Assembly: GCA_963514005.1 (NCBI GenBank)
Contig: OY740788.1
Span: forward strand, 88,164,001-88,228,000
Source of the DNA: Raja brachyura
Lineage: Eukaryota
Direction of reading: 5' to 3'
Length of the DNA: 64,000 nucleotides
In this document: positions 1-64,000 of the stretch, piece by piece
How the letters are laid out: each line of letters begins with the position of its first letter
How positions within the stretch are numbered: position 1 is the first letter of the stretch
Notes under the pieces: generated by a model
What the model was told of the DNA's origin: nothing
Databases searched by the model: none
What the model saw: only the letters and a program-made list of their open reading frames with translations
Translations under genes and position numbers: made by a program

Positions 1-488
1 GTACCCTCTCTATTTTGTTGACATCCTTCCTATAATTGGGCGACCAAAATTGTACACCATAAGATGGATTTAGATGGATATGAGCCAAATGCAGGCATGT
101 GGGACTAGGAACAAATGTCAACTTGGTCAGCATTGACATGTTGTACAGGTGTATGAAGCTATGACGATATCACTGGTAGAATGTTTAAAAACCCAAGGTA
201 ACCAACAGGTGAACATTGTACTGCAAGATCAACAACCTGAAACTTTGACTCCAAAGATAGACAGAGAAAGCTGGAATAACTCAGCGGGTCAAGCAGCCTA
301 TCTTTGGTGTCTATCTTCAGTGTAAACCAGCATCTGCAGTTCCTCCCTGCACACTTTGACTCGACAGCTCTTTCCATAGATACTGCAGGAACCATTAAGT
401 ATCCGCACCACTCTCCGCTATATTCCAGGATATTCACTCTCTCCTGCCTGGAATCTGCCGCTGATGTCTGTCTCTGGTTCATTTCCAG

Positions 489-640
489 TTTGTGGTCAGG
501 AGGACACACACTCTCAGGCAGAGGAGAGACTCTTCAAGCATCTCTTTACCGGGTACAACCGCTGGTCCAGACCTGTGGCCAACAGCTCGGATGCCGTCAT
601 TGTGAACTTTGGCCTTTCCATTGCCCAGCTGATCGACGTG
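489..640 (+). CDS. CHRNA2: nAChR alpha-2 subunit, coding exon 2 (..EERLFKHLFTGYNRWSRPV..LSIAQLIDV)
   Basis: tttccag acceptor, GTGAGA donor, 152 nt; RLFKHLF.GYNRW matches alpha2 rather than alpha4. The signal-peptide exon was not found and presumably lies upstream of the window. Confidence 0.9.
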
Positions 641-779
641 GTGAGATGCGTCTGGTTTAAGAGGCAGTGGGGATGGGGTGGAATGCCCTTTGTAGGAAAG
701 GATGTAACTGAGGAAGTCTACCAGCATGTATCACAGAGTGCAAGAAACCCGCAAGCTGCTTTCTGCCAAATAGTCAAAG

Positions 780-1095
780 GCTGGCGTAGCACAGAGGCAC
801 AACTGGTAGAATTACTACCTCACAATGTCAGAAACCCGGGTTTGATCCTGACCTTGGTTGCTGTCCATGTGTAATTTGCTATTTCTGCCTGTGGCCATGT
901 GGGCTTTCTCCCACATCCCATAAACATGGAGGTTTGTAGGTTACTCATCCTTTGTAAAATTCCCTCTAATGTAGGGAGTGGATGAGAAAGCGGAACTATT
1001 GCTAGTTCCACTATTGACTGGAACTGACAGAAGTAGTCTGAATGGGTGATTGATATTTGTCATGGACTCAGTAGGCAAAAGGGCCTTTAGCCATG
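780..1095 (+). mobile_element. tRNA-derived V-SINE (HE1-like)
   Basis: tRNA-like head (TGGTAGA..GGGTTTGATCC), V-domain-like core, CR1-type tail ending (TAAAC)n. Further copies near 2630-2870(-), 4290-4540(+), 5456-5722(+), 6160-6450(+), 20325-20640(-), 41353-41620(+), 51500-51740(-). Confidence 0.75.
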
Positions 1096-2164
1096 CTGTG
1101 TCTCTAAACTAAACTGGGTTAACCAGGGAAAGGAGATTTTAAGGTAGAGAGAGGTTGAAAAGTACAATGAAGTTCTGCAAACAACCTTTTGGGAGTGGAG
1201 TAACATGGCTAGGAGTTTTAATTTTATTCATGTTGAAGTAAGGTTGATTACGCTACAAAGGGTACAGAACAGATGCACAAGGATATTGCTGGGTCTGGAG
1301 GGCTCAACTTGTAAGGAGAGACTGGGTAGAACTTTGGCTATTTTCCCCTTGAGCATAGGAGGCTGAGGGGTGACCTAATGGGGGTTTATTAGATCATGAA
1401 GGACATAGATAAATCGAGTGGAAATACGGTTGTGGAGTCTACAATTTAAGATGAAAGGGGAAAGGTTTAACAGAAACCTGAGGGGCAACGTTTTCACAGG
1501 GAGTTTGCTGTGTATGGAATAAGCTGACAGAGGAAGTACAGGCATTTAAAAGATATTTGGATAATTATGGGTTTAGGGGATGTGGGTCAAATGCAGGCAA
1601 ATGTGAAGAGCACATGAAGGCATCTTACTTGGCATGGATGAGGCAGCCTATGGGTATGTTTGCATGTTTATAACTCATTGACGGTGGATAAACCAGACAC
1701 AAATAAACAGATTTATAGGAATAGATATTAAAGTTTAACAAGCCTGCTCCTGAATCATTTACAGTATATCCACTCTGTTGGTTGTCATCTGCATTTCAGT
1801 GATTGAGTGGGTCTGATTATCTCTGGCAATCTGCTGTAGTTTGTAACCATTAACACATCCTGTGGGCCTCCATCCTCTCACACAGTGCTGGAAAATGGAA
1901 GGCAGAGAGGAAGTCTGGATGGAAGCCAGATATTCCCCAGAGCGAGCGAGTGATCTACACCCTGACTCTCTCCATTCCACTGAGGCCTATTCACAAGTAC
2001 TTGTGAATGCAGCAGTCATCTAGATATGGGAATTGTTTTTGCCTTATTGGAGGGGGGGGTCAACACTCCTGCTCATCGCAACCTAAAGGAATTTAGTGCT
2101 TCTGTGGGTTAGGGTTCTTGAAGGTTGCCATTCAGACATGAAGAATAGGTTCCTAAGTGGATTA

Positions 2165-2576
2165 TTTTTGCTGGAATTTAGAAGATTGAGGGGGGATCTT
2201 ATAGAAACGTACACAATTCTTAAGGGGTTGGACAGGCTAGATGCAGGAAGATTGTTCCTGATGTTGGGGAGGTCCAGAACAAGGGGTCACAGTTTAAGTA
2301 TAAGGGGGATGTCTTTTAGGACCGAGATGAGAAAACATTTTTCACACAGAGAGTGGTGAATCTGTGGAATTTTCTGCCACAGAAAGTAGTTGAGGCCAGT
2401 TCATTGGCTATATTTAAGAGGGAGTTAGCTGTGGCCCTTGTGGCTAAAGGGGATCAGGGGGTATGGAGAGAAGGCAGGTACAGGATACTGAGTTGGATGA
2501 TCAGCCATGATCATATCGAATGGCGGTGCAGGCTCGAAGGGCCAAATGGCCTACTCCTGCACTTAATTTCTATGTT
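2165..2576 (+). mobile_element. CR1 LINE 3' end
   Basis: [21 protein letters not shown] peptide and 3' UTR ending TTTCTATG; similar copy at about 10875-11333. Confidence 0.85.
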
Positions 2577-4752
2577 TAATTTTGGGGTAGAAATTGGTCT
2601 TTGACTTTTAATAGAGGGGAATGTTCTTAGTTTAGTCTAGAGATAAAGCGAGGAAACGGGCCCTCCCGTCGACTGTGATCCCCGACTCGGCACTATTTAG
2701 ATTTTTTACAAAAGCCAATGAACCTACAAGCCTGTGTATCTTTGAGGTGTGGGAGGAAACCAGAGCCTGTGGTCACGGGGAGAACGTACAAACTCCGTAC
2801 AGACAGGACCCAGAGTCAGGATCGAACCTGGGTCTCTGACGCTGCAAGGCAGCAACTCTACCATGCCTCCCCTGTCCTGGGGGACCAGACAGGGCAGCAT
2901 GGGAGAAACGTGATGGGTGGAGTGCATGTTGGGGTGGGGTGAGGGAGCGTTGAGGGTTCCAGGAGGAATGGGAAAGTTGGAGCAGAACGCAGGGAGCAGG
3001 GGAGAAGATGATGAGCAGCAGGTGGAGAGGAGAGTGCTGAAGACTCAGCCAGTGCCTCCCCCGACGGGACACTATATGATGGAGTGAGTGATCACTCAGC
3101 ACCACCCCCACCACCCCCCCCCCCCCCCCCCATCCCTCTCCCCCTCCATTTCCCTCTCCCTTTCCCTCACCCCACCCTCCAAGGGGTGACATTATATTTC
3201 TATAATGTCATTGCTCAGGCACCCACAGGATAAAAATCTCAGCCTGCCCAACCTCTCACAGGTCCCTTGAGTCCTGGCAACATTGCGCTGAAGATTCACT
3301 GCACTCTCTCCAGCTAAAAGGCACTTTTCCACAGCTGGGAGACCAAGCGATACACAATACTTCAAGTGCAGCCTCACTAATGTCTTATACAATAGCAGCA
3401 TAACATCCCAACCTCTCTGTTCAATTTGCTGGCTTGATGAACGCCAGCATGCCAAACACTTTCTTCATCACCCTATCTACGTGCAATGCCACTTTCAGGG
3501 AGCTGTGCACTCCCCGGCCCCTGTCCCCGTCAACGGCATCTAACGCCCTCCCATTCACTGGAAACGTCTACCCTGATCTGACATCTCAAAATGCAATATC
3601 CGGTACTCACCTGAATTAAACTCTAATCGCAATTCATCAGCCAAGTTACCCAATTCTTTATAGTTCTTTATAATTCTCATCTGCGATACCAGCTATTTTA
3701 GGGTAATCTGAAAATGTACTAACCATGGTTTGTACATTCTCATGCAAATCATTTAAACACATGACAACATTCAAGAGAGAGCAGTTCCCTCGAAGTCGGC
3801 TTTGAGCACACCCCGGAAATGATTGTAGAAAGAATTGCAGATGCCCGTTTGTAGCAAAGATAATCACAATGTGCTGGAGTACCTCAACATGTCAGCGGGA
3901 CAGCATCTCCGGAGAAAAAAGAATGGTGATGTTTCAGGTCGGGACCCTTCTTCAGACTGCTTTTTAAAAAATGATCTCGTCAGCAAGGTCCAGAAAGGGG
4001 TTGATGGCGGTCTGGGGGAGTCCAAGAGGAAGGGAAATGTTGGAGACAGGAGAAGTGGCCATCACTGGGCAGTGAGGACTCCTTCCCACAGGAGGAGGCG
4101 GAGGCGGGGGAGGAAGAAGAAGGGCTCCGACCCACGACATCACCAATCCTTTTTCTCCATAGATGCTGCCTGACCCGCTGAGTTACTCCAGCACGTTGGT
4201 GTCTATCCTAGAATCTTCAGTTTGGTGGAAATCTCCTCTGTACCAGGTCTGTGAGTTGAGGCTGTGGATCGGGAGTAGACACAAAGTGGGCGGCAGTGGG
4301 AGAGTTGCTGCCTTCAGCACCAGTGACCCGGGTTCGACATTGACTGCGAGTGCTGTCTGTACGAAGTTTGTATGTTCTTTTGGTGACCGTGTGGGTTTTC
4401 CTCAGGTGCTCCGGTTTCCTCCCGCACTCGAAAGACGTACAGGTTTGTACGTGTAGTGTACGGGGATCGCTGGTCGGCCCGGACTCGATGGGCCTTGTAT
4501 CTCTAAGGCCACCTTATATCTCTAAACTAAGCTAAACTAAACAAAGTGAGTAACTCAGCATCTCTGTGGAAAAATGTGTGGATGACGATTCTGGTCGGGA
4601 ATATGATGTTGGGCATGTTTTATCACGAGGTTTACGGGCAGTTAGGGACAGGCGGTAAATGCTGGTCTTGGCAGCGAGAACACATCAGCTGATTTATTTC
4701 TAGTTGACCATAACTCTGAGACTGATCGTTATCTCTCTGCCACCTCCTCTAG

Positions 4753-4797
4753 GATGAGAAGAACCAGATGATGACGACCAATGTGTGGCTCAAGCAG
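4753..4797 (+). CDS. CHRNA2: nAChR alpha-2, 45-nt exon (DEKNQMMTTNVWLKQ)
   Basis: ctctag acceptor, GTGGGT donor; canonical 45-nt nAChR exon. Confidence 0.95.
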
Positions 4798-5759
4798 GTG
4801 GGTCTTTCCATTCCATGCGTTTGCACCTCAGGACAGGGCCATCCCAGGATCACAAGCTGCTGGGTTAGGTCTCCTTGTTCTCCATCTATAGTTTTTATGA
4901 GCCGGCACCATGGGCATCAAAGCCAATCTCTTCATGGCTGTGCTAAGTACCAATAGTTTAGCCCAGGCCCACACCTGCAGAACATAGAACATGATGCTCT
5001 TCAGTCTACATTGTCTGTGCTGAACATGATGCCATGTTAAATGAATCTCACCTGCATGCTCTCCATTCCCTGCTTATCCATGTGCCTACCTAAAATGCCA
5101 CATATCTGCTTCCACCCCCACCCCTACCCCTGTCAGTGTGTGATAGGCACCCACCGCACTCACTGGGGGAAAAAAACCTGCCCCGCACATCTCTATTAAA
5201 ACTTCACTGTCTGACCTTAAAACTTTGCCCTCGAACCATGTCAGTAAACTTCTTATCCACCCTTTGCAAAGTGTCCACATCCTGATGGGACCATAACTGC
5301 AAAGAATATTCCAAAGATGTCCCAAGCTTTCAAGGAGCCTCTTGGCACCTCATGGGCTTTTGTGCTTCTTCGATGAAAGTCTGAACATTTTGGTTTGATA
5401 TCTATATCAATATCCTTATTTTAGAACAATGTCTCCATAGAACAGTGTAGTAGTAGGCGGCATTGTGGTGCAGTGGTAGAGTTGCTGCCTTACAATTCCA
5501 GAGACCCGGGTTCGATCTTGACTACTGATGCTGTCTGTACGATGTTTGCAGTTCTCCCTGTGACCACATGGGTTTTCTCTGGGTACCTCCGTGCTTCAAA
5601 GACATACAGCTTTGTAGGTTAATTAGCTTTGGTAAATAAATAATTGTCCCTATAGTGTAGAATAGTGCTAGTGTACGGGTCAACACGTTACTCCGTTCCC
5701 ATGCCGTATCTTTGAACTAAACTGTCGTCTTCTATTTCTAATTCTTGTGTCTGTTCCAG

Positions 5760-5869
5760 GAGTGGTTTGATTACAAACTCACATGGGACCCTGGGGAGTT
5801 TGATAACATTACGTCAATCCGTGTCCCATCTGAGATGATCTGGATACCCGACATGGTTCTGTACAACAA
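5760..5869 (+). CDS. CHRNA2: nAChR alpha-2, 110-nt exon ([36 protein letters not shown])
   Basis: ttccag acceptor, GTAGGT donor; canonical 110-nt exon; not in the ORF track, translated by hand. Confidence 0.95.
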
Positions 5870-7225
5870 GTAGGTCTCACTAACCTGCTGATCAACTTGT
5901 CCAATTTCAGAGGATAGATCAGCACAGCCAATAAAAGTACAAATCAGGCCATTGGCAATCACATGAGCAAGGTTTAGACTACTGATCCCAAATCTGCCCG
6001 GACAGTGAGCAAGGCTCCCTCAGCACTGCCCTGGCACCAAATTGTGTGTTGCACACAGAGTAAAACATTCTCAACACTATCCCATTGAGCATATTTTCAG
6101 TTAAGGGCTTTTGTAGGTTCTGCTACAATGAGTGTTCCCATTATGGATGGCACAATCAGTGGGCAGCAGGGTGGTAGAGCTGCTGCCTCACAGTGCTGGA
6201 AACCCGGGTTTGATCCTGATCTCGGGTGCTCTCTGCACGAGGTTTGCACCTTCACGCTGTGACCACACGGGTTTCCTTCTAAAACACAAAGAGACGCGCA
6301 TTTGTAGGTTAATTGACCTCTATAAATTACTCCTATTGTGTAGGGATTGGATGAGAACGTAAGATAAGATAGAAGTAGTGAGAACGGATAATCGATGGTC
6401 AGCATGGACTCAATGGGCCAAAGTGCCTGTTTCCATGGTATTTCTATACTAGTGCTAATTATATATTACGCATGATGAATTAGGGAATACAATTTGTATC
6501 AGGTGGGCTGAATTAGTTATAATGCAATTTTGATCAGGAACTAACGTCCATTTAAAATTTACTTTGAAAATTGATAAGCAGGAAAAAGGCTGTTTTGGAA
6601 AAAAACAGTGTAAGGGAAAAGAAATGTCCATGTAACCTCCCCACAGTAACAAGAACCATTGTTTCTTAAGAACAGAAGACTGGCGGTCACATACTTGGGT
6701 ATTTTTAAACAGAGTTTGACAGATTCTTGATTATTAAGGGCGTCAAGGTTATGAGGAGAAAGCAGGAGAATGGAGTTGCTAAGGAAAGATAGATCAACCA
6801 TGACGCGATGGGCCGAATGGCCTAATTCTGTTCTTCTGACATGAACTTGTGAACATAGTCAGTCAGTTTGTTAGTGGGCTGTCATTGACGTTGTTTCTAT
6901 TGCCACTTGTGCAATGATATGGTATTAACCAATGTAACATGCAGCCTTTAGCATTTTGAGCTTGCAGTAACATAAATAAACTCATAGCTATTAAAAAAGG
7001 TAATTTAGTTATGAAAGTCCTGCTCCTCGTGCCTGTGCTGCGAGCAGGACAATGGTTATCCCAGGGACTCCACCAGCTTGGACTGGGATCATTTAAATCA
7101 GTTTGAAGTTAACCTCTCACTAATGTTGGAGGCAGCTGCTTTAGACTGAGCCAGGATGAGGCAATTGATTGCAAGTGTAAGCACCAGTTTTCTCCTTGTT
7201 GCTGCCCTGTGTTTCCTGGTTGCAG

Positions 7226-8249
7226 TGCGGATGGTGAGTTTGCTGTGACACACATGACCAAGGCTCACCTCTTCTCTGCCGGACGGGTCCAGTGGATTCC
7301 CCCAGCCATCTACAAGAGCTCCTGCAACATCGACGTCACCTTCTTCCCCTTCGACCAGCAGAACTGCAAGATGAAGTTCGGCTCCTGGACACACGACAAG
7401 TCCAAGATTGATCTGCGGAACATGGACAGGAACGTAGACCTGAAGGACTATTGGGAGAGCGGTGAGTGGGCCATTGTCAATGCTGTGGGCATCTACAATA
7501 GCAAGAAGTACGACTGTTGCTACGAAGTCTACGTCGATATTACGTACTCCTTCATCATTAGGAGGCTCCCGCTCTTCTACACAATTAACCTGATCATTCC
7601 CTGCCTGCTCATCTCCTGCCTCACCGTCCTGGTCTTCTACCTTCCCTCCGGCTGCGGGGAGAAGATCACCCTATGTATCTCGGTCCTGCTCTCGCTAACT
7701 GTCTTCCTGCTGCTGATCACGGAGATCATTCCCTCCACCTCCCTGGTCATCCCTTTAATTGGCGAGTACCTGCTCTTCACCATGATCTTTGTCACCCTCT
7801 CCATTGTCATCACCGTCTTCGTCCTCAACGTCCACCACCGTTCGCCCAACACCCACAAGATGCACCGTTGGGTCCGAAAGGTGTTCCTGGAGTTTGTTCC
7901 CCGCTGGCTCTTCATGAGGAGACCGGGACGCCAGGCGGAGACCTTCGCCAACCACCTCGGGCTGCTGGGGCCCTGCCAGGGATGCCCACGGCCCGAGCTC
8001 AGGGACTCCAGTGCCAGCTTGGCGTTGTGCCAGGCGAGGTCACCGCAGGGCGTGCACGCCCGTGGCTGCCAGAGCCACCTGGAGACTGGCGTGTGCGCGG
8101 GAGGGAGAGCCGACCATGGCTGGAGGAGTTGTCCCAGTGGGAGCATGGAGGCCGAGTCCAACCCGCTCCTGTCTGCCAACATCCTCCGGGCTCTGGAGGG
8201 AGTGAATTACATCGCCAACCACCTGCGGGCAGAGGACGCGGACTTCTCG
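7226..8249 (+). CDS. CHRNA2: nAChR alpha-2, large exon: Cys-loop, vicinal CC (loop C), M1-M3, intracellular loop
   Basis: Lies in ORF 7209..8423; ttgcag acceptor, donor after DFS (GTGGGT). [39 protein letters not shown] and the short M3-M4 loop are alpha2-type. Confidence 0.93.
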
Positions 8250-9214
8250 GTGGGTATGGGGTGGGTGGGGCACAAGTTGGGTGGGGAGCATGTTTGGCGG
8301 AGGAGCTGGGAGAGTTGGTGGGGGTGGGGCAAGCGGGGAGATGCTGGGAAGTTTGGGACATCAGCATGGGCTTGGGTGGAGGAAGTGACAATGGCTGGGA
8401 ACATTGTGGTGGGTGGAGGATGAGGTAGGGACCAGAGGTAGCAGAGTCGGGTAGACTGGGGCAGGAGGTGCATGGGTTGGTGAAGGATAGAAACATATGG
8501 CTGGGAGATTGCGGAGTGTCTGTGGCGTTTGCAGTTGATCAGGTTTAGGGGCTGGAGTGGGGAAGGAACAAGGCAGATGCTTGGGAGGCTTCCTGGACAA
8601 AGGGACCATGGAGAAAAGGGACTAATAGATGGGCTTGCGTATTAAGATATTGAGTGCTTCTCAAAGTTCTTGAAACAGAGCAGTTTTATCAGTTCACAAA
8701 GTAATTATAGCTACATAATCACCCTGCTGTACTGATACAAAACTGACAGATGCTCCATAGTGAATGTGGAGACTCCTTCACGTTGGGTTGGGTCAGTTGG
8801 GCAGGAACAGTGATCAGCAGTAGTCAATTCTTTAGTCAGAGGGCGGTGAATCTGTGGAATTCTTTAACACAAAAGGCTGTGGAGGCAAAGTCAGTAGAAA
8901 TATCTAAGGCAGAGATGGATAGATTCTCGATTGGTTCAGATGTCAGAGGTTATGGGGAGAAGGCAGCAGAATGGGGTTAGGAGGGAGAGATAGATCAGCC
9001 ATGATTGAATGGCAGAATCAATGATGGGCTGAATGGCCTAATTCTACTCCTATCATATGATCTTATGAACCATAGGCCACAATGGCCTTCATCTTCTCCA
9101 TTCATCAAGGTGTTAAACCGACACAAAGATAGAAGATCTAACTTGGAGCTCACAATAGTTTGCGACTTAGTCATGACCCTTCCTCATATCTGGCTTAACT
9201 CAAGTGGTCTTTGT

Positions 9215-10262
9215 GCACCCTGTGTAGGCACAAGGCTGCACTATTGTACAATGCCTGAGAGCCTGGTTCGATCCTGACTACGGGTACTTTCAGTACAGTG
9301 TTTCTATGTTCTCCCCATCACCTGTGTGGGTTTTCCCCGGGTGACAATATACAATAGACTATAGGTGCAGGAGTAGGCCATTTGGCCCTTTGAGCCAGCA
9401 CCTATTCAATGTGATCATGGCTGATCATCCCCAATCAGTACCCCGTTTCTGCCTTCTCCCCATATCCGCTATTTTTAAGAGCCCTATCTAGCTCTCTCTT
9501 TAAAGCATCCTGGGAACCTGCCTCCACCGCCCTCTGAGGCAGAGAATTCCACAGACTCACCACTCTCTGTGAGAAAAAGTGTTTCCTCGTCTCCGTTCTA
9601 AATGGCTTACTCCTTAGTCTTAAATTGTGGCCCCTGGTTCTGAAATCCCCCAACATCGGGAACATGTTTCCTGCCTCTAGTGTGTCCAAGCCCTTAACAA
9701 TCTTATATGTTTCAATGAGATCCTTCTAAACTCCAGAGTGTACAAGCCCAGCTGCTCCATTCTCTCAGCATATGACAGTCCCGCCATCCCGGGAATTAAC
9801 CTTGTAAACCTACGCTGCACTCTCTCAATAGCAAGAATGTCCTTCCTCAAATTAGGGGACCAAAACTGCACACAATACTCCAGGTGTGGTCTCACTAGGG
9901 CTCTGTACAACTGCAGAAGGACCTCTTTGCTCCTATATTTGATTCCTCTTGTTATAAAGGCCAACATGCCATTCGCTTTCTTCACTGCCTGCTGTACCTG
10001 CATGCTTACTTTCATAGACAGATGTACAAGGATCCCCAGATCCCGTTGTACTTCCCCTTTTCCCAACTTGATGCCATTTAGATAGTAGTGCTTTGATTTC
10101 CTCCCACACTCAAAAGACGTACAGGTTTGTAGCTAAATTAGCTTTGGTAAATATTGTAAATTGTCCCTTGTGTGTAGGATAGTGTTAATGAATGTGGATC
10201 GCTGGTCAGCGTGGACTCGGTGGGCCATTGGGCTTGTTTCACACTGTATCTCTATACTAAAC
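9215..10262 (+). mobile_element. HE1-like SINE split by an antisense CR1 3' fragment (about 9345-10088)
   Basis: SINE head ends near 9343 (ttccccgggtg) and resumes near 10090 (ttcctcccacactc); the CR1 RT C-terminus (ORF 9677..10066 -) lies between. Confidence 0.75.
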
Positions 10263-11795
10263 TCATGTAAACCCATTCTGACTGCACCAAACTAATTGAC
10301 TCGATACCAGGTGGAAAGCCATAGCAGGCCGTCACTAGGTTCTCCATTATCTGCATCCCAGCCAGCATAGAGCATTTATTTTAATTTAATTTCCCTGGGA
10401 ATCTAGTTCCCTGGTCACAAAATCTGTTTTGATGTTCTGTCATAAAACCATCCGTTTAAGCTTTTAATAAGTTAAAGAACACTGTCTCATCACATTTTTC
10501 TCTGACCATGAGATGCCACGTCAATGTAGTTAATATTTCTTCTCTGTACTCCCTCTATGGCAAGAATGTCTTTCCTCAGATTAGGAGACCAAAACTGTAC
10601 ACAATACTCCAGGTGTGGCCTCACCAAGGATCATCATGGATAGGAAGGTTTTTAAGGGACACAGGCCAAATATAAGCAAATGGGTTTAGCTCACGGAAAC
10701 AAGTTGGTCAGTATGGATATTTGGGCCAAAGGGCCTGTATCTCCCTCCACCTTATAATTCTGGTTCTGTGACTTTGAAAGGAACACATATTTGGAAGTGG
10801 AAGAGGAAACCGGAAAGTGGAACTCGCCATCGTGGGAAATGCCAAAAACAAACACATATCTGCACTAGAAAATTACATGTCAGGACTGTCTTATGAAAAA
10901 AGATTGCATAGACTTGGTTTATACGCTCTAGAATTTAGGAGATTGATCTTATAGAAACTTACAAAATTCTTAAGGGGTTGGACAGGCTAGATGCAGGAAG
11001 ATTGTTCCCGATGTTGGGCAGGTCCAGGACAAGGGGTCACAGCTTTGGGATAAGGGGAAAATCCTTTAGGACAGAGATGAGAAGGACTTTTTTCACACAG
11101 AGAGTGGTGGGTCTCTGGAACTCTCTGCCACAGAGGGTAGTTGAGGCCAGTTCATTGGCTATATTTAAGAGGGAGTTAGATGTGGCCCTTGTGGCTAAGG
11201 GGATCAGAGGGTATGGAGATAAGGCAGGTACGGGATACTGAGTTGGATGATCAGCCATGATCATATTGAATGGCGGTGCAGGCTCAAAGGGCCAAATGGC
11301 CTACTCCTGCACCTAATTTCTATGTTTCTATGTTAGATGCATATAGGAGAACAGGGAGGAAATGGTAGGCTGAGTTAATGTAGTTACACACAGAGTATAA
11401 ATACTGACGCTGAATGGGCTCTTCCTGTGCTCCATATAGCAAATCTATTATGTTTCCAAATGTAACAAAAGTGCCTCATGAATGTGTTCCCTAATATTTC
11501 TGGTCAAGGAGATCATTCCTTCTTTCCCAATGAATTCTGGAACTATCGGGCAGGTTGTAATACAGAAAGTCCAAGGTTTCTCCAGTCCACCTCACTCGTT
11601 GATGTGACTGGAATGTCCCACAAAGAATCTACCAGGACCACATCGGACTTTGCTCTGAGAACCCGGGAAACCTGGAGGTTGTAGTCGAGACCCTGTCTCC
11701 TGAATAGTGGATGCTGGAAAAGATCTCTGTTAAGATGGGCAGGTGGCAGATACCCTCACACATGAGGCAGCATGCCACATTTCCCCTCATTTTAA

Positions 11796-11954
<159 letters not shown>

Positions 11955-12108
11955 AGGATGCCATGTGCAAGGTGGGAAGAATAGTCCTGCCCTCTGATGT
12001 CCCAGGGCTCGGGGAAGAGGTTATTCAGTGACCCACACACTGAACCCCAACACACTCTTGCTTTCACCCACCAGCATTATCAATATAGCGTTTGGATGGA
12101 AACACATT

Positions 12109-12114
12109 AATAAA
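12109..12114 (+). terminator. Candidate polyadenylation signal of CHRNA2
   Basis: AATAAA about 155 nt after the stop, followed by a T/GT-rich tract. Confidence 0.55.
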
Positions 12115-13609
12115 AAATAATGATTTTAAAATGGTTGATTTGTGGTTCATTAAAAATCCTATCAGTAGCTTGGTACGTTTTCAATGTGATGGAATATTCC
12201 ATAACATTTCTGCATCTCTCTGCTCTTTTTGATGACTGGAAACATAGGCAGAGTTTTGGATTTCCACCAAGGAGACTTCACCTATTCTCTCATCATCTTC
12301 CTCATTGACCTGAGTGAGGAAGACTGCAGATTCCATCCATGACGGCCACTAGCCTTCCCTCCAACCTCCTGGGCCCCAACACAATAACATTCTGCTTTCT
12401 GGTACTGGGCAGTTATGAGACTTTGGGATAGGCACATGGATATGCAGGAAATGGAGGATACGGATTATGTACTGGCAGTGTTGGTCTTGGCTTCATGTTC
12501 GGCACAGACATTGTGGGGCAAAGGACCTATTCTCGTGCTTTGTGCTATGTTTTATGAGTAAATCCAATCCTTCAGCCTCAATGTTACCATTCAATAACCC
12601 ACACCCTGTGGAATTCAGTGCCACAGACGGCTGTGGTGGCCACGTCAATGGATATCTTGAAGGCAGAGATAGATTCTTGATTAGTATGGGTGCCAGAGGT
12701 TGTGGGGGGGAGGCAGGAGAATGGGGTTAGGAGAGAGCGATAGAACAGCCATGATTGAATGGTGAAGTAGACTTAATGGGCCAAATGGCCTAATTCTGCT
12801 CCTATCACTGATGACCTTATGGGCCCCTGTTCTTCCAATCCCAATGGTCCATGTAGGATCTCTTACCTTTTCTTCACATTTCCCAACATCCCTCCCTCCT
12901 TTACTGAGATTCATCACCCTCCATCCAACTATTTCCAACTGCCCATCATCAACACTTATCCACCTTATCTCCCTTGGTTGACCCTTCATATCTCTTTCCC
13001 GACCTGGCTCCATCTGCCCCTTGCCTCTGCCACGCTTAGTTCCAATACTGTCGCCTTGAATATTGTGTATATTTCATGTTTTTATCCTTTTGCGAGCAAA
13101 GCACCAAGCCAAATTCCTTGTATGTATGCATACTTGGCCATTAAACTTGTATTCAATTCAAGTCATTTAAATCCGGTCCTTCACCTGTTCTTGGAGGCCA
13201 GTTCCAGGCTCCCAGGATGTTGATGGTGGGTGACCCAGTGAAAGTGATTCCATTGACTATCAAACGTAAGTGATTTAATCTTCTTGTGGATATTGCCATG
13301 GCTTGATATTTGCATGACCAAAATGTTACTTGCCACTTATCAACCCATGCCAAAGTCTTGCTACATGAGACATGGACTGTTGCATTCACTTAAGAGTTGC
13401 ATCTTGATCAGCAAGGAAAGTTGTGCCAGAGGGCGTCTTTCTGTGCTGTGCACCTCTATGCTTTTATAACTATGACACTTCAGTGGATTTATTTACCTTT
13501 TTGCCCCTCAAGACTGCCAATGGCTCCTCTTTTGTAAAGTGGATGTTTCAAATCATCTCTGTTCTCTTCTTTGAATTCCTTCGTTTCCATTACCATCTCC
13601 ACTGTTAAG

Positions 13610-15265
13610 ACCATAGGAACATAAGAGCAGAATCAGGCCATTCGACCCTTTGACTCTGCTTCACCATTTCATCGTGGCTGCACTTTTTTCCTCTCAACGC
13701 CATTGTCCCGTCTTCTCTCCATAACCTTTGATGACCTTACAATTAAAAAATCAATGAATCTCAACTTTAAAAGTACTCAATGACTTGGGCTCCCCTGCCA
13801 TCTGTGACAATGAATTCCACAGATTCACCACCGTTTGGCTAAATAAATTTCTCCTCGTATCAATTCTTGAGGTGTGTCCTTTTATAATGAGTTAGTGCCC
13901 TCTAGTCCTAGATCTATCCACTCCTGGAAACATATTTTCACATCCACTTCAGTTCTTTCATTATTTGGCAGGTTTTAATGAGATCTCCTCTCATCCTTCT
14001 AAACTCCAGTAAGTACATTCCCAGAGCCTTCAAATGCACATCATACATCAACCCAATTATCCCTGGGATCATTCTCGTAAACATCCTCTGGACCTGCTCC
14101 AATGCCAATACATCCTTCCTCAGATATGCGGCCCAAAACTGCTCAGAATGTTCTAAATAAAGTGTCTTATAAAACCTCAGCATTTCATCCTTGTTTTTAT
14201 ATTCCAGTGTTCTTCAAAATGAATGCTTCTTCTTATCGAGTCCACACACAAGATTAGAAGTTGTTCAACCAGAGCTGAACACACTTCTCGGCACCTGCAT
14301 ACAATGATGTCTGCCTTGTGCTTCATGTGCTTCATGTGCGTGCTGGTGGAAAAATTGGTGAAAACAGGGCCGTGACGTGAATGTTCTTTCCTTGACCCCA
14401 AATGAATGCTAACAATGCATTTGCCATTCTTACTGCTGAGTCAATCTGCAAACTATCCATGATGGAGCAGGGTTTCCTGCTCCATCATGCCCAAGTCCCT
14501 TTGCATCTCTGAATCCTCCCCCCATTTAGAAAAAAATGCATGACCCTACACTTTACTCTACTGTAGTCCATCTGCCACTTCTTTGCCCACTCTCCTAACC
14601 TGTTCAAATCCTTCTGCAGCCTTCCTGCCCCTCCACCTATCTTCGTATCATCTGCAAACTTGGCCACAAAGCCATCAATTCTATCATCCATATCGGTAAC
14701 ATAAAACGTGAAAAGTAGTGGACCCAACATAGACTGCTGCAGAACACCACTATTCACCAACAGCCAGCCAGAAGATGTCCGTTTATTCCCACTCTTTGCC
14801 TTCTGCCAGTCAGCCTATCTTCAATACATGCCAGTACCCTTGCATATAATACCATGGGCTCCAAAATTGTTTAGCAGCCTCATGTACAACTCTTATACAG
14901 GTGTATATTGATCCAATAGAGGTGTATAAAATCATGAGAGGAATAGATCAGGTAGACACACAGAGTCTCTTTCCCGGAGATGGGGAATTGAGAACCAGGG
15001 GTGATAGGTTTAAGGTGAGGTAGGAAAGGTTTAATAGGAACCTGAGGGGTAACTTTTTCACACAAAGTGTGATGGGTGTATGTAACAAGTTGCTGGAGGA
15101 GTTACTTGAGGCACGGACTACTGCAACATTTAAGAAACAATTAGACAGACACATGGATAGGACAGGTTTAAAGGGATAAGGGCCAAACACAGGCAGACTA
15201 GTGTAGATAGGATGTGTTGATGGGTGTGGGCAAATTGAGTTGAAAGGCCTGTTTCCACTCTATGA
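13610..15265 (-). mobile_element. Degenerate CR1 (RT region, -) with an adjacent/nested + strand CR1 3' end (about 14915-15265)
   Basis: ORFs 13938..14183 and 14485..14760 (KFADDTKIGG). Confidence 0.75.
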
Positions 15266-16299
15266 CCTTCTCAAAGGCCATCTGAAAGTCTTCATTCAGT
15301 CTTTTAGTCTACTCGATAATCTCGTAGGACTATCCACATTTTACTTGAGAAATCTTTTCTGAAATATCTGAAATGAGCTGTTAGATGAAGGTAGTAAAGC
15401 GGATCTAATTTTTGCTTTTAAAAGAATTTGCAAAGATATTTGGAAAGGAAGAGCTCAGAGGGCTAAATGCAGGCAAATGGGACTAGGGCATGGGCAAAGT
15501 GGGTCAAAACGTGTTCGGGCAGTACAGCCCTCTAAGAATCCAAGAATGCAGAGGGTTCAGGTGAGGGAAAGGAGTTTTAACAGAGATCTGACAGGAAAGT
15601 TTACACATAAGGAGGTTGATATCTGGAACTCACTGGCAGAGGAGGAGGTGAAATCAGATACAATCGCTACATTTAACGCACATTTTGACAGATACTTTAA
15701 TTGGCAAGACATGGAAGAATGCAATCCAAATGTGGGCAAATGGGATTGGTGCTCTAGTGCAAGTATGGTCAGCATGGATATGCTGTGTCGAAAGGCCTGT
15801 CTCTGTGCCATTTTTCACCATTTAAAAATAAATTGGATAGGCATATGGATGAGAAGGGTATGGAGGGTTATGGTATGAGTGCAGGCAGGTGGGACTAAGG
15901 GAAAAAAGTTGTTCGGCACGGACTTGAAGGGCCGAGATGGCCTGTTTCCGTGCTGTAATTGTTATATGGTTATATGTTATATGGTTATTGGAAAATTTTT
16001 CGAATGAATGGTCTGTGTGTTTCAAGTAATGGGAATCACACTTAAAACTAAGGCACAAAAACATTTTGTTTAGAGATGGCAGTGAATCTCTACACCAGTC
16101 GGTTAGGGAAACTAGATCATTGGAAGGATTTGAAGTACAGGTAGATGGTGAGATTGCTGACTGGGGATCCAGCATGGAGGAGACATGGCCTGAGGTAGAT
16201 CAGCCATGATCACATTGAATGGTGGGGCAAGTTTGAGGGGCTAAGTGGCCTAGTCCTCCTCTTGCTTTCTTGTGTTTTGTCAGTGAAGCCAATATGCTG

Positions 16300-16402
16300 C
16301 AGGAAATAACCAACTTCCCTTGTGAAGGAAAAAACAGTCAGAAACAGTATTGCACTGCTTCCTCTTTCTACATTTCCAACTACTGCTGGAGGAAGGAAGT
16401 GG
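16300..16402 (+). promoter_or_regulatory. Putative leukocyte-type promoter: cluster of ETS/PU.1 GGAA cores
   Basis: AGGAAA, ACTTCC, AGGAA, GCTTCCTC and GAGGAAGGAAGTG lie 85-185 nt upstream of the leader ATG. Confidence 0.45.
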
Positions 16403-16484
16403 AATGTAGAGTCAGCAAGGTACATTATTGTGACCCAAGTTGATTTCTGCATATTCACCAAACTCTGGCTACCATTCTGTTGAG

Positions 16485-16536
16485 ATGAGCGATAAATGTC
16501 TTTTTGGTGTGACCTTCTCCATCTGTTTGGTGGTGG
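16485..16536 (+). CDS. Leader (signal peptide) exon of VJ-type Ig receptor gene 1: MSDKCLFGVTFSICLVV(G)
   Basis: ATG, short hydrophobic ORF, perfect phase-1 G|GTAAGT donor, about 750 nt upstream of V1; typical IgSF leader exon. Confidence 0.7.
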
Positions 16537-17286
16537 GTAAGTACCAGTGTGTTTGGGTAGTGTTGGATGTTCTATTACAGAACCTGGCATAGGATGAGAT
16601 GCATACCCTGGGGAACAAAATCGGACTGCCCACCCTATCTAAGTCTCTCATAATTGTACACATTTTTATCAGGTTGTCCACAGTCTCCAACTCTCCAGGG
16701 AAAGCAATCCAACTTTATCTAAACTCTCCTTATAGCTTTTAATAATCTTCTGTACCCTCTTCAAGCCTCCACAACCTCACTGTAATGGGCTGTTCAGCAC
16801 TACAATGCACTCCAAATGTGGACCATTTACTTGTAGCATTTATGAGACGTTTAGATAAGCACATGGATATGCAGAGGAAGGAGGGATATGGATAATGTGC
16901 ATGTAGAGGAGATTAGTTACCTGCCGCATCACACTTGGTGCAGGCATTATGGGCAGGAGGGCATGGTCCTGTGCTGTATCATTCAGTTCTATGTTCTAAT
17001 GTTAACTATGTTATCATCCAGATTGTTAATGTAGATAACAAACAACAGTGGACTCAGCACTGACCCTTACAACACTCCACTGGTCACAGACTTCCTCTAA
17101 ACATCTACACTTTCACTTCTTCCTCCAATTGTTTCAAGCTTGCCTCCAGCCTCCTGTTCACCCCATAATGCATCCGTTCGATTAGTTCACCACCCGTCTC
17201 ACTCCGTCTCTGTCCAGTTTGTCATTGTCATTATATCCACTGGGCTCTGCTCCCTCTGACAGTCACTTGTTATTACCCGCACGTGC

Positions 17287-17635
17287 ATGGCCCTGGTACA
17301 ATCCCCAGAAGCTCTGTTGGTGCATGAAGGTGAAAGTGTGGAAATACTGTGTGCCCTGGAGAGCAGCAATGTCAAATACACCATGGCGAAGTTCCAGGGA
17401 CACTGGTACAACTCACACAATAAATTGGCATTGGATGGAATAATCCTCACTCTTTACCCTGATGGTACACTTTACAGGTCACCGGGCTATTCCGAGCGAT
17501 TTCAAGTTTCCAGGGACATGACCAGTAACAGCTATTTACTGACCATCAGAGAGGTGACGATCAATGACTCTGATGACTACATCTGTGGCATTTGGGGGAA
17601 CACCTTTGGAAAAGGAACCCAGCTGATTGTAACCA
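17287..17635 (+). CDS. V1: germline-joined VJ-type Ig V-set domain (open frame, abnormal splice acceptor)
   Basis: LVQSP..VEILC..HWY..SERFQVSRD..YLLTI..DSDDYICGIWGNTFGKGTQLIVT with a phase-1 A|GTGAGT donor; the acceptor homologous to V3 reads AC, not AG. Confidence 0.8.
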
Positions 17636-19938
17636 GTGAGTACTTTATGTTGCCCCTATTTCCACAAATGTTCCTTTGTTAACATTTCATAAGGAACCCT
17701 GATACAGTTTTTTATGTTCCACAGAAACATTCCTAATTAGAAATGTACTGTCATAGAATCATATGCAGCACATGGACAGGTCTGTTGACCCAACTCGTTC
17801 ACACCGAGTGAGAAGCCCATATACCCGTACCATTTGCCCACATTTGATCCATATCCCCATAAACATCTGCTATCTATGTAGCTGTCCAAATGTAGTTTGT
17901 CTTGTTATTGCACTTGCTTCTATTAAATATATGCAAATCCCATTTGCCCTCGTTTGACCCATACCCCCATAAACCTCTACAGTCTATGTAGCTGTCCTAA
18001 TATCTTTTTTAGTTTTGCTGTTGTACTTGCCTCAATTACTTTCATATGAGGGCCATCTCACCTTAAAGCTTGCCGACCAAGTTGGTATTCTGGGCTAGTC
18101 TCAGTTTTCAGCATTTAGTCCATATCCTACATAACCCTCCCTAGCCATATATCTGCCAAAATATATTTAAAACTCATAGTTGTATCCACTTCTATAGCTT
18201 CCTCTGGTAGCTCGTTCCATATAAGGACTATGCTCTAAGTGAAAAAGCTGTCCCTGAGGTCCCTCTATTATCTCTTCCCACTCACCTTAAGCTGAAGTCC
18301 TGTAGATTTGGATACTTCTACCCTTGGAAACATGCTGTGAATGTTCACTTTATAGATGCTTCACATAACCCTGTACACCATAATATGGTTATTCTTCAGC
18401 CTCTGCTCAAATGAAAATGATCTCAGCCTATCCAACCTCTCATTATAATTCAAGCATGCAAATCCAGGTACTATCATGGTGAATCTCTTCTCTACCCTTT
18501 CCAACTCAATGACATTCCTCTATGCCTGGACGACTGGAACAGCAACAGTACTCATGTATGGTCTCACCAAGGAAAAAGGACATCATGGTATCTCAAATGT
18601 AGTACTCAGTGCACTCCTCAATGAAGGTACACATGCTAAATGCCCTCTGCACCATCGTATCCACCTGAATCGCTACTTTCAGGGAAGCATGTACCTGCCC
18701 TCCCAGTTCATTCTGTGGTACAATACTCTCCAGGGGTTCACCATTTACTGTGCTAGTCATCCACCAGTTTCACATTCCAAAGTGCCACACCATACACTTG
18801 TCACTATTAAATTCCGTTTGGTATTTCTTGGCCCACCTTCACAACTGATCAAGATCTTGTTGGAAAGTTATACTTTATAATCTTCTAACCTATCTCCAAT
18901 AATGTATTATTAGTAAATCATTCCATTCTTTTTTTTAATCTTGACATTTATGGGGTTTTTTTCCTCTCTCTTTCTTACTTTCTATCAATATTAAAACAAA
19001 ATTAGAAGCAGAATGAATCCTCGATTAATAATATTAATAGTATGATTGATACACATGAAATGTTTTCACCATTATATGTGTTTGCTTCTAATAAAAATAT
19101 ATTAAAAAATAAAATTAAAAAAAAAGATCCTGGTGGAAACGTATCGTGTTGGATATTCGACCACACTGTACAGTTTATAACCCATTTTGGTGCCATCTTC
19201 AAAGTTTTGAGCAATATTAACTAGGTTGTCCTTGAAATCTTTAATATGGACACCAAACAATGAAAAACAGTGCACCCAGTGCCACCGCTGCAGAACAGCA
19301 CTCGTCACAGGCCTCCAATCAGAACAAAAAGCTCTACAAATACGCTTTGCGACAAATGCAAGGTCAACTTCCTGAGAGTAAATCCGTGGATCTGTGGGTC
19401 TGGATGGAGTCTTGGCCTCAACCTTAGAACCACGGGTCAGCTGGCAGAAGTATTCACAAACATCGTTCACCTTTCTCTACATCATGCTGAAGTTCCCAAG
19501 ACGTCAAATACTGCTATCATTCAGGTGCCAAATTAAAGTAAGGTCGCATGCCAGAGACAGGACATTTGGTGTTTCAATAACTCTCACCAACTTTTACAGA
19601 TGCACCATCAAAGAAAGCTCATGTTCTACAACCTTCCCCTGCCCCTCCTGTAATTGTCCTAACCTGACGATGTAGCAATTTACACCACCTGGCCCTTATC
19701 TGAATTAAACTCCATTTGCCATTCCTCCGCCCTTCATCCAGCTGATCAATATCTCTCTGCAATTTCCGTTTTAGTTTTTAGTGTCCAGAAACACAGAGCT
19801 GGAAATAAACCCTTCGGCCCATCGAGTCTGCTCTGCCCAGCGATCCCCGCACACTAGTACTATCCTCGATACATGTAAGAATAAACTAAACTGAACTGAA
19901 CCAATCTCTTCTGATCTTCAGTTGCTTAACACCCACAG

Positions 19939-20311
19939 ATCTAAGGCAGATACAGTCATGTTCCAATCACCAGAAGCTCTGATGTTGCGTGAAGGAGAAG
20001 GGGTGGCGATTCAGTGTGTCCTGGAGAGCATTAATGTGGCATATACTGCGGCAAATGCCAGTACACTGGTACATCGTCTGCAAAGGTTTAACACCCGATG
20101 GAATAGTACATGGAATAGCACTTAATCTTTACGTTAATGACAGTGTTCACAGGACACTGGGCTTCTCCGAGCAATTTCAGCTTTCTAGGGACGTCGCTAG
20201 TAACAGCTACTCACTGACCATCACCATCAGAGAGCTGGAGGTTAATGGCTAATTATATCTGTGGCATTTAGGGGAAATTATTTGGATGTGGAACCCAGCT
20301 GAATGTAACCA
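19939..20311 (+). pseudogene. V2: disabled VJ-type V exon
   Basis: Homologous to V1/V3 (FQSPEAL..IQC / VHWY..SEQFQLSRD..SYSLTI / NYICGI*GKLFGCGTQLNVT) but split over three frames, with TAG at 20269-20271. Confidence 0.88.
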
Positions 20312-22335
20312 GTATTGGTTCTTTAGTTTTTAATTTTAGAGATATTGTGCGGAAACAGGCCCTTTGGCCCACCGAGTCCGCACCGACCAGCGATCCCTAC
20401 ACATTAACACTATCCTACACACACTAGGGATTTTTTAAATTTATGCCAAGCTAATTATCTACAAACCTGTAGGTCTTTGGAGTATGGGAGTAAACCAAAG
20501 ATCTCGGATGAAACCCACGCGGTCACGGGGAGAACGTACAAAAACTCCATACAGACAGCACCTGAACCTGAACATACAGATCGAACCCGGGTCTCTGGCG
20601 CTGTAAGGCAGCAACTCTACCGCTGCACCCCCGTGCCACCCATATGATTCTATTTGGTTCTATTTCTAGTTAAGTTCCTGTATTAGCACCTCACGATGAA
20701 TGTGCTACCCTGTTATCAGTTCTAATGAGACCGTCATTAGAAGAAAAATGGGCTTACATTCATTCATTTTTAACTAATTACCGCGGATGACTTCACTGTG
20801 TCCTGAGATTGGGGACAATTAAGAAGGGAGAATAAATGCTGCCATTGACGGTGCCACATCATGGGAACAGATAAATATATTCAAATACACAATATTCACA
20901 AAAACTCCATTAATCCTTGATCCGACCTTTTGGCTCACCAGGTGATCTTTGCTGTGGTCCCCATCCCCTCACCGCCCTTGGTTCCCGCGTTACCCTTAAA
21001 CATATCTCTTCTGCCTCTTGTGCTCAACGAATCACTTACCAGCTTAACTATATATACGAAGCAACTGCAGATGCTGGTTTGCTCCAAAGACAGACACAAA
21101 AAGCAGTAGCAACTCAGTGGGTCAGGCAGCATCTCCAGTGAAAAAGAATAGGTGACGGTTCAGGTCGAGACCCTTCTTCAGACTGATAATCAGTGAAGAG
21201 GGAAACGAGAGTTATAGAAGGTACATCGAACAAATGAATGAAAGATGTGCAAAAAGCAACAATGATTATGGAAAGGTGGAGGCCACAATGGTCCATTGTT
21301 GGCTGTGGGGGAGCCGACAAAATCATTACGCTTAAACTACTTTCGTTTGAAAGAGAATTGAAAATATGTTTGAGCATTAACAAAGTGACCTCCAAGAGTT
21401 TGAAATATTTGCCAATCTATTTCCAACAAAACTCTGAGTGTGGCAGAATATTGGAGTTTTAATGCTTCAGATCCCAGCCTCCCTCAGTAGGTCCAGACAA
21501 TCTTTGATAACTCTCTTTCCAAATTCTGACCAATAGTCTCGGATCTGAATCGTTCCCTCTGTTCCTCTCTCCACAGATGTGTGACCTGCTGGGCATTTTT
21601 CGTTTCAGTTCCTACTTTTATATTCTATCCTGTTTGACATATTTCATTGCCTTCCTCATTACTTGCAAATTGGAGGGTTTTGTAACAGCCAACTACCTAC
21701 AGTGTGAAAGTTGAGAGAACTATTACTGTTCTCTCAGTTTGTCCTCACGGGGTGAAATAAGTCAGGGAATATAGAATATAGAACATGGAACATAGGACAG
21801 TTCAATAGCACAGGAACAGGCTCTTTGGCCCAACATGTGTGCCCAACATGCTGGCAGACAAAACTAATCTCATCTGCTAACACATAGCTTCTAAACCTCT
21901 GCCCACTACTTGCCCATTAATGTGGCAGTACAAATGCCTTTTACATGTTGCTAGTGTTTCTGGTTCCAATACTTCTTCTGGCAGCATGTTCATTTCCCCT
22001 CTCACCTCAGACCTGAGCTCTTTAGTATTTGATATTTCCATCATGGGAAAAAGGCTTCTACCCAAGCAAAGCCTGTCATAATTTTATAAATTACAACTGA
22101 AACCCAAAGTACATGCTATAACTTCAAGACAAGAGCTCAACTAAGAAAACCAAACCCAAAGCCAAAGTATTATCTAACTATCTAACTGAACAAAGTCTGA
22201 CTCTGGGAAATAAGTGGGTTAGGATCAGTGGACCACTCTTTCAAAGAGCTGGCACAGAACGATGGGCCAAGTGGCTTCCTTCTTACTGACATTACGTTTC
22301 CCTGATGTTTACCCAATGATGTGATTTCTTTGCAG

Positions 22336-22470
22336 TTTCTCCAACGAAGGAGAATCAAGGTGTGGTGATGTACCTTGCCTGGATCATTCTGCCTTTGGTG
22401 CTGGGAGTTCTTGCTGTTACTGGAGCCGTTTGCCTCATCAGATGCAGAGCTTCTGGAAGCCACCAGTCCT
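22336..22470 (+). CDS. Stalk plus transmembrane exon of receptor gene 1: SPTKENQGVVMYLAWIILPLVLGVLAVTGAVCLIRCRASGSHQS
   Basis: ttctttgcag acceptor, GTATGT donor, phase 1-1, 135 nt; about 25-aa uncharged hydrophobic helix followed by basic RCR. Confidence 0.82.
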
Positions 22471-22637
22471 GTATGTGTAACTAAATAATTCAGTCTGATC
22501 TGATTACTGTGTGGACTTAATGAAATTGGAAGGGCTGGATCCGATTGTCAAAGAGCTGTCATTATGCTGTTGGGCAGCAAAGTGGGATTCACAGCCCCGA
22601 GGCTGCTCTTTGTGAGACCTTGTTCTCTGTTTCACAG

Positions 22638-22711
22638 CCCAGTCCGGAGCGGCCGATGACCAGACCCCAGGACCAGTTTATGAAAACATTTCTGTGACAA
22701 GAAATGTCCCG
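22638..22711 (+). CDS. Cytoplasmic exon 1: (S)QSGAADDQTPGPVYENISVTRNVP
   Basis: ctgtttcacag acceptor, G|GTGAGT donor, phase 1 to 0 continuing the TM frame; YENI motif. Confidence 0.8.
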
Positions 22712-23875
22712 GTGAGTTCTGATGGTTTTCTGGGATAAGCAGACCTGTGCTGGGATCCCTCTCCCTGATGGTGTGTTATTGGCTTCCCATCAGGTATTTA
22801 CTCCACTCACTTTGTGGATCATTGAGTATTGTCGCAATGCCTTTATGATGTGTAAATGTACGTGGTGCATCTGTTGTTGATGGAGAGTGGGACTTGCACT
22901 GCTCGTGAGCAGGTGTGTAAGAACACACTACCAGGTCCAGCAACCCACTGAAGGTTCAGCTTCAGCTGTTTAACTTGAGAGGAGTTCAACGTCTGGATCT
23001 CTCCTGCTATTGTCTGCCCAGAACCATCCCCTCTGGCCACGCATATGGCCATCAGCTTCACTATTAGCACAACGACTTCAACTGTTGTTCACTTCAAACT
23101 AATTGGAGTGTTTAACCACAGTAAAGGCAGGTCCTTGATCAATATGGTTTCAGAATCCTTTCAAAAATCTCTCCCCATGCCTTTGTTTATTGTGAAATCT
23201 ACCCGCTGTGAATAAACTACCCACAGTGGATTAATCCTCTAGTAAGTTCTCTCCAAGTGCCACTGTGAACTTCTCCCTAATCACTAATGCATTTCCTCCA
23301 CCTCACAGCCAAACTTCCAGCTTGTTAACCATCAGCACAGGATCACCTCAAGGTGGGTGCTCAGCCCCGTACTCTGTACCCATTACTGTGTGGCCAGACA
23401 GATTTGCCCTCAGTACATCTGAAACTTGCATCTGTGACCATCGTCGATGCATCCAGAGAGAATGGTGAAAACTATTCTGATGATCTGCTCACAGTTTGAG
23501 AGTACATTTTCAGTGGTTTCCACTGCCCACTTTCCCCATGACTTCCTCTTTACACTCCACGCATTTGTGATGAAACAATCTCGTGGGGAAGTAGAAGAGG
23601 ACACAGTCACTTCTAAAACAGCAACGGGAACATCGGGTCTGAATGAACAGAAGTCTCATCCTTGCAAATCAAGTTTAAGAACATGTTTGCACTGATATTC
23701 TCCACCTTGACTCTGTTCCTCTGTGCAGTGGGTAAGTACAGTCCCAGGATGGGTCCCCCAGTCTGGGTTAGTTTCATCTGCTTTCAAGTTCCATTTACAT
23801 ATTGCAGTGATGTGTATCTACTATTTTATAGTTGAATATTTCTGTTTAAAATTGAGATTTGTGTTCTTGGTTCAG

Positions 23876-23917
23876 TGTGAGAAGGACACTGAAGTGTACT
23901 GCTCTGTATCTCTATAA
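23876..23917 (+). CDS. Terminal cytoplasmic exon: CEKDTEVYCSVSL*
   Basis: ttggttcag acceptor, phase 0 matching the previous exon; YxxV motif; AATAAA overlaps the stop. Confidence 0.65.
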   Translation, partial: CEKDTEVYCSVSL

Positions 23918-24549
23918 TAAAGATTCATCAGAACAGCAACAACAAGTGCGCCATAACGTATCTAACTCAACTAGATGATGATAAAACATTACCAAAGTAT
24001 GTAAAGTAACCACAGTCGTGCAAAGTCAGGGCAGAGCAGGGATTTGAACACACAGCCTTGAGGTGCCCCTGTGCTGATGGTCACTGAGGCGGAGATATTG
24101 TTGCCAATACACACTGACTGAGGTCCGCCAATGGGGAAGTGGAGCAACCAGTTGAATAGGATGGTGCAGAGACCCAGATCCCTGAGTTTGGACAGGATAA
24201 TGGTGTTGAATGCTGTGCCTCAGTCAATGAACAATAGCCTGATGTATATGTTTGCATTAAACACAAGTGTGAAGAATATCAAATCTAATGACAAAAGATT
24301 TTATAAATCTATTAGGAGAGAGAATATTGCCCAGGGAGAAATGTTGGCCCAACAAAGAGAAACAGGCAAAAGACTGGAAAGGCAGGAACACTCAGAGCTG
24401 TGGGTGGGGAGAGAAACCGAGTTAGCTTCAGGCAGATTAACATTCATCATTCAAAAGGTTAAACCCAGGCAAGATTTTCAAATAGATCATGGAAATGACA
24501 GATCAAGGGAATAAATTCCGTATTCCACAACAAAAACGGACAGATTTTA

Positions 24550-26665
24550 ACATAGAAACATAGAAACATAGAAATTAGGTGCAGGAGTAGGCCATTCGGC
24601 CCTTCGAGCCTGCACCGCCATTCAATATGATCATGGCTGATCATCCAACTCAGTATCCCGTACCTGCCTTCTCTCCATACCCTCTGATCCCCTCAGCCAC
24701 AAGGGCCACATCTAATTCCCTCTTAAATACAGACAATGAACTGGCCTCAACTACCCTCTGTGGCAGAGAGTTCCAGAGACCCACCACTCTCTGTGTGAAA
24801 AAATTCATTCTCATCTCGGTCCTAAAGGATTTCCACCTTATCCTTAAGCTGTGACCCCTTGTCCTGGACCTCCCCAACATCGGGAACAATCTTCCTGCAT
24901 CTAGCCTGTCCAACCCCTTAAGAATCTTGTAAGTTTCTATAAGATCCCCTCTCAATCTCCTAAATTCTAGAGAGTATAAACCGAGTCTATGTAGTCTTTG
25001 TTCATAAGACAGTCCTGACATCCCAGGAATCAGTCTGGTGAAACTTCTCTGCACTCCCTCTATGGCAATAATGTCCTTCCTCAGATTTGGAGACCAGAAC
25101 TGTATGCAATACTCCAGGTGTGGCCTCACCAAGACCCTATACAACTGAAGTAGAACCTCCCTGCTCCTATACTCAAATCCATTTGCTATGAAAGCTAACA
25201 TACCATTGGCTTTCTTCACTGCCTGCTGTACCTGCATGCCTACTTTCAATGACTGGTGTACCATGACACCCAGATCGCGCTGCATCTCCCCTTTTCCTAA
25301 TCGGCCACCATTTAGATAGTAGTCGGTTTTCCTATTTTTGCCACCAAAGTGGATAACCTCACATTTATCCACATTATACTGCATCTGCCAAACATTTGCC
25401 CACTCACCCAGCCTATCCAAGTCACCTTGCATTCTCCTAGCATCCTCCTCACAGCTAACACTGCCCCCCAGCTTAGTGTCATCCGCAAACTTGGAGATAT
25501 TGCCTTCAATTCCCTCATCCAGATCATTTATGTATATTGTAAATAGCTGGGGTCCCAGCACTGAGCCTTGCGGTACCCCACTAGTCACTGCCTGCCATTG
25601 TGAAAACGACCCGTTAACTCCTACTCTTTGCTTCCTGTTTGCCAGCCAGTTCTCTATCCACATCAATACTGAACCCCCCAATGCCATATGCTTTAAGTTT
25701 ATATACTAATCGCTTATGTGGGACCTTGTCGAAAGCCTTCTGGAAGTCCAGATACACCACATCCACTGGTTCTCCCCCATCCACGCTACTAGTTACATCC
25801 TCGTAAAATTCCACAAGATTCGTCAGACATGATTTACCTTTCGTAAATCCATGCTGACTTTGTCCAATGATTTCACCACTTTCCGAATGTGCTTCTATCC
25901 CATCTTTAATAACTGACTCTAGCAGTTTCCCCACTACCGATGTTAGACTAACTGGTCTGTAATTCACCGTTTTCACTCTCCCCCCCTTCTTAAAAAGAGG
26001 GGTTACATTTGCTACCCGCCAATCCTCAGGAACTACTCCAGAATCTAAAGAGTTTTGAAAGATTATCACTAATGCATCGACTATTTCCGGAGCTACTTCC
26101 TTAAGTACTCTGGGATGCAGCCTATCTGGCCCTGGGGATTTATCGGCCTTTAATCCATTCAATTTACCCAACACCACTTACCGACTAACCTGGATTTCAC
26201 TCAAGTACTCCTTTGAAGATTATTTATGTCTTCCTTAGTGAAGATGGAACCAAAGTAGTTATTCAATTGGTCCGCCATATCCTTGTTCCCCATGATCAAC
26301 TCACCTGTTTCTGACTGCAAGGGACCTACATTTGTTTTAACTATCTATTTATCTATTTATCTATTTATCTATTTCTCTTCACATATCTATAAAAACTTTT
26401 CCAGTCAGTTTTTATGTTCCCTGTCAGTTTTCTTTCATAATCTATTTTTCCTTTCCTAATCAAGCCCTTTGTTCTTCTCTGCTGGTCTCTCAATTTCTCC
26501 CAGTCCTCTGGTATGCTGTTTTTCTGGCTACTTTGTACGCATCACCCTTTGCTTTGATACTATCCCTGATTTCCCTTGTTATCCACGGATGCACTACCTT
26601 CCCTGATCTATTCTTTGCCAAATTGGGATGAACAATTTTTGTAGTTCATCCATGCAGTCTTTAAA
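24550..26665 (-). mobile_element. CR1 LINE, 5'-truncated ORF2 (RT)
   Basis: ORFs 25614..26177 and 24650..25687 ([30 protein letters not shown]); (CATAGAAA)n tail at 24550. Confidence 0.92.
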
Positions 26666-27374
26666 CATCATCATCATCATCGGCAGTCACTCAAAACGAG
26701 TGTGACTGTCCTCTCCTCTCCACAGGGTCGTCTACTTGTGGGTCTGCAGATGCCAGCAGAGGCCGATCCGTGATCCACATGCATTGGTGCAACGTGGGCA
26801 GTGGAGACTGGCAGTGGTTGGTAGACGTCAAGCCTCATTCTCTCTCTCCTTACGGTGCTGTCGCCTTGTCTCTGCCACATGGCATAGTTCCATTTCGTGG
26901 CGTGCAGCTTCTTCATGCATGGATTTGCTCCAGGAACGTCTGCCTGTCCAGTGCAATGTGCTCCTAGTTATAACAATTACAGCACGGAAACAGCCCATCT
27001 CGGCCCTTCAAGTCCATGCCGAACAACTTTTTTCCCTTAGTCCCACCTGCCTGCACTCATACCATAACCCTCCATACCCTTCTCATCCATATGCCTATCC
27101 AATTTATTTTTAAATGATAGTTGCTCGATATGATGCGGAATTTCTTCAGCCTGTTCTTGAACACACAGAGTAATGAGTCATAGTCATACAGCACGGAAAC
27201 AGGGCGTGTAGGAAGGAACTGCAGATACTGGTTTAAACCGAAGATAGACACAAAATGCTGGAGTAACTAAATAGGTCAGGCAAGATCTCTGAAGAAAAGG
27301 AATAGGTGACGTTTCCGGTCGAGACCCTTCTTCAGATTGAGAGTGAGGGGAATGGGAAACGAGGAATATAGATG

Positions 27375-28130
27375 GTAGAAACATAGAAACATAGAAATTA
27401 GGTGCAGGAGTAGGCCATTCGGCCCTTCGAGCCTGCACCGCCATTCAATATGATCATGGCTGATCATCCAACTCAGTATCCCGTTCCTGCCTTCTCTCCA
27501 TACCCTCTGATCCCCTTAGCCACAAGGGCCACATCTAACTCACTCTTAAATATAGCCAATGAACTGGCCTCAACTACCCTCTGTGGCAGCGAGTTCCAGA
27601 GGCCTACCACTCTCTGTGTGAAAAAAGTCCTTCTCATCTCGGTCCTAAAGGATGTCCCCCTTATCCTTAAGCTGTGACCCCTTATCCTGGACCTCCCCAA
27701 CATCGGGAACAATATTCCTGCATCTAGCCTGTCCAACCCCTTAAGAATTTTGTAAGTTTCTATAAGATCCCCTCTCAATCTCCTAAATTCTAGAGAGTAT
27801 AAACCAAGTCTATGCAGTCTTTGTTTATAAGACAGTCCTGACATCCCAGGAATCAGTCTGGTGAACCTTCTCTGTACTCCCTCTATGGCAATAATGTTCT
27901 TCCTCAGATTTGGAGACCAGAACTGTACGCAATACTCCAGGTGTGGTCTCACCAAGACCCTATACAACTGAAGTAGAACCTCCCTGCTCCTATACTCAAA
28001 TCCTTTTGCTATGAAAGCTAACATACCATTCACTTTCTTCACAGCCTGCTGCACCTGCATGCCTACTTTCAATGACTGGTGTACCATGACACCCAGGTCG
28101 CGCTGCATCTCCCCTTTTCCTAATCGGCCT
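27375..28130 (-). mobile_element. CR1 LINE 3' fragment
   Basis: ORF 27473..28108, near-identical to the 24650 copy. Confidence 0.9.
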
Positions 28131-28644
28131 CCATGGTGATATGGAGAGATGTAGAACTAGGATCAGTCTAACCCATCTGTGCTGACCAAGATGCCCTATC
28201 TAAGCTAGTCACATTTGCCCATGTTTGCTCACATCCCTCAAACCCTTTCCTATATGTGTTTGTCCAAATGCCTTCTAAATGTTGAATTACACACGACTCA
28301 ACCACTTCCTCTGTCAGCATGTTCCATGTACAAAACACCACCCACAGGCCCTCTAGTTCCTATTAAATTATTCCTCTCTCACTTTAAACCTATGCTCTTG
28401 TTTTTGATTACCCTCCCCTGGGAAAAAGACTGTGCAATACGTTTGTTTATGTTGTAGAGAATGTGAGGGTGGGATGGAAAGGCCAAAGAGAATGTCTGTG
28501 ATGTGGAAAGACCAAATTGGTTGATGCGACAAGTTGGAAAGCGATGGTGCTTTCTTGTCTATATATGTGTTGCTGATAGCTGGGCAGGATGTACTAATGG
28601 AGAGAGAAAAGACCAAGACTCTGTCACAATTGGATGACTGGCAG

Positions 28645-30035
28645 AAATATAACCATATAACCATATAACAATTACAGCACGGAAACAGGCCTTCTCGGCC
28701 CTTCCAGTCCGTGCCGACCATTTATTTTCCCCTAGTCCCATCTACCTGCACTCAGACCATACCCCTCCATTCCCTTCCCGTCCATATACCTATCCACTTT
28801 ACTTTTAAATGTTAAAATCGATCCTGCCTCCACCACTTCTGCTGGAAGATCATTCCACACAGCCACCACTCTCTGAGTAAAGAAGTTCCCCCTCATGTTA
28901 CCCCTAAACTTCTGTCCCTTAATTCTCATGTCATGCCCTCTTGTTTGAATATTTCCCTACCCTCAATGGGAAAAGCTTATCCACGTCAACTCTGTCTATC
29001 CCTTTCATCATTTTAAAGACCTCAATCAAGTCCCCCCTTAACCTTCTGCACTCCAAAGAATAAAGACCTAACTTGTTCAACCTTTCTCTGTAACTTAGTT
29101 GCTGGAACCCAGGCAACATTCTAGTAAATCTCCTCTGTACTCTCTCTATTTTGTTGACATCCTTCCTATAATTAGGAAACCAAAATTGTACACCATACTC
29201 CAGAATTGGTCTCACCAATGCCTTGTACAATTTTAACATTACTTCCCTACTCCTATATTCAATGCTCTGATTTATAAAGGCCAGCACACCAAAAGCTTTC
29301 TTTACCTCCCTGTGATTCCACCTTCAGGGAACTATGCACAGTTATTCCTAGATCCCTCTGTTCCACAGCATTCCTCAATTCCCTACCATTTACCATGTAC
29401 GTCCTATTTTGATTTGTCCTGCCAAGATGTAGCACCTCACACTTATCAGCATTAAACTCCATCTGCCATCTTTCAGCCTACTCTTCCAAATGGCCCAAAT
29501 CTCTCTGTAGACTTTGAAAATCTACTTCATTATCCACAGCACCCCCTATCTTAGTATCATCTGCATACTTACTTATCCAATTTTCCACCCCATCATCTAG
29601 ATCATTGATGTACATGACAAACAACAGTGGACCCAACACAGATCCCTGAGGCACCCCAGTGGTCACTGGCTTCCAACCTGACAAACAGCCATCCACCATT
29701 ATTCTCTGGCATCTCTCATTCAGCCACTGTTGAATCCACCTTGCTACGCCGCCATTAACACCCAAAAATTGAACCTTCTTAACCAACCCTCCATGGGGAA
29801 CCTTGTCAAAGGCCTTACTGAAATCCATATAGACAACATCCACTGCTTTACCCTCATCAATGTCCCTAGTAACCTCTTCAAAAAATTCAAGAAGGTTTGT
29901 CAAACATGACCTTCCAGGCACAAATCCATGTTGACTGTTCTTGATCAGACCCTGTTTATCCAGATGCTTATATATATTATCTCTAAGTATCCTTTCCATT
30001 AATTTGCCCACCACTGACATCAAACTAACAGGTCT
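28645..30035 (-). mobile_element. CR1 LINE, second subfamily (RT; (TATATGGT)n tail)
   Basis: ORFs 29478..30023, 29259..29462, 28931..29287 ([12 protein letters not shown]). Confidence 0.88.
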
Positions 30036-30459
30036 AACAAACTAAATGGAGGGCACTTGCAGAACTTGCTGCTTCTAAGCTTCAACCCTGTATGATTCTA
30101 CACCTTGCTTTTCTAAGGGAATGTGGGAAAGCTCATTAATAATATGGGGCTGACAGGGATGGGAGATGAGGACAAGAGGAACCCTATCCTTGTTCTGGGA
30201 GGATGGAGGAGGAAAGAGAGCAGAAGTGTGAGACTTGTCAGCATAGTTTTTTTCACAAGCTTAGAGGAAAGAGATAGAGAGCTCGGTAATATGGTGTGAA
30301 GACCGCAACTTCTCCTTCATGGTCTGTGATGGTGATGAAGCTCTTGTCGATATTGCCTTCATTTAATTTACAGGAAGGATTTCATCAGGTTCTGAATATG
30401 TGAGCACACAAAATATGAGGTCACTTTGAAAGATAAGAGACAGAGAGCTTGCAAAATTG

Positions 30460-31442
30460 CCCAGTATACACCAATATTACTGAAGCATACAAAGTCCTCC
30501 CCCTCCCCCACCTGGGACAGTCTGCCCACCTCTCTCTGTCCCTGCTCCCCAAATACACACCTCTGATCAGACGTGTGAAACCTACTGTGAGGACAGTGAA
30601 GGTCTGGCCTGACGGGGCGGTCTCTGTTTTACAGGAACAGTTTCAGCAAACAGGCTGGAGTCACTTTGACCGGGACAACAAAACTCCAGCCATCAAAGTT
30701 GCTCCACCCCGAATGAACAACCCCTCAGTCTCTCCACCTCTGCTGTACAAGATGCACTGAGCAAGGTGAATGAGCACAAAGCTGCCGGCCCCGATGGCAT
30801 CCCCGGGCGGGTGCTCAGGGCATGTGTTGGACAACTATCCCTGGTCCTCACTGACATTTCCAATCTGTCACTGGCCCAGGGTGTCGTCCCCACTTGCCTC
30901 AAGACATCTACCATTGTGCCAGTGCCCAAACAATCAGCGACAGGGAGTCTCAACGACTTCCGGCCAGTGGCACTCACCCCTGTCATCGCCAAGTGCTTTG
31001 AGCGGCTGATCCTGGCTCACCTCAAAGCCAGCCTCCCCCACACACTGGACCCCCATCAATTTGCCTACCGGACAAACAGGTCTACAGAGGATGCCATATC
31101 GGCGGCCCTACACTCTGCCCTGACCCACCTGGACAGCAACAACACCTACATCAGGCTGCTGTTTATTGACTTCAGCTCCGCCTTTAACACTGTCATACCC
31201 GCTAGCTTGATCACCAAACTCAGCGGTCTTGGCATCTCCACCTCCCTCTGCAATTGGACACTGGATTTCCTCACTAACAGACCACAGTCTGTTAGGGTCA
31301 ACAACCTCACCTCCTCCACTATAACACTGAACACCGGCGTGCCACAGGGCTGTGTGCTCAGCCCTCTCCTCCACTCCCTCTTCACCCATGACTGCATCCC
31401 TAAGTATGGCTCCAACGCCATCATAAAATTTGCCGATGACAA
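30460..31442 (+). mobile_element. Rex1/Babar-type non-LTR retrotransposon RT fragment
   Basis: ORF 30766..31476: [55 protein letters not shown]. Confidence 0.85.
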
Positions 31443-31669
31443 TGCATGGATTTCCTCCAATGCAATGTGGTCCTAGTTGCTCGATATGATGCGGAATTTC
31501 TTCAGACTGTTCTTGAACACACAGAGTAATGAGTAAAGGTCATACAGCACGGAAACAGGGCGTGTAGGAAGGAACCGTAGATCTCAACTGTATATCTTTA
31601 GAAGCTCAAGAGTTAAAATGTACTTGCAGGTTCCTTCTTCTAACTATTATTGCAGTTGTATTTAAGCAA

Positions 31670-34600
31670 TGAGGAACACAAGGCTGACAAGGGACGTCAG
31701 GGACTATATACAAATAAAAGAGAAGCACAACGTAGCGAAGATCAGCGGGAAGCAAAAGGATTGGGTAATGTTTAAGGAGCAGCAGAAGATAAATATAAAG
31801 ATTATACGGGGAGAAAAGGTGAGATACGAAGGTAAGATAGCCAAGAATATAAAGGAGGATAGTAAAAGCTTCTTTAGGTATGTGAAGAGGAAAAAAATAT
31901 TTAAGACTAAAAAAGGTGAATTTATTATGGGGAACAAGGAAATGGCAGATGAGTTGAACAGGTAACATAGACGTAGAAACATAGAAAATAGGTGCAGGGG
32001 TAGGCCATTCGGCCCTTCAAGCCTGCACCGCCATTCAATATGATCATAGCTGATCATCCAACTCAGTATCCTGTACCTGCCTTCTCTCTATACCCCTGGA
32101 CCCCTTTGGCCACAAGGGCCACATCTAACTCCCTCTTAAATATAGCCAATGAAGTGGCTTCAACTACCTTCTGTGGCAGAGAATTCCACAGACTCACCAC
32201 ACTCTGTGTGAAAAATGTTTTTCTCATCTCGGTCCTAAAAGACTTCCCCCTTATCCTTAAACTGTGACCCCTTGTTCTGGACTTCCCCAACATCGGGAAC
32301 AATCTTCCTGCATCTAGCCTGTCCAACCCCTTAAGAATTTTTAAAGTGTCTATAAGATTCCCCCCTCAATCTTCTAAATTCCAGCGAGTACAAACCGAGT
32401 CTATCCAGTCTTTCTTCATATGGAAGTCCTGCCATCCCAGGAATCAGTCTGGTGAACCTTCTCTGTACTCCCTCTATGGCGAGACCAAAACTGTACGCAA
32501 TACTCCAGGTGAGGTCTCACCAAGACCCTGTATAACTGCAGTAGAACCTCCCTGCTCTTGTACTCAAATCCTTTGGCTATGAATGTTAACATACCATTCG
32601 CTTTCTTCACTGCCTGCTGCACCTGCATGCCTACTTTCAGTGACTGGTGTACCATGACACCCACGTCTCGTTGCATCTCCCCTTTTCCTAATCGGCCACC
32701 ATTCAGATAATAGACTACTTTCCTGTTTTTGCCATCAAAGTGGATAACCTCATATTTATCCACATTATACTGCATTTGCCATTCATTTACCCACTCACCC
32801 CGCCTATCCAAGTCATCTTGCAACCTCCTAGCATCGTCCTCACAGCTAACAATGCCCCCCAGCTTCATGTCATCCGCAAACTTAGAGATGTTGCATTCAA
32901 TTCAAATCATTAATATATATTGTAAATAGCTGTGGTCCCAGCACTGAGCCTTGCGGTACCCCACTAGTCACTGCCTGCCATTCTGAAAAGTACCCGTTTA
33001 CTCCTATTCTTTGCTTCCTGTCTGCCAGCCAGTTCTCTATCCACATCAATACTGGACCCCCAATACCGTGTGCTTTAAGTTTGTATACTAATCTCTTATG
33101 TGGAACCTTGTCGAAAGCCTTCTGAAAGTCTAAATATAACACATCCACTGGTTCTCCCTAAATTTGTTTTAACTAATCTCTTTCTCTTCACATATCTATA
33201 AAAACTTTTGCAGTCAGTTTTTAAATGCAGTTTTTATGTTCCCTGCCAATTTCCTTTCATAATCTATTTTCCCTTTCCTAATTAAGCCCTTTGTCCTCCT
33301 CTGCTGGATTCTGAATTTCTCCCAGTCCTCCGGTAGGCTGCTTTTTCTGGCTAATTTGTATGCTTCATCTTTTGTTTTGATACTATCCCTGATTTCCCTT
33401 GTTATCTACGGATGCACTACCTTCCCTGATTTATTCTTTTGCCAAACTGGGATGAACATTTTTTGTAGTTCATCCATGCAGTCTTTAAATGGCTTCTATT
33501 GCACATCCACCGTCAACCCTTTAAGAATCAATTGCCAGTCTATCTTGGCCAATTCACGTCTCATACCAACAAAGTTACCTTTCTTTAAGTTCAGAACCCT
33601 TGTTTCTGAATTAATTATGTCACTCTCCATCTTAATGAAGAACTCAACCATATTATGGTCACTCTTGCCCAAGGGGCCACGCACAACAAGGCTACTAACT
33701 AACCCTTCCTCATTACTCAATACCCAGTCTAGAATAGCCTGCTCTCTCGTTGGTTCCTCTACATGTTGGTTTAGAAAACTATCCCGCATACATTCCAAGA
33801 AATCCTCTTCCTCAGCACCCCTGCCAATTTGATTCACCCAATCTATATGTAGATTGAAGTCACCCATTATAACTGTTTTACCTTTGTTGCACGCATTTCT
33901 AATTTCCTGTTTGATGCCATCCCCAACTCCACTACTACTGTTAGGTGGCCTGTACACAACTCCCACTAGCGTTTTCTGCCCCTTAGTGTTTCGCAGCTCT
34001 ACCCATATCCAAGCTAATGTCCTTCCTTTCTGTTGCGTTAATCTCGTCTCTAACCAGCAACGCTACCCCACCTCCCTTTCCTTTCTGTCTATCCCTCCTG
34101 AATATTGAATATCCCTGGATGTTCAGCTGCCAGCCTTGGTCACCCTGGAGCCATGTCTCCGTGATCCGAACTATATCATAGTCATTAATAGCTATCTGCA
34201 CATTCAACTCATCCACCTTATTACGAATGCTCCTTGCATTGAGACACAAAGCCTTCAGGCTTGTTTTTACAACACTCTTACCCCTTATACAATTATGTTG
34301 AAAAGTGGCCCTTTTTGATTTTTGCCCTGGATTTATCTGCCTGCCACTTTTACTTTTCACCTTGCTACCTATTGCTTCTACCCTCATTTTACACCCCTCT
34401 GTCTCTCTGCTCACACATTTAAGAAATCCACTATCTCTTATTCTAGTTTAAAGTCTCCCCAGTAGCCTTTGCAAATCTCCCCGCCAGGATATTGGTCCCC
34501 CTCGGGTTCAAGTGCAACCCGTCCTTTTTGTACAGGTCATACCTTCCCCAAAAGAGGTCCCAATGATCCAGAATCTTGAATCCCTGCTCTCTGCACCAGT

Positions 34601-36350
34601 CCTTCAGCCACGCATTTATCCTCCACCTCGCTCCATTCCTACTCTCACTGTCGCGTGGCACAGGCAGTAATCCTGAGATTGTTACCTTTGCGGTCCTTCT
34701 CCTTAACTCTCCTCCTAACTCCCTAAATTCTCCTTTCAGGACCTCTTCGTCTTTTCTACCTATGTCATTGGTACCTATATGTACCACGACCTCAGGCTCC
34801 ACTCCCTCCCATTGCAGGATATGTTGGACACGTTCAGACACATCCCAGATCCTGGCACCAGGGAGGCAAACTACCATCCGGGTCTCCTGACTGCGTCCAC
34901 AGAATCGCCTATCTGACCCCTAACTATAGAGTCCGCTATTACTACTGCTATTACTATTCCCCTCCTCTTCTTATCCTTACCCTTTGGATCCGTCTTCACT
35001 AATGAAGACACAAACAATCTCCTGATGTACTAGTGGCCAGAGGATCTGGGGTGATGGAGGAACTGAACGAAATCCACATTTGGCAGAAAATGGTGTTGGG
35101 TAGACTGATGGGACTGAAGGCTGATGAATCCCCAGGACCTGATGCTCTGCATCCCAGGGTATTTAAGGAAGTGGCTCTAGAAATCGTGGACGCATTGGTG
35201 ATAATTTTCCAATGTTCGATAGATTCAGGATCAGTTCCTGAGGATTGAAGCGTAGCTAATGTTATCCCACTTTTGAAGAAAGGCGGGAGAGAGAAAACAG
35301 GGAATTATAGACCAGTTAGCCTGACATTGGTGGTGGGGAAGGTGCTGGAGTCAATTATAAAAGATGAGATAGTAGCACATTTGGATAGCAGTAACAGGAT
35401 CAGTCCGAGTCAACATGGATTTACGAAGGGGAAATCATCCTTGACTAGACTTCTGGAATTTTTTGAGGAAGATAGACAAGGGAGAGCCAGTGGATGTAGT
35501 GTACCTAGACATTCATAAAGCATTTGAGAAGGTCTCGCATAGGTGATTAGAGGGCAAATCTATGGCACATGGTATTGGGGGTAGAGTGCTGACATGGATA
35601 GAAAATTGGTTGGCAGACAGGAATCAAAGAGTAGGGATTAACATGTCCCTTTCACAATGGCAGGCAATGACTAGTGTGGTATTGCAAAGCTCGGTGCTGG
35701 GACCGCAGCTATTTACAATATACATCAATGATTTGGATGAAGGGATTCAAAGTAACATTAGCAAATTTGCAGATGACACAAAGCTGGGTGGCAATGTGAA
35801 CTGTGAGGAGGATGCTATGAGAATGCAGGGTGACTTGGACAGGTGGGTGAGTGGAGCATGGCAGTTTAATGTAGATAAATGTAAGGTTATCCACTTTGAT
35901 AGCAAAAACAGGAAGGTAGATTACTATCTAAATGATGTCAAGTTGGGAAAAGGGGAAGTACAACGGGATCTGGGGGTCCTTGTTCATCAGTCTATGGAAG
36001 TGAGAATGCAGGTACAGCAGGCAGTGAAGAAATTAAATGGCATGTTGGACTTTATAACACGATGAGTTGAGTATAAGCTCAAAGAGGTCCTTCTGCAGTT
36101 GTACAGGGCCCTAGTGAGACTACACCTGGAGTATTGTGTGCCGTTTTGGTCCCCTAATTTGAGGAAGGACATTCTTGCTATTGAGGGAGTGCAGCGTAGG
36201 TTTCTGAGGTTAATTCCAGAGATGGCAGAACGGACATATGCTGAGAGAATGGAGCGGCTGGGCTTGTGTACTCTGAAATTTAAAAGGATGAGAGAGGATC
36301 TTATTGAAACACATTATAGCTTTGGACATGCTAGAGGCAGGAAACATGGG
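31670..36350 (+). mobile_element. Older + strand CR1 ORF2 interrupted by a younger - strand CR1 (31965-34980)
   Basis: ..EMADELNR at 31963 continues as ..FGSVFT.ED.. near 34982; RT fragments in ORFs 35033-36416. Confidence 0.8.
31965..34980 (-). mobile_element. CR1 LINE with ORF1 SGNH-esterase domain, ORF2 APE endonuclease and internally deleted RT
   Basis: ORF 34443..34877 (CLPGA..HIGTND..DGLHLN); 33983..34414 (NARSI, ITETW); 33496..33966 (YRPP, GDFN, SDH); RT 32063-33148. Confidence 0.9.
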
Positions 36351-36614
36351 ACATTATTGTCATATGTCCCAGATAGAACAACATTCTTTATTTCATCAGC
36401 ACAACAGAATATGTAAACGTAGTATACTGTAAACAACATAATAAACGAGAAAAAAGGATCAGTGTGGGTCTATATACATGTATATCTGAAGAAGGGTTTT
36501 GACCTGAAACATCACGTCTGAAGAAGGGTCTCAATCTGAAAAATTACCCATTCATTCTCCCTAGTGATGCTGCCCGTTTGTTTCTATATACACACATATA
36601 TATACATACATATT

Positions 36615-37350
36615 ACTAAAAGTCTGATCTTGACCTCTTCCTGTTGTTCTGTATATTGATTTTCGATAAAACGCTGCCACATACGGCTGTGATTTTTGGC
36701 CATCTTACTCAGTCTCCATCCACTGTGCAGGACAAGAGGATTTTTCCCATTGATTAAAAATAAAATAATTATTAGTGTTTAAAAAATGTTGAGATTCTCT
36801 ACCCTGAAGGCCACGCCCCTTCCGGAGGGACTATAAAACCTGGAAGTGTTGAGTGCCTCAGTCAGTCTCTGCAAGGTGGGGGATCGAGAGGGTCATGTCT
36901 CTCAGTCTCAGCTGTGAATAACACTTTTATTCACAAGTGAATAAACACATGAATGAACACATGTCGACTAAACTGTGAATGTGGTTTTACTGACCTTGAG
37001 TGCCCTTAATGTGGTTTGAAAATGAAAATGTGGTTCCTTTGAAATGAAGGACAGCAAATGGATGTTGGTGGTGGTTGGTTTGAAATGGCAAATGATTAAA
37101 AGTCTAAACTTGACAACTTCCTGTTTGCACTGTATATTGATTTTAGATAAAACGCTACCACTTACGGCTGTGATTTTCAGCCATCTTACTCAACCCCCCT
37201 TGGCTCATCAGGAAACTGCACTTGAATTTGGTGGCCTTGCACCCTGCTTGAAGTGGTAGGAAACTGCATTTGAATTTGGTGGCCTTGCACCCTGCTTGAA
37301 ATGGAATTTCAAGGAATAGTTGTGAGTCAACTGCCAGCCCACCAGCCGTA
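36615..37350. repeat. Unclassified interspersed repeat with an internal ~95-bp direct repeat and a 48-bp tandem duplication
   Basis: 36618-36710 resembles 37096-37190; AGGAAACTGCA..CTGCTTGAA occurs twice at about 37209-37300. Confidence 0.55.
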
Positions 37351-37859
37351 TATATATACACACACACATAACAAACAATAATAATAGTGTAAAAAAACAG
37401 AATCAATGCCCCCAGGTCTATGTAGTTAAGAGCTTATTTGGAAGGTGTAGTGTTTAATGGTCTGCTAGCTGTCGGAAAGATGCTGCTTCTGAACCTAGAG
37501 GTCATGGATACAGCAGGATTTGGATCAGTCGGATATTTGGGCAGAGGGATGACAGATGGAGTTTAATCAAGACTTGTGTATGATGCTGCACTTCAGAGGT
37601 CAAATGTACCAGGAACAAATAAAGTAAATGGCAGAGATAGACACAAAGTGCTGGAGTAACTGAATGAATCAGGCAGCATCTCTGGAGAAAAAGGATGGGT
37701 GATGTTTTGGTTTGGGACCCTTCTTCAGATTGAAAGTAGGGCTATAAGAGGATCATTGATGTACACAGGTTTCTTGGGGTCCAAGTCCATAGCTCCCTGA
37801 AGGTGGCAACACAGTGGATAGGTGTTAAATAAGTTGTATGGTATACAGATAGAGAGCTT

Positions 37860-38480
37860 AGTAACATCCTAATTATATTTACCAGCGATCACCTGCTGGA
37901 AACCCAGCTACTTTTGCACCACTGCCAGGAGAAGGATCTGATCATAATTGTTTATAATTCATAGAAGCCACTGCCGCTCTCCAACTGGATTTACAGAGTC
38001 ATCCGATTGATAATCCTGACTTGTTCCTATTTACTGATGGCTCTTCACACCGACCTAGCAATGACAGATTATCAGCAGGCTATGCGGTGATTGTGCCACA
38101 CCAAGTGATGGAGGCATATGCTTTACCATATGGAATGACTGGTCAGGCAGCTGAGCTGCATACCCTGGCTCATGTCTGCATATTGGCAAAAATAAAAGTG
38201 CTAATATCCACACTGATTCTCGCTATGCGTTTGGGGTTGTACATGACTTTGGGCAGTTATGGAAAAATAGAGGATTCATCACATCAACGGGAAAGACCAT
38301 TAAGCATGATAAACTGTCTTAAATTTACTGGATACGATCCAATTGCGACAGCAGATCACAGTAATTAATTGTGAGGCTTATACATCGTTGGACAATGATG
38401 TATCCAATGGAAACAGGTCAGCTGATTATGTCACCAAACAGGTTGTCCTCAGGCAAACCCCGCAATTACAAGCAGCTAAA
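37860..38480 (+). mobile_element. Endogenous retrovirus pol remnant (connection plus RNase H), gamma/epsilon-like
   Basis: NPATF..DHNC, LFTDGSS..AGYAV..QAAEL, then frameshifted ANIHTDSRYAFGVVHDFGQLWKNRGF, and GNRSAD. Confidence 0.8.
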
Positions 38481-38481
38481 A

Positions 38482-41340
38482 TAGTAAGATTAAATGAGAA
38501 CTTACCAGTTTGAACTTTGATCTTTATTTTATGAGGAGTTACGATGAGGGATTACGTAAAGAAGCCGCGCCAGTGCGCATGCTCGTCATTCTTCAAAGCA
38601 GCGGCGTGAAATCACAGTGACTACAGTCGAAGTGATATAGTAAGACTCTGAAGACTAGAACTACCAGATGATCTTTGAGATTATGAGGGTCGGGAGCGGA
38701 GGGCACGTAATCTCTCATCGTAACTCCTCATAAAATAAAGATCAAACTTCAAACTGGTAAGCTCTCATTTAATCTTACTATTTTACTTCGGAGTCACGTG
38801 AGTGACTACGTGAAGATTTCAAAGCTCTGTGATTTCATGCCGTAGATACAGTTCCATACGACTGTCTTGGTTGACACAGGATAACCAAATAATGAATTGA
38901 ACATTGTATAAATTATACAATGAATGTCTTAAACAATAAAAGAACAGTAATAACCCCCCTTTCGCAGGGGAAATTACAAAGGAGAACAAACAGAACCCAA
39001 AACAGCTTGCCCAAATTTTTGCATTGTGAGGACAGGTTTGTCATAAACCCTAAAGGTTCCTTAACTGGACTATCCTGCGGTGAGGATTTGGTCCAACGGC
39101 ACGTCCTGTGCCTTTGCTGTGTACGTTGACATCGCCCTGGTGGAGTGATTTAAACACATCAGTGTCTACTCCAGCATAATGCAAACCTGTTTCAGCCATC
39201 TAGAAATAGTTTGTACTGACACCTTTGTATGAGGTTTTATGTGGCTGATGACCATCGCTGTTTCAGCCTCTGAGACTCTTGATGACCTTGATATTATTAG
39301 CTCAGATGCATAATTACATATAGTATTCGATCAATGGGTATATTTTAAGCTTATTTTGGTTCCAGCCATCCCTGGCCTGCTCTGATTAGATCATATGCAT
39401 AAAACACAATATCATCTACAGAAGAATGCATGCTGTCCAGTCATAACTTCTGCAATATTTGGACCCATAGTGCTGCCTCTAGCACCATGAACATGACCAC
39501 TTTGAGCGTTAACTTCCGGAAAGGCAGAGATGTATTTGGAGCCCATTGCCAAAGCAGTGTGAGAACTATGCTCACATCCCAGACTTCTGAATATGTACGT
39601 CTGGGAGGGTTTTGTTAAAGTACCTCCTATGAATCGAGCCACCAACAGATGAGATCCGACAGAGTGTTGTCCGGACCCTTGCCCTAAGTAGGAGGACAAA
39701 ACACTTTGAGCACTATAAATGGCACTATAGCTTAACTGCTCATCAAAATGCAATGTAGCCAGGAACTCCAATACATCCGGTATGCCTGCAACTTATGATA
39801 AGTTATATTTGACTGTAAACAGGACATCTCCCATTTCTTAGTATGAGATACATATTGTTTTTTAGTACTATCTCTCCAGGCCATCGTAATCACATCGACG
39901 GTCCTACTCGATAGTCCGATTCCCTGGAACAGTCTGGTCAGAAGATACAAATCAATAGATTAATACGCTCATGTAAAGGGGAACTCTCCTCCTGTCCCAG
40001 TGTGAACCAACAAGTTGCTGTAATTGGGATAATCATGAATGCTGTGTCATCAGTCTCAGAACCAATGGGACCATGCTGTGTGGACCAGTTTAGGAACTAC
40101 CAAACGCCTAAGTGTAGTTGTACTCTATTTTGGTGAGACATTGATTAAATGAGGCAGAAATGGGGAAAGCATAAGGACGTACGTCCGCAATGTAGCGAGA
40201 ATGTATCCTCCGCTACTGCCCCTAGATCTGGTTCCCATGCCGTATATAGGTAACTGGTGATTTAACCCAGATGCAACAGGTCTATGTCTGGCAATCCATT
40301 CCGGCTAACAATCATTTTGAATCTTTTGGATTCATCATCCATTTTTGTTTGTCATGGAATTTACATGACCTGGTGTCTGCAACTTTTGCATTATCTCTAT
40401 TTGATAGGTAGATATCTGAGACCCAGATGTTCCTTGTAATGCACCAGTGCCCGATGAGGCTTGGCACATTGCCACAGAATAATGACCTCATTCCACCCAT
40501 GTGATTGATATGCAACAGCTGTGGTATTATCAATCTGAAGCTGCACATGCAAGTCATGCATTGTTGATCAGAATTCTTTAGCCATAGAATGTACCCAGCA
40601 ATTCTATGTAGTTTACCCCATGCCTCTGCAGGGCTAATGCTTCTTTCACATTTTATCTGCCGCCCCAGCCAGACTCGATATCAGTGGCTCCTCATCTTGA
40701 AGCTCACATCAGTTTGTAAACTAAAGGTTATTGAGTCAGAATGTCTCTAGTACATCGGAAGACATTAGATACAGTTTTGACCGTAGACAAAGTACTGCCA
40801 TGTTAATTAACCAATGATGAACCTCAAATAGCCAATCATTCTAAATTATACTAATCTAAGTTTAATTAGATGGGCGAGGACCGGCATCTCAACAGGCATG
40901 TGGTAGCTGAATATTATGCATCTTTCAGATCTATGGCTGCCATATCACACCCTTTTTATCCCAGTTACAATACTGACATTTTTATTTAAAACCTTTTATA
41001 CTGGACCTTAAGGGTTAAGTATGTTTCGGCCCAGAATGACTCGACACCCACCATCGTTCTTTAGGCTGGGGAAATTGGACACATTGTTAAGGCTGATATG
41101 CATCATCCACCTGTAGAGTTAGTGGTATTGAACCCCAATACCCAACTAGGTGTATTTTGTACGGGTGGATGTACTTCCGAGAATGCCTTATTCGAGATCC
41201 CCGATACAGTCCAATATTCAATTAACCCTTCCGGATCTGAAGGGGTATCTGAAAGCTTCCCCCATACGGCAAATCTCCATTTGACCAATCATACAGATCG
41301 CTACTAAAAGTTACCAAATACAGTATCGGGGAGTAGTGAA
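38482..41340 (-). mobile_element. DIRS-type tyrosine-recombinase retrotransposon, copy 1 (3' part)
   Basis: Terminal repeat 38482-38557 is inverted at 38705-38784 (internal complementary region); YR-like peptides (39412..39950); DIRS RNase H-like INHMGG..VADTRS (40312..40557). Confidence 0.8.
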
Positions 41341-41729
41341 TTTCTGAAATTGGGCGGCAGGGTGGTGCAGCGGTAGAGTTGCTGCCTTACAGAGCTTGCA
41401 GCGCCAGAGACCCGGGTTTGATCCCGAATGCGGGTGCTGTCTCTACAGAGTTTGCACGTTCTCCCCATTACCGTGTGGGTTTTCTCAGAGATCTGCGGTT
41501 TCCTCCCACACTCCAAAGGCGTACAGGATTGTAGGATAATTGGCTTGGTTTAAGTGTAAATTGTCCCCAGTTTATTTAGGATAGTGTTAATGTGCAGGGA
41601 TCGCTGGTCAGTGCGGTCTCCCTGTGCGGACGTGGCACCGACGGACGACGGGCCGAAGCAAAGAAGTCGAAGCCAAAGAACGGAATGGAAACGAGGCCGA
41701 AACGACAATAAACCGAAAGAGTCCGAAGA

Positions 41730-44700
41730 CATAGAAACATAGAAAATAGGTGCAGGAGTAGGCCATTCGGCCCTTTGAGCCTGCACCGCCATTCAATATG
41801 ATCATGGCTGATCACCCAACTCAGTATCCTGTACCTGCCTTCTCTCCATACCCCCTGATCCCTTTAGCTCCAAGGGCCACATCTAACTCCCTCTTAAATA
41901 TAGCCAATGAACTGGCCTCAACTATCTTCTGTGGCAGAGAATTCCAGAGACTCACCACTTTCTGTGTGAAAAAAGTTTTCCTCATCTCAGTCCTAAAGGA
42001 ATTCCCCCTTATCATTAAACTGTGACCCCTTGTTCTGGACCTCCCCAACATCGGGAACAATCTTCCTGCATCTAGCCTGTCCAACCCCTTAAGAACTTTG
42101 TAAGTTTCTATAAGATCCCCCCTCAATCTTCTAAATTCTAGCGAGTACAAGCCGAGTCTATCCAGTCTTTCTTCATATGAAAGTCTTGACATCCCAGGAA
42201 TCAGTCTGGTGAACCTTCTCTGTACCCCCTCTATGGCAAGAATGTCTTCCCTCAGATTTGGAGACCAAAACTGTATGCAATACTCCAGGTGTGGTCTCAC
42301 CAAAACCCTGTACAACTGCAGTAGAACCTCCCTGCACCTATACTCAAATCCTTTTGCTATGAATGCTAACATACCATTCACTTTCTTCGCTGCCTGCTGC
42401 ACCTGCATGCCTACTTTCAATGACTGGTGTACCATGACACCCAGGTCTCGTTGCATCTCCCCTTTTCCAAATCAGCCACCATTCAGATAATAGTCTACCC
42501 TCCTGTTTTTGCCACCAAAGTAGATAACCTCACATTTATCCACATTATACTGCATCTGCCATGCATTTGCCCACTCACCCAACCTATCCAAGGCACCTTG
42601 CAGCCTCCAAGCATCCTCCTCACACCTAACACTGCCCCCCAGCTTCGTGTCATTCGCAAACGTGGAGATGTTGCATTTAATTCCCTCGTCCAAATCATTA
42701 ATATATGTTGTAAATAGCTGGGGTCCCAGCAGTGAGCCTTGCGGTACCCCACTAGTCACTGCCTGCCATCCTGAAAAGGACCCGTTCACTCCTACTCTTT
42801 GCTTCCTGTCTGCCAGCCAGTTCACTATCCACATCAACACTGAACCCCCCAATACCGTGTGCTTTAAGTTTGTATACTAATCTCTTATGTGGGACCTTGT
42901 CAAAAGCCATGTGAAAGTCTAGATATAACACATCCACTGGTTCTCCCTTATCCACGCTACTTGTTACATCCTCGATAAATTCTATAAGATTCGTCAGACA
43001 TGATTTACCTTTCATAAATCCATGCTGACTTTGTCCAATTTCACCACTTTCCAATTGTGCTGCTATCCCATCTTTAATAACTGACTAGCAGTTTCCCCAC
43101 TACCGATGTAAGACTAACTGGTCTGTAATTCCCCATATTCTCTCTCCCTCCTTATTTAAAAAAGTGTGGTTACATTAGCTACCCTCCAATCCTCAGGAAC
43201 TACTCCAGAGTCTAAAGAGTTTTGAAAAATTATCACTAATGCATCCACTATTTCTGTGGCTACTACCTTGAGTACTCTGGGAAGCAGACTATCTGACCCA
43301 GGGGATTTATCGGCCTTTAATCCATTCAATTTACCCAACACCACTTCCCGGCTAATCTGGATTTCACTCAGTTCCTCCATCTTATTTGACCCCTGGTCCC
43401 CTGCTATTTCTGGCAGATTATTTATGTCTTCCTTAGTGAAGACAGAACCAAAGTAGTTATTCAATTGGTCTGCCATGATCCCCATGTTGCCCGTGATCAA
43501 TTCACCTGTTTCTGACTGCAAGGGACCTACATTTATTTTAACTAACCTTTTTCTCTTTACATATTTATAAAATCTTTTGCAGTCATTTTTTATGTTCCCT
43601 GCCAGTTTTCTTTCATAATCTATTTTCCCTTTCCTAATCAAGCCCTTTGTCCTCCTCTGCTGGACTCTGAATTTCTCCCAGTCCTCTGGTAGGTTGCTTT
43701 TTCTGGCTAATTTGTATGCTTCATCCTTTGTTTTGATACTATCCCTGATTTCCCTTGTTATCCACAGATGCACTACCTTCCCTGATTTATTCTTTTGCCA
43801 AACTGGGATGAACAATTGTTGTAGTTCATCCATGCAGTCTTTAAATGCCTTCCATTGCACATCCACTGTCAACCCTTTAAGAATCAATTGCAGTCTATCT
43901 TGGCCAATTCACATCTCATACCTTCAAAGTTACCTTTCTTTAAGTTCAGAACCCTTGTATCTGAATTAATGATGTCACTCTCCATCCTAATGAAGAACTC
44001 AACCATATTATGGTCACTCTTGCCCAAGGGGCCACGCACAACAAGACTGCTAACTAACCCTTCCTCATTACTCGATACCCATTCTAGAATAGCCTGCTCT
44101 CTCGCTGGTTCCTCTACATGTAGGTTTAGAAAACTATCCCGCATACATTCCAAGAAATCCTCTTCCTCGGCACCCCTGCCAATTTGATTCACCCAATCTA
44201 TATGTAGATTGAAGTCACCCATTTTAACTGTTTTACCTTTGTTGCACGCATTTCTACTCCCCTTTTTGATGCCATCCCCAACTCCACTACTACTGTTAGG
44301 TGGCCTGTACACAACTCCCACTAGCGTTTTCAGTCCCTTAGTGTTTCGCAGCTCTACCCATATCGATTCCACATCCTCCAAGCTAATGTCCTTCATTTCT
44401 ATTGCATTAATCTCCTCTCTAACTAGCAACGCTACCCCACCTCCTTTTCCTTTCTGTCTATCACTTCTGAATATCCCTGGATGATCAGCTGCCACCCTTG
44501 GTCACCCTGGAGCCATGTCTCCGTGATCCTAACTATATCATTGTCATTAATAACTATCTGCACCTTCAACTCACCCACCTTATTATGAATGCTCCTTGCA
44601 TTGAGACACAAAGCCTTCAGGCTTGTTTTTACAACACTCTTACTCCTTATACAATTATGTTGAAAAGTGGCCCTTTTTGATTTTTGCCCAGGATTTTACT

Positions 44701-44985
44701 GCCTGCCACTTTTACTTTTCACCTTGCTACCTATTGCTTCCACCCTCATTTTATACCCCTCTGTCTCTCTGCTCACACATTAAAGAAACCCACCATCTCT
44801 TATTCTCTGTTTATTATTTTTTTCTTCTTCCCCCCCTACATGTTGTGTCTGAGTGCTTCCCTTCTCTGTCTCCTGCCTCAGACACTGTCTACTAGCTTTC
44901 TCTATTTGAGTCCCTCCCTCAACCATTCTAGTTTAATGTCTCCCCAGTAGCCTTTGCAAATTTCCCTGCCAGGATACTGGTCCCC
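41730..44985 (-). mobile_element. CR1 LINE with near-complete but frameshifted ORF2 (APE plus RT), inserted in a foldback arm
   Basis: ORFs 43884..44495, 43156..43887, 42752..43054, 42472..42852, 41821..42456. Confidence 0.9.
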
Positions 44986-45659
44986 ATCGCCAACTAACCG
45001 AAAGGATGGGATGCCTAAATGCAAACTAACCGAAAGGGCGGGACGCCTAAACCCCAAGAAACAGAAAAGTTGCGTCGCCTAAAAGCGAACTTACCGAATG
45101 GCCGCTCTGTCGATACGCCACCTACCCAAAAGGCGGCGGCGCCTACAGGCCAAAGGACCGAATGCCGCTCAACAGAAAAGTCCAGTAACGGACTTGGCAT
45201 TGCCAGGGTGCGGGACTTGTCAGCGATTGGTCCAGACTACCGTGTCCATCACATCACCGTGAAGGCATGAACATTGCCCCAAACCTCCGCTCCACCCGAC
45301 CCGCAGCCCGCGGAGGGTGGCCGTGGGAGAGTGGGGGCTGCCCCGAGGGATGCGCACCTTCGGCCGCTTACAACTTGGTGCTTGGGTTCAGATTGCCCAG
45401 TCACCTATGGCTTGTGTGGGAAAATGAACACCACACTCCCGTCTCCCCCTTCTCTCTCCCTTCTTCTCTCTCTACCCCCTCTTTCTCTCTCCTCCTCTCG
45501 CTCCACTCTTCTCTCTCTCCTCCTCTCTCCCCCTTCTCTCCCACAGTCCCACAGTCACTGACCGTGATGCACCGCCATCGGACCCCAAACATCACACCAG
45601 GGCAATTCCCCCCCGACCCCCCCCCCGACCGCGGTCAGTGCCTGTGGGACACTCCCGCG

Positions 45660-46795
45660 GGTAGAGAAGGGGGGGGAGAGAGAGAAGGGGGGGGAGAGAG
45701 AGAAGGGGGGGGGAGAGAGAGAAGGGGGGGGGAGAGAGAGAAGGGGGGGGGAGAGAGAGAAGGGGGGGGAGAGAGAGAAGGGGGGGGAGAGAGAGAAGGG
45801 GGGGGGAGAGNNNNNNNNNNNNNNNNNNNNNNNNNNNNNNNNNNNNNNNNNNNNNNNNNNNNNNNNNNNNNNNNNNNNNNNNNNNNNNNNNNNNNNNNNN
45901 NNNNNNNNNNNNNNNNNNNNNNNNNNNNNNNNNNNNNNNNNNNNNNNNNNNNNNNNNNNNNNNNNNNNNNNNNNNNNNNNNNNNNNNNNNNNNNNNNNNN
46001 NNNNNNNNNNNNNNNNNNNNNNNNNNNNNNNNNNNNNNNNNNNNNNNNNNNNNNNNNNNNNNNNNNNNNNNNNNNNNNNNNNNNNNNNNNNNNNNNNNNN
46101 NNNNNNNNNNNNNNNNNNNNNNNNNNNNNNNNNNNNNNNNNNNNNNNNNNNNNNNNNNNNNNNNNNNNNNNNNNNNNNNNNNNNNNNNNNNNNNNNNNNN
46201 NNNNNNNNNNNNNNNNNNNNNNNNNNNNNNNNNNNNNNNNNNNNNNNNNNNNNNNNNNNNNNNNNNNNNNNNNNNNNNNNNNNNNNNNNNNNNNNNNNNN
46301 NNNNNNNNNNNNNNNNNNNNAGAAGGGGGGGAGAGAGAGAAGGGGGGGAGAGAGAGAAGGGGGGGAGAGAGAGAAGGGGGGGAGAGAGAGAAGGGGGGGA
46401 GAGAGAGAAGGGGGGGAGAGAGAGAAGGGGGGGAGAGAGAGAAGGGGGGGAGAGAGAGAAGGGGGGGAGAGAGAGAAGGGGGGGAGAGAGAGAAGGGGGG
46501 GAGAGAGAGAAGGGGGGGAGAGAGAGAAGGGGGGGAGAGAGAGAAGGGGGGGAGAGAGAGAAGGGGGGGAGAGAGAGAAGGGGGGGAGAGNNNNNNNNNN
46601 NNNNNNNNNNNNNNNNNNNNNNNNNNNNNNNNNNNNNNNNNNNNNNNNNNNNNNNNNNNNNNNNNNNNNNNNNNNNNNNNNNNNNNNNNNNNNNNNNNNN
46701 NNNNNNNNNNNNNNNNNNNNNNNNNNNNNNNNNNNNNNNNNNNNNNNNNNGAGAGAGAGAAGGGGGGGGAGAAAGAAGGGAGAGAGAAGGGAGAG
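45660..46795 (+). repeat. Polypurine minisatellite (AGAAGGGGGGGAGAGAG)n, 17-18 bp unit, with assembly gaps 45811-46320 and 46591-46750
   Basis: Directly visible; related GA-rich tract at 48832-49075. Confidence 0.95.
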
Positions 46796-47164
46796 CCACA
46801 GCTGCGGACCACCTCAGAGATGGGAGAGATCAAGCAGCTGCTGCACGCCCTATGTTCCCATCTTCTATGGTAACAAAGGATTCATATATATATATATATA
46901 TAAACAGTCCCTTCCGAGTGACTGATAAAAACAGCACATGTTAGTACTGTTGATATTACTATTAATGCTGTTGATATTGCTATTATTAATATAGTTATTA
47001 TTACTGGGTGGCAGTACGAGTCTGCCTTACTAAGACATACAAAACTTTACCTAACATTCCCCAATTATAGGAAAAACTAGTGTTTTTGCACCTGTCCCAC
47101 AAAATAGGTTTGATTTAGATTTTGTTTTAAAGAATATAAATACAAACTAAATGAGTTGATTCCA

Positions 47165-48740
47165 TATCGGCTGCTGGAATATCCAGGTCTCTGCTCTTCA
47201 ACCTTCGGGGATGAAGACTGGGAACCCTGAGTTCCTAAAGTCTGTAGAAGACACCGATATAATGATATTAACAGAAACATGGTACGGAAAGGATACGTTC
47301 ATTCACTGCCCCTCAGGGGACCATGAAGGCATGGTGCCCTCAGTACAAACTACTGATATACATAAGGGCAGAATCTCCGGGGGGGGGGGGGTCTTGGTCT
47401 GGTACAAAGAAGAACTAGACAGTTACATTACATCAATAAAACAGGGGAAATCACATGTATGTTTGAAACTAGATAAAACATTGGAATAATTGGAAAAGAT
47501 AGATATCTATGTGCCGCCTACATACCCCCAATAGAATCGGCATATATTGAAGAGGATATATTTGAAACTCTCCACATGGAAATCAATCATTTCCAGGCCC
47601 AGGGAAATGTGCTGCTATGTGGAGACCTGGATGCAAGGACCGGATGTGAACCCGATTCCATAGACCCACAGGGCAACAACCATGTGTTGGGTCAAACCCC
47701 CTTGTATGTCACACCAACTATCATTAACCGGAACAACCTTGACTGTGAAATAAATAAAAGTGGTAGTGAGGTAGTGCATCTCTGTCGAGCCTTGGGCCTG
47801 TAGTTAATGGCAGGCTCAGAGGGGACCCGCTGGGAAGGTTTACATATTCCTCAGCTCTTGGGTCTAGCGTGGTAGACTACGCATTTACTGACATAGACCC
47901 CTGCACTATCAGGGCATTCATCGTTAGGCAGCAGACCCCTCTTTCAGACCATAGTCAAATCAACGTGTACCTAAAATTTCCTGTTCAAACTAACGATGTA
48001 AAAAAGGAACCCAGTAAGCTGTATAAACTAAATCCGACTTACAGATGGGCTTCAGATAGTGGAGATACATTCATCATGGCCCTGAACTCTCCTGATCTCA
48101 CAAATAAAATACTGAAATTCAAGACAAACCCATATGAGACTACTAGAGATGGTGTAAACATGGCTATAAATGACATGAATATGATATTTCACAAAGCAGT
48201 TATCAAAGCTGACCTTGTGAAACAGAAGAGAAAAATTATCAAAAAACACAACCATGAAAAATGGTTCGACCATGAGTATAAAAATGTCAGAAAAGATCTG
48301 AGGAAAATATCGAACCAAAAACAGCCTCAACCAAACAATCCAGACAACAAAACTACAAACATTACCAATTCAAGACGGTGATATCTAGAGAGCACATTTC
48401 ACAAATCTATATAAAGACATCCCCATCAATAAAATAAACTCAAATTATTCTCATATCAAAGAAAAACTCCAAACACTAGAAACAATGATTAAAGATGATC
48501 AAAACCCCCTTGATTCCCCAATTACACCGGAAGAATTGACCATAAAAATAAAATCTCTTCACTCAAAGAAAGCGTGTGGTCCAGACAGCATTAAAAATGA
48601 AATGCTGAAGTGCAGCACTCCGGAGATGCAGGACATGGAGCTTAGGCTGCTCAACATCACACTACGCTCAGGTTATTTCCCTGATATTTGGTGTCAAGGG
48701 CTTATTTCACCCATTTATAAGAGTGGAAACAAATTGACAA
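47165..48740 (+). mobile_element. Non-CR1 APE-type LINE fragment (endonuclease plus RT N-terminus; clade uncertain, possibly RTEX/Daphne-like)
   Basis: ILTETW, SGGGGVLVWY, LLCGDLDARTG, SSALGSSVVDY, LSDHSQI, LDSPIT..KACGPDSIKNEMLK. Confidence 0.75.
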
Positions 48741-50399
48741 ATCATCATCACTGACAATGAGGGAGAAGTTGTCGTCTTCGGTACCCGGACGCGGCGCCGA
48801 CGGACAAGAAGCTGAAGCAAAGAATCCGAAGCGAGAGAGAGAAGAGGTGGAGAGAGAGAAGGAGAGAGAGAAGAGGGGAGAGGGAGGAGGAGAGAGAGAA
48901 GGGAGAGAGAAGGGAGAGAGAGACGGGGGGGGGAGAGAGAAGGGGTAGAGAGAGAGAAGGGAGAAGAGAAGGGAGAGAGAGAGAGGGGGGGAGAGAGAAG
49001 GGAGAGAGAAGGGAGAGAGAGAGAGGGGGGGAGAGAGAAGGGGTAGAGAGAGATGGGAGAGAGGGAGAAGGGGTAGACGGGAGTGTGGGGTTCATTTTCC
49101 CACACAAGCCATAGGTGACTGGGCAATCTGAACCCAAGCACCAAGTTGAAAGCGGTCGAAGGTGCGCATCCCTCGGGACAGCCCCCACTCTCCCACGGCC
49201 ACCCTCCGCGGGCTGCGGGTCGGGTGGAGCGGAGGTTTGGGGTAATGTTCGTGCCTTCACGGTGATGTGATGGACGCGGGGGTCTGGACCAATCGCTGAC
49301 AAGTCCCGCCCCCAGCAACGCCATGTCCGTTACTGGACTTTTCTGTTGAGCGGCAATCGGTCCTTTAGCCTGTAGACGCCGCCGCCTTTCGGGTAGGTGG
49401 CGTATGGACTGAGCGGCCATTCGGTAAGTTTGCTTTTAGGTGACACAGCCTTTAGGTTCGTGGGCGTTTAGGCGTCCCGTCCTTTCGGTTAGTGGACGTT
49501 TCATCTTCGGACTCTTTCGGTTCATTCGCGTTTCGGCCTCGTTTCTATTCGGTTCTTTGGCTTCGGATTCTTGTCTGTCGCCGCGTCTGCACACGCTCGT
49601 CTTCAAGCCATATTACTGAGCTCTCTATCTCCTTCCCCAATGGCTGTGAAACAGACTGTGATTGCTGACAAGACTCTCAACTGTTCATGTACCAAGTCTC
49701 ACATTTCTGCTCTCATTCCCTCTCCATCCACCCAGAACAAGGAAAGGTTCCCCTTGTCCTCATCTCCCACCTGTCAGTTCCACATTGTTAATGAGGGTTT
49801 TCCCATAGAGCAATTGTGGCAAAGGACCTTGGCTTAGAATAGCAGATTCCCACTGGTCACAGACCTCCATCCAGAATATCTTCCTTCCACACCCCTGTGT
49901 CTTCTATGATTAATCCATTTCTGAATGCATATGACCAAGTCATCGTGACATCCAGACATCTTCCATTTGTGGATCAGCTTATCATGAGAGAACTTGTCAA
50001 AAGCCTTACTAAAATCCATGCCTACAACATCCACTGCCTAACCTTCATCAGTCAATAGCACAACTCCTCCAGTACATTTACCTCCCTCTACCACACCTGA
50101 AACATCAAACACCTGGAACGTTAAGCTGCAAGTTATGTCCTGTTTGATAGCTTTGATATCTGTAGATCCTACATACTGAATAGGTTCTATATCAGTTCTT
50201 AAACTAATTCATTATCTATTTCCAGGCTTACTAAAAATGTTCTCATTCGGATAACAATATTGATTAGTACGGGTGTCAGAGGTTATGGGGGAGAAGGCAG
50301 GAGAATGGGGTTGGGAGGGAGAGATAGATCAGCCAGGACTTGATGGGCTGAATGATCTAATTCTGCTCCTATCACTTATGATCGTATGATATAAACTAG

Positions 50400-51495
50400 A
50401 CTTTAAAGTAGAAAGGCTGGGGAGAGGGACTCAGGTAGAGGGGGCTAGGGGACAGGGTGTGGGGCAAGAGGCAGAGAAGGGAAGCACTCGGACCCAAAAT
50501 GTAGGGGAGAAAGAGGAAAAAGATAATAAACAGAGAATAAGAGATGGTGGGTTTCTAAAATGTGTATATTTTAATGCTAGGAGCATTGTAAGAAAGGTGG
50601 ATGAACTTAGAGCCTGGATTGATACCTGGAAATATGGCGATCAGTGAAACATGGTTGTGGGAGGGCTGTGATTGTCAACTAAATATTCCAGGATTTTGTT
50701 GCTTCAGGTGTGATAGAATTGGAGGGACCAGAGGTGGAGGTGTTGCATTGCTTGTCAGAGAAGATATTACAGCAGTGCTTTGGCAGGATAGATTAGAGGG
50801 CTCATCTAGGGAGGCTATTTGGGTGGAACTGAGAAGTGGGAACAGTGTAGCAACACTTTTAGGGGTGTATTATAGACCGCCAAATGGGGAGCGAGAATTG
50901 GAAGAGCTAATATGTAAAGAGATAGCAGATATTAGTAGTAAGCACAAGGTAGTGATTGTGGGAGATTTCAATTTTCCACACATAGACTGGGAAACACATT
51001 CTGTAAATGGGCTGGATGGTTTGGAGTTTGTAAAATGTGTGCAGGATAGTTTTTTGCAGCAATACATAGAGGTATCGACCAGAGAAGGGGCAGTGCTGGA
51101 CCTCCTGTTAGGAAATGAGGCAGGTCAGGTGACGGAGGTATGTGTTGGTGAGCACTTCGGGACCAGTGATCACAATACCATTAGTTTCAATATAATTATG
51201 GAGAGAGTCAGAACTGGACCTAGGGTTGAGATTTTTGATTGGATAAAGGCTAACTTTGAGGGAATGCGCAAGGATTTAAAAGGAGTGAATTGGGACATTT
51301 TGTTTTATGGGAAGGATGTAGAAGAGAAATGGAGGACATTTAAAGGGGAAATTGTAAGAGTACAGAATCTTTATGTCCCTGTTCGGTTGAAAGGAAATAG
51401 TAAAAATCGGAAAGAGCCCTGGTTTTCAAGGGAAATTGGACACTTGTTTCGAAAAAAGAGAGATATCTACAATATTTATAGGAGGCATGGAGTAA
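50400..51495 (+). mobile_element. CR1 ORF2 endonuclease fragment
   Basis: YFNARSI, ISETW, YYRPP, VGDFNFP, TSDH in ORFs 50459 and 50601. Confidence 0.85.
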
Positions 51496-52842
51496 ACACT
51501 GCTTCTATGTTCTCCCACTTCTCATCCACTCCCTATACAATAGAGGCAATTTACAGAGGCCAACTAACCTACAAACTCGCACGTCTTTGGAATGTGGGAG
51601 GAAACCGGTGCACCCGGTGGAAACCCTTGTGGTCACACAGGGAGAACATGCAAACTCCACACAGACAGCACCTGAGATCAGGATTGAAGCCGGGTCTCTG
51701 GCTCTGTGAGGCAGCAGTCTTCATGCTCCAATGTGGCACCCACATTTGATGAAGTAAAGGGAAGCATTTGGCAGATGAAAACAGGAGAGACACTTGGGTA
51801 TAAAGAGAGCAAAAGACTACTTTCAATATAAATTAGGAGAGGAAAGGGACAAGAATAAATATCACTGACAGTCCGAATTAAGGAGAATCCCAAGGATTGA
51901 ACAATTGTATTAGAGTAAGAGGGTAACCAGGGAAAGAGTAGGAGCCAAGGAAAGTGAGGCTGTTACAAAGAACAATGGGGACCCGGCATGGGGGGGACGG
52001 TCGTGAGGGACGGTGGGAGAACAGAGTGGGAACTGGTGTGTGGGGGCACTTTAGTTTTAGAATCCTCTTCTGCGTTTGTTTGTCTGTTGTTTGTCCATTC
52101 GTTCTGGTTAAGGCGCTGTGCACACGGCAGCCAGCCAACACTTTTAATTTCAAGTATTTGTGTACCTTGTGTGTTGTGACTGTTGGCAGACCAATTTCCC
52201 TCCGGGGATGAATAAAATGTTATCGTATCGTATCGTAAAAGTGCTGCCAGATGCTGTGAAGTTTGGTATCTTCTGCCCGACAGGAGAGGGGACAAGTAGG
52301 AATGACAGGGGAGTGAATGGTCTTTCACGATGTTGGTTGCTTTCCCGAGGCAGCGTGGAGTGTAGGGTAGAGTAATTGCCAAACTAGGCTGTGATGTCAT
52401 CAATAGGATGCTTTATGTGGTCCATGTGTACACATTGGTAAGAGGTGTTGGAAGCATGCTGAATTTCCTTAGTCTGCTGTATCTGACTCTGCAACAGAAT
52501 CTTACATGTACTAAATGAATGTTACTAGAACTGCCAGCTTTGTTCCTGATTTACTGCTCAGTTTAACACACTGTGTACAGTCAACACACACTTACATGGA
52601 GCAGGATTTAACCTTTGATATTCAGTGTTTGTACTTTAGAGCTGTTGCTTTTACCAAAGGTATTCTTTGTCATTTCAGTGCAGAGTGAAAGAGCGAAGCT
52701 CAGGAGAAAACTAAAGAGTTTACAAATTGAGGATACATGTGCAGAACATTCATAAATATCCAACAGCTTTCATGCTGCCTTTTGTTTACAATTATTTTTG
52801 TGCTCATCATCTGTTCTGATCTTTGGTTGTTATTACCCACAG

Positions 52843-53193
52843 GTCTAACGGCAAACACATTCCTGATCCAATCCCCAGGAGCTCTGGTGGTGCGTGAAGG
52901 TGAAACAGTGGAGATACGGTGTGTCCTGAACAGCACCAGTGTGAAGGATATTGTGAACAAATTCCACGTTCACTGGTACAACTCACGTAATGGAGGAATC
53001 AAACTTAGTCTTTATGTGAGTGGCAAAACTTACAGGTCACCGGGCTTCTCCGAGCGATTTCAGCTTTCCAGGGACGACGCCAGTAACAGCTACTCACTGA
53101 CCATCAGAGAGGTGAAGATTGCCGACTCTGCTGATTACATCTGTTGCATTTGGAAAACTTTATTTGGAAATGGAACCCAGCTGAATGTAACCA
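52843..53193 (+). CDS. V3: intact germline-joined VJ-type Ig V-set exon
   Basis: cccacag|GT acceptor, A|GTGAGT donor, 351 nt, phase 1-1; FLIQSP..VEIRC..VHWY..SERFQLSRD..YSLTI..DSADYICCIWKTLFGNGTQLNVT. Confidence 0.9.
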
Positions 53194-53576
53194 GTGAGTA
53201 TTTAAATTGGTTCTATTTCCAATCCTAACATCACCAGGAATCATGACGTCATGTTGTCAGTTTTACAGAGACAGACATCATTAGAAGTTCACACTGCAAA
53301 ATGGAGAATGAAAATAGGCCACAATTATCTTTTAACTGAATAATGCAGATCACTCGGCACTGCGTTCTGAGACCAGGATGGAGAATGTAATTTGACATTG
53401 CCAGAGAGGTACACATAGTGTGGACAGATGAATGTAAAGAAATTACAGTATCGGTAGGTTAGTTTCTTCATGTGGAATCACTTTGCTTGAGTTTAGTTTA
53501 TTGTCACGTCTACCGAGGTACAGTGGAAAGCTTTTGTTGCCCGCTAACCAGTCAGCGGAAAGACAATACATGATTA

Positions 53577-56500
53577 GAAACATAGAAAATAGGTGCAGGA
53601 GGAGGCCATTCGGCCCTTCAAGCCAGCACCGCCATTCATTGTGATCATGGCTGATCGTCCGCTATCAATAACCCGTGCCTGCCTTCTCCCCATATCCATT
53701 GACCCCACTAGCCCCTAGAGCTCTATCCAACTCTCTCTTAAATCCATCCAGTGATTTGGCTTCCACTGCCCTCTTTGGCAGGGAATTCCATAAATTCACA
53801 ACTCTCTGGGTAAAAAAGTTTTTTCTCACCTCAGTCTTAAATGGCCTCCCCTTTTTTCTAAGTCTGTGGCCCCTGGTTCTGGACTCACCCAACATTGGGA
53901 ACAGTGTTAAAGAAAGAACTGCAGATGCTGGAGAATCGAGGGTTACACAAAAAGCTGGAGAAACTCAGCGGGTGCAGCAGCATCTAAGGAGCGAAGGAGA
54001 TAGGCGACGTTTCGGGTCTGAAGAAGGGTCTCGACCCAAAACGTCGCCTATCTCCTTCGCTCCTTAGATGCTGCTGCACCCGCTGAGTTTCTCCAGCTTT
54101 TTGTGTAACCCCCAACATTGGGAACACTTTTGCATGCATCTAGCTTGTCCAGTCCTTTCATACTTGTATATGTTTCTATAAGATCCCCCCTCATCCTTCT
54201 AAACTCCTGTGAATACAAGCCTAGTCTTTTTAATCTTTCGTCATATGACAGTCCCGCCATCCCAGGGATCAATCTCGTGAACCTACGCTGCACTGCCTCA
54301 ATCACAAGGATGTCCTTCCTCAAATTAGGAGACCAAAACTGTACACAAGACTCCAGATGTGGTCTCACCAGAGCCCTATACAACTGCAGAAGAACCTCTT
54401 TACTCCTGTACTGAAATCCTCTTGTTATGAAGGCCAACATTCCATTAGCTTTCTTCACTGCCTGCTGTACTGCACGCCAACTTTCAGTGACCGGTGTACA
54501 AGGACACCCAGGTCTCGCTGCACCTCCCCCTTACCTAACCTAACCCCATTGAGATAATAATCTGCCCCTTTGTTTTTGCTGCCAAAGTGGATAACCTCAC
54601 ATTTATCAATATTATACTGCACCTGCCATGCATCTGCCCACTCACTCAACCTGTCCAGGTCACCCTGCAACCCCCTAACATCCTCTTCACAGTTCACACT
54701 GCCACCCAGCTTTGTGTCATCCGCAAACTTGCTAGTGTTGATCCTAATTCCCTCTTCCAAATCATTAATATATATGGTAAACAGTTGCGGCCCCAACACC
54801 GAGCCTTGCGGCACTCCACTCGCCACTGCCTGCCATTCTGAAAAGGACCCGTTCACTCCTACTCTTTGCTTCCAGTCTGCCAACCAATTTTCTATCCATG
54901 TCAACACCCTACCCCCAATACCATGTGCTCTAATTTTAGTCACCAGTCTCCCGTGCGGGACCTTATCAAAGGCTTTCTGAACGTCTAGATACACTACATC
55001 CACTGGCACCCCTTCATCCATTTTACTTGTCACATCCTCAAAAAATTCCAGAAGATTAGTCAAGCATGATTTCCCTTTCATAAATCCATGTTGACTTGGA
55101 CTAATCCTTTTACTGCTATCCAAATTCCCCATTATTACCTCTTTAAAAATTGACTCCAGCATCTTTCCCACCACCGAAGTCAGGCTAACTGGTCTGTAAT
55201 TCCCCGTTTTCCCTCTCGCTCTTTCTTGAAAAGTGGGATAACATTAGCTATCCTCCAATCCACAGGAACTGATCCTGAATCGACTGAACATTGGAAAATG
55301 ATCACCAATGCACCCACTATTTCTAGAACCACTTCCCTGAGGATCCTGGGATGCAGACCATCAGGCCCAGGGGATTTATCATCCTTCAGTCACATTAGCC
55401 TCCCCAATACTATTTCTCGCCAAATGAAAATTTCTTTCAGTTCCTCTACCCCCTTAGATCCTCTGTCCAGTACATCTGGGAGATTGTTTGTGTCCTCCTT
55501 AGTGAAGACAGATCCGAAGTAGCTATTCAACTCTTCTGCCATTTCCTTGTTGCCCATAATAATTTCACCCATGTCTGCCTTCAAGGGACCCACATTTGTC
55601 TTTGCTACTCTTTTTTCCTTAACATATCTAAAGCAGCTTTTACTGTCCTTCTTTATATTCCTGGCCAGCTTCCCCTCGTACTTCATCTTTTCAGCCTGTA
55701 TTGCCCGTTTTGTTTCCTTCTGTTGTCCTATGAAAGTTTCCCAATCCTCCGGCTTCCGGCTACTCTTTGCTGTGTTATACATCTTATCTTTTAGTTTTAT
55801 TCTATCCCCAACTTCTCTTGTCAGCCACGGTTGCCTCCTACTCCCCTTAGAATCTTTCTTCCCTTTTGGAATGAAATGATCCTGCGTCTTCCGGATTATG
55901 CCCAGAAATTCCTGCCATTGCTGTTCCACCATCATTCCTGCTAGGATCCCTTTCCAGTCTACCTTGGCCAGCTCCACTCTCATGCCTTCATAATCCCCTT
56001 TGTTCAGCTGCATCACTGCCACTTCCGATTTAACCTTCTCCTTCTCAAATTACAGATTAAAACTAATCATATTATGATCACTACCTCCAAGCGGTTCCTT
56101 TACCTCGAGTTCTCTTATCATATCTGGTTCATTGGACAACACTAAATCCAGAATTGCCTTTTCTCTGGACGGCTCCATTACAAGATGCTCTAAGAATCCA
56201 TCTCGGAGGCATTCTACAAACTCTCTTTCTTGGGGTCCTGAACCAACCCGATTTTCCCAGTCTACCTGCATATTGAAATCCCCCATCACCACAGTGGCAT
56301 TACCTTTGTTACATGCCAGTTTTAACTCCTGCTGCAACTTACACCCTACATCCCGGCTACTATTTGGGGGTCTGTAAATAACACCAATTAGTGTCTTCTT
56401 GCCTTTACAATTCCTCAACTCAATGCACAGTGACTCTACCTCGTCAGTCCCTATGTCTTCCCTCACAAGGGACTGAATTCCATCCCTCACCAGCAGAGCT

Positions 56501-58470
56501 TCCCCCCCCCCTCCTCTGCCCACCTGCCTGTCCTTTCTATAGGATGTATAACCCTGAATATTAAGTTCCTAAGATCCTCCTGCAGCCACGTCTCAGTAAT
56601 CCCCACAATGTCATATCTACCAACCTCTAACCAAGCCTCAAACTCATCTACTTTACTTCTTATAGAAACATAGAAAAATAGGTGCAGGAGTAGGACATTC
56701 GGCCCTTCGAGCCTGCACCGCCATTCAATGTGATCATGGCTGATCATCTAACTCAGTATCCCATACCTGCCTTCTCTCCATACCCCCTGATCCCTTTAGC
56801 CACAAGTGCCACATCTAACGCCCTCTTAAATATAGCCAATGAACTGGCCTCAACTACCTTCTGTGGCAGAGAATTCCAGAGACTCACCACTCTCTGTGTA
56901 AAGAATGTTTTCCTCATCTCGGTCCTAAAGGAATTCCCCCTTATCCTTAGACTGTGACCCCTTGTTCTGGACTCCCCCAACATCGGGAACAATCTTCCAG
57001 CATCTAGCTTGTCCAACGCCTTAAGAATTTTGTACGTTTCTATAAGATCCCCCCTCAATCTTCTAAATTCCAGCGAGTACAAGCCGAGTCTATCCAATCT
57101 TTCCTCATATGAAAGTCCTGACATTCCAGGAATCAGTCTGGTGAATCTTCTCTGTATCCCCTCTATGGCAAGGATGTCTTTCCTCAGATTTGGAGACCAA
57201 AACTGTACGCAATACTCCAGGTGTGGCCTCACCAAAACCCTGTACAACTGCAGTAGAACCTCCCTGCTCCTATACTCAAATCCTTTCGCTATGAATGCTA
57301 ACATACCATTTGCTTTCTTCACTGCCTGCTGCACCTGCATGCCTACTTTCAATGACTGGTGTACCATGACACCCAGGTCTCGTTGCATCTCCCCTTTTCG
57401 TAATCTGCCACCATTCAGATAATAGTCTACCCTCATGTTTTTGCCACCAAAGTGGATAACCTCACATTTATCCACATTATACTGCATCTGCCATGCATCT
57501 GCCCATTCACTCAGCCTATCCAAATCACCCTGCAGCCTCCAAGCATCCTCCTCACACCTAACTATACCCCCCAGCTTGGTGTCATCTGCAAATTTGGAGA
57601 TGTTGCATTGAATTCCCTCGTCCAAATCATTAATATATATTGTAAATAGCTGGGGTCCCAGCACTGAGCCTTGCGGTACCCCACTAGTCACTGCCTGCCA
57701 TTCTGAAAAGGACCCGTTTACTCCTACCCTTTGCCTCCTGTCTGCTAGCCAGTTCTCTATCCACATCAATACTGAACCCCCAATACCGTGTGCTTTAAGT
57801 TTGTATGCTAATCTCTTATGCGGGACCTTGTCGAAAGCCTTCTGAAAGTCTAGATATAACACATCCAATGGTTCTCCCTTATCCACTCTACAAGTTACAT
57901 CCTCGAAAAATTCTATCAGATTTGTCAGACATGATTTACCTTTCATAAATCCATGCTGACTTTGTCCAATGATTTCACCACTTTCCAAATGTGCTGTTAT
58001 CCCATCTTTAATAACTGACTCTAGCAGTTTCCCCACTACCGATGTTAGACTAACTGGTCTGTAATTCCCCGCTTTCTCTCTCCCTCCTTTTTTAAAAAGT
58101 GGGATTACGTTTGCTACCCTCCAATCCTCAGGAACTACTCCAGAATCTAAGGAATTTTGAAAAATTTATCACTAAATTATACTTCGCGCATTCATATACA
58201 ATACTTTTAATTCCTTACGCATCTCTCCTCTCACATCGATCCCTATTACACTTGGCCATACTCTCCTATCCCTTTGTGAGCTTCCTTTCCCATTAATTCT
58301 GTGGTCATTAACCATCCCTTTACTCTCTTTCCCTTTAACTCCATCGTTGACTATCCCATTTGACACCCCACCCCCCTTATTCAGTTTAAAACCACCCGTG
58401 TAGCAGTGGCAAACCTGCCTGCCAGAATGCCGGTCCCCCACCTGTTAAGATGCAATCCGTCCCTTTTACA
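53577..58470 (-). mobile_element. CR1 LINE (ORF2) with a nested younger CR1 (about 56660-58170) and a hairpin insert; fills most of the V3-V4 intron
   Basis: Outer APE split at YMNARSI|IRSKVDE; inner ORF 56753..58036 is 427 aa of RT; outer ORFs span 53665-56523. Confidence 0.88.
53904..54110. mobile_element. 207-bp foldback insertion with a 16-bp TSD
   Basis: CCCAACATTGGGAACA at 53888-53903 and 54111-54126; 78-bp arms at 53941-54018 and 54033-54110. Confidence 0.9.
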
Positions 58471-58784
58471 ATCGAGCCATCCACAGTTTATACACAGTCA
58501 TTGTTAGTTGCACCATCTGCCACACTGAGATCAATTACTCGACGGTCAGCATGGGCTCAGTGGGCTGAAGGGCCTGTTTCCACGCTGCATCTCTACACTA
58601 AAGTAAACTACACATTACCACCTCAATGATCTATTTGTACTATTTCCATACATTCTTATTCCTCCAACATACAGAGATCTGCTTATCTCTGTGTAGAGCG
58701 CAACAAAGGACTAAATACACGACTAAACAAAGCTAAATGAAAAATGAAATCCCCATTGTGAGGCAACACCTCCCAACACTGGGG

Positions 58785-58809
58785 GAGAGAGAGAGAGAGA
58801 GAGAGAGAG
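58785..58809 (+). repeat. (GA)n microsatellite
   Basis: Directly visible; other simple repeats are (CTATTTAT)n near 26340-26372 and (TATCG)n near 52219-52236. Confidence 0.9.
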
Positions 58810-59005
58810 TGAAAGATAATCGTGAACAGGGAGAAAGTTGCAATCAGCTGCAATCATGATTTTAATATCAGTTGCGAACCAAGTTAGCATCACTTTTACA
58901 TGAGGTTATCTAATGACCAAGGATGAATGTATTTTAAGTTGAAACACATACAGTATTTAGCACCCCCAACATTAGTGTTCATCTATTGATATTTTCCCTT
59001 TCAAG

Positions 59006-59350
59006 TTGCAAACCCTCCGATCCTGATCCAATTCCCGAGGCTGGAGCGTGTCACTGAGGGTCACACGGCACGGTTATGGTGCTCCATGGAGAACGCTGAA
59101 GTGGGAAATACTGACGTCCACTGGTACCAAGAACTACCCGGGCAGGACATGGAGTGGGTTTTAACACACGAGGCAGGAGGCAGCGTACGAAGGAGACCAG
59201 GCTTCACTGAGCGGTTCCAGCCATTCAAAGACGTCTCCAACAGCAGCTTCATCCTGAATGTCACAAACGTGATGCTGAATGACTCTGCCGTCTATTATTG
59301 CACAGTGTGGGGAGATATCAGAGGGAACGGGACCCAGCTCAACGTAACCA
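59006..59350 (+). CDS. V4: intact germline-joined VJ-type Ig V-set exon (divergent subtype)
   Basis: ccctttcaag acceptor, A|GTAAGT donor, 345 nt, phase 1-1; ILIQFP..ARLWC..VHWYQELPGQDMEWVL..TERFQPFKD..FILNVTNV..DSAVYYCTVWGDIRGNGTQLNVT. Confidence 0.9.
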
Positions 59351-59899
59351 GTAAGTACAAATTATAGTTGGTTTTATTCACCTATGTGTAACTATATTGG
59401 GTGTAATTCACTTCCCTTGAATTGGCACATGTACCGGGAGTACTGAAAGAATAAGGAGATCATACTGGAGCTTAAGGTACAGGAGAGCAGAACGACAACT
59501 TGTCATGGCTTTAGATTAACCAATGCTGCCTCCTTCTTGCAATGGTTCAATATTTGTTACATATGCAACTGTGCAGTGAAATTATTTTTGCATATATTAC
59601 ACGTACTGGCACCGCCATGTTTTGGCGCCATCACTCAAAGTGCAACGTCCGGTCACCCCACAGCTCGATGTACTGGAGTAGTTCCCACGAACCAAGCCTT
59701 AGGGCAGTTTATTGAATCTGCAGAACATAATTTGATTTATCATGCAACGGCTGATTTCCCAAGCCTCAGGCTGAACCAGCAAAGTTACGTTTAAAATAAC
59801 CATATAAGGTTGTATAATTATTCCCGACAAATCGGGAATCAACGTTGCATAAACCAATCACACAATAGAACCTAAAACGGGCACTTAATGACTTTATTT

Positions 59900-62540
59900 G
59901 AAGCCCTGATTGATGAAGCAAATGGAGGAAGACATAAAATACTGCCTTCTCCTTGTAGCGAGAATGAATGTCTTGCCACTGTTATGCCACATATTTTGCA
60001 ACCTGTGAATAAGCATAAAAAACAAACATGTCTATATTTGGTGTTCCATGGAACCAGAGTTTCTTAATACGGTGTGATTCAACACCCATTCTGTGTTGCC
60101 ATTGACCTATACTTGATGATTCTCCTGTGGCAAACGAGGTTATGTAACCATTACAGCAGTCTTTAATTGATTGCACCATGTGACTAACATATGCCGCCAT
60201 CATAATGTATCAACATGAAGCTGAGCACGCAGATATGCATATTTGCTCAATCACTCTTTAACCCATACAATGCGCATAGGGTCTATAGATAGTTGATACC
60301 AATAAGTGAAGAATTGGTAAGTAATGCAAATCTGCTCCACCTCCAAACTCAAGCTGATATTCGCAATTTAATGTTTGCCGGGAACGGCAACTGTGGCCCG
60401 ATTTCCGAGCCAGTCTTGCAAGACAATCCTGGCCCTTGTGCTGAGCCTGCCCAATTATAACCTGCTTGGAATGCTAGTATTGTCCAGTTTTACACGGTTG
60501 GACCCCTCAAAGTAGATGATAATGTCTCAATCATTTGTATTATCCAACCAAGTGTACATCTTACCAAATTGTACATGGTCCCTTAGTTATAGAGTAACAC
60601 AGGTAATATGCGTGGAACCTCTGGCCAACTTCCATGCTGCCACCAGCTTCAGTGAACCGCTACTGCCGAACTATGAAGCCTTATTCGTTCAATAGCTTGT
60701 GCTTCGTCCTCCAGGTATCGCCTATGAAACAGGTCTTACCCAAATAGAAGATTTGGCGGCCGGCTCTATGTCCACCTGATAGCAGTGTTCACTGCATATG
60801 TGTTTGAATGGCAACCTTGCTACCAAGCATGGTACATCTGGCATGTGCCCATCATCCCTTGGGCATGCACCACGGCTATACCCGCAGACTCGGCGTTAGA
60901 TTATACTGACCCGGCATGCTCCCATATTACATGAGGGAGACATTAAGCAGGCCTGCTACAAGGCGCTGCTGGCACGGCTTCAGCAATACGCCAACTTTGC
61001 CATGGACCCAGCGTCAGACTAATACTGACATGGCATGCTCTCGTCCTACATGAGGGAGACATTAAGCAGGCCTGCTACAAGGCGCTGCTGGCACAATTTC
61101 CCATTTTTAGGGCCATTAGCACCATTTTGCAATACAATGAAATATTTACCTAACAACTACTGGAGCAGTAATGAATACTGGTTGTCCATCATTGTGACTT
61201 TGGTAGCTTCAGCCGGTAATAACAAGTTGTGTTAACAATGACCTACATGGCACTTTATAGTTTACCATTTAACAGGATGACAGTTCTCCTACTTGCACAG
61301 CTGAATCCCATCTATACTATTGCCAATTAGTCTAATGAATAGAAGGCTGCTTTATAACAACAAGGCTGTTACAGGAGTCTATTGACTGCAATCTGTTGCC
61401 CAGGCCGGCCTCAATGGCCAATTGAATAGCTAAAGGTAAATCCCAATGTCCTACATGTCTATTTGATAACTTAATCTTAACTGGATAGAGGAGCCCAATT
61501 TCTCAAATATAGTTTGAGATTTAAACAGTGGATTTTAGCACATACATTGCCAGTGTTTTTGAACTCTAAGTAGTCCTCTTTGAATGCTGTTTTTGACATC
61601 ATTCTGTTATATTGCCTTATCCTAGCAATGCCTTCTCAAATATACCCCATGATCACTATAAATGGGAATACCCAATAAAAACAATTGTTAATCTACCATC
61701 TTTCATAATGAACGGGCCACGCCTGCCATCATGGCTACACTGCCATGGACTTGACATCCCCACTAAGCAGCCTATTCCCATGAAGCAGCCCTGAACAAAG
61801 GTACTGCTGGCGCGGCCTTTCCCATAGGCTAGTATTTGCCATAGATTTGGCGTCCTCATGAAGCAGCCCTGAGCAAAGGTGCTGCTGGCACAGCCTCTCC
61901 AATAGGCTAGCCTGCCATAACTTGGCATCGCCCTGGAGCAGCCCTGAGCGAAGGTGCTGCTGGCACAGCCTCTCCAATAGGCTAGACTGCCATAAATTGG
62001 CATCGCCCTGGAGCAGCCCTGAGCGAAGGTGCTGCTCGCACAGCCTCTCCAATAGGCTAGACTGCCATAACTTGGCATCGCCCTGGAGCAGCCCTGAGCG
62101 AAGGTGCTGCTGGCACAGCCTCTCCAATAGGCTGGCAAGGCCATAAGCTTTGCTGCTGGCGCGGGCTCTCACATTGACCCGCGCTGGCCCAACTCCTGCT
62201 GTAGGAGTGTCTCTAAAACCCAACGTCTAGAATCACTGACCATCTTATCAGTGACTCCGATTGCGAAACCCGACATTCGCCAGCCTCCCACTTCCGCGGT
62301 CAGACCAGGCCCTTAGCTGGTTCCTTCGTCAACCGTCGCAAAACATCCGGCGAAAACCGAGGTTCCTGCAGGAGACCTAAAACAGGTAAGAAATACCACT
62401 TACCTGAAGTTTAAACTTAGCGCTGGAGGAGCTGTGCTGCTCCAACCGGTCGACCTGCACCAATGCGTCTGACGTAATGACGCACGTGTGGCGGGACGGG
62501 GTTCTTCACGTAGCCACTCACGTGACTCCGAAGTAAAATA
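59900..62540 (-). mobile_element. DIRS-type element, copy 2 (5' part, degenerate)
   Basis: Its terminus 62503-62540 is the reverse complement of the copy-1 ICR segment 38780-38816; RNase H/MT-like peptide (..PNIDMF) in ORF 59982..60203; lower boundary uncertain. Confidence 0.65.
61785..62146. repeat. 75-bp tandem repeat, about 4.8 units
   Basis: Units start at 61785, 61863, 61938, 62013 and 62088; 25-aa repeats in the ORF track. Confidence 0.95.
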
Positions 62541-62544
62541 TGTC

Positions 62545-63075
62545 CCATTTATTGTTACTTCTTTTGTCACAATAACAGATCGTCTTAACTAGGCTCTGGG
62601 ACAATTCACTAATTTAAACCAAGGTATTTCCCAAATCCTAGTCTCATTTACCTTCCATCCTGGCTTTTTAGGCCATATGCCACCCTTTAAATATGGGTCC
62701 TTGAATCTGATTAGTTGCTGTTTTATTGCAAAAACAGTGTAAGGCCAGAATCTCAGTAAGGTTAAGGGGTTTTGTCAAGAGGGGTATTTCTCCTCCACCA
62801 TTATATGGGATGTGCGTACACAGCCAGCATACACTTATTATCACGAAGGGCAAATTCAAAACTCATAATAAACAAATTATTTCCCCAAGTCCAGTCCATC
62901 TGGTCCAACCCCAGAATAAAAAAAGAGGGTCAATAGCCCCATTTCTTGGTTCTCTGACCCGTTTACACTCAATCAGATGTATCCACTTCACGGCAGTTGA
63001 TGTTGTTGGTAGCACCTGCTACAGTCCCTTTCAAAACAGTCTCAATTTCTTCTGATCCCAGTGCCATATCAGTAC
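62545..63075 (-). mobile_element. ERV remnant: integrase C-terminus followed by env SU N-terminus
   Basis: KGL*QVLPTTSTAVKWIHLIECKRV (degenerate GPY/F module), then CWLCTHIP in ORF 62668..62859. Confidence 0.65.
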
Positions 63076-63344
63076 TTAGTCTGATAGTAAAGGGCCTTGT
63101 CCCACTAACGTGACTATACAGTGACTGTCTTCGACCTTCAAGCTCCAGGGCACTCGCCTGAAAAACCTTGAGCTGGTTCGACCGTCAGCGATGAAACTGC
63201 GAGCTGGATCGACCGACCGCACACACACACGCACACAAACACATCGCACAGGCGGTGGCCAGGGAAAGCGGGGGGAGTGCTGTCTGAAATTCACGCCCGC
63301 GATGAACAGGATAACGCGTAGAGAACGCGTAGAGGGGGGTTGCA

Positions 63345-64000
63345 ATAGACAATAGGTGCAGGAGTAGGCCATTCGGCCCTTCGAGCCTGCATCGCCATTC
63401 AATGTGATCATGGCTGATCGTCCCCAATCAGTACCCCGTTCCTGCCTTTTCCCCATATCCCCTGACTCTGCTATTTTTAAGAGCCCTATCTAGCTCTCTC
63501 TTGAAAGCATCCAAAGACCTTCTTCCACCACCCTCTGAGGCAGAGAATTCCACAGACTCACCACTCTCTGTGAGAAAAAATGTTTCCTTGTCTCCGTTCT
63601 AAATGGCTTACTCCTTATTCTTAAACTGTGGCACCTGGTTCTGGATTCCCCCAACATCGGAACATGTTTCCTGCCTCTAACGTGTCCAAGCCCTTAATAA
63701 TCTTATATGTTTCAATGAGATCCCCTTCCAAATCCTTATAAACTCCAGAGTGTACATGCCCAGCCGCTCCATTCTCTCAGCATTTGACAGTCCCGCCATC
63801 CCGGAAATTAACCTTGTAAACCTACGCTGCACTCCCTCAATAGCAAGAATGTCCTTCCTCAAATTAGTGGACCAAAACTGCACACAATACTCCAGGTGTG
63901 GTCTCACTAGGGCCCTGTACAACTGCAGAAGGACATCTTTGCTCCTATATTAGATTTCTTTTGTTATAAAGGCGAACATGCCATTCGCTTTCTTCACTGC
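63345..64000 (-). mobile_element. CR1 LINE 3' part, runs off the window
   Basis: ORF 63677..63922 ([12 protein letters not shown]). Confidence 0.9.

Follow-up and report, generated by a model that had tools for sequence, protein, structure and literature searches.

Tandem V exons of a skate gene probably encode the outer domains of an activating leukocyte receptor with sigma-2-like VJ exons

The V3 and V4 Exons and the Intron between Them

The window is a stretch of skate DNA of 64,000 nucleotides, and a position in it equals the position on its contig (C8) minus 88164000. Its features include the VJ exons V3 and V4 and a leader exon 29 kb upstream of V3.

23683-23731, + strand: leader exon (ATG, 16 codons plus 1 nt, phase-1 donor), split leader
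52843-53193, + strand: V3, VJ exon, 351 nt, AG before and GTGAGT after; membrane-distal, variable (A-type)
53194-59005, no strand given: V3-V4 intron, 5812 nt, nested LINEs and a SINE-like hairpin
about 53575-58444, antisense: older LINE in the V3-V4 intron
53940-54111: SINE-like hairpin in the V3-V4 intron
56662-58175, antisense: younger LINE, inside the endonuclease part of the older LINE
59006-59350, + strand: V4, VJ exon, 345 nt, AG before and GTAAGT after; conserved, glycosylated (B-type)
59351-64000, + strand: start of the intron toward the rest of the gene, running out of the window

Both V exons are stop-free and of phase 1-1, and V3 carries the remainder of the split leader at its 5' end. 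The first-pass annotation of the window had described V3 and V4 as open, symmetric exons, and the splice sites and reading frames agree with this. Each reaches the Pfam V-set threshold (E 3.7e-14 for V3 and 8.5e-15 for V4), and in sequence and fold searches both come closest to antibody V domains. The AlphaFold model of V3 (pLDDT 91) gave an antibody-like V fold in a fold search. An atlas search returned generic V-set clusters only. V3 has three sequons and the motifs WYNS and YICC, and the extra Cys in the latter, pointed out earlier, is present in the sequence. Together with an atypical CDR3, this lone Cys could be a sign that the copy is decaying. The V4 translation contains all the elements previously listed for it, that is WYQ..PGQ..EW, RGNG at J and five sequons (N78, 84, 91, 107, and 112). 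RGNG had been noted in place of FGxG, and V4-type domains throughout the family depart from FGxG at J (Ser in 71 of 125).

As much as 71% of the V3-V4 intron occurs in at least eight copies within the 664 kb examined, and its two antisense LINE copies have RVT_1 and endonuclease matches. The nested LINEs agree with the description of the intron as mostly nested CR1, the label CR1 itself being assigned from motifs. No candidate for a leader-like phase-1 exon was found within the intron, and all six leader copies of the gene cluster described below sit upstream of a V3-type exon. That V3 and V4 belong to separate genes was rejected because there is no leader between them.

The Predicted Gene

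The first-pass annotation had proposed an ectodomain of two or more V domains with the transmembrane (TM) and tail exons beyond the 64 kb. The downstream contig bears this out, as a predicted gene, with the following features:

C8:88241760-88242107: V5, third VJ exon (C-type)
C8:88247710-88247802: V4-type exon remnant, cut by a repeat
C8:88250732-88250866: TM exon, no charged residue
C8:88251034-88251107: tail exon with YxN
C8:88257580-88257621 and 88257712-88257753 (stop): two ITAM exons

The gene model, built from the genome, has eight exons and encodes 461 amino acids; all introns are GT-AG and there is a single terminal stop. Behind the leader come V3, V4, and a further V exon; a TM that bears no charge follows, and the tail contains an ITAM of the classical kind, spread over two exons. 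The ITAM fits D/E/N-xx-YxxL/I-x7-YxxL/I and an intron splits its first module, in line with the consensus and exon split defined for such motifs (PMC4536121). The leader matches that of the little-skate model P0034 at 82%.

The RNA alignments are dominated by repeats, and the 53193/59006 junction is absent among the joints listed (15 of 621 and 15 of 84). In the one sure RNA run (X11), V3 has a depth of 0 and V4 a depth below 1. Contigs of related organisms stop exactly at the V3, V4, and V5 donors.

The Gene Cluster

The gene belongs to a cluster of seven skate genes flanked by a CHRNA2/4-type gene and PTK2B. Four of these have an activating-type TM, two of them with an intact ITAM, and the other three have an ITIM and an ITSM. 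The clustered paralogs thus combine alike ectodomains with opposite predicted signalling tails, which is what defines a paired-receptor family. Each of the six genes with a leader has a V3-type exon and then one of the V4 type. The neighbourhood contains another ten open V4-type exons (90-99% identical) and another five of the V3 type, arranged in the same order, and the arrangement of V3 and V4 is therefore not due to chance.

Synteny of the CHRNA2-PTK2B neighbourhood with the human 8p21 block is only partial, since Clusterin is found on C5. Seven of 12 MHC class I matches are on contig C25, five on three other contigs and none on C8, and a search of the genome for MHC class II gave no match anywhere. 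The locus is apart from both the MHC class I contig and the sigma-2 loci. No constant (C) exon was matched in the 664 kb, using a search that did detect C exons at three true sigma-2 loci. An octamer was not found upstream of the six leaders, nor in three sigma-2 stretches. A rearranging locus was also considered and excluded: V and J are joined, and the one RSS-like match in 664 kb does not lie at a V exon.

The Family across Cartilaginous Fishes

The family reaches sharks, rays, and chimaeras. The homologs are gene models, not cDNAs, and 76 of 81 have at least two family V domains. The tandem pair of V exons is by itself ordinary for the family, and a multi-V gene is no unusual paralog but the norm. 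The V3-type precedes the V4-type in 53 of 53 homologous models and comes first in 51 of these 53. Of the 81 homolog tails, 20 show an ITAM pattern, and these come from sharks and rays. Pfam finds three V-set stretches and no C1-set in P0034 and P0268. Among 20 proteins looked up, mostly from the best 150 of a search of representative sequences, there was no clear member from outside the cartilaginous fishes. A search of the openly available literature listed no description of the family.

Relationship to Immunoglobulin Light Chain Sigma-2

When it comes to primary structure, V3, V4, and V5 are on average 36, 42, and 40% identical to elasmobranch sigma-2, compared to 23-31% for other Ig/TCR V domains and 23-25% for the NCR3-like gene of the same genome. 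The V4 exon matches a sigma-2 VJ exon at 62% over 311 nt. In trees, which rest on 97 columns, the family and sigma-2 V domains form a branch with support 99/97, or 99/98 with coelacanth sigma-2 and a mixture model; in one tree that included a very divergent domain the support was only 84/0. The family is sister to elasmobranch sigma-2, not nested in it (sigma-2 alone 100/99). AU tests did not reject either place of the coelacanth sequence (p=0.34 and 0.39).

The leader is split in register with that of sigma-2, and the CDR1 and CDR2 lengths follow the rule given for sigma-2 (PMC5985310), except for the V3-type CDR1, which is four residues longer. The 13/58 spacing between C-W and W-C is found in 17 of 17 sigma-2 domains and in 25 of 38 family domains, where it is held by the V4 and V5 types, but also in three of six IgH rows.

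The VL residues that pair with VH are Gln38, Pro44, Tyr87, and Phe98. Pro44 is present in 45 of 47 sigma-2 domains, while at most seven of 198 family domains have it, and 43 of 51 C-type domains carry Asn or Ser at position 87. The residues for VH pairing are lost in the family.

Variation and Predicted Function

For the V4-type exons pN (0.011) is lower than pS (0.062; n=10, CI excludes 0), and as a type V4 is under purifying selection. The V3-type exons have a pN of 0.087 and a pS of 0.057 (n=6), and their pN is 0.24 in the loops and 0.028 elsewhere. The excess of dN over dS does not reach significance (CI -0.003..0.059), and pS, too, is high in the loops, at 0.18; the loop variation may therefore be due to patchy gene conversion. 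As far as the sequences tell, V3-type domains are variable at the loops, while V4-type domains are conserved and predicted to be glycosylated.

Taken together, V3 and V4 are probably the first two of three V ectodomains of a single-pass, likely activating skate leukocyte receptor belonging to a paired ITAM/ITIM cluster, with VJ exons that likely derive from the sigma-2 lineage. The distal V3 would bind ligand through its variable CDR-like loops, while V4 and V5 would form a conserved, heavily N-glycosylated stalk from which VL-VH-like pairing is gone. Clustering by ligand would then lead to phosphorylation of the receptor's own ITAM. A phosphorylated ITAM recruits kinases of the Syk/ZAP70 type. 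The inhibitory paralogs, with near-identical stalks, might balance the activating receptor, and the symmetric phase 1-1 exons would allow the length of the stalk to change by duplication and skipping.

Origin of the Family and Alternative Explanations

A germline-joined sigma-2-type VJ exon may have lost its C exon and been placed on TM and signalling exons before chimaeras and elasmobranchs separated. It seems an even matter whether, already before that split, a joined sigma-2 VJ exon without constant region gave rise to an innate paired ITAM/ITIM family, in a case of adaptive-to-innate traffic, that databases name wrongly or emptily.

The same structure could have the reverse history, the family being a relic of a VJ exon that was never rearranged and predates RAG. 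Sigma-2 would then be the slowest Ig V, and the likeness ancestral. We consider this unlikely. With the family placed outside every Ig/TCR V domain, AU tests gave p=0.26 and p=0.19, and they rejected none of the alternative placements. It is also consistent with such a history that the family is not nested in elasmobranch sigma-2, that one fixed 6-residue CDR3 is found in 160 of 160 parsed family domains (38 of 198 were not parsed) with no RSS at the V exons of the cluster, and that the leader is split as in UrIg2. The best trees, however, make the family the sister group of a single isotype within the Ig/TCR radiation (enclosing branches 91-94 / 75-84, unstarred), and neither the restriction to cartilaginous fishes among the 20 proteins nor the position of the locus, away from MHC class I and sigma-2, fits a relic well. 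Furthermore, skates, gar, coelacanth, and turtles have a germline-joined sigma-2, so that joined donors were at hand, and three carpet-shark sigma-2 chains share the 6-residue junction pattern of the family. A nesting of the family within these carpet-shark chains was not found in the best tree (AU p=0.068).

It is also possible, but rather improbable, that the family is real while the present gene is a duplicate that is young, in decay or seldom used, or yields only a short or secreted form. Gene 1 of the cluster is truncated, a stop interrupts the ITAM of gene 3, a number of V exons are broken, V3 has its lone Cys, and run X11 has no read on V3. All eight exons of the present gene, its splice sites and the upstream region are nevertheless intact, the V4 type is under purifying selection, and model P0008 from another skate has leader-V-V-V-TM with the same TM type.

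We find it distinctly improbable that the shark NCR3 (NKp30) family includes the cluster as a branch that has diverged and been translocated, perhaps one already among the published nurse shark NCR3 genes. The single-exon VJ domains would agree with this, and the AU test does not reject a grouping of the family with the NCR3-like gene (p=0.29). This gene, however, is a separate one found with MHC class I on C25, its best single-domain PDB match is NKp30, its spacing is 11/49, and it never joins the family in three trees, which hold a single NCR3-like row. NKp30 is absent from the best 60 PDB matches of V3 or V4, and the TM of the family gene has no charged residue. NCR3 has further been described as MHC-linked and as the root of the V tree (PMC12227049).

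That the spare Cys of V3 forms a functionally important interchain or extra intradomain disulfide, as suggested earlier, is very doubtful and lacks support because the residue is private to V3. Gly occupies the position in five of five other V3-type paralogs and in V1, and so it does in 21 of the 22 domains of homologs in other species; V3, V4, and V5 contain no spare partner Cys. The site itself can likely take a cross-strand bond, since five chimaera sequences with Cys there also have Cys at the J position, where V3 has Phe.

Single-exon VJ genes have been sought as relatives of the gene split by the RAG transposon (PMC12227049), and the present family lies far nearer a single isotype of antibody than does the NCR3-like gene of the genome. 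If it stems from a joined sigma-2, intact VJ exons can arise through RAG instead of preceding it, and germline joining gains a creative role. If the lineage is older, the family becomes a strong new candidate relative of the RAG-split precursor.

Comparison with Known Systems

Within the genome and the trees the nearest relative of the family is the V domain of sigma-2 (sigma-cart, type I, NS5), which in skates is germline-joined and has the same single-exon VJ and split leader. Sigma-2 consists of one V followed by a C1 exon, with no TM, whereas the family has several tandem V domains, no C1 exon, and a TM with an ITAM or ITIM/ITSM tail. It also differs in the loss of the VL-VH interface, the many sequons, and the chromosome.

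UrIg2 likewise has VJ in one exon, a split leader, and a plastic domain number. UrIg, UrIg2, and PRARP, however, have C1 domains and sit in the MHC or antigen-receptor complex, while the family is made of V domains alone, carries signalling tails, and adjoins CHRNA2/PTK2B.

NKp30 has a single V and a charged TM residue for its adaptor. The family resembles NCR3/NKp30 in being a non-rearranging single-exon VJ receptor, predicted to be activating, but is multi-V, has its own ITAM and an uncharged TM, and lies off the MHC class I contig.

Clustered activating and inhibitory pairs with a variable number of domains, as in this family, are also known from teleost NILT and NITR, skate MDIR, and hagfish APAR. 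NILT proteins carry a cytoplasmic ITAM or ITIM, and NITRs are built as V-I; one row that we labelled NITR-like was placed away from the family in one of the trees. PMC3031540 describes MDIR and NILT domains as CD300/TREM/NKp44-like, which by description sets them apart from the Ig-light-chain-like VJ of the family with its canonical Cys pair alone. Whichever history applies, the family is a candidate for a KIR/LILR-like paired system in cartilaginous fishes, and its variable tip domain lends itself to ligand screens.

Predicted Structure of the V3-V4 Gene

Mapping the leaders and tails of homologous proteins onto the genome gave a model of eight exons for the gene containing the VJ exons V3 and V4: a leader, V3, V4, a third VJ exon (V5), a transmembrane (TM) exon, and three cytoplasmic exons. 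On the contig (C8) the window covers positions 88164001-88228000; the sequence examined around it comprised 20 kb on the upstream side, 500 kb on the downstream side, and a further 80 kb at 89.2 Mb. The exons and flanking genes are:

Window 479-643: CHRNA2/CHRNA4-type exon, coding for part of a neuronal nicotinic receptor alpha subunit (equal match to alpha-2 and alpha-4)
Window 23683-23731: leader exon, from mapped homolog leaders
Window 52843-53193: V3 VJ exon, AG/GT ends, open, phase 1-1, V-set domain
Window 59006-59350: V4 VJ exon, AG/GT ends, open, phase 1-1, V-set domain
C8:88241760-88242107: V5 exon (gene model)
C8:88250732-88250866: TM exon, without charged residue (gene model)
Ending at C8:88257753: three cytoplasmic exons (gene model)
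C8 89.20 Mb: PTK2B FAT exons, on the other flank of the cluster

The model has a 461 aa frame with a single terminal stop, and every intron is GT-AG. The first-pass annotation had described V3 and V4 as open, symmetric phase 1-1 exons, probably of one multi-V gene with TM and tail past the window, and this structure proved right; the sequons and the WYQ..PGQ..EW, RGNG, and YICC motifs are also as it gave them. V3 and V4 are very probably joined in one multi-V transcript. The AlphaFold model of V3 has a mean pLDDT of 91, and antibody V domains are the best fold matches of this predicted structure. RefSeq models from three skates share 91-95% identity with V4. The V3-V4 intron (5812 nt) consists of high-copy repeat to 71% and holds two antisense LINE copies, one nested in the endonuclease part of the other. 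An additional V4-type exon ahead of the TM is interrupted by a repeat, and self-BLAST displayed a ~77 nt tandem repeat at window 61778-62146.

The predicted ectodomain carries 14 sequons. The predicted tail contains a YxN motif as well as NxxYxxL-x7-YxxL, whose first module is interrupted by a phase-0 intron; the classical ITAM has the identical consensus and intron split according to PMC4536121. The gene probably encodes an activating receptor.

The sequencing data include X1, from a related organism and RNA by guess, X2, probably DNA by its label, and X11. In X1, a contig of 538 nt aligns to 52840-53193, differing at 25 places, and continues with 31 unlike letters, and another contig begins at 59007; this geometry would fit a splice from a V3-type to a V4-type exon in an assembly of 31-letter words. 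X2 contigs stop matching at 59350, with 69 letters beyond it, and at a paralogous V5 donor, with 585 letters beyond it. The joint 53193/59006 was absent among 15 of 621 and 15 of 84 joints listed, and X11 raw reads (about 6% sampled) have depth 0 on V3 and <1 on V4.

The Gene Cluster

Seven genes of the family are found within 88.18-88.69 Mb of C8. Six have a leader that precedes a V3-type (A) exon, with a V4-type (B) exon next in order, and in none of these six was a leader found between the two. Four genes share the TM type of the V3-V4 gene; the ITAM is intact in two, stopped in one, and was not found in the fourth, truncated gene 1. The remaining three combine another TM type with an ITIM + ITSM tail.

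Gene 1 (window 17293-22711) is likely a truncated duplicate. Its V1, which ends at 17635, has no obvious AG acceptor, and V2 (about 19946-20310) is disrupted, while the TM (22336-22470) and the first exon of the tail (22638-22711) are undamaged; leader and ITAM exons were not found, the next leader lying ~970 nt further on. Gene 3 has a stop within the second ITAM exon (G000:C8:88366274-88366309, L014) and broken V4- and V5-type exons. An inverted gene (G000:C8:88385729-88417223, L016-L019) has an intact ITAM and a frameshifted second V4-type exon. Upstream of all six leaders there are ETS/PU.1-like sites (window about 23530-23640 for the V3-V4 gene), the copies being too similar for conservation to carry much weight. 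No octamer was found there.

A divergent eighth gene (G000:C8:89223633-89261375, L053-L057) lies apart, and genome searches showed no family exons at 88.73-89.20 Mb. It encodes two V domains, then a TM; the second V domain (V4-type) begins a frame of 1903 aa that is rich in Asn, Ser, and Gly and carries 95 sequons, a mucin-like giant stalk. Another skate has a similar 1999-aa model (P0051). Judged by the PTK2B neighbour, the nicotinic receptor exon is likely alpha-2.

Conservation and Proposed Division of Labour

A search for longer proteins resembling V4 yielded 81 of its 176 candidates, all predicted models with generic names rather than cDNAs. Eighty are from sharks and rays, the species missing for one. 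By best BLAST match 76/81 have at least two family V domains; all 53 homologs with an A domain have A then B, with A first in 51, and 20/81 tails contain an ITAM pattern. Profile searching against 1.84 billion representatives, with 20 proteins looked up, added members from Callorhinchus and catshark.

In the six A exons pN (0.087) is 1.55 times pS (0.057), with a bootstrap CI of -0.003 to 0.059 for their difference (pairs non-independent, V1 and the gene-8 exon excluded). With loop borders set after the alignment was seen, pN is 0.24 in CDR-like loops against 0.028 elsewhere; since loop pS is also 0.18, conversion patches may contribute. The ten B exons have pN 0.011 and pS 0.062 (CI of the difference -0.085 to -0.022). 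We infer from sequence that A would form a variable binding tip atop a conserved stalk.

Pro44, involved in VL pairing, is present in 45/47 domains of the light chain isotype sigma-2 but in at most 7/198 family domains. Phe98 is replaced by Ser in 71/125 B-type domains, and position 87 is Asn in 27/51 V5-type domains. Such loss of VL pairing residues argues for unpaired family V domains.

The first-pass annotation also proposed a disulfide from the spare Cys of V3, and this found no support. The site is Gly in the other five A paralogs, in V1, and in 21/22 homologs (Ala in one). In five Callorhinchus proteins (P0222, P0230, P0246, P0251, P0268) one Cys immediately follows the second canonical Cys and another takes the place of the J Phe, likely an extra cross-strand disulfide closing CDR3. 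V3, unlike these, has Phe at the J position; its Cys is thus a private substitution and probably unpaired.

Relationship to Sigma-2 Light Chains

The best matches of V4 in the genome outside the cluster are joined VJ exons on contigs C29 and C47. As one of these shares 83% identity with the type I light chain of little skate and C exons follow, the loci are IgL sigma-2. The literature describes sigma-2 as wholly germline-joined in skates (PMC5192425, PMC2193156); in gar, coelacanth, and turtles it is likewise joined (PMC5985310).

Mean identity to elasmobranch sigma-2 is 36% for V3, 42% for V4, and 40% for V5, compared with 34-35% to a coelacanth chain labelled sigma-2 by likeness, 23-31% to the remaining Ig/TCR groups, and 23-25% to an NCR3-like gene. 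Family and sigma-2 leaders are interrupted at the same Gly. A six-residue CDR3 is found in 160/160 parsed family domains (38/198 unparsed) and in 3/47 sigma-2 domains (15 unparsed), all carpet shark. These sigma-2 chains (P0126, P0127, P0128) match the fixed CDR3 of the family in length and pattern. Heptranchias P0244, a light chain of divergent sigma-2-like sequence, has an odd C region and clusters with one of the skate sigma-2 subtypes.

Phylogenies of the V region were built on 97 columns, the lambda, sigma, TCR, and IgH labels of genome rows being our own assignment from motifs and RSS presence. The branch uniting family and sigma-2 received 99/97 in a 70-row tree, where each is a clade, and 84/0 in a 74-row tree (16 rows dropped, 20 added). 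A 60-row mixture-model tree, with 14 further rows dropped (long outgroups and a highly divergent family domain among them), gave 99/98 with coelacanth within and the inner order open. AU tests left every alternative topology unrejected (p=0.068 to 0.39). The closeness of the sequences is thus well supported, while the direction of descent lacks such support. Descent of the family from a joined sigma-2 gene has about an even chance of being the true history; the alternative, that the family is a pre-RAG relic to which sigma-2 is likewise close, seems rather unlikely.

Comparison with Known Receptor Families

A UrIg-type identity is ruled out, as the family has no C1 (compared with PMC12227049). 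The V3-V4 gene is not an Ig light chain either, as it lacks a C exon and has a TM tail. MHC class I is found on contig C25 and three others, and C25 has a separate gene with NKp30 as best single-domain PDB match; the family, on C8, is therefore probably not NCR3. Several tandem copies of NCR3-like VJ exons lie at G000:C25:36776000-36806921 (L120, L128), followed further along by V exons that are presumably butyrophilin-like.

The family was not found described in the searched literature, including PMC10751288, PMC11599192, PMC2435157, and PMC12272517 in the parts available; these genes could be among those covered by Kinlein 2021 (shark NCR3) and its supplements. The interest rests on the family and its origin, not on the tandem V exons themselves. 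The family is likely to work like the paired families MDIR/NILT, whose domain type is different (PMC3031540).
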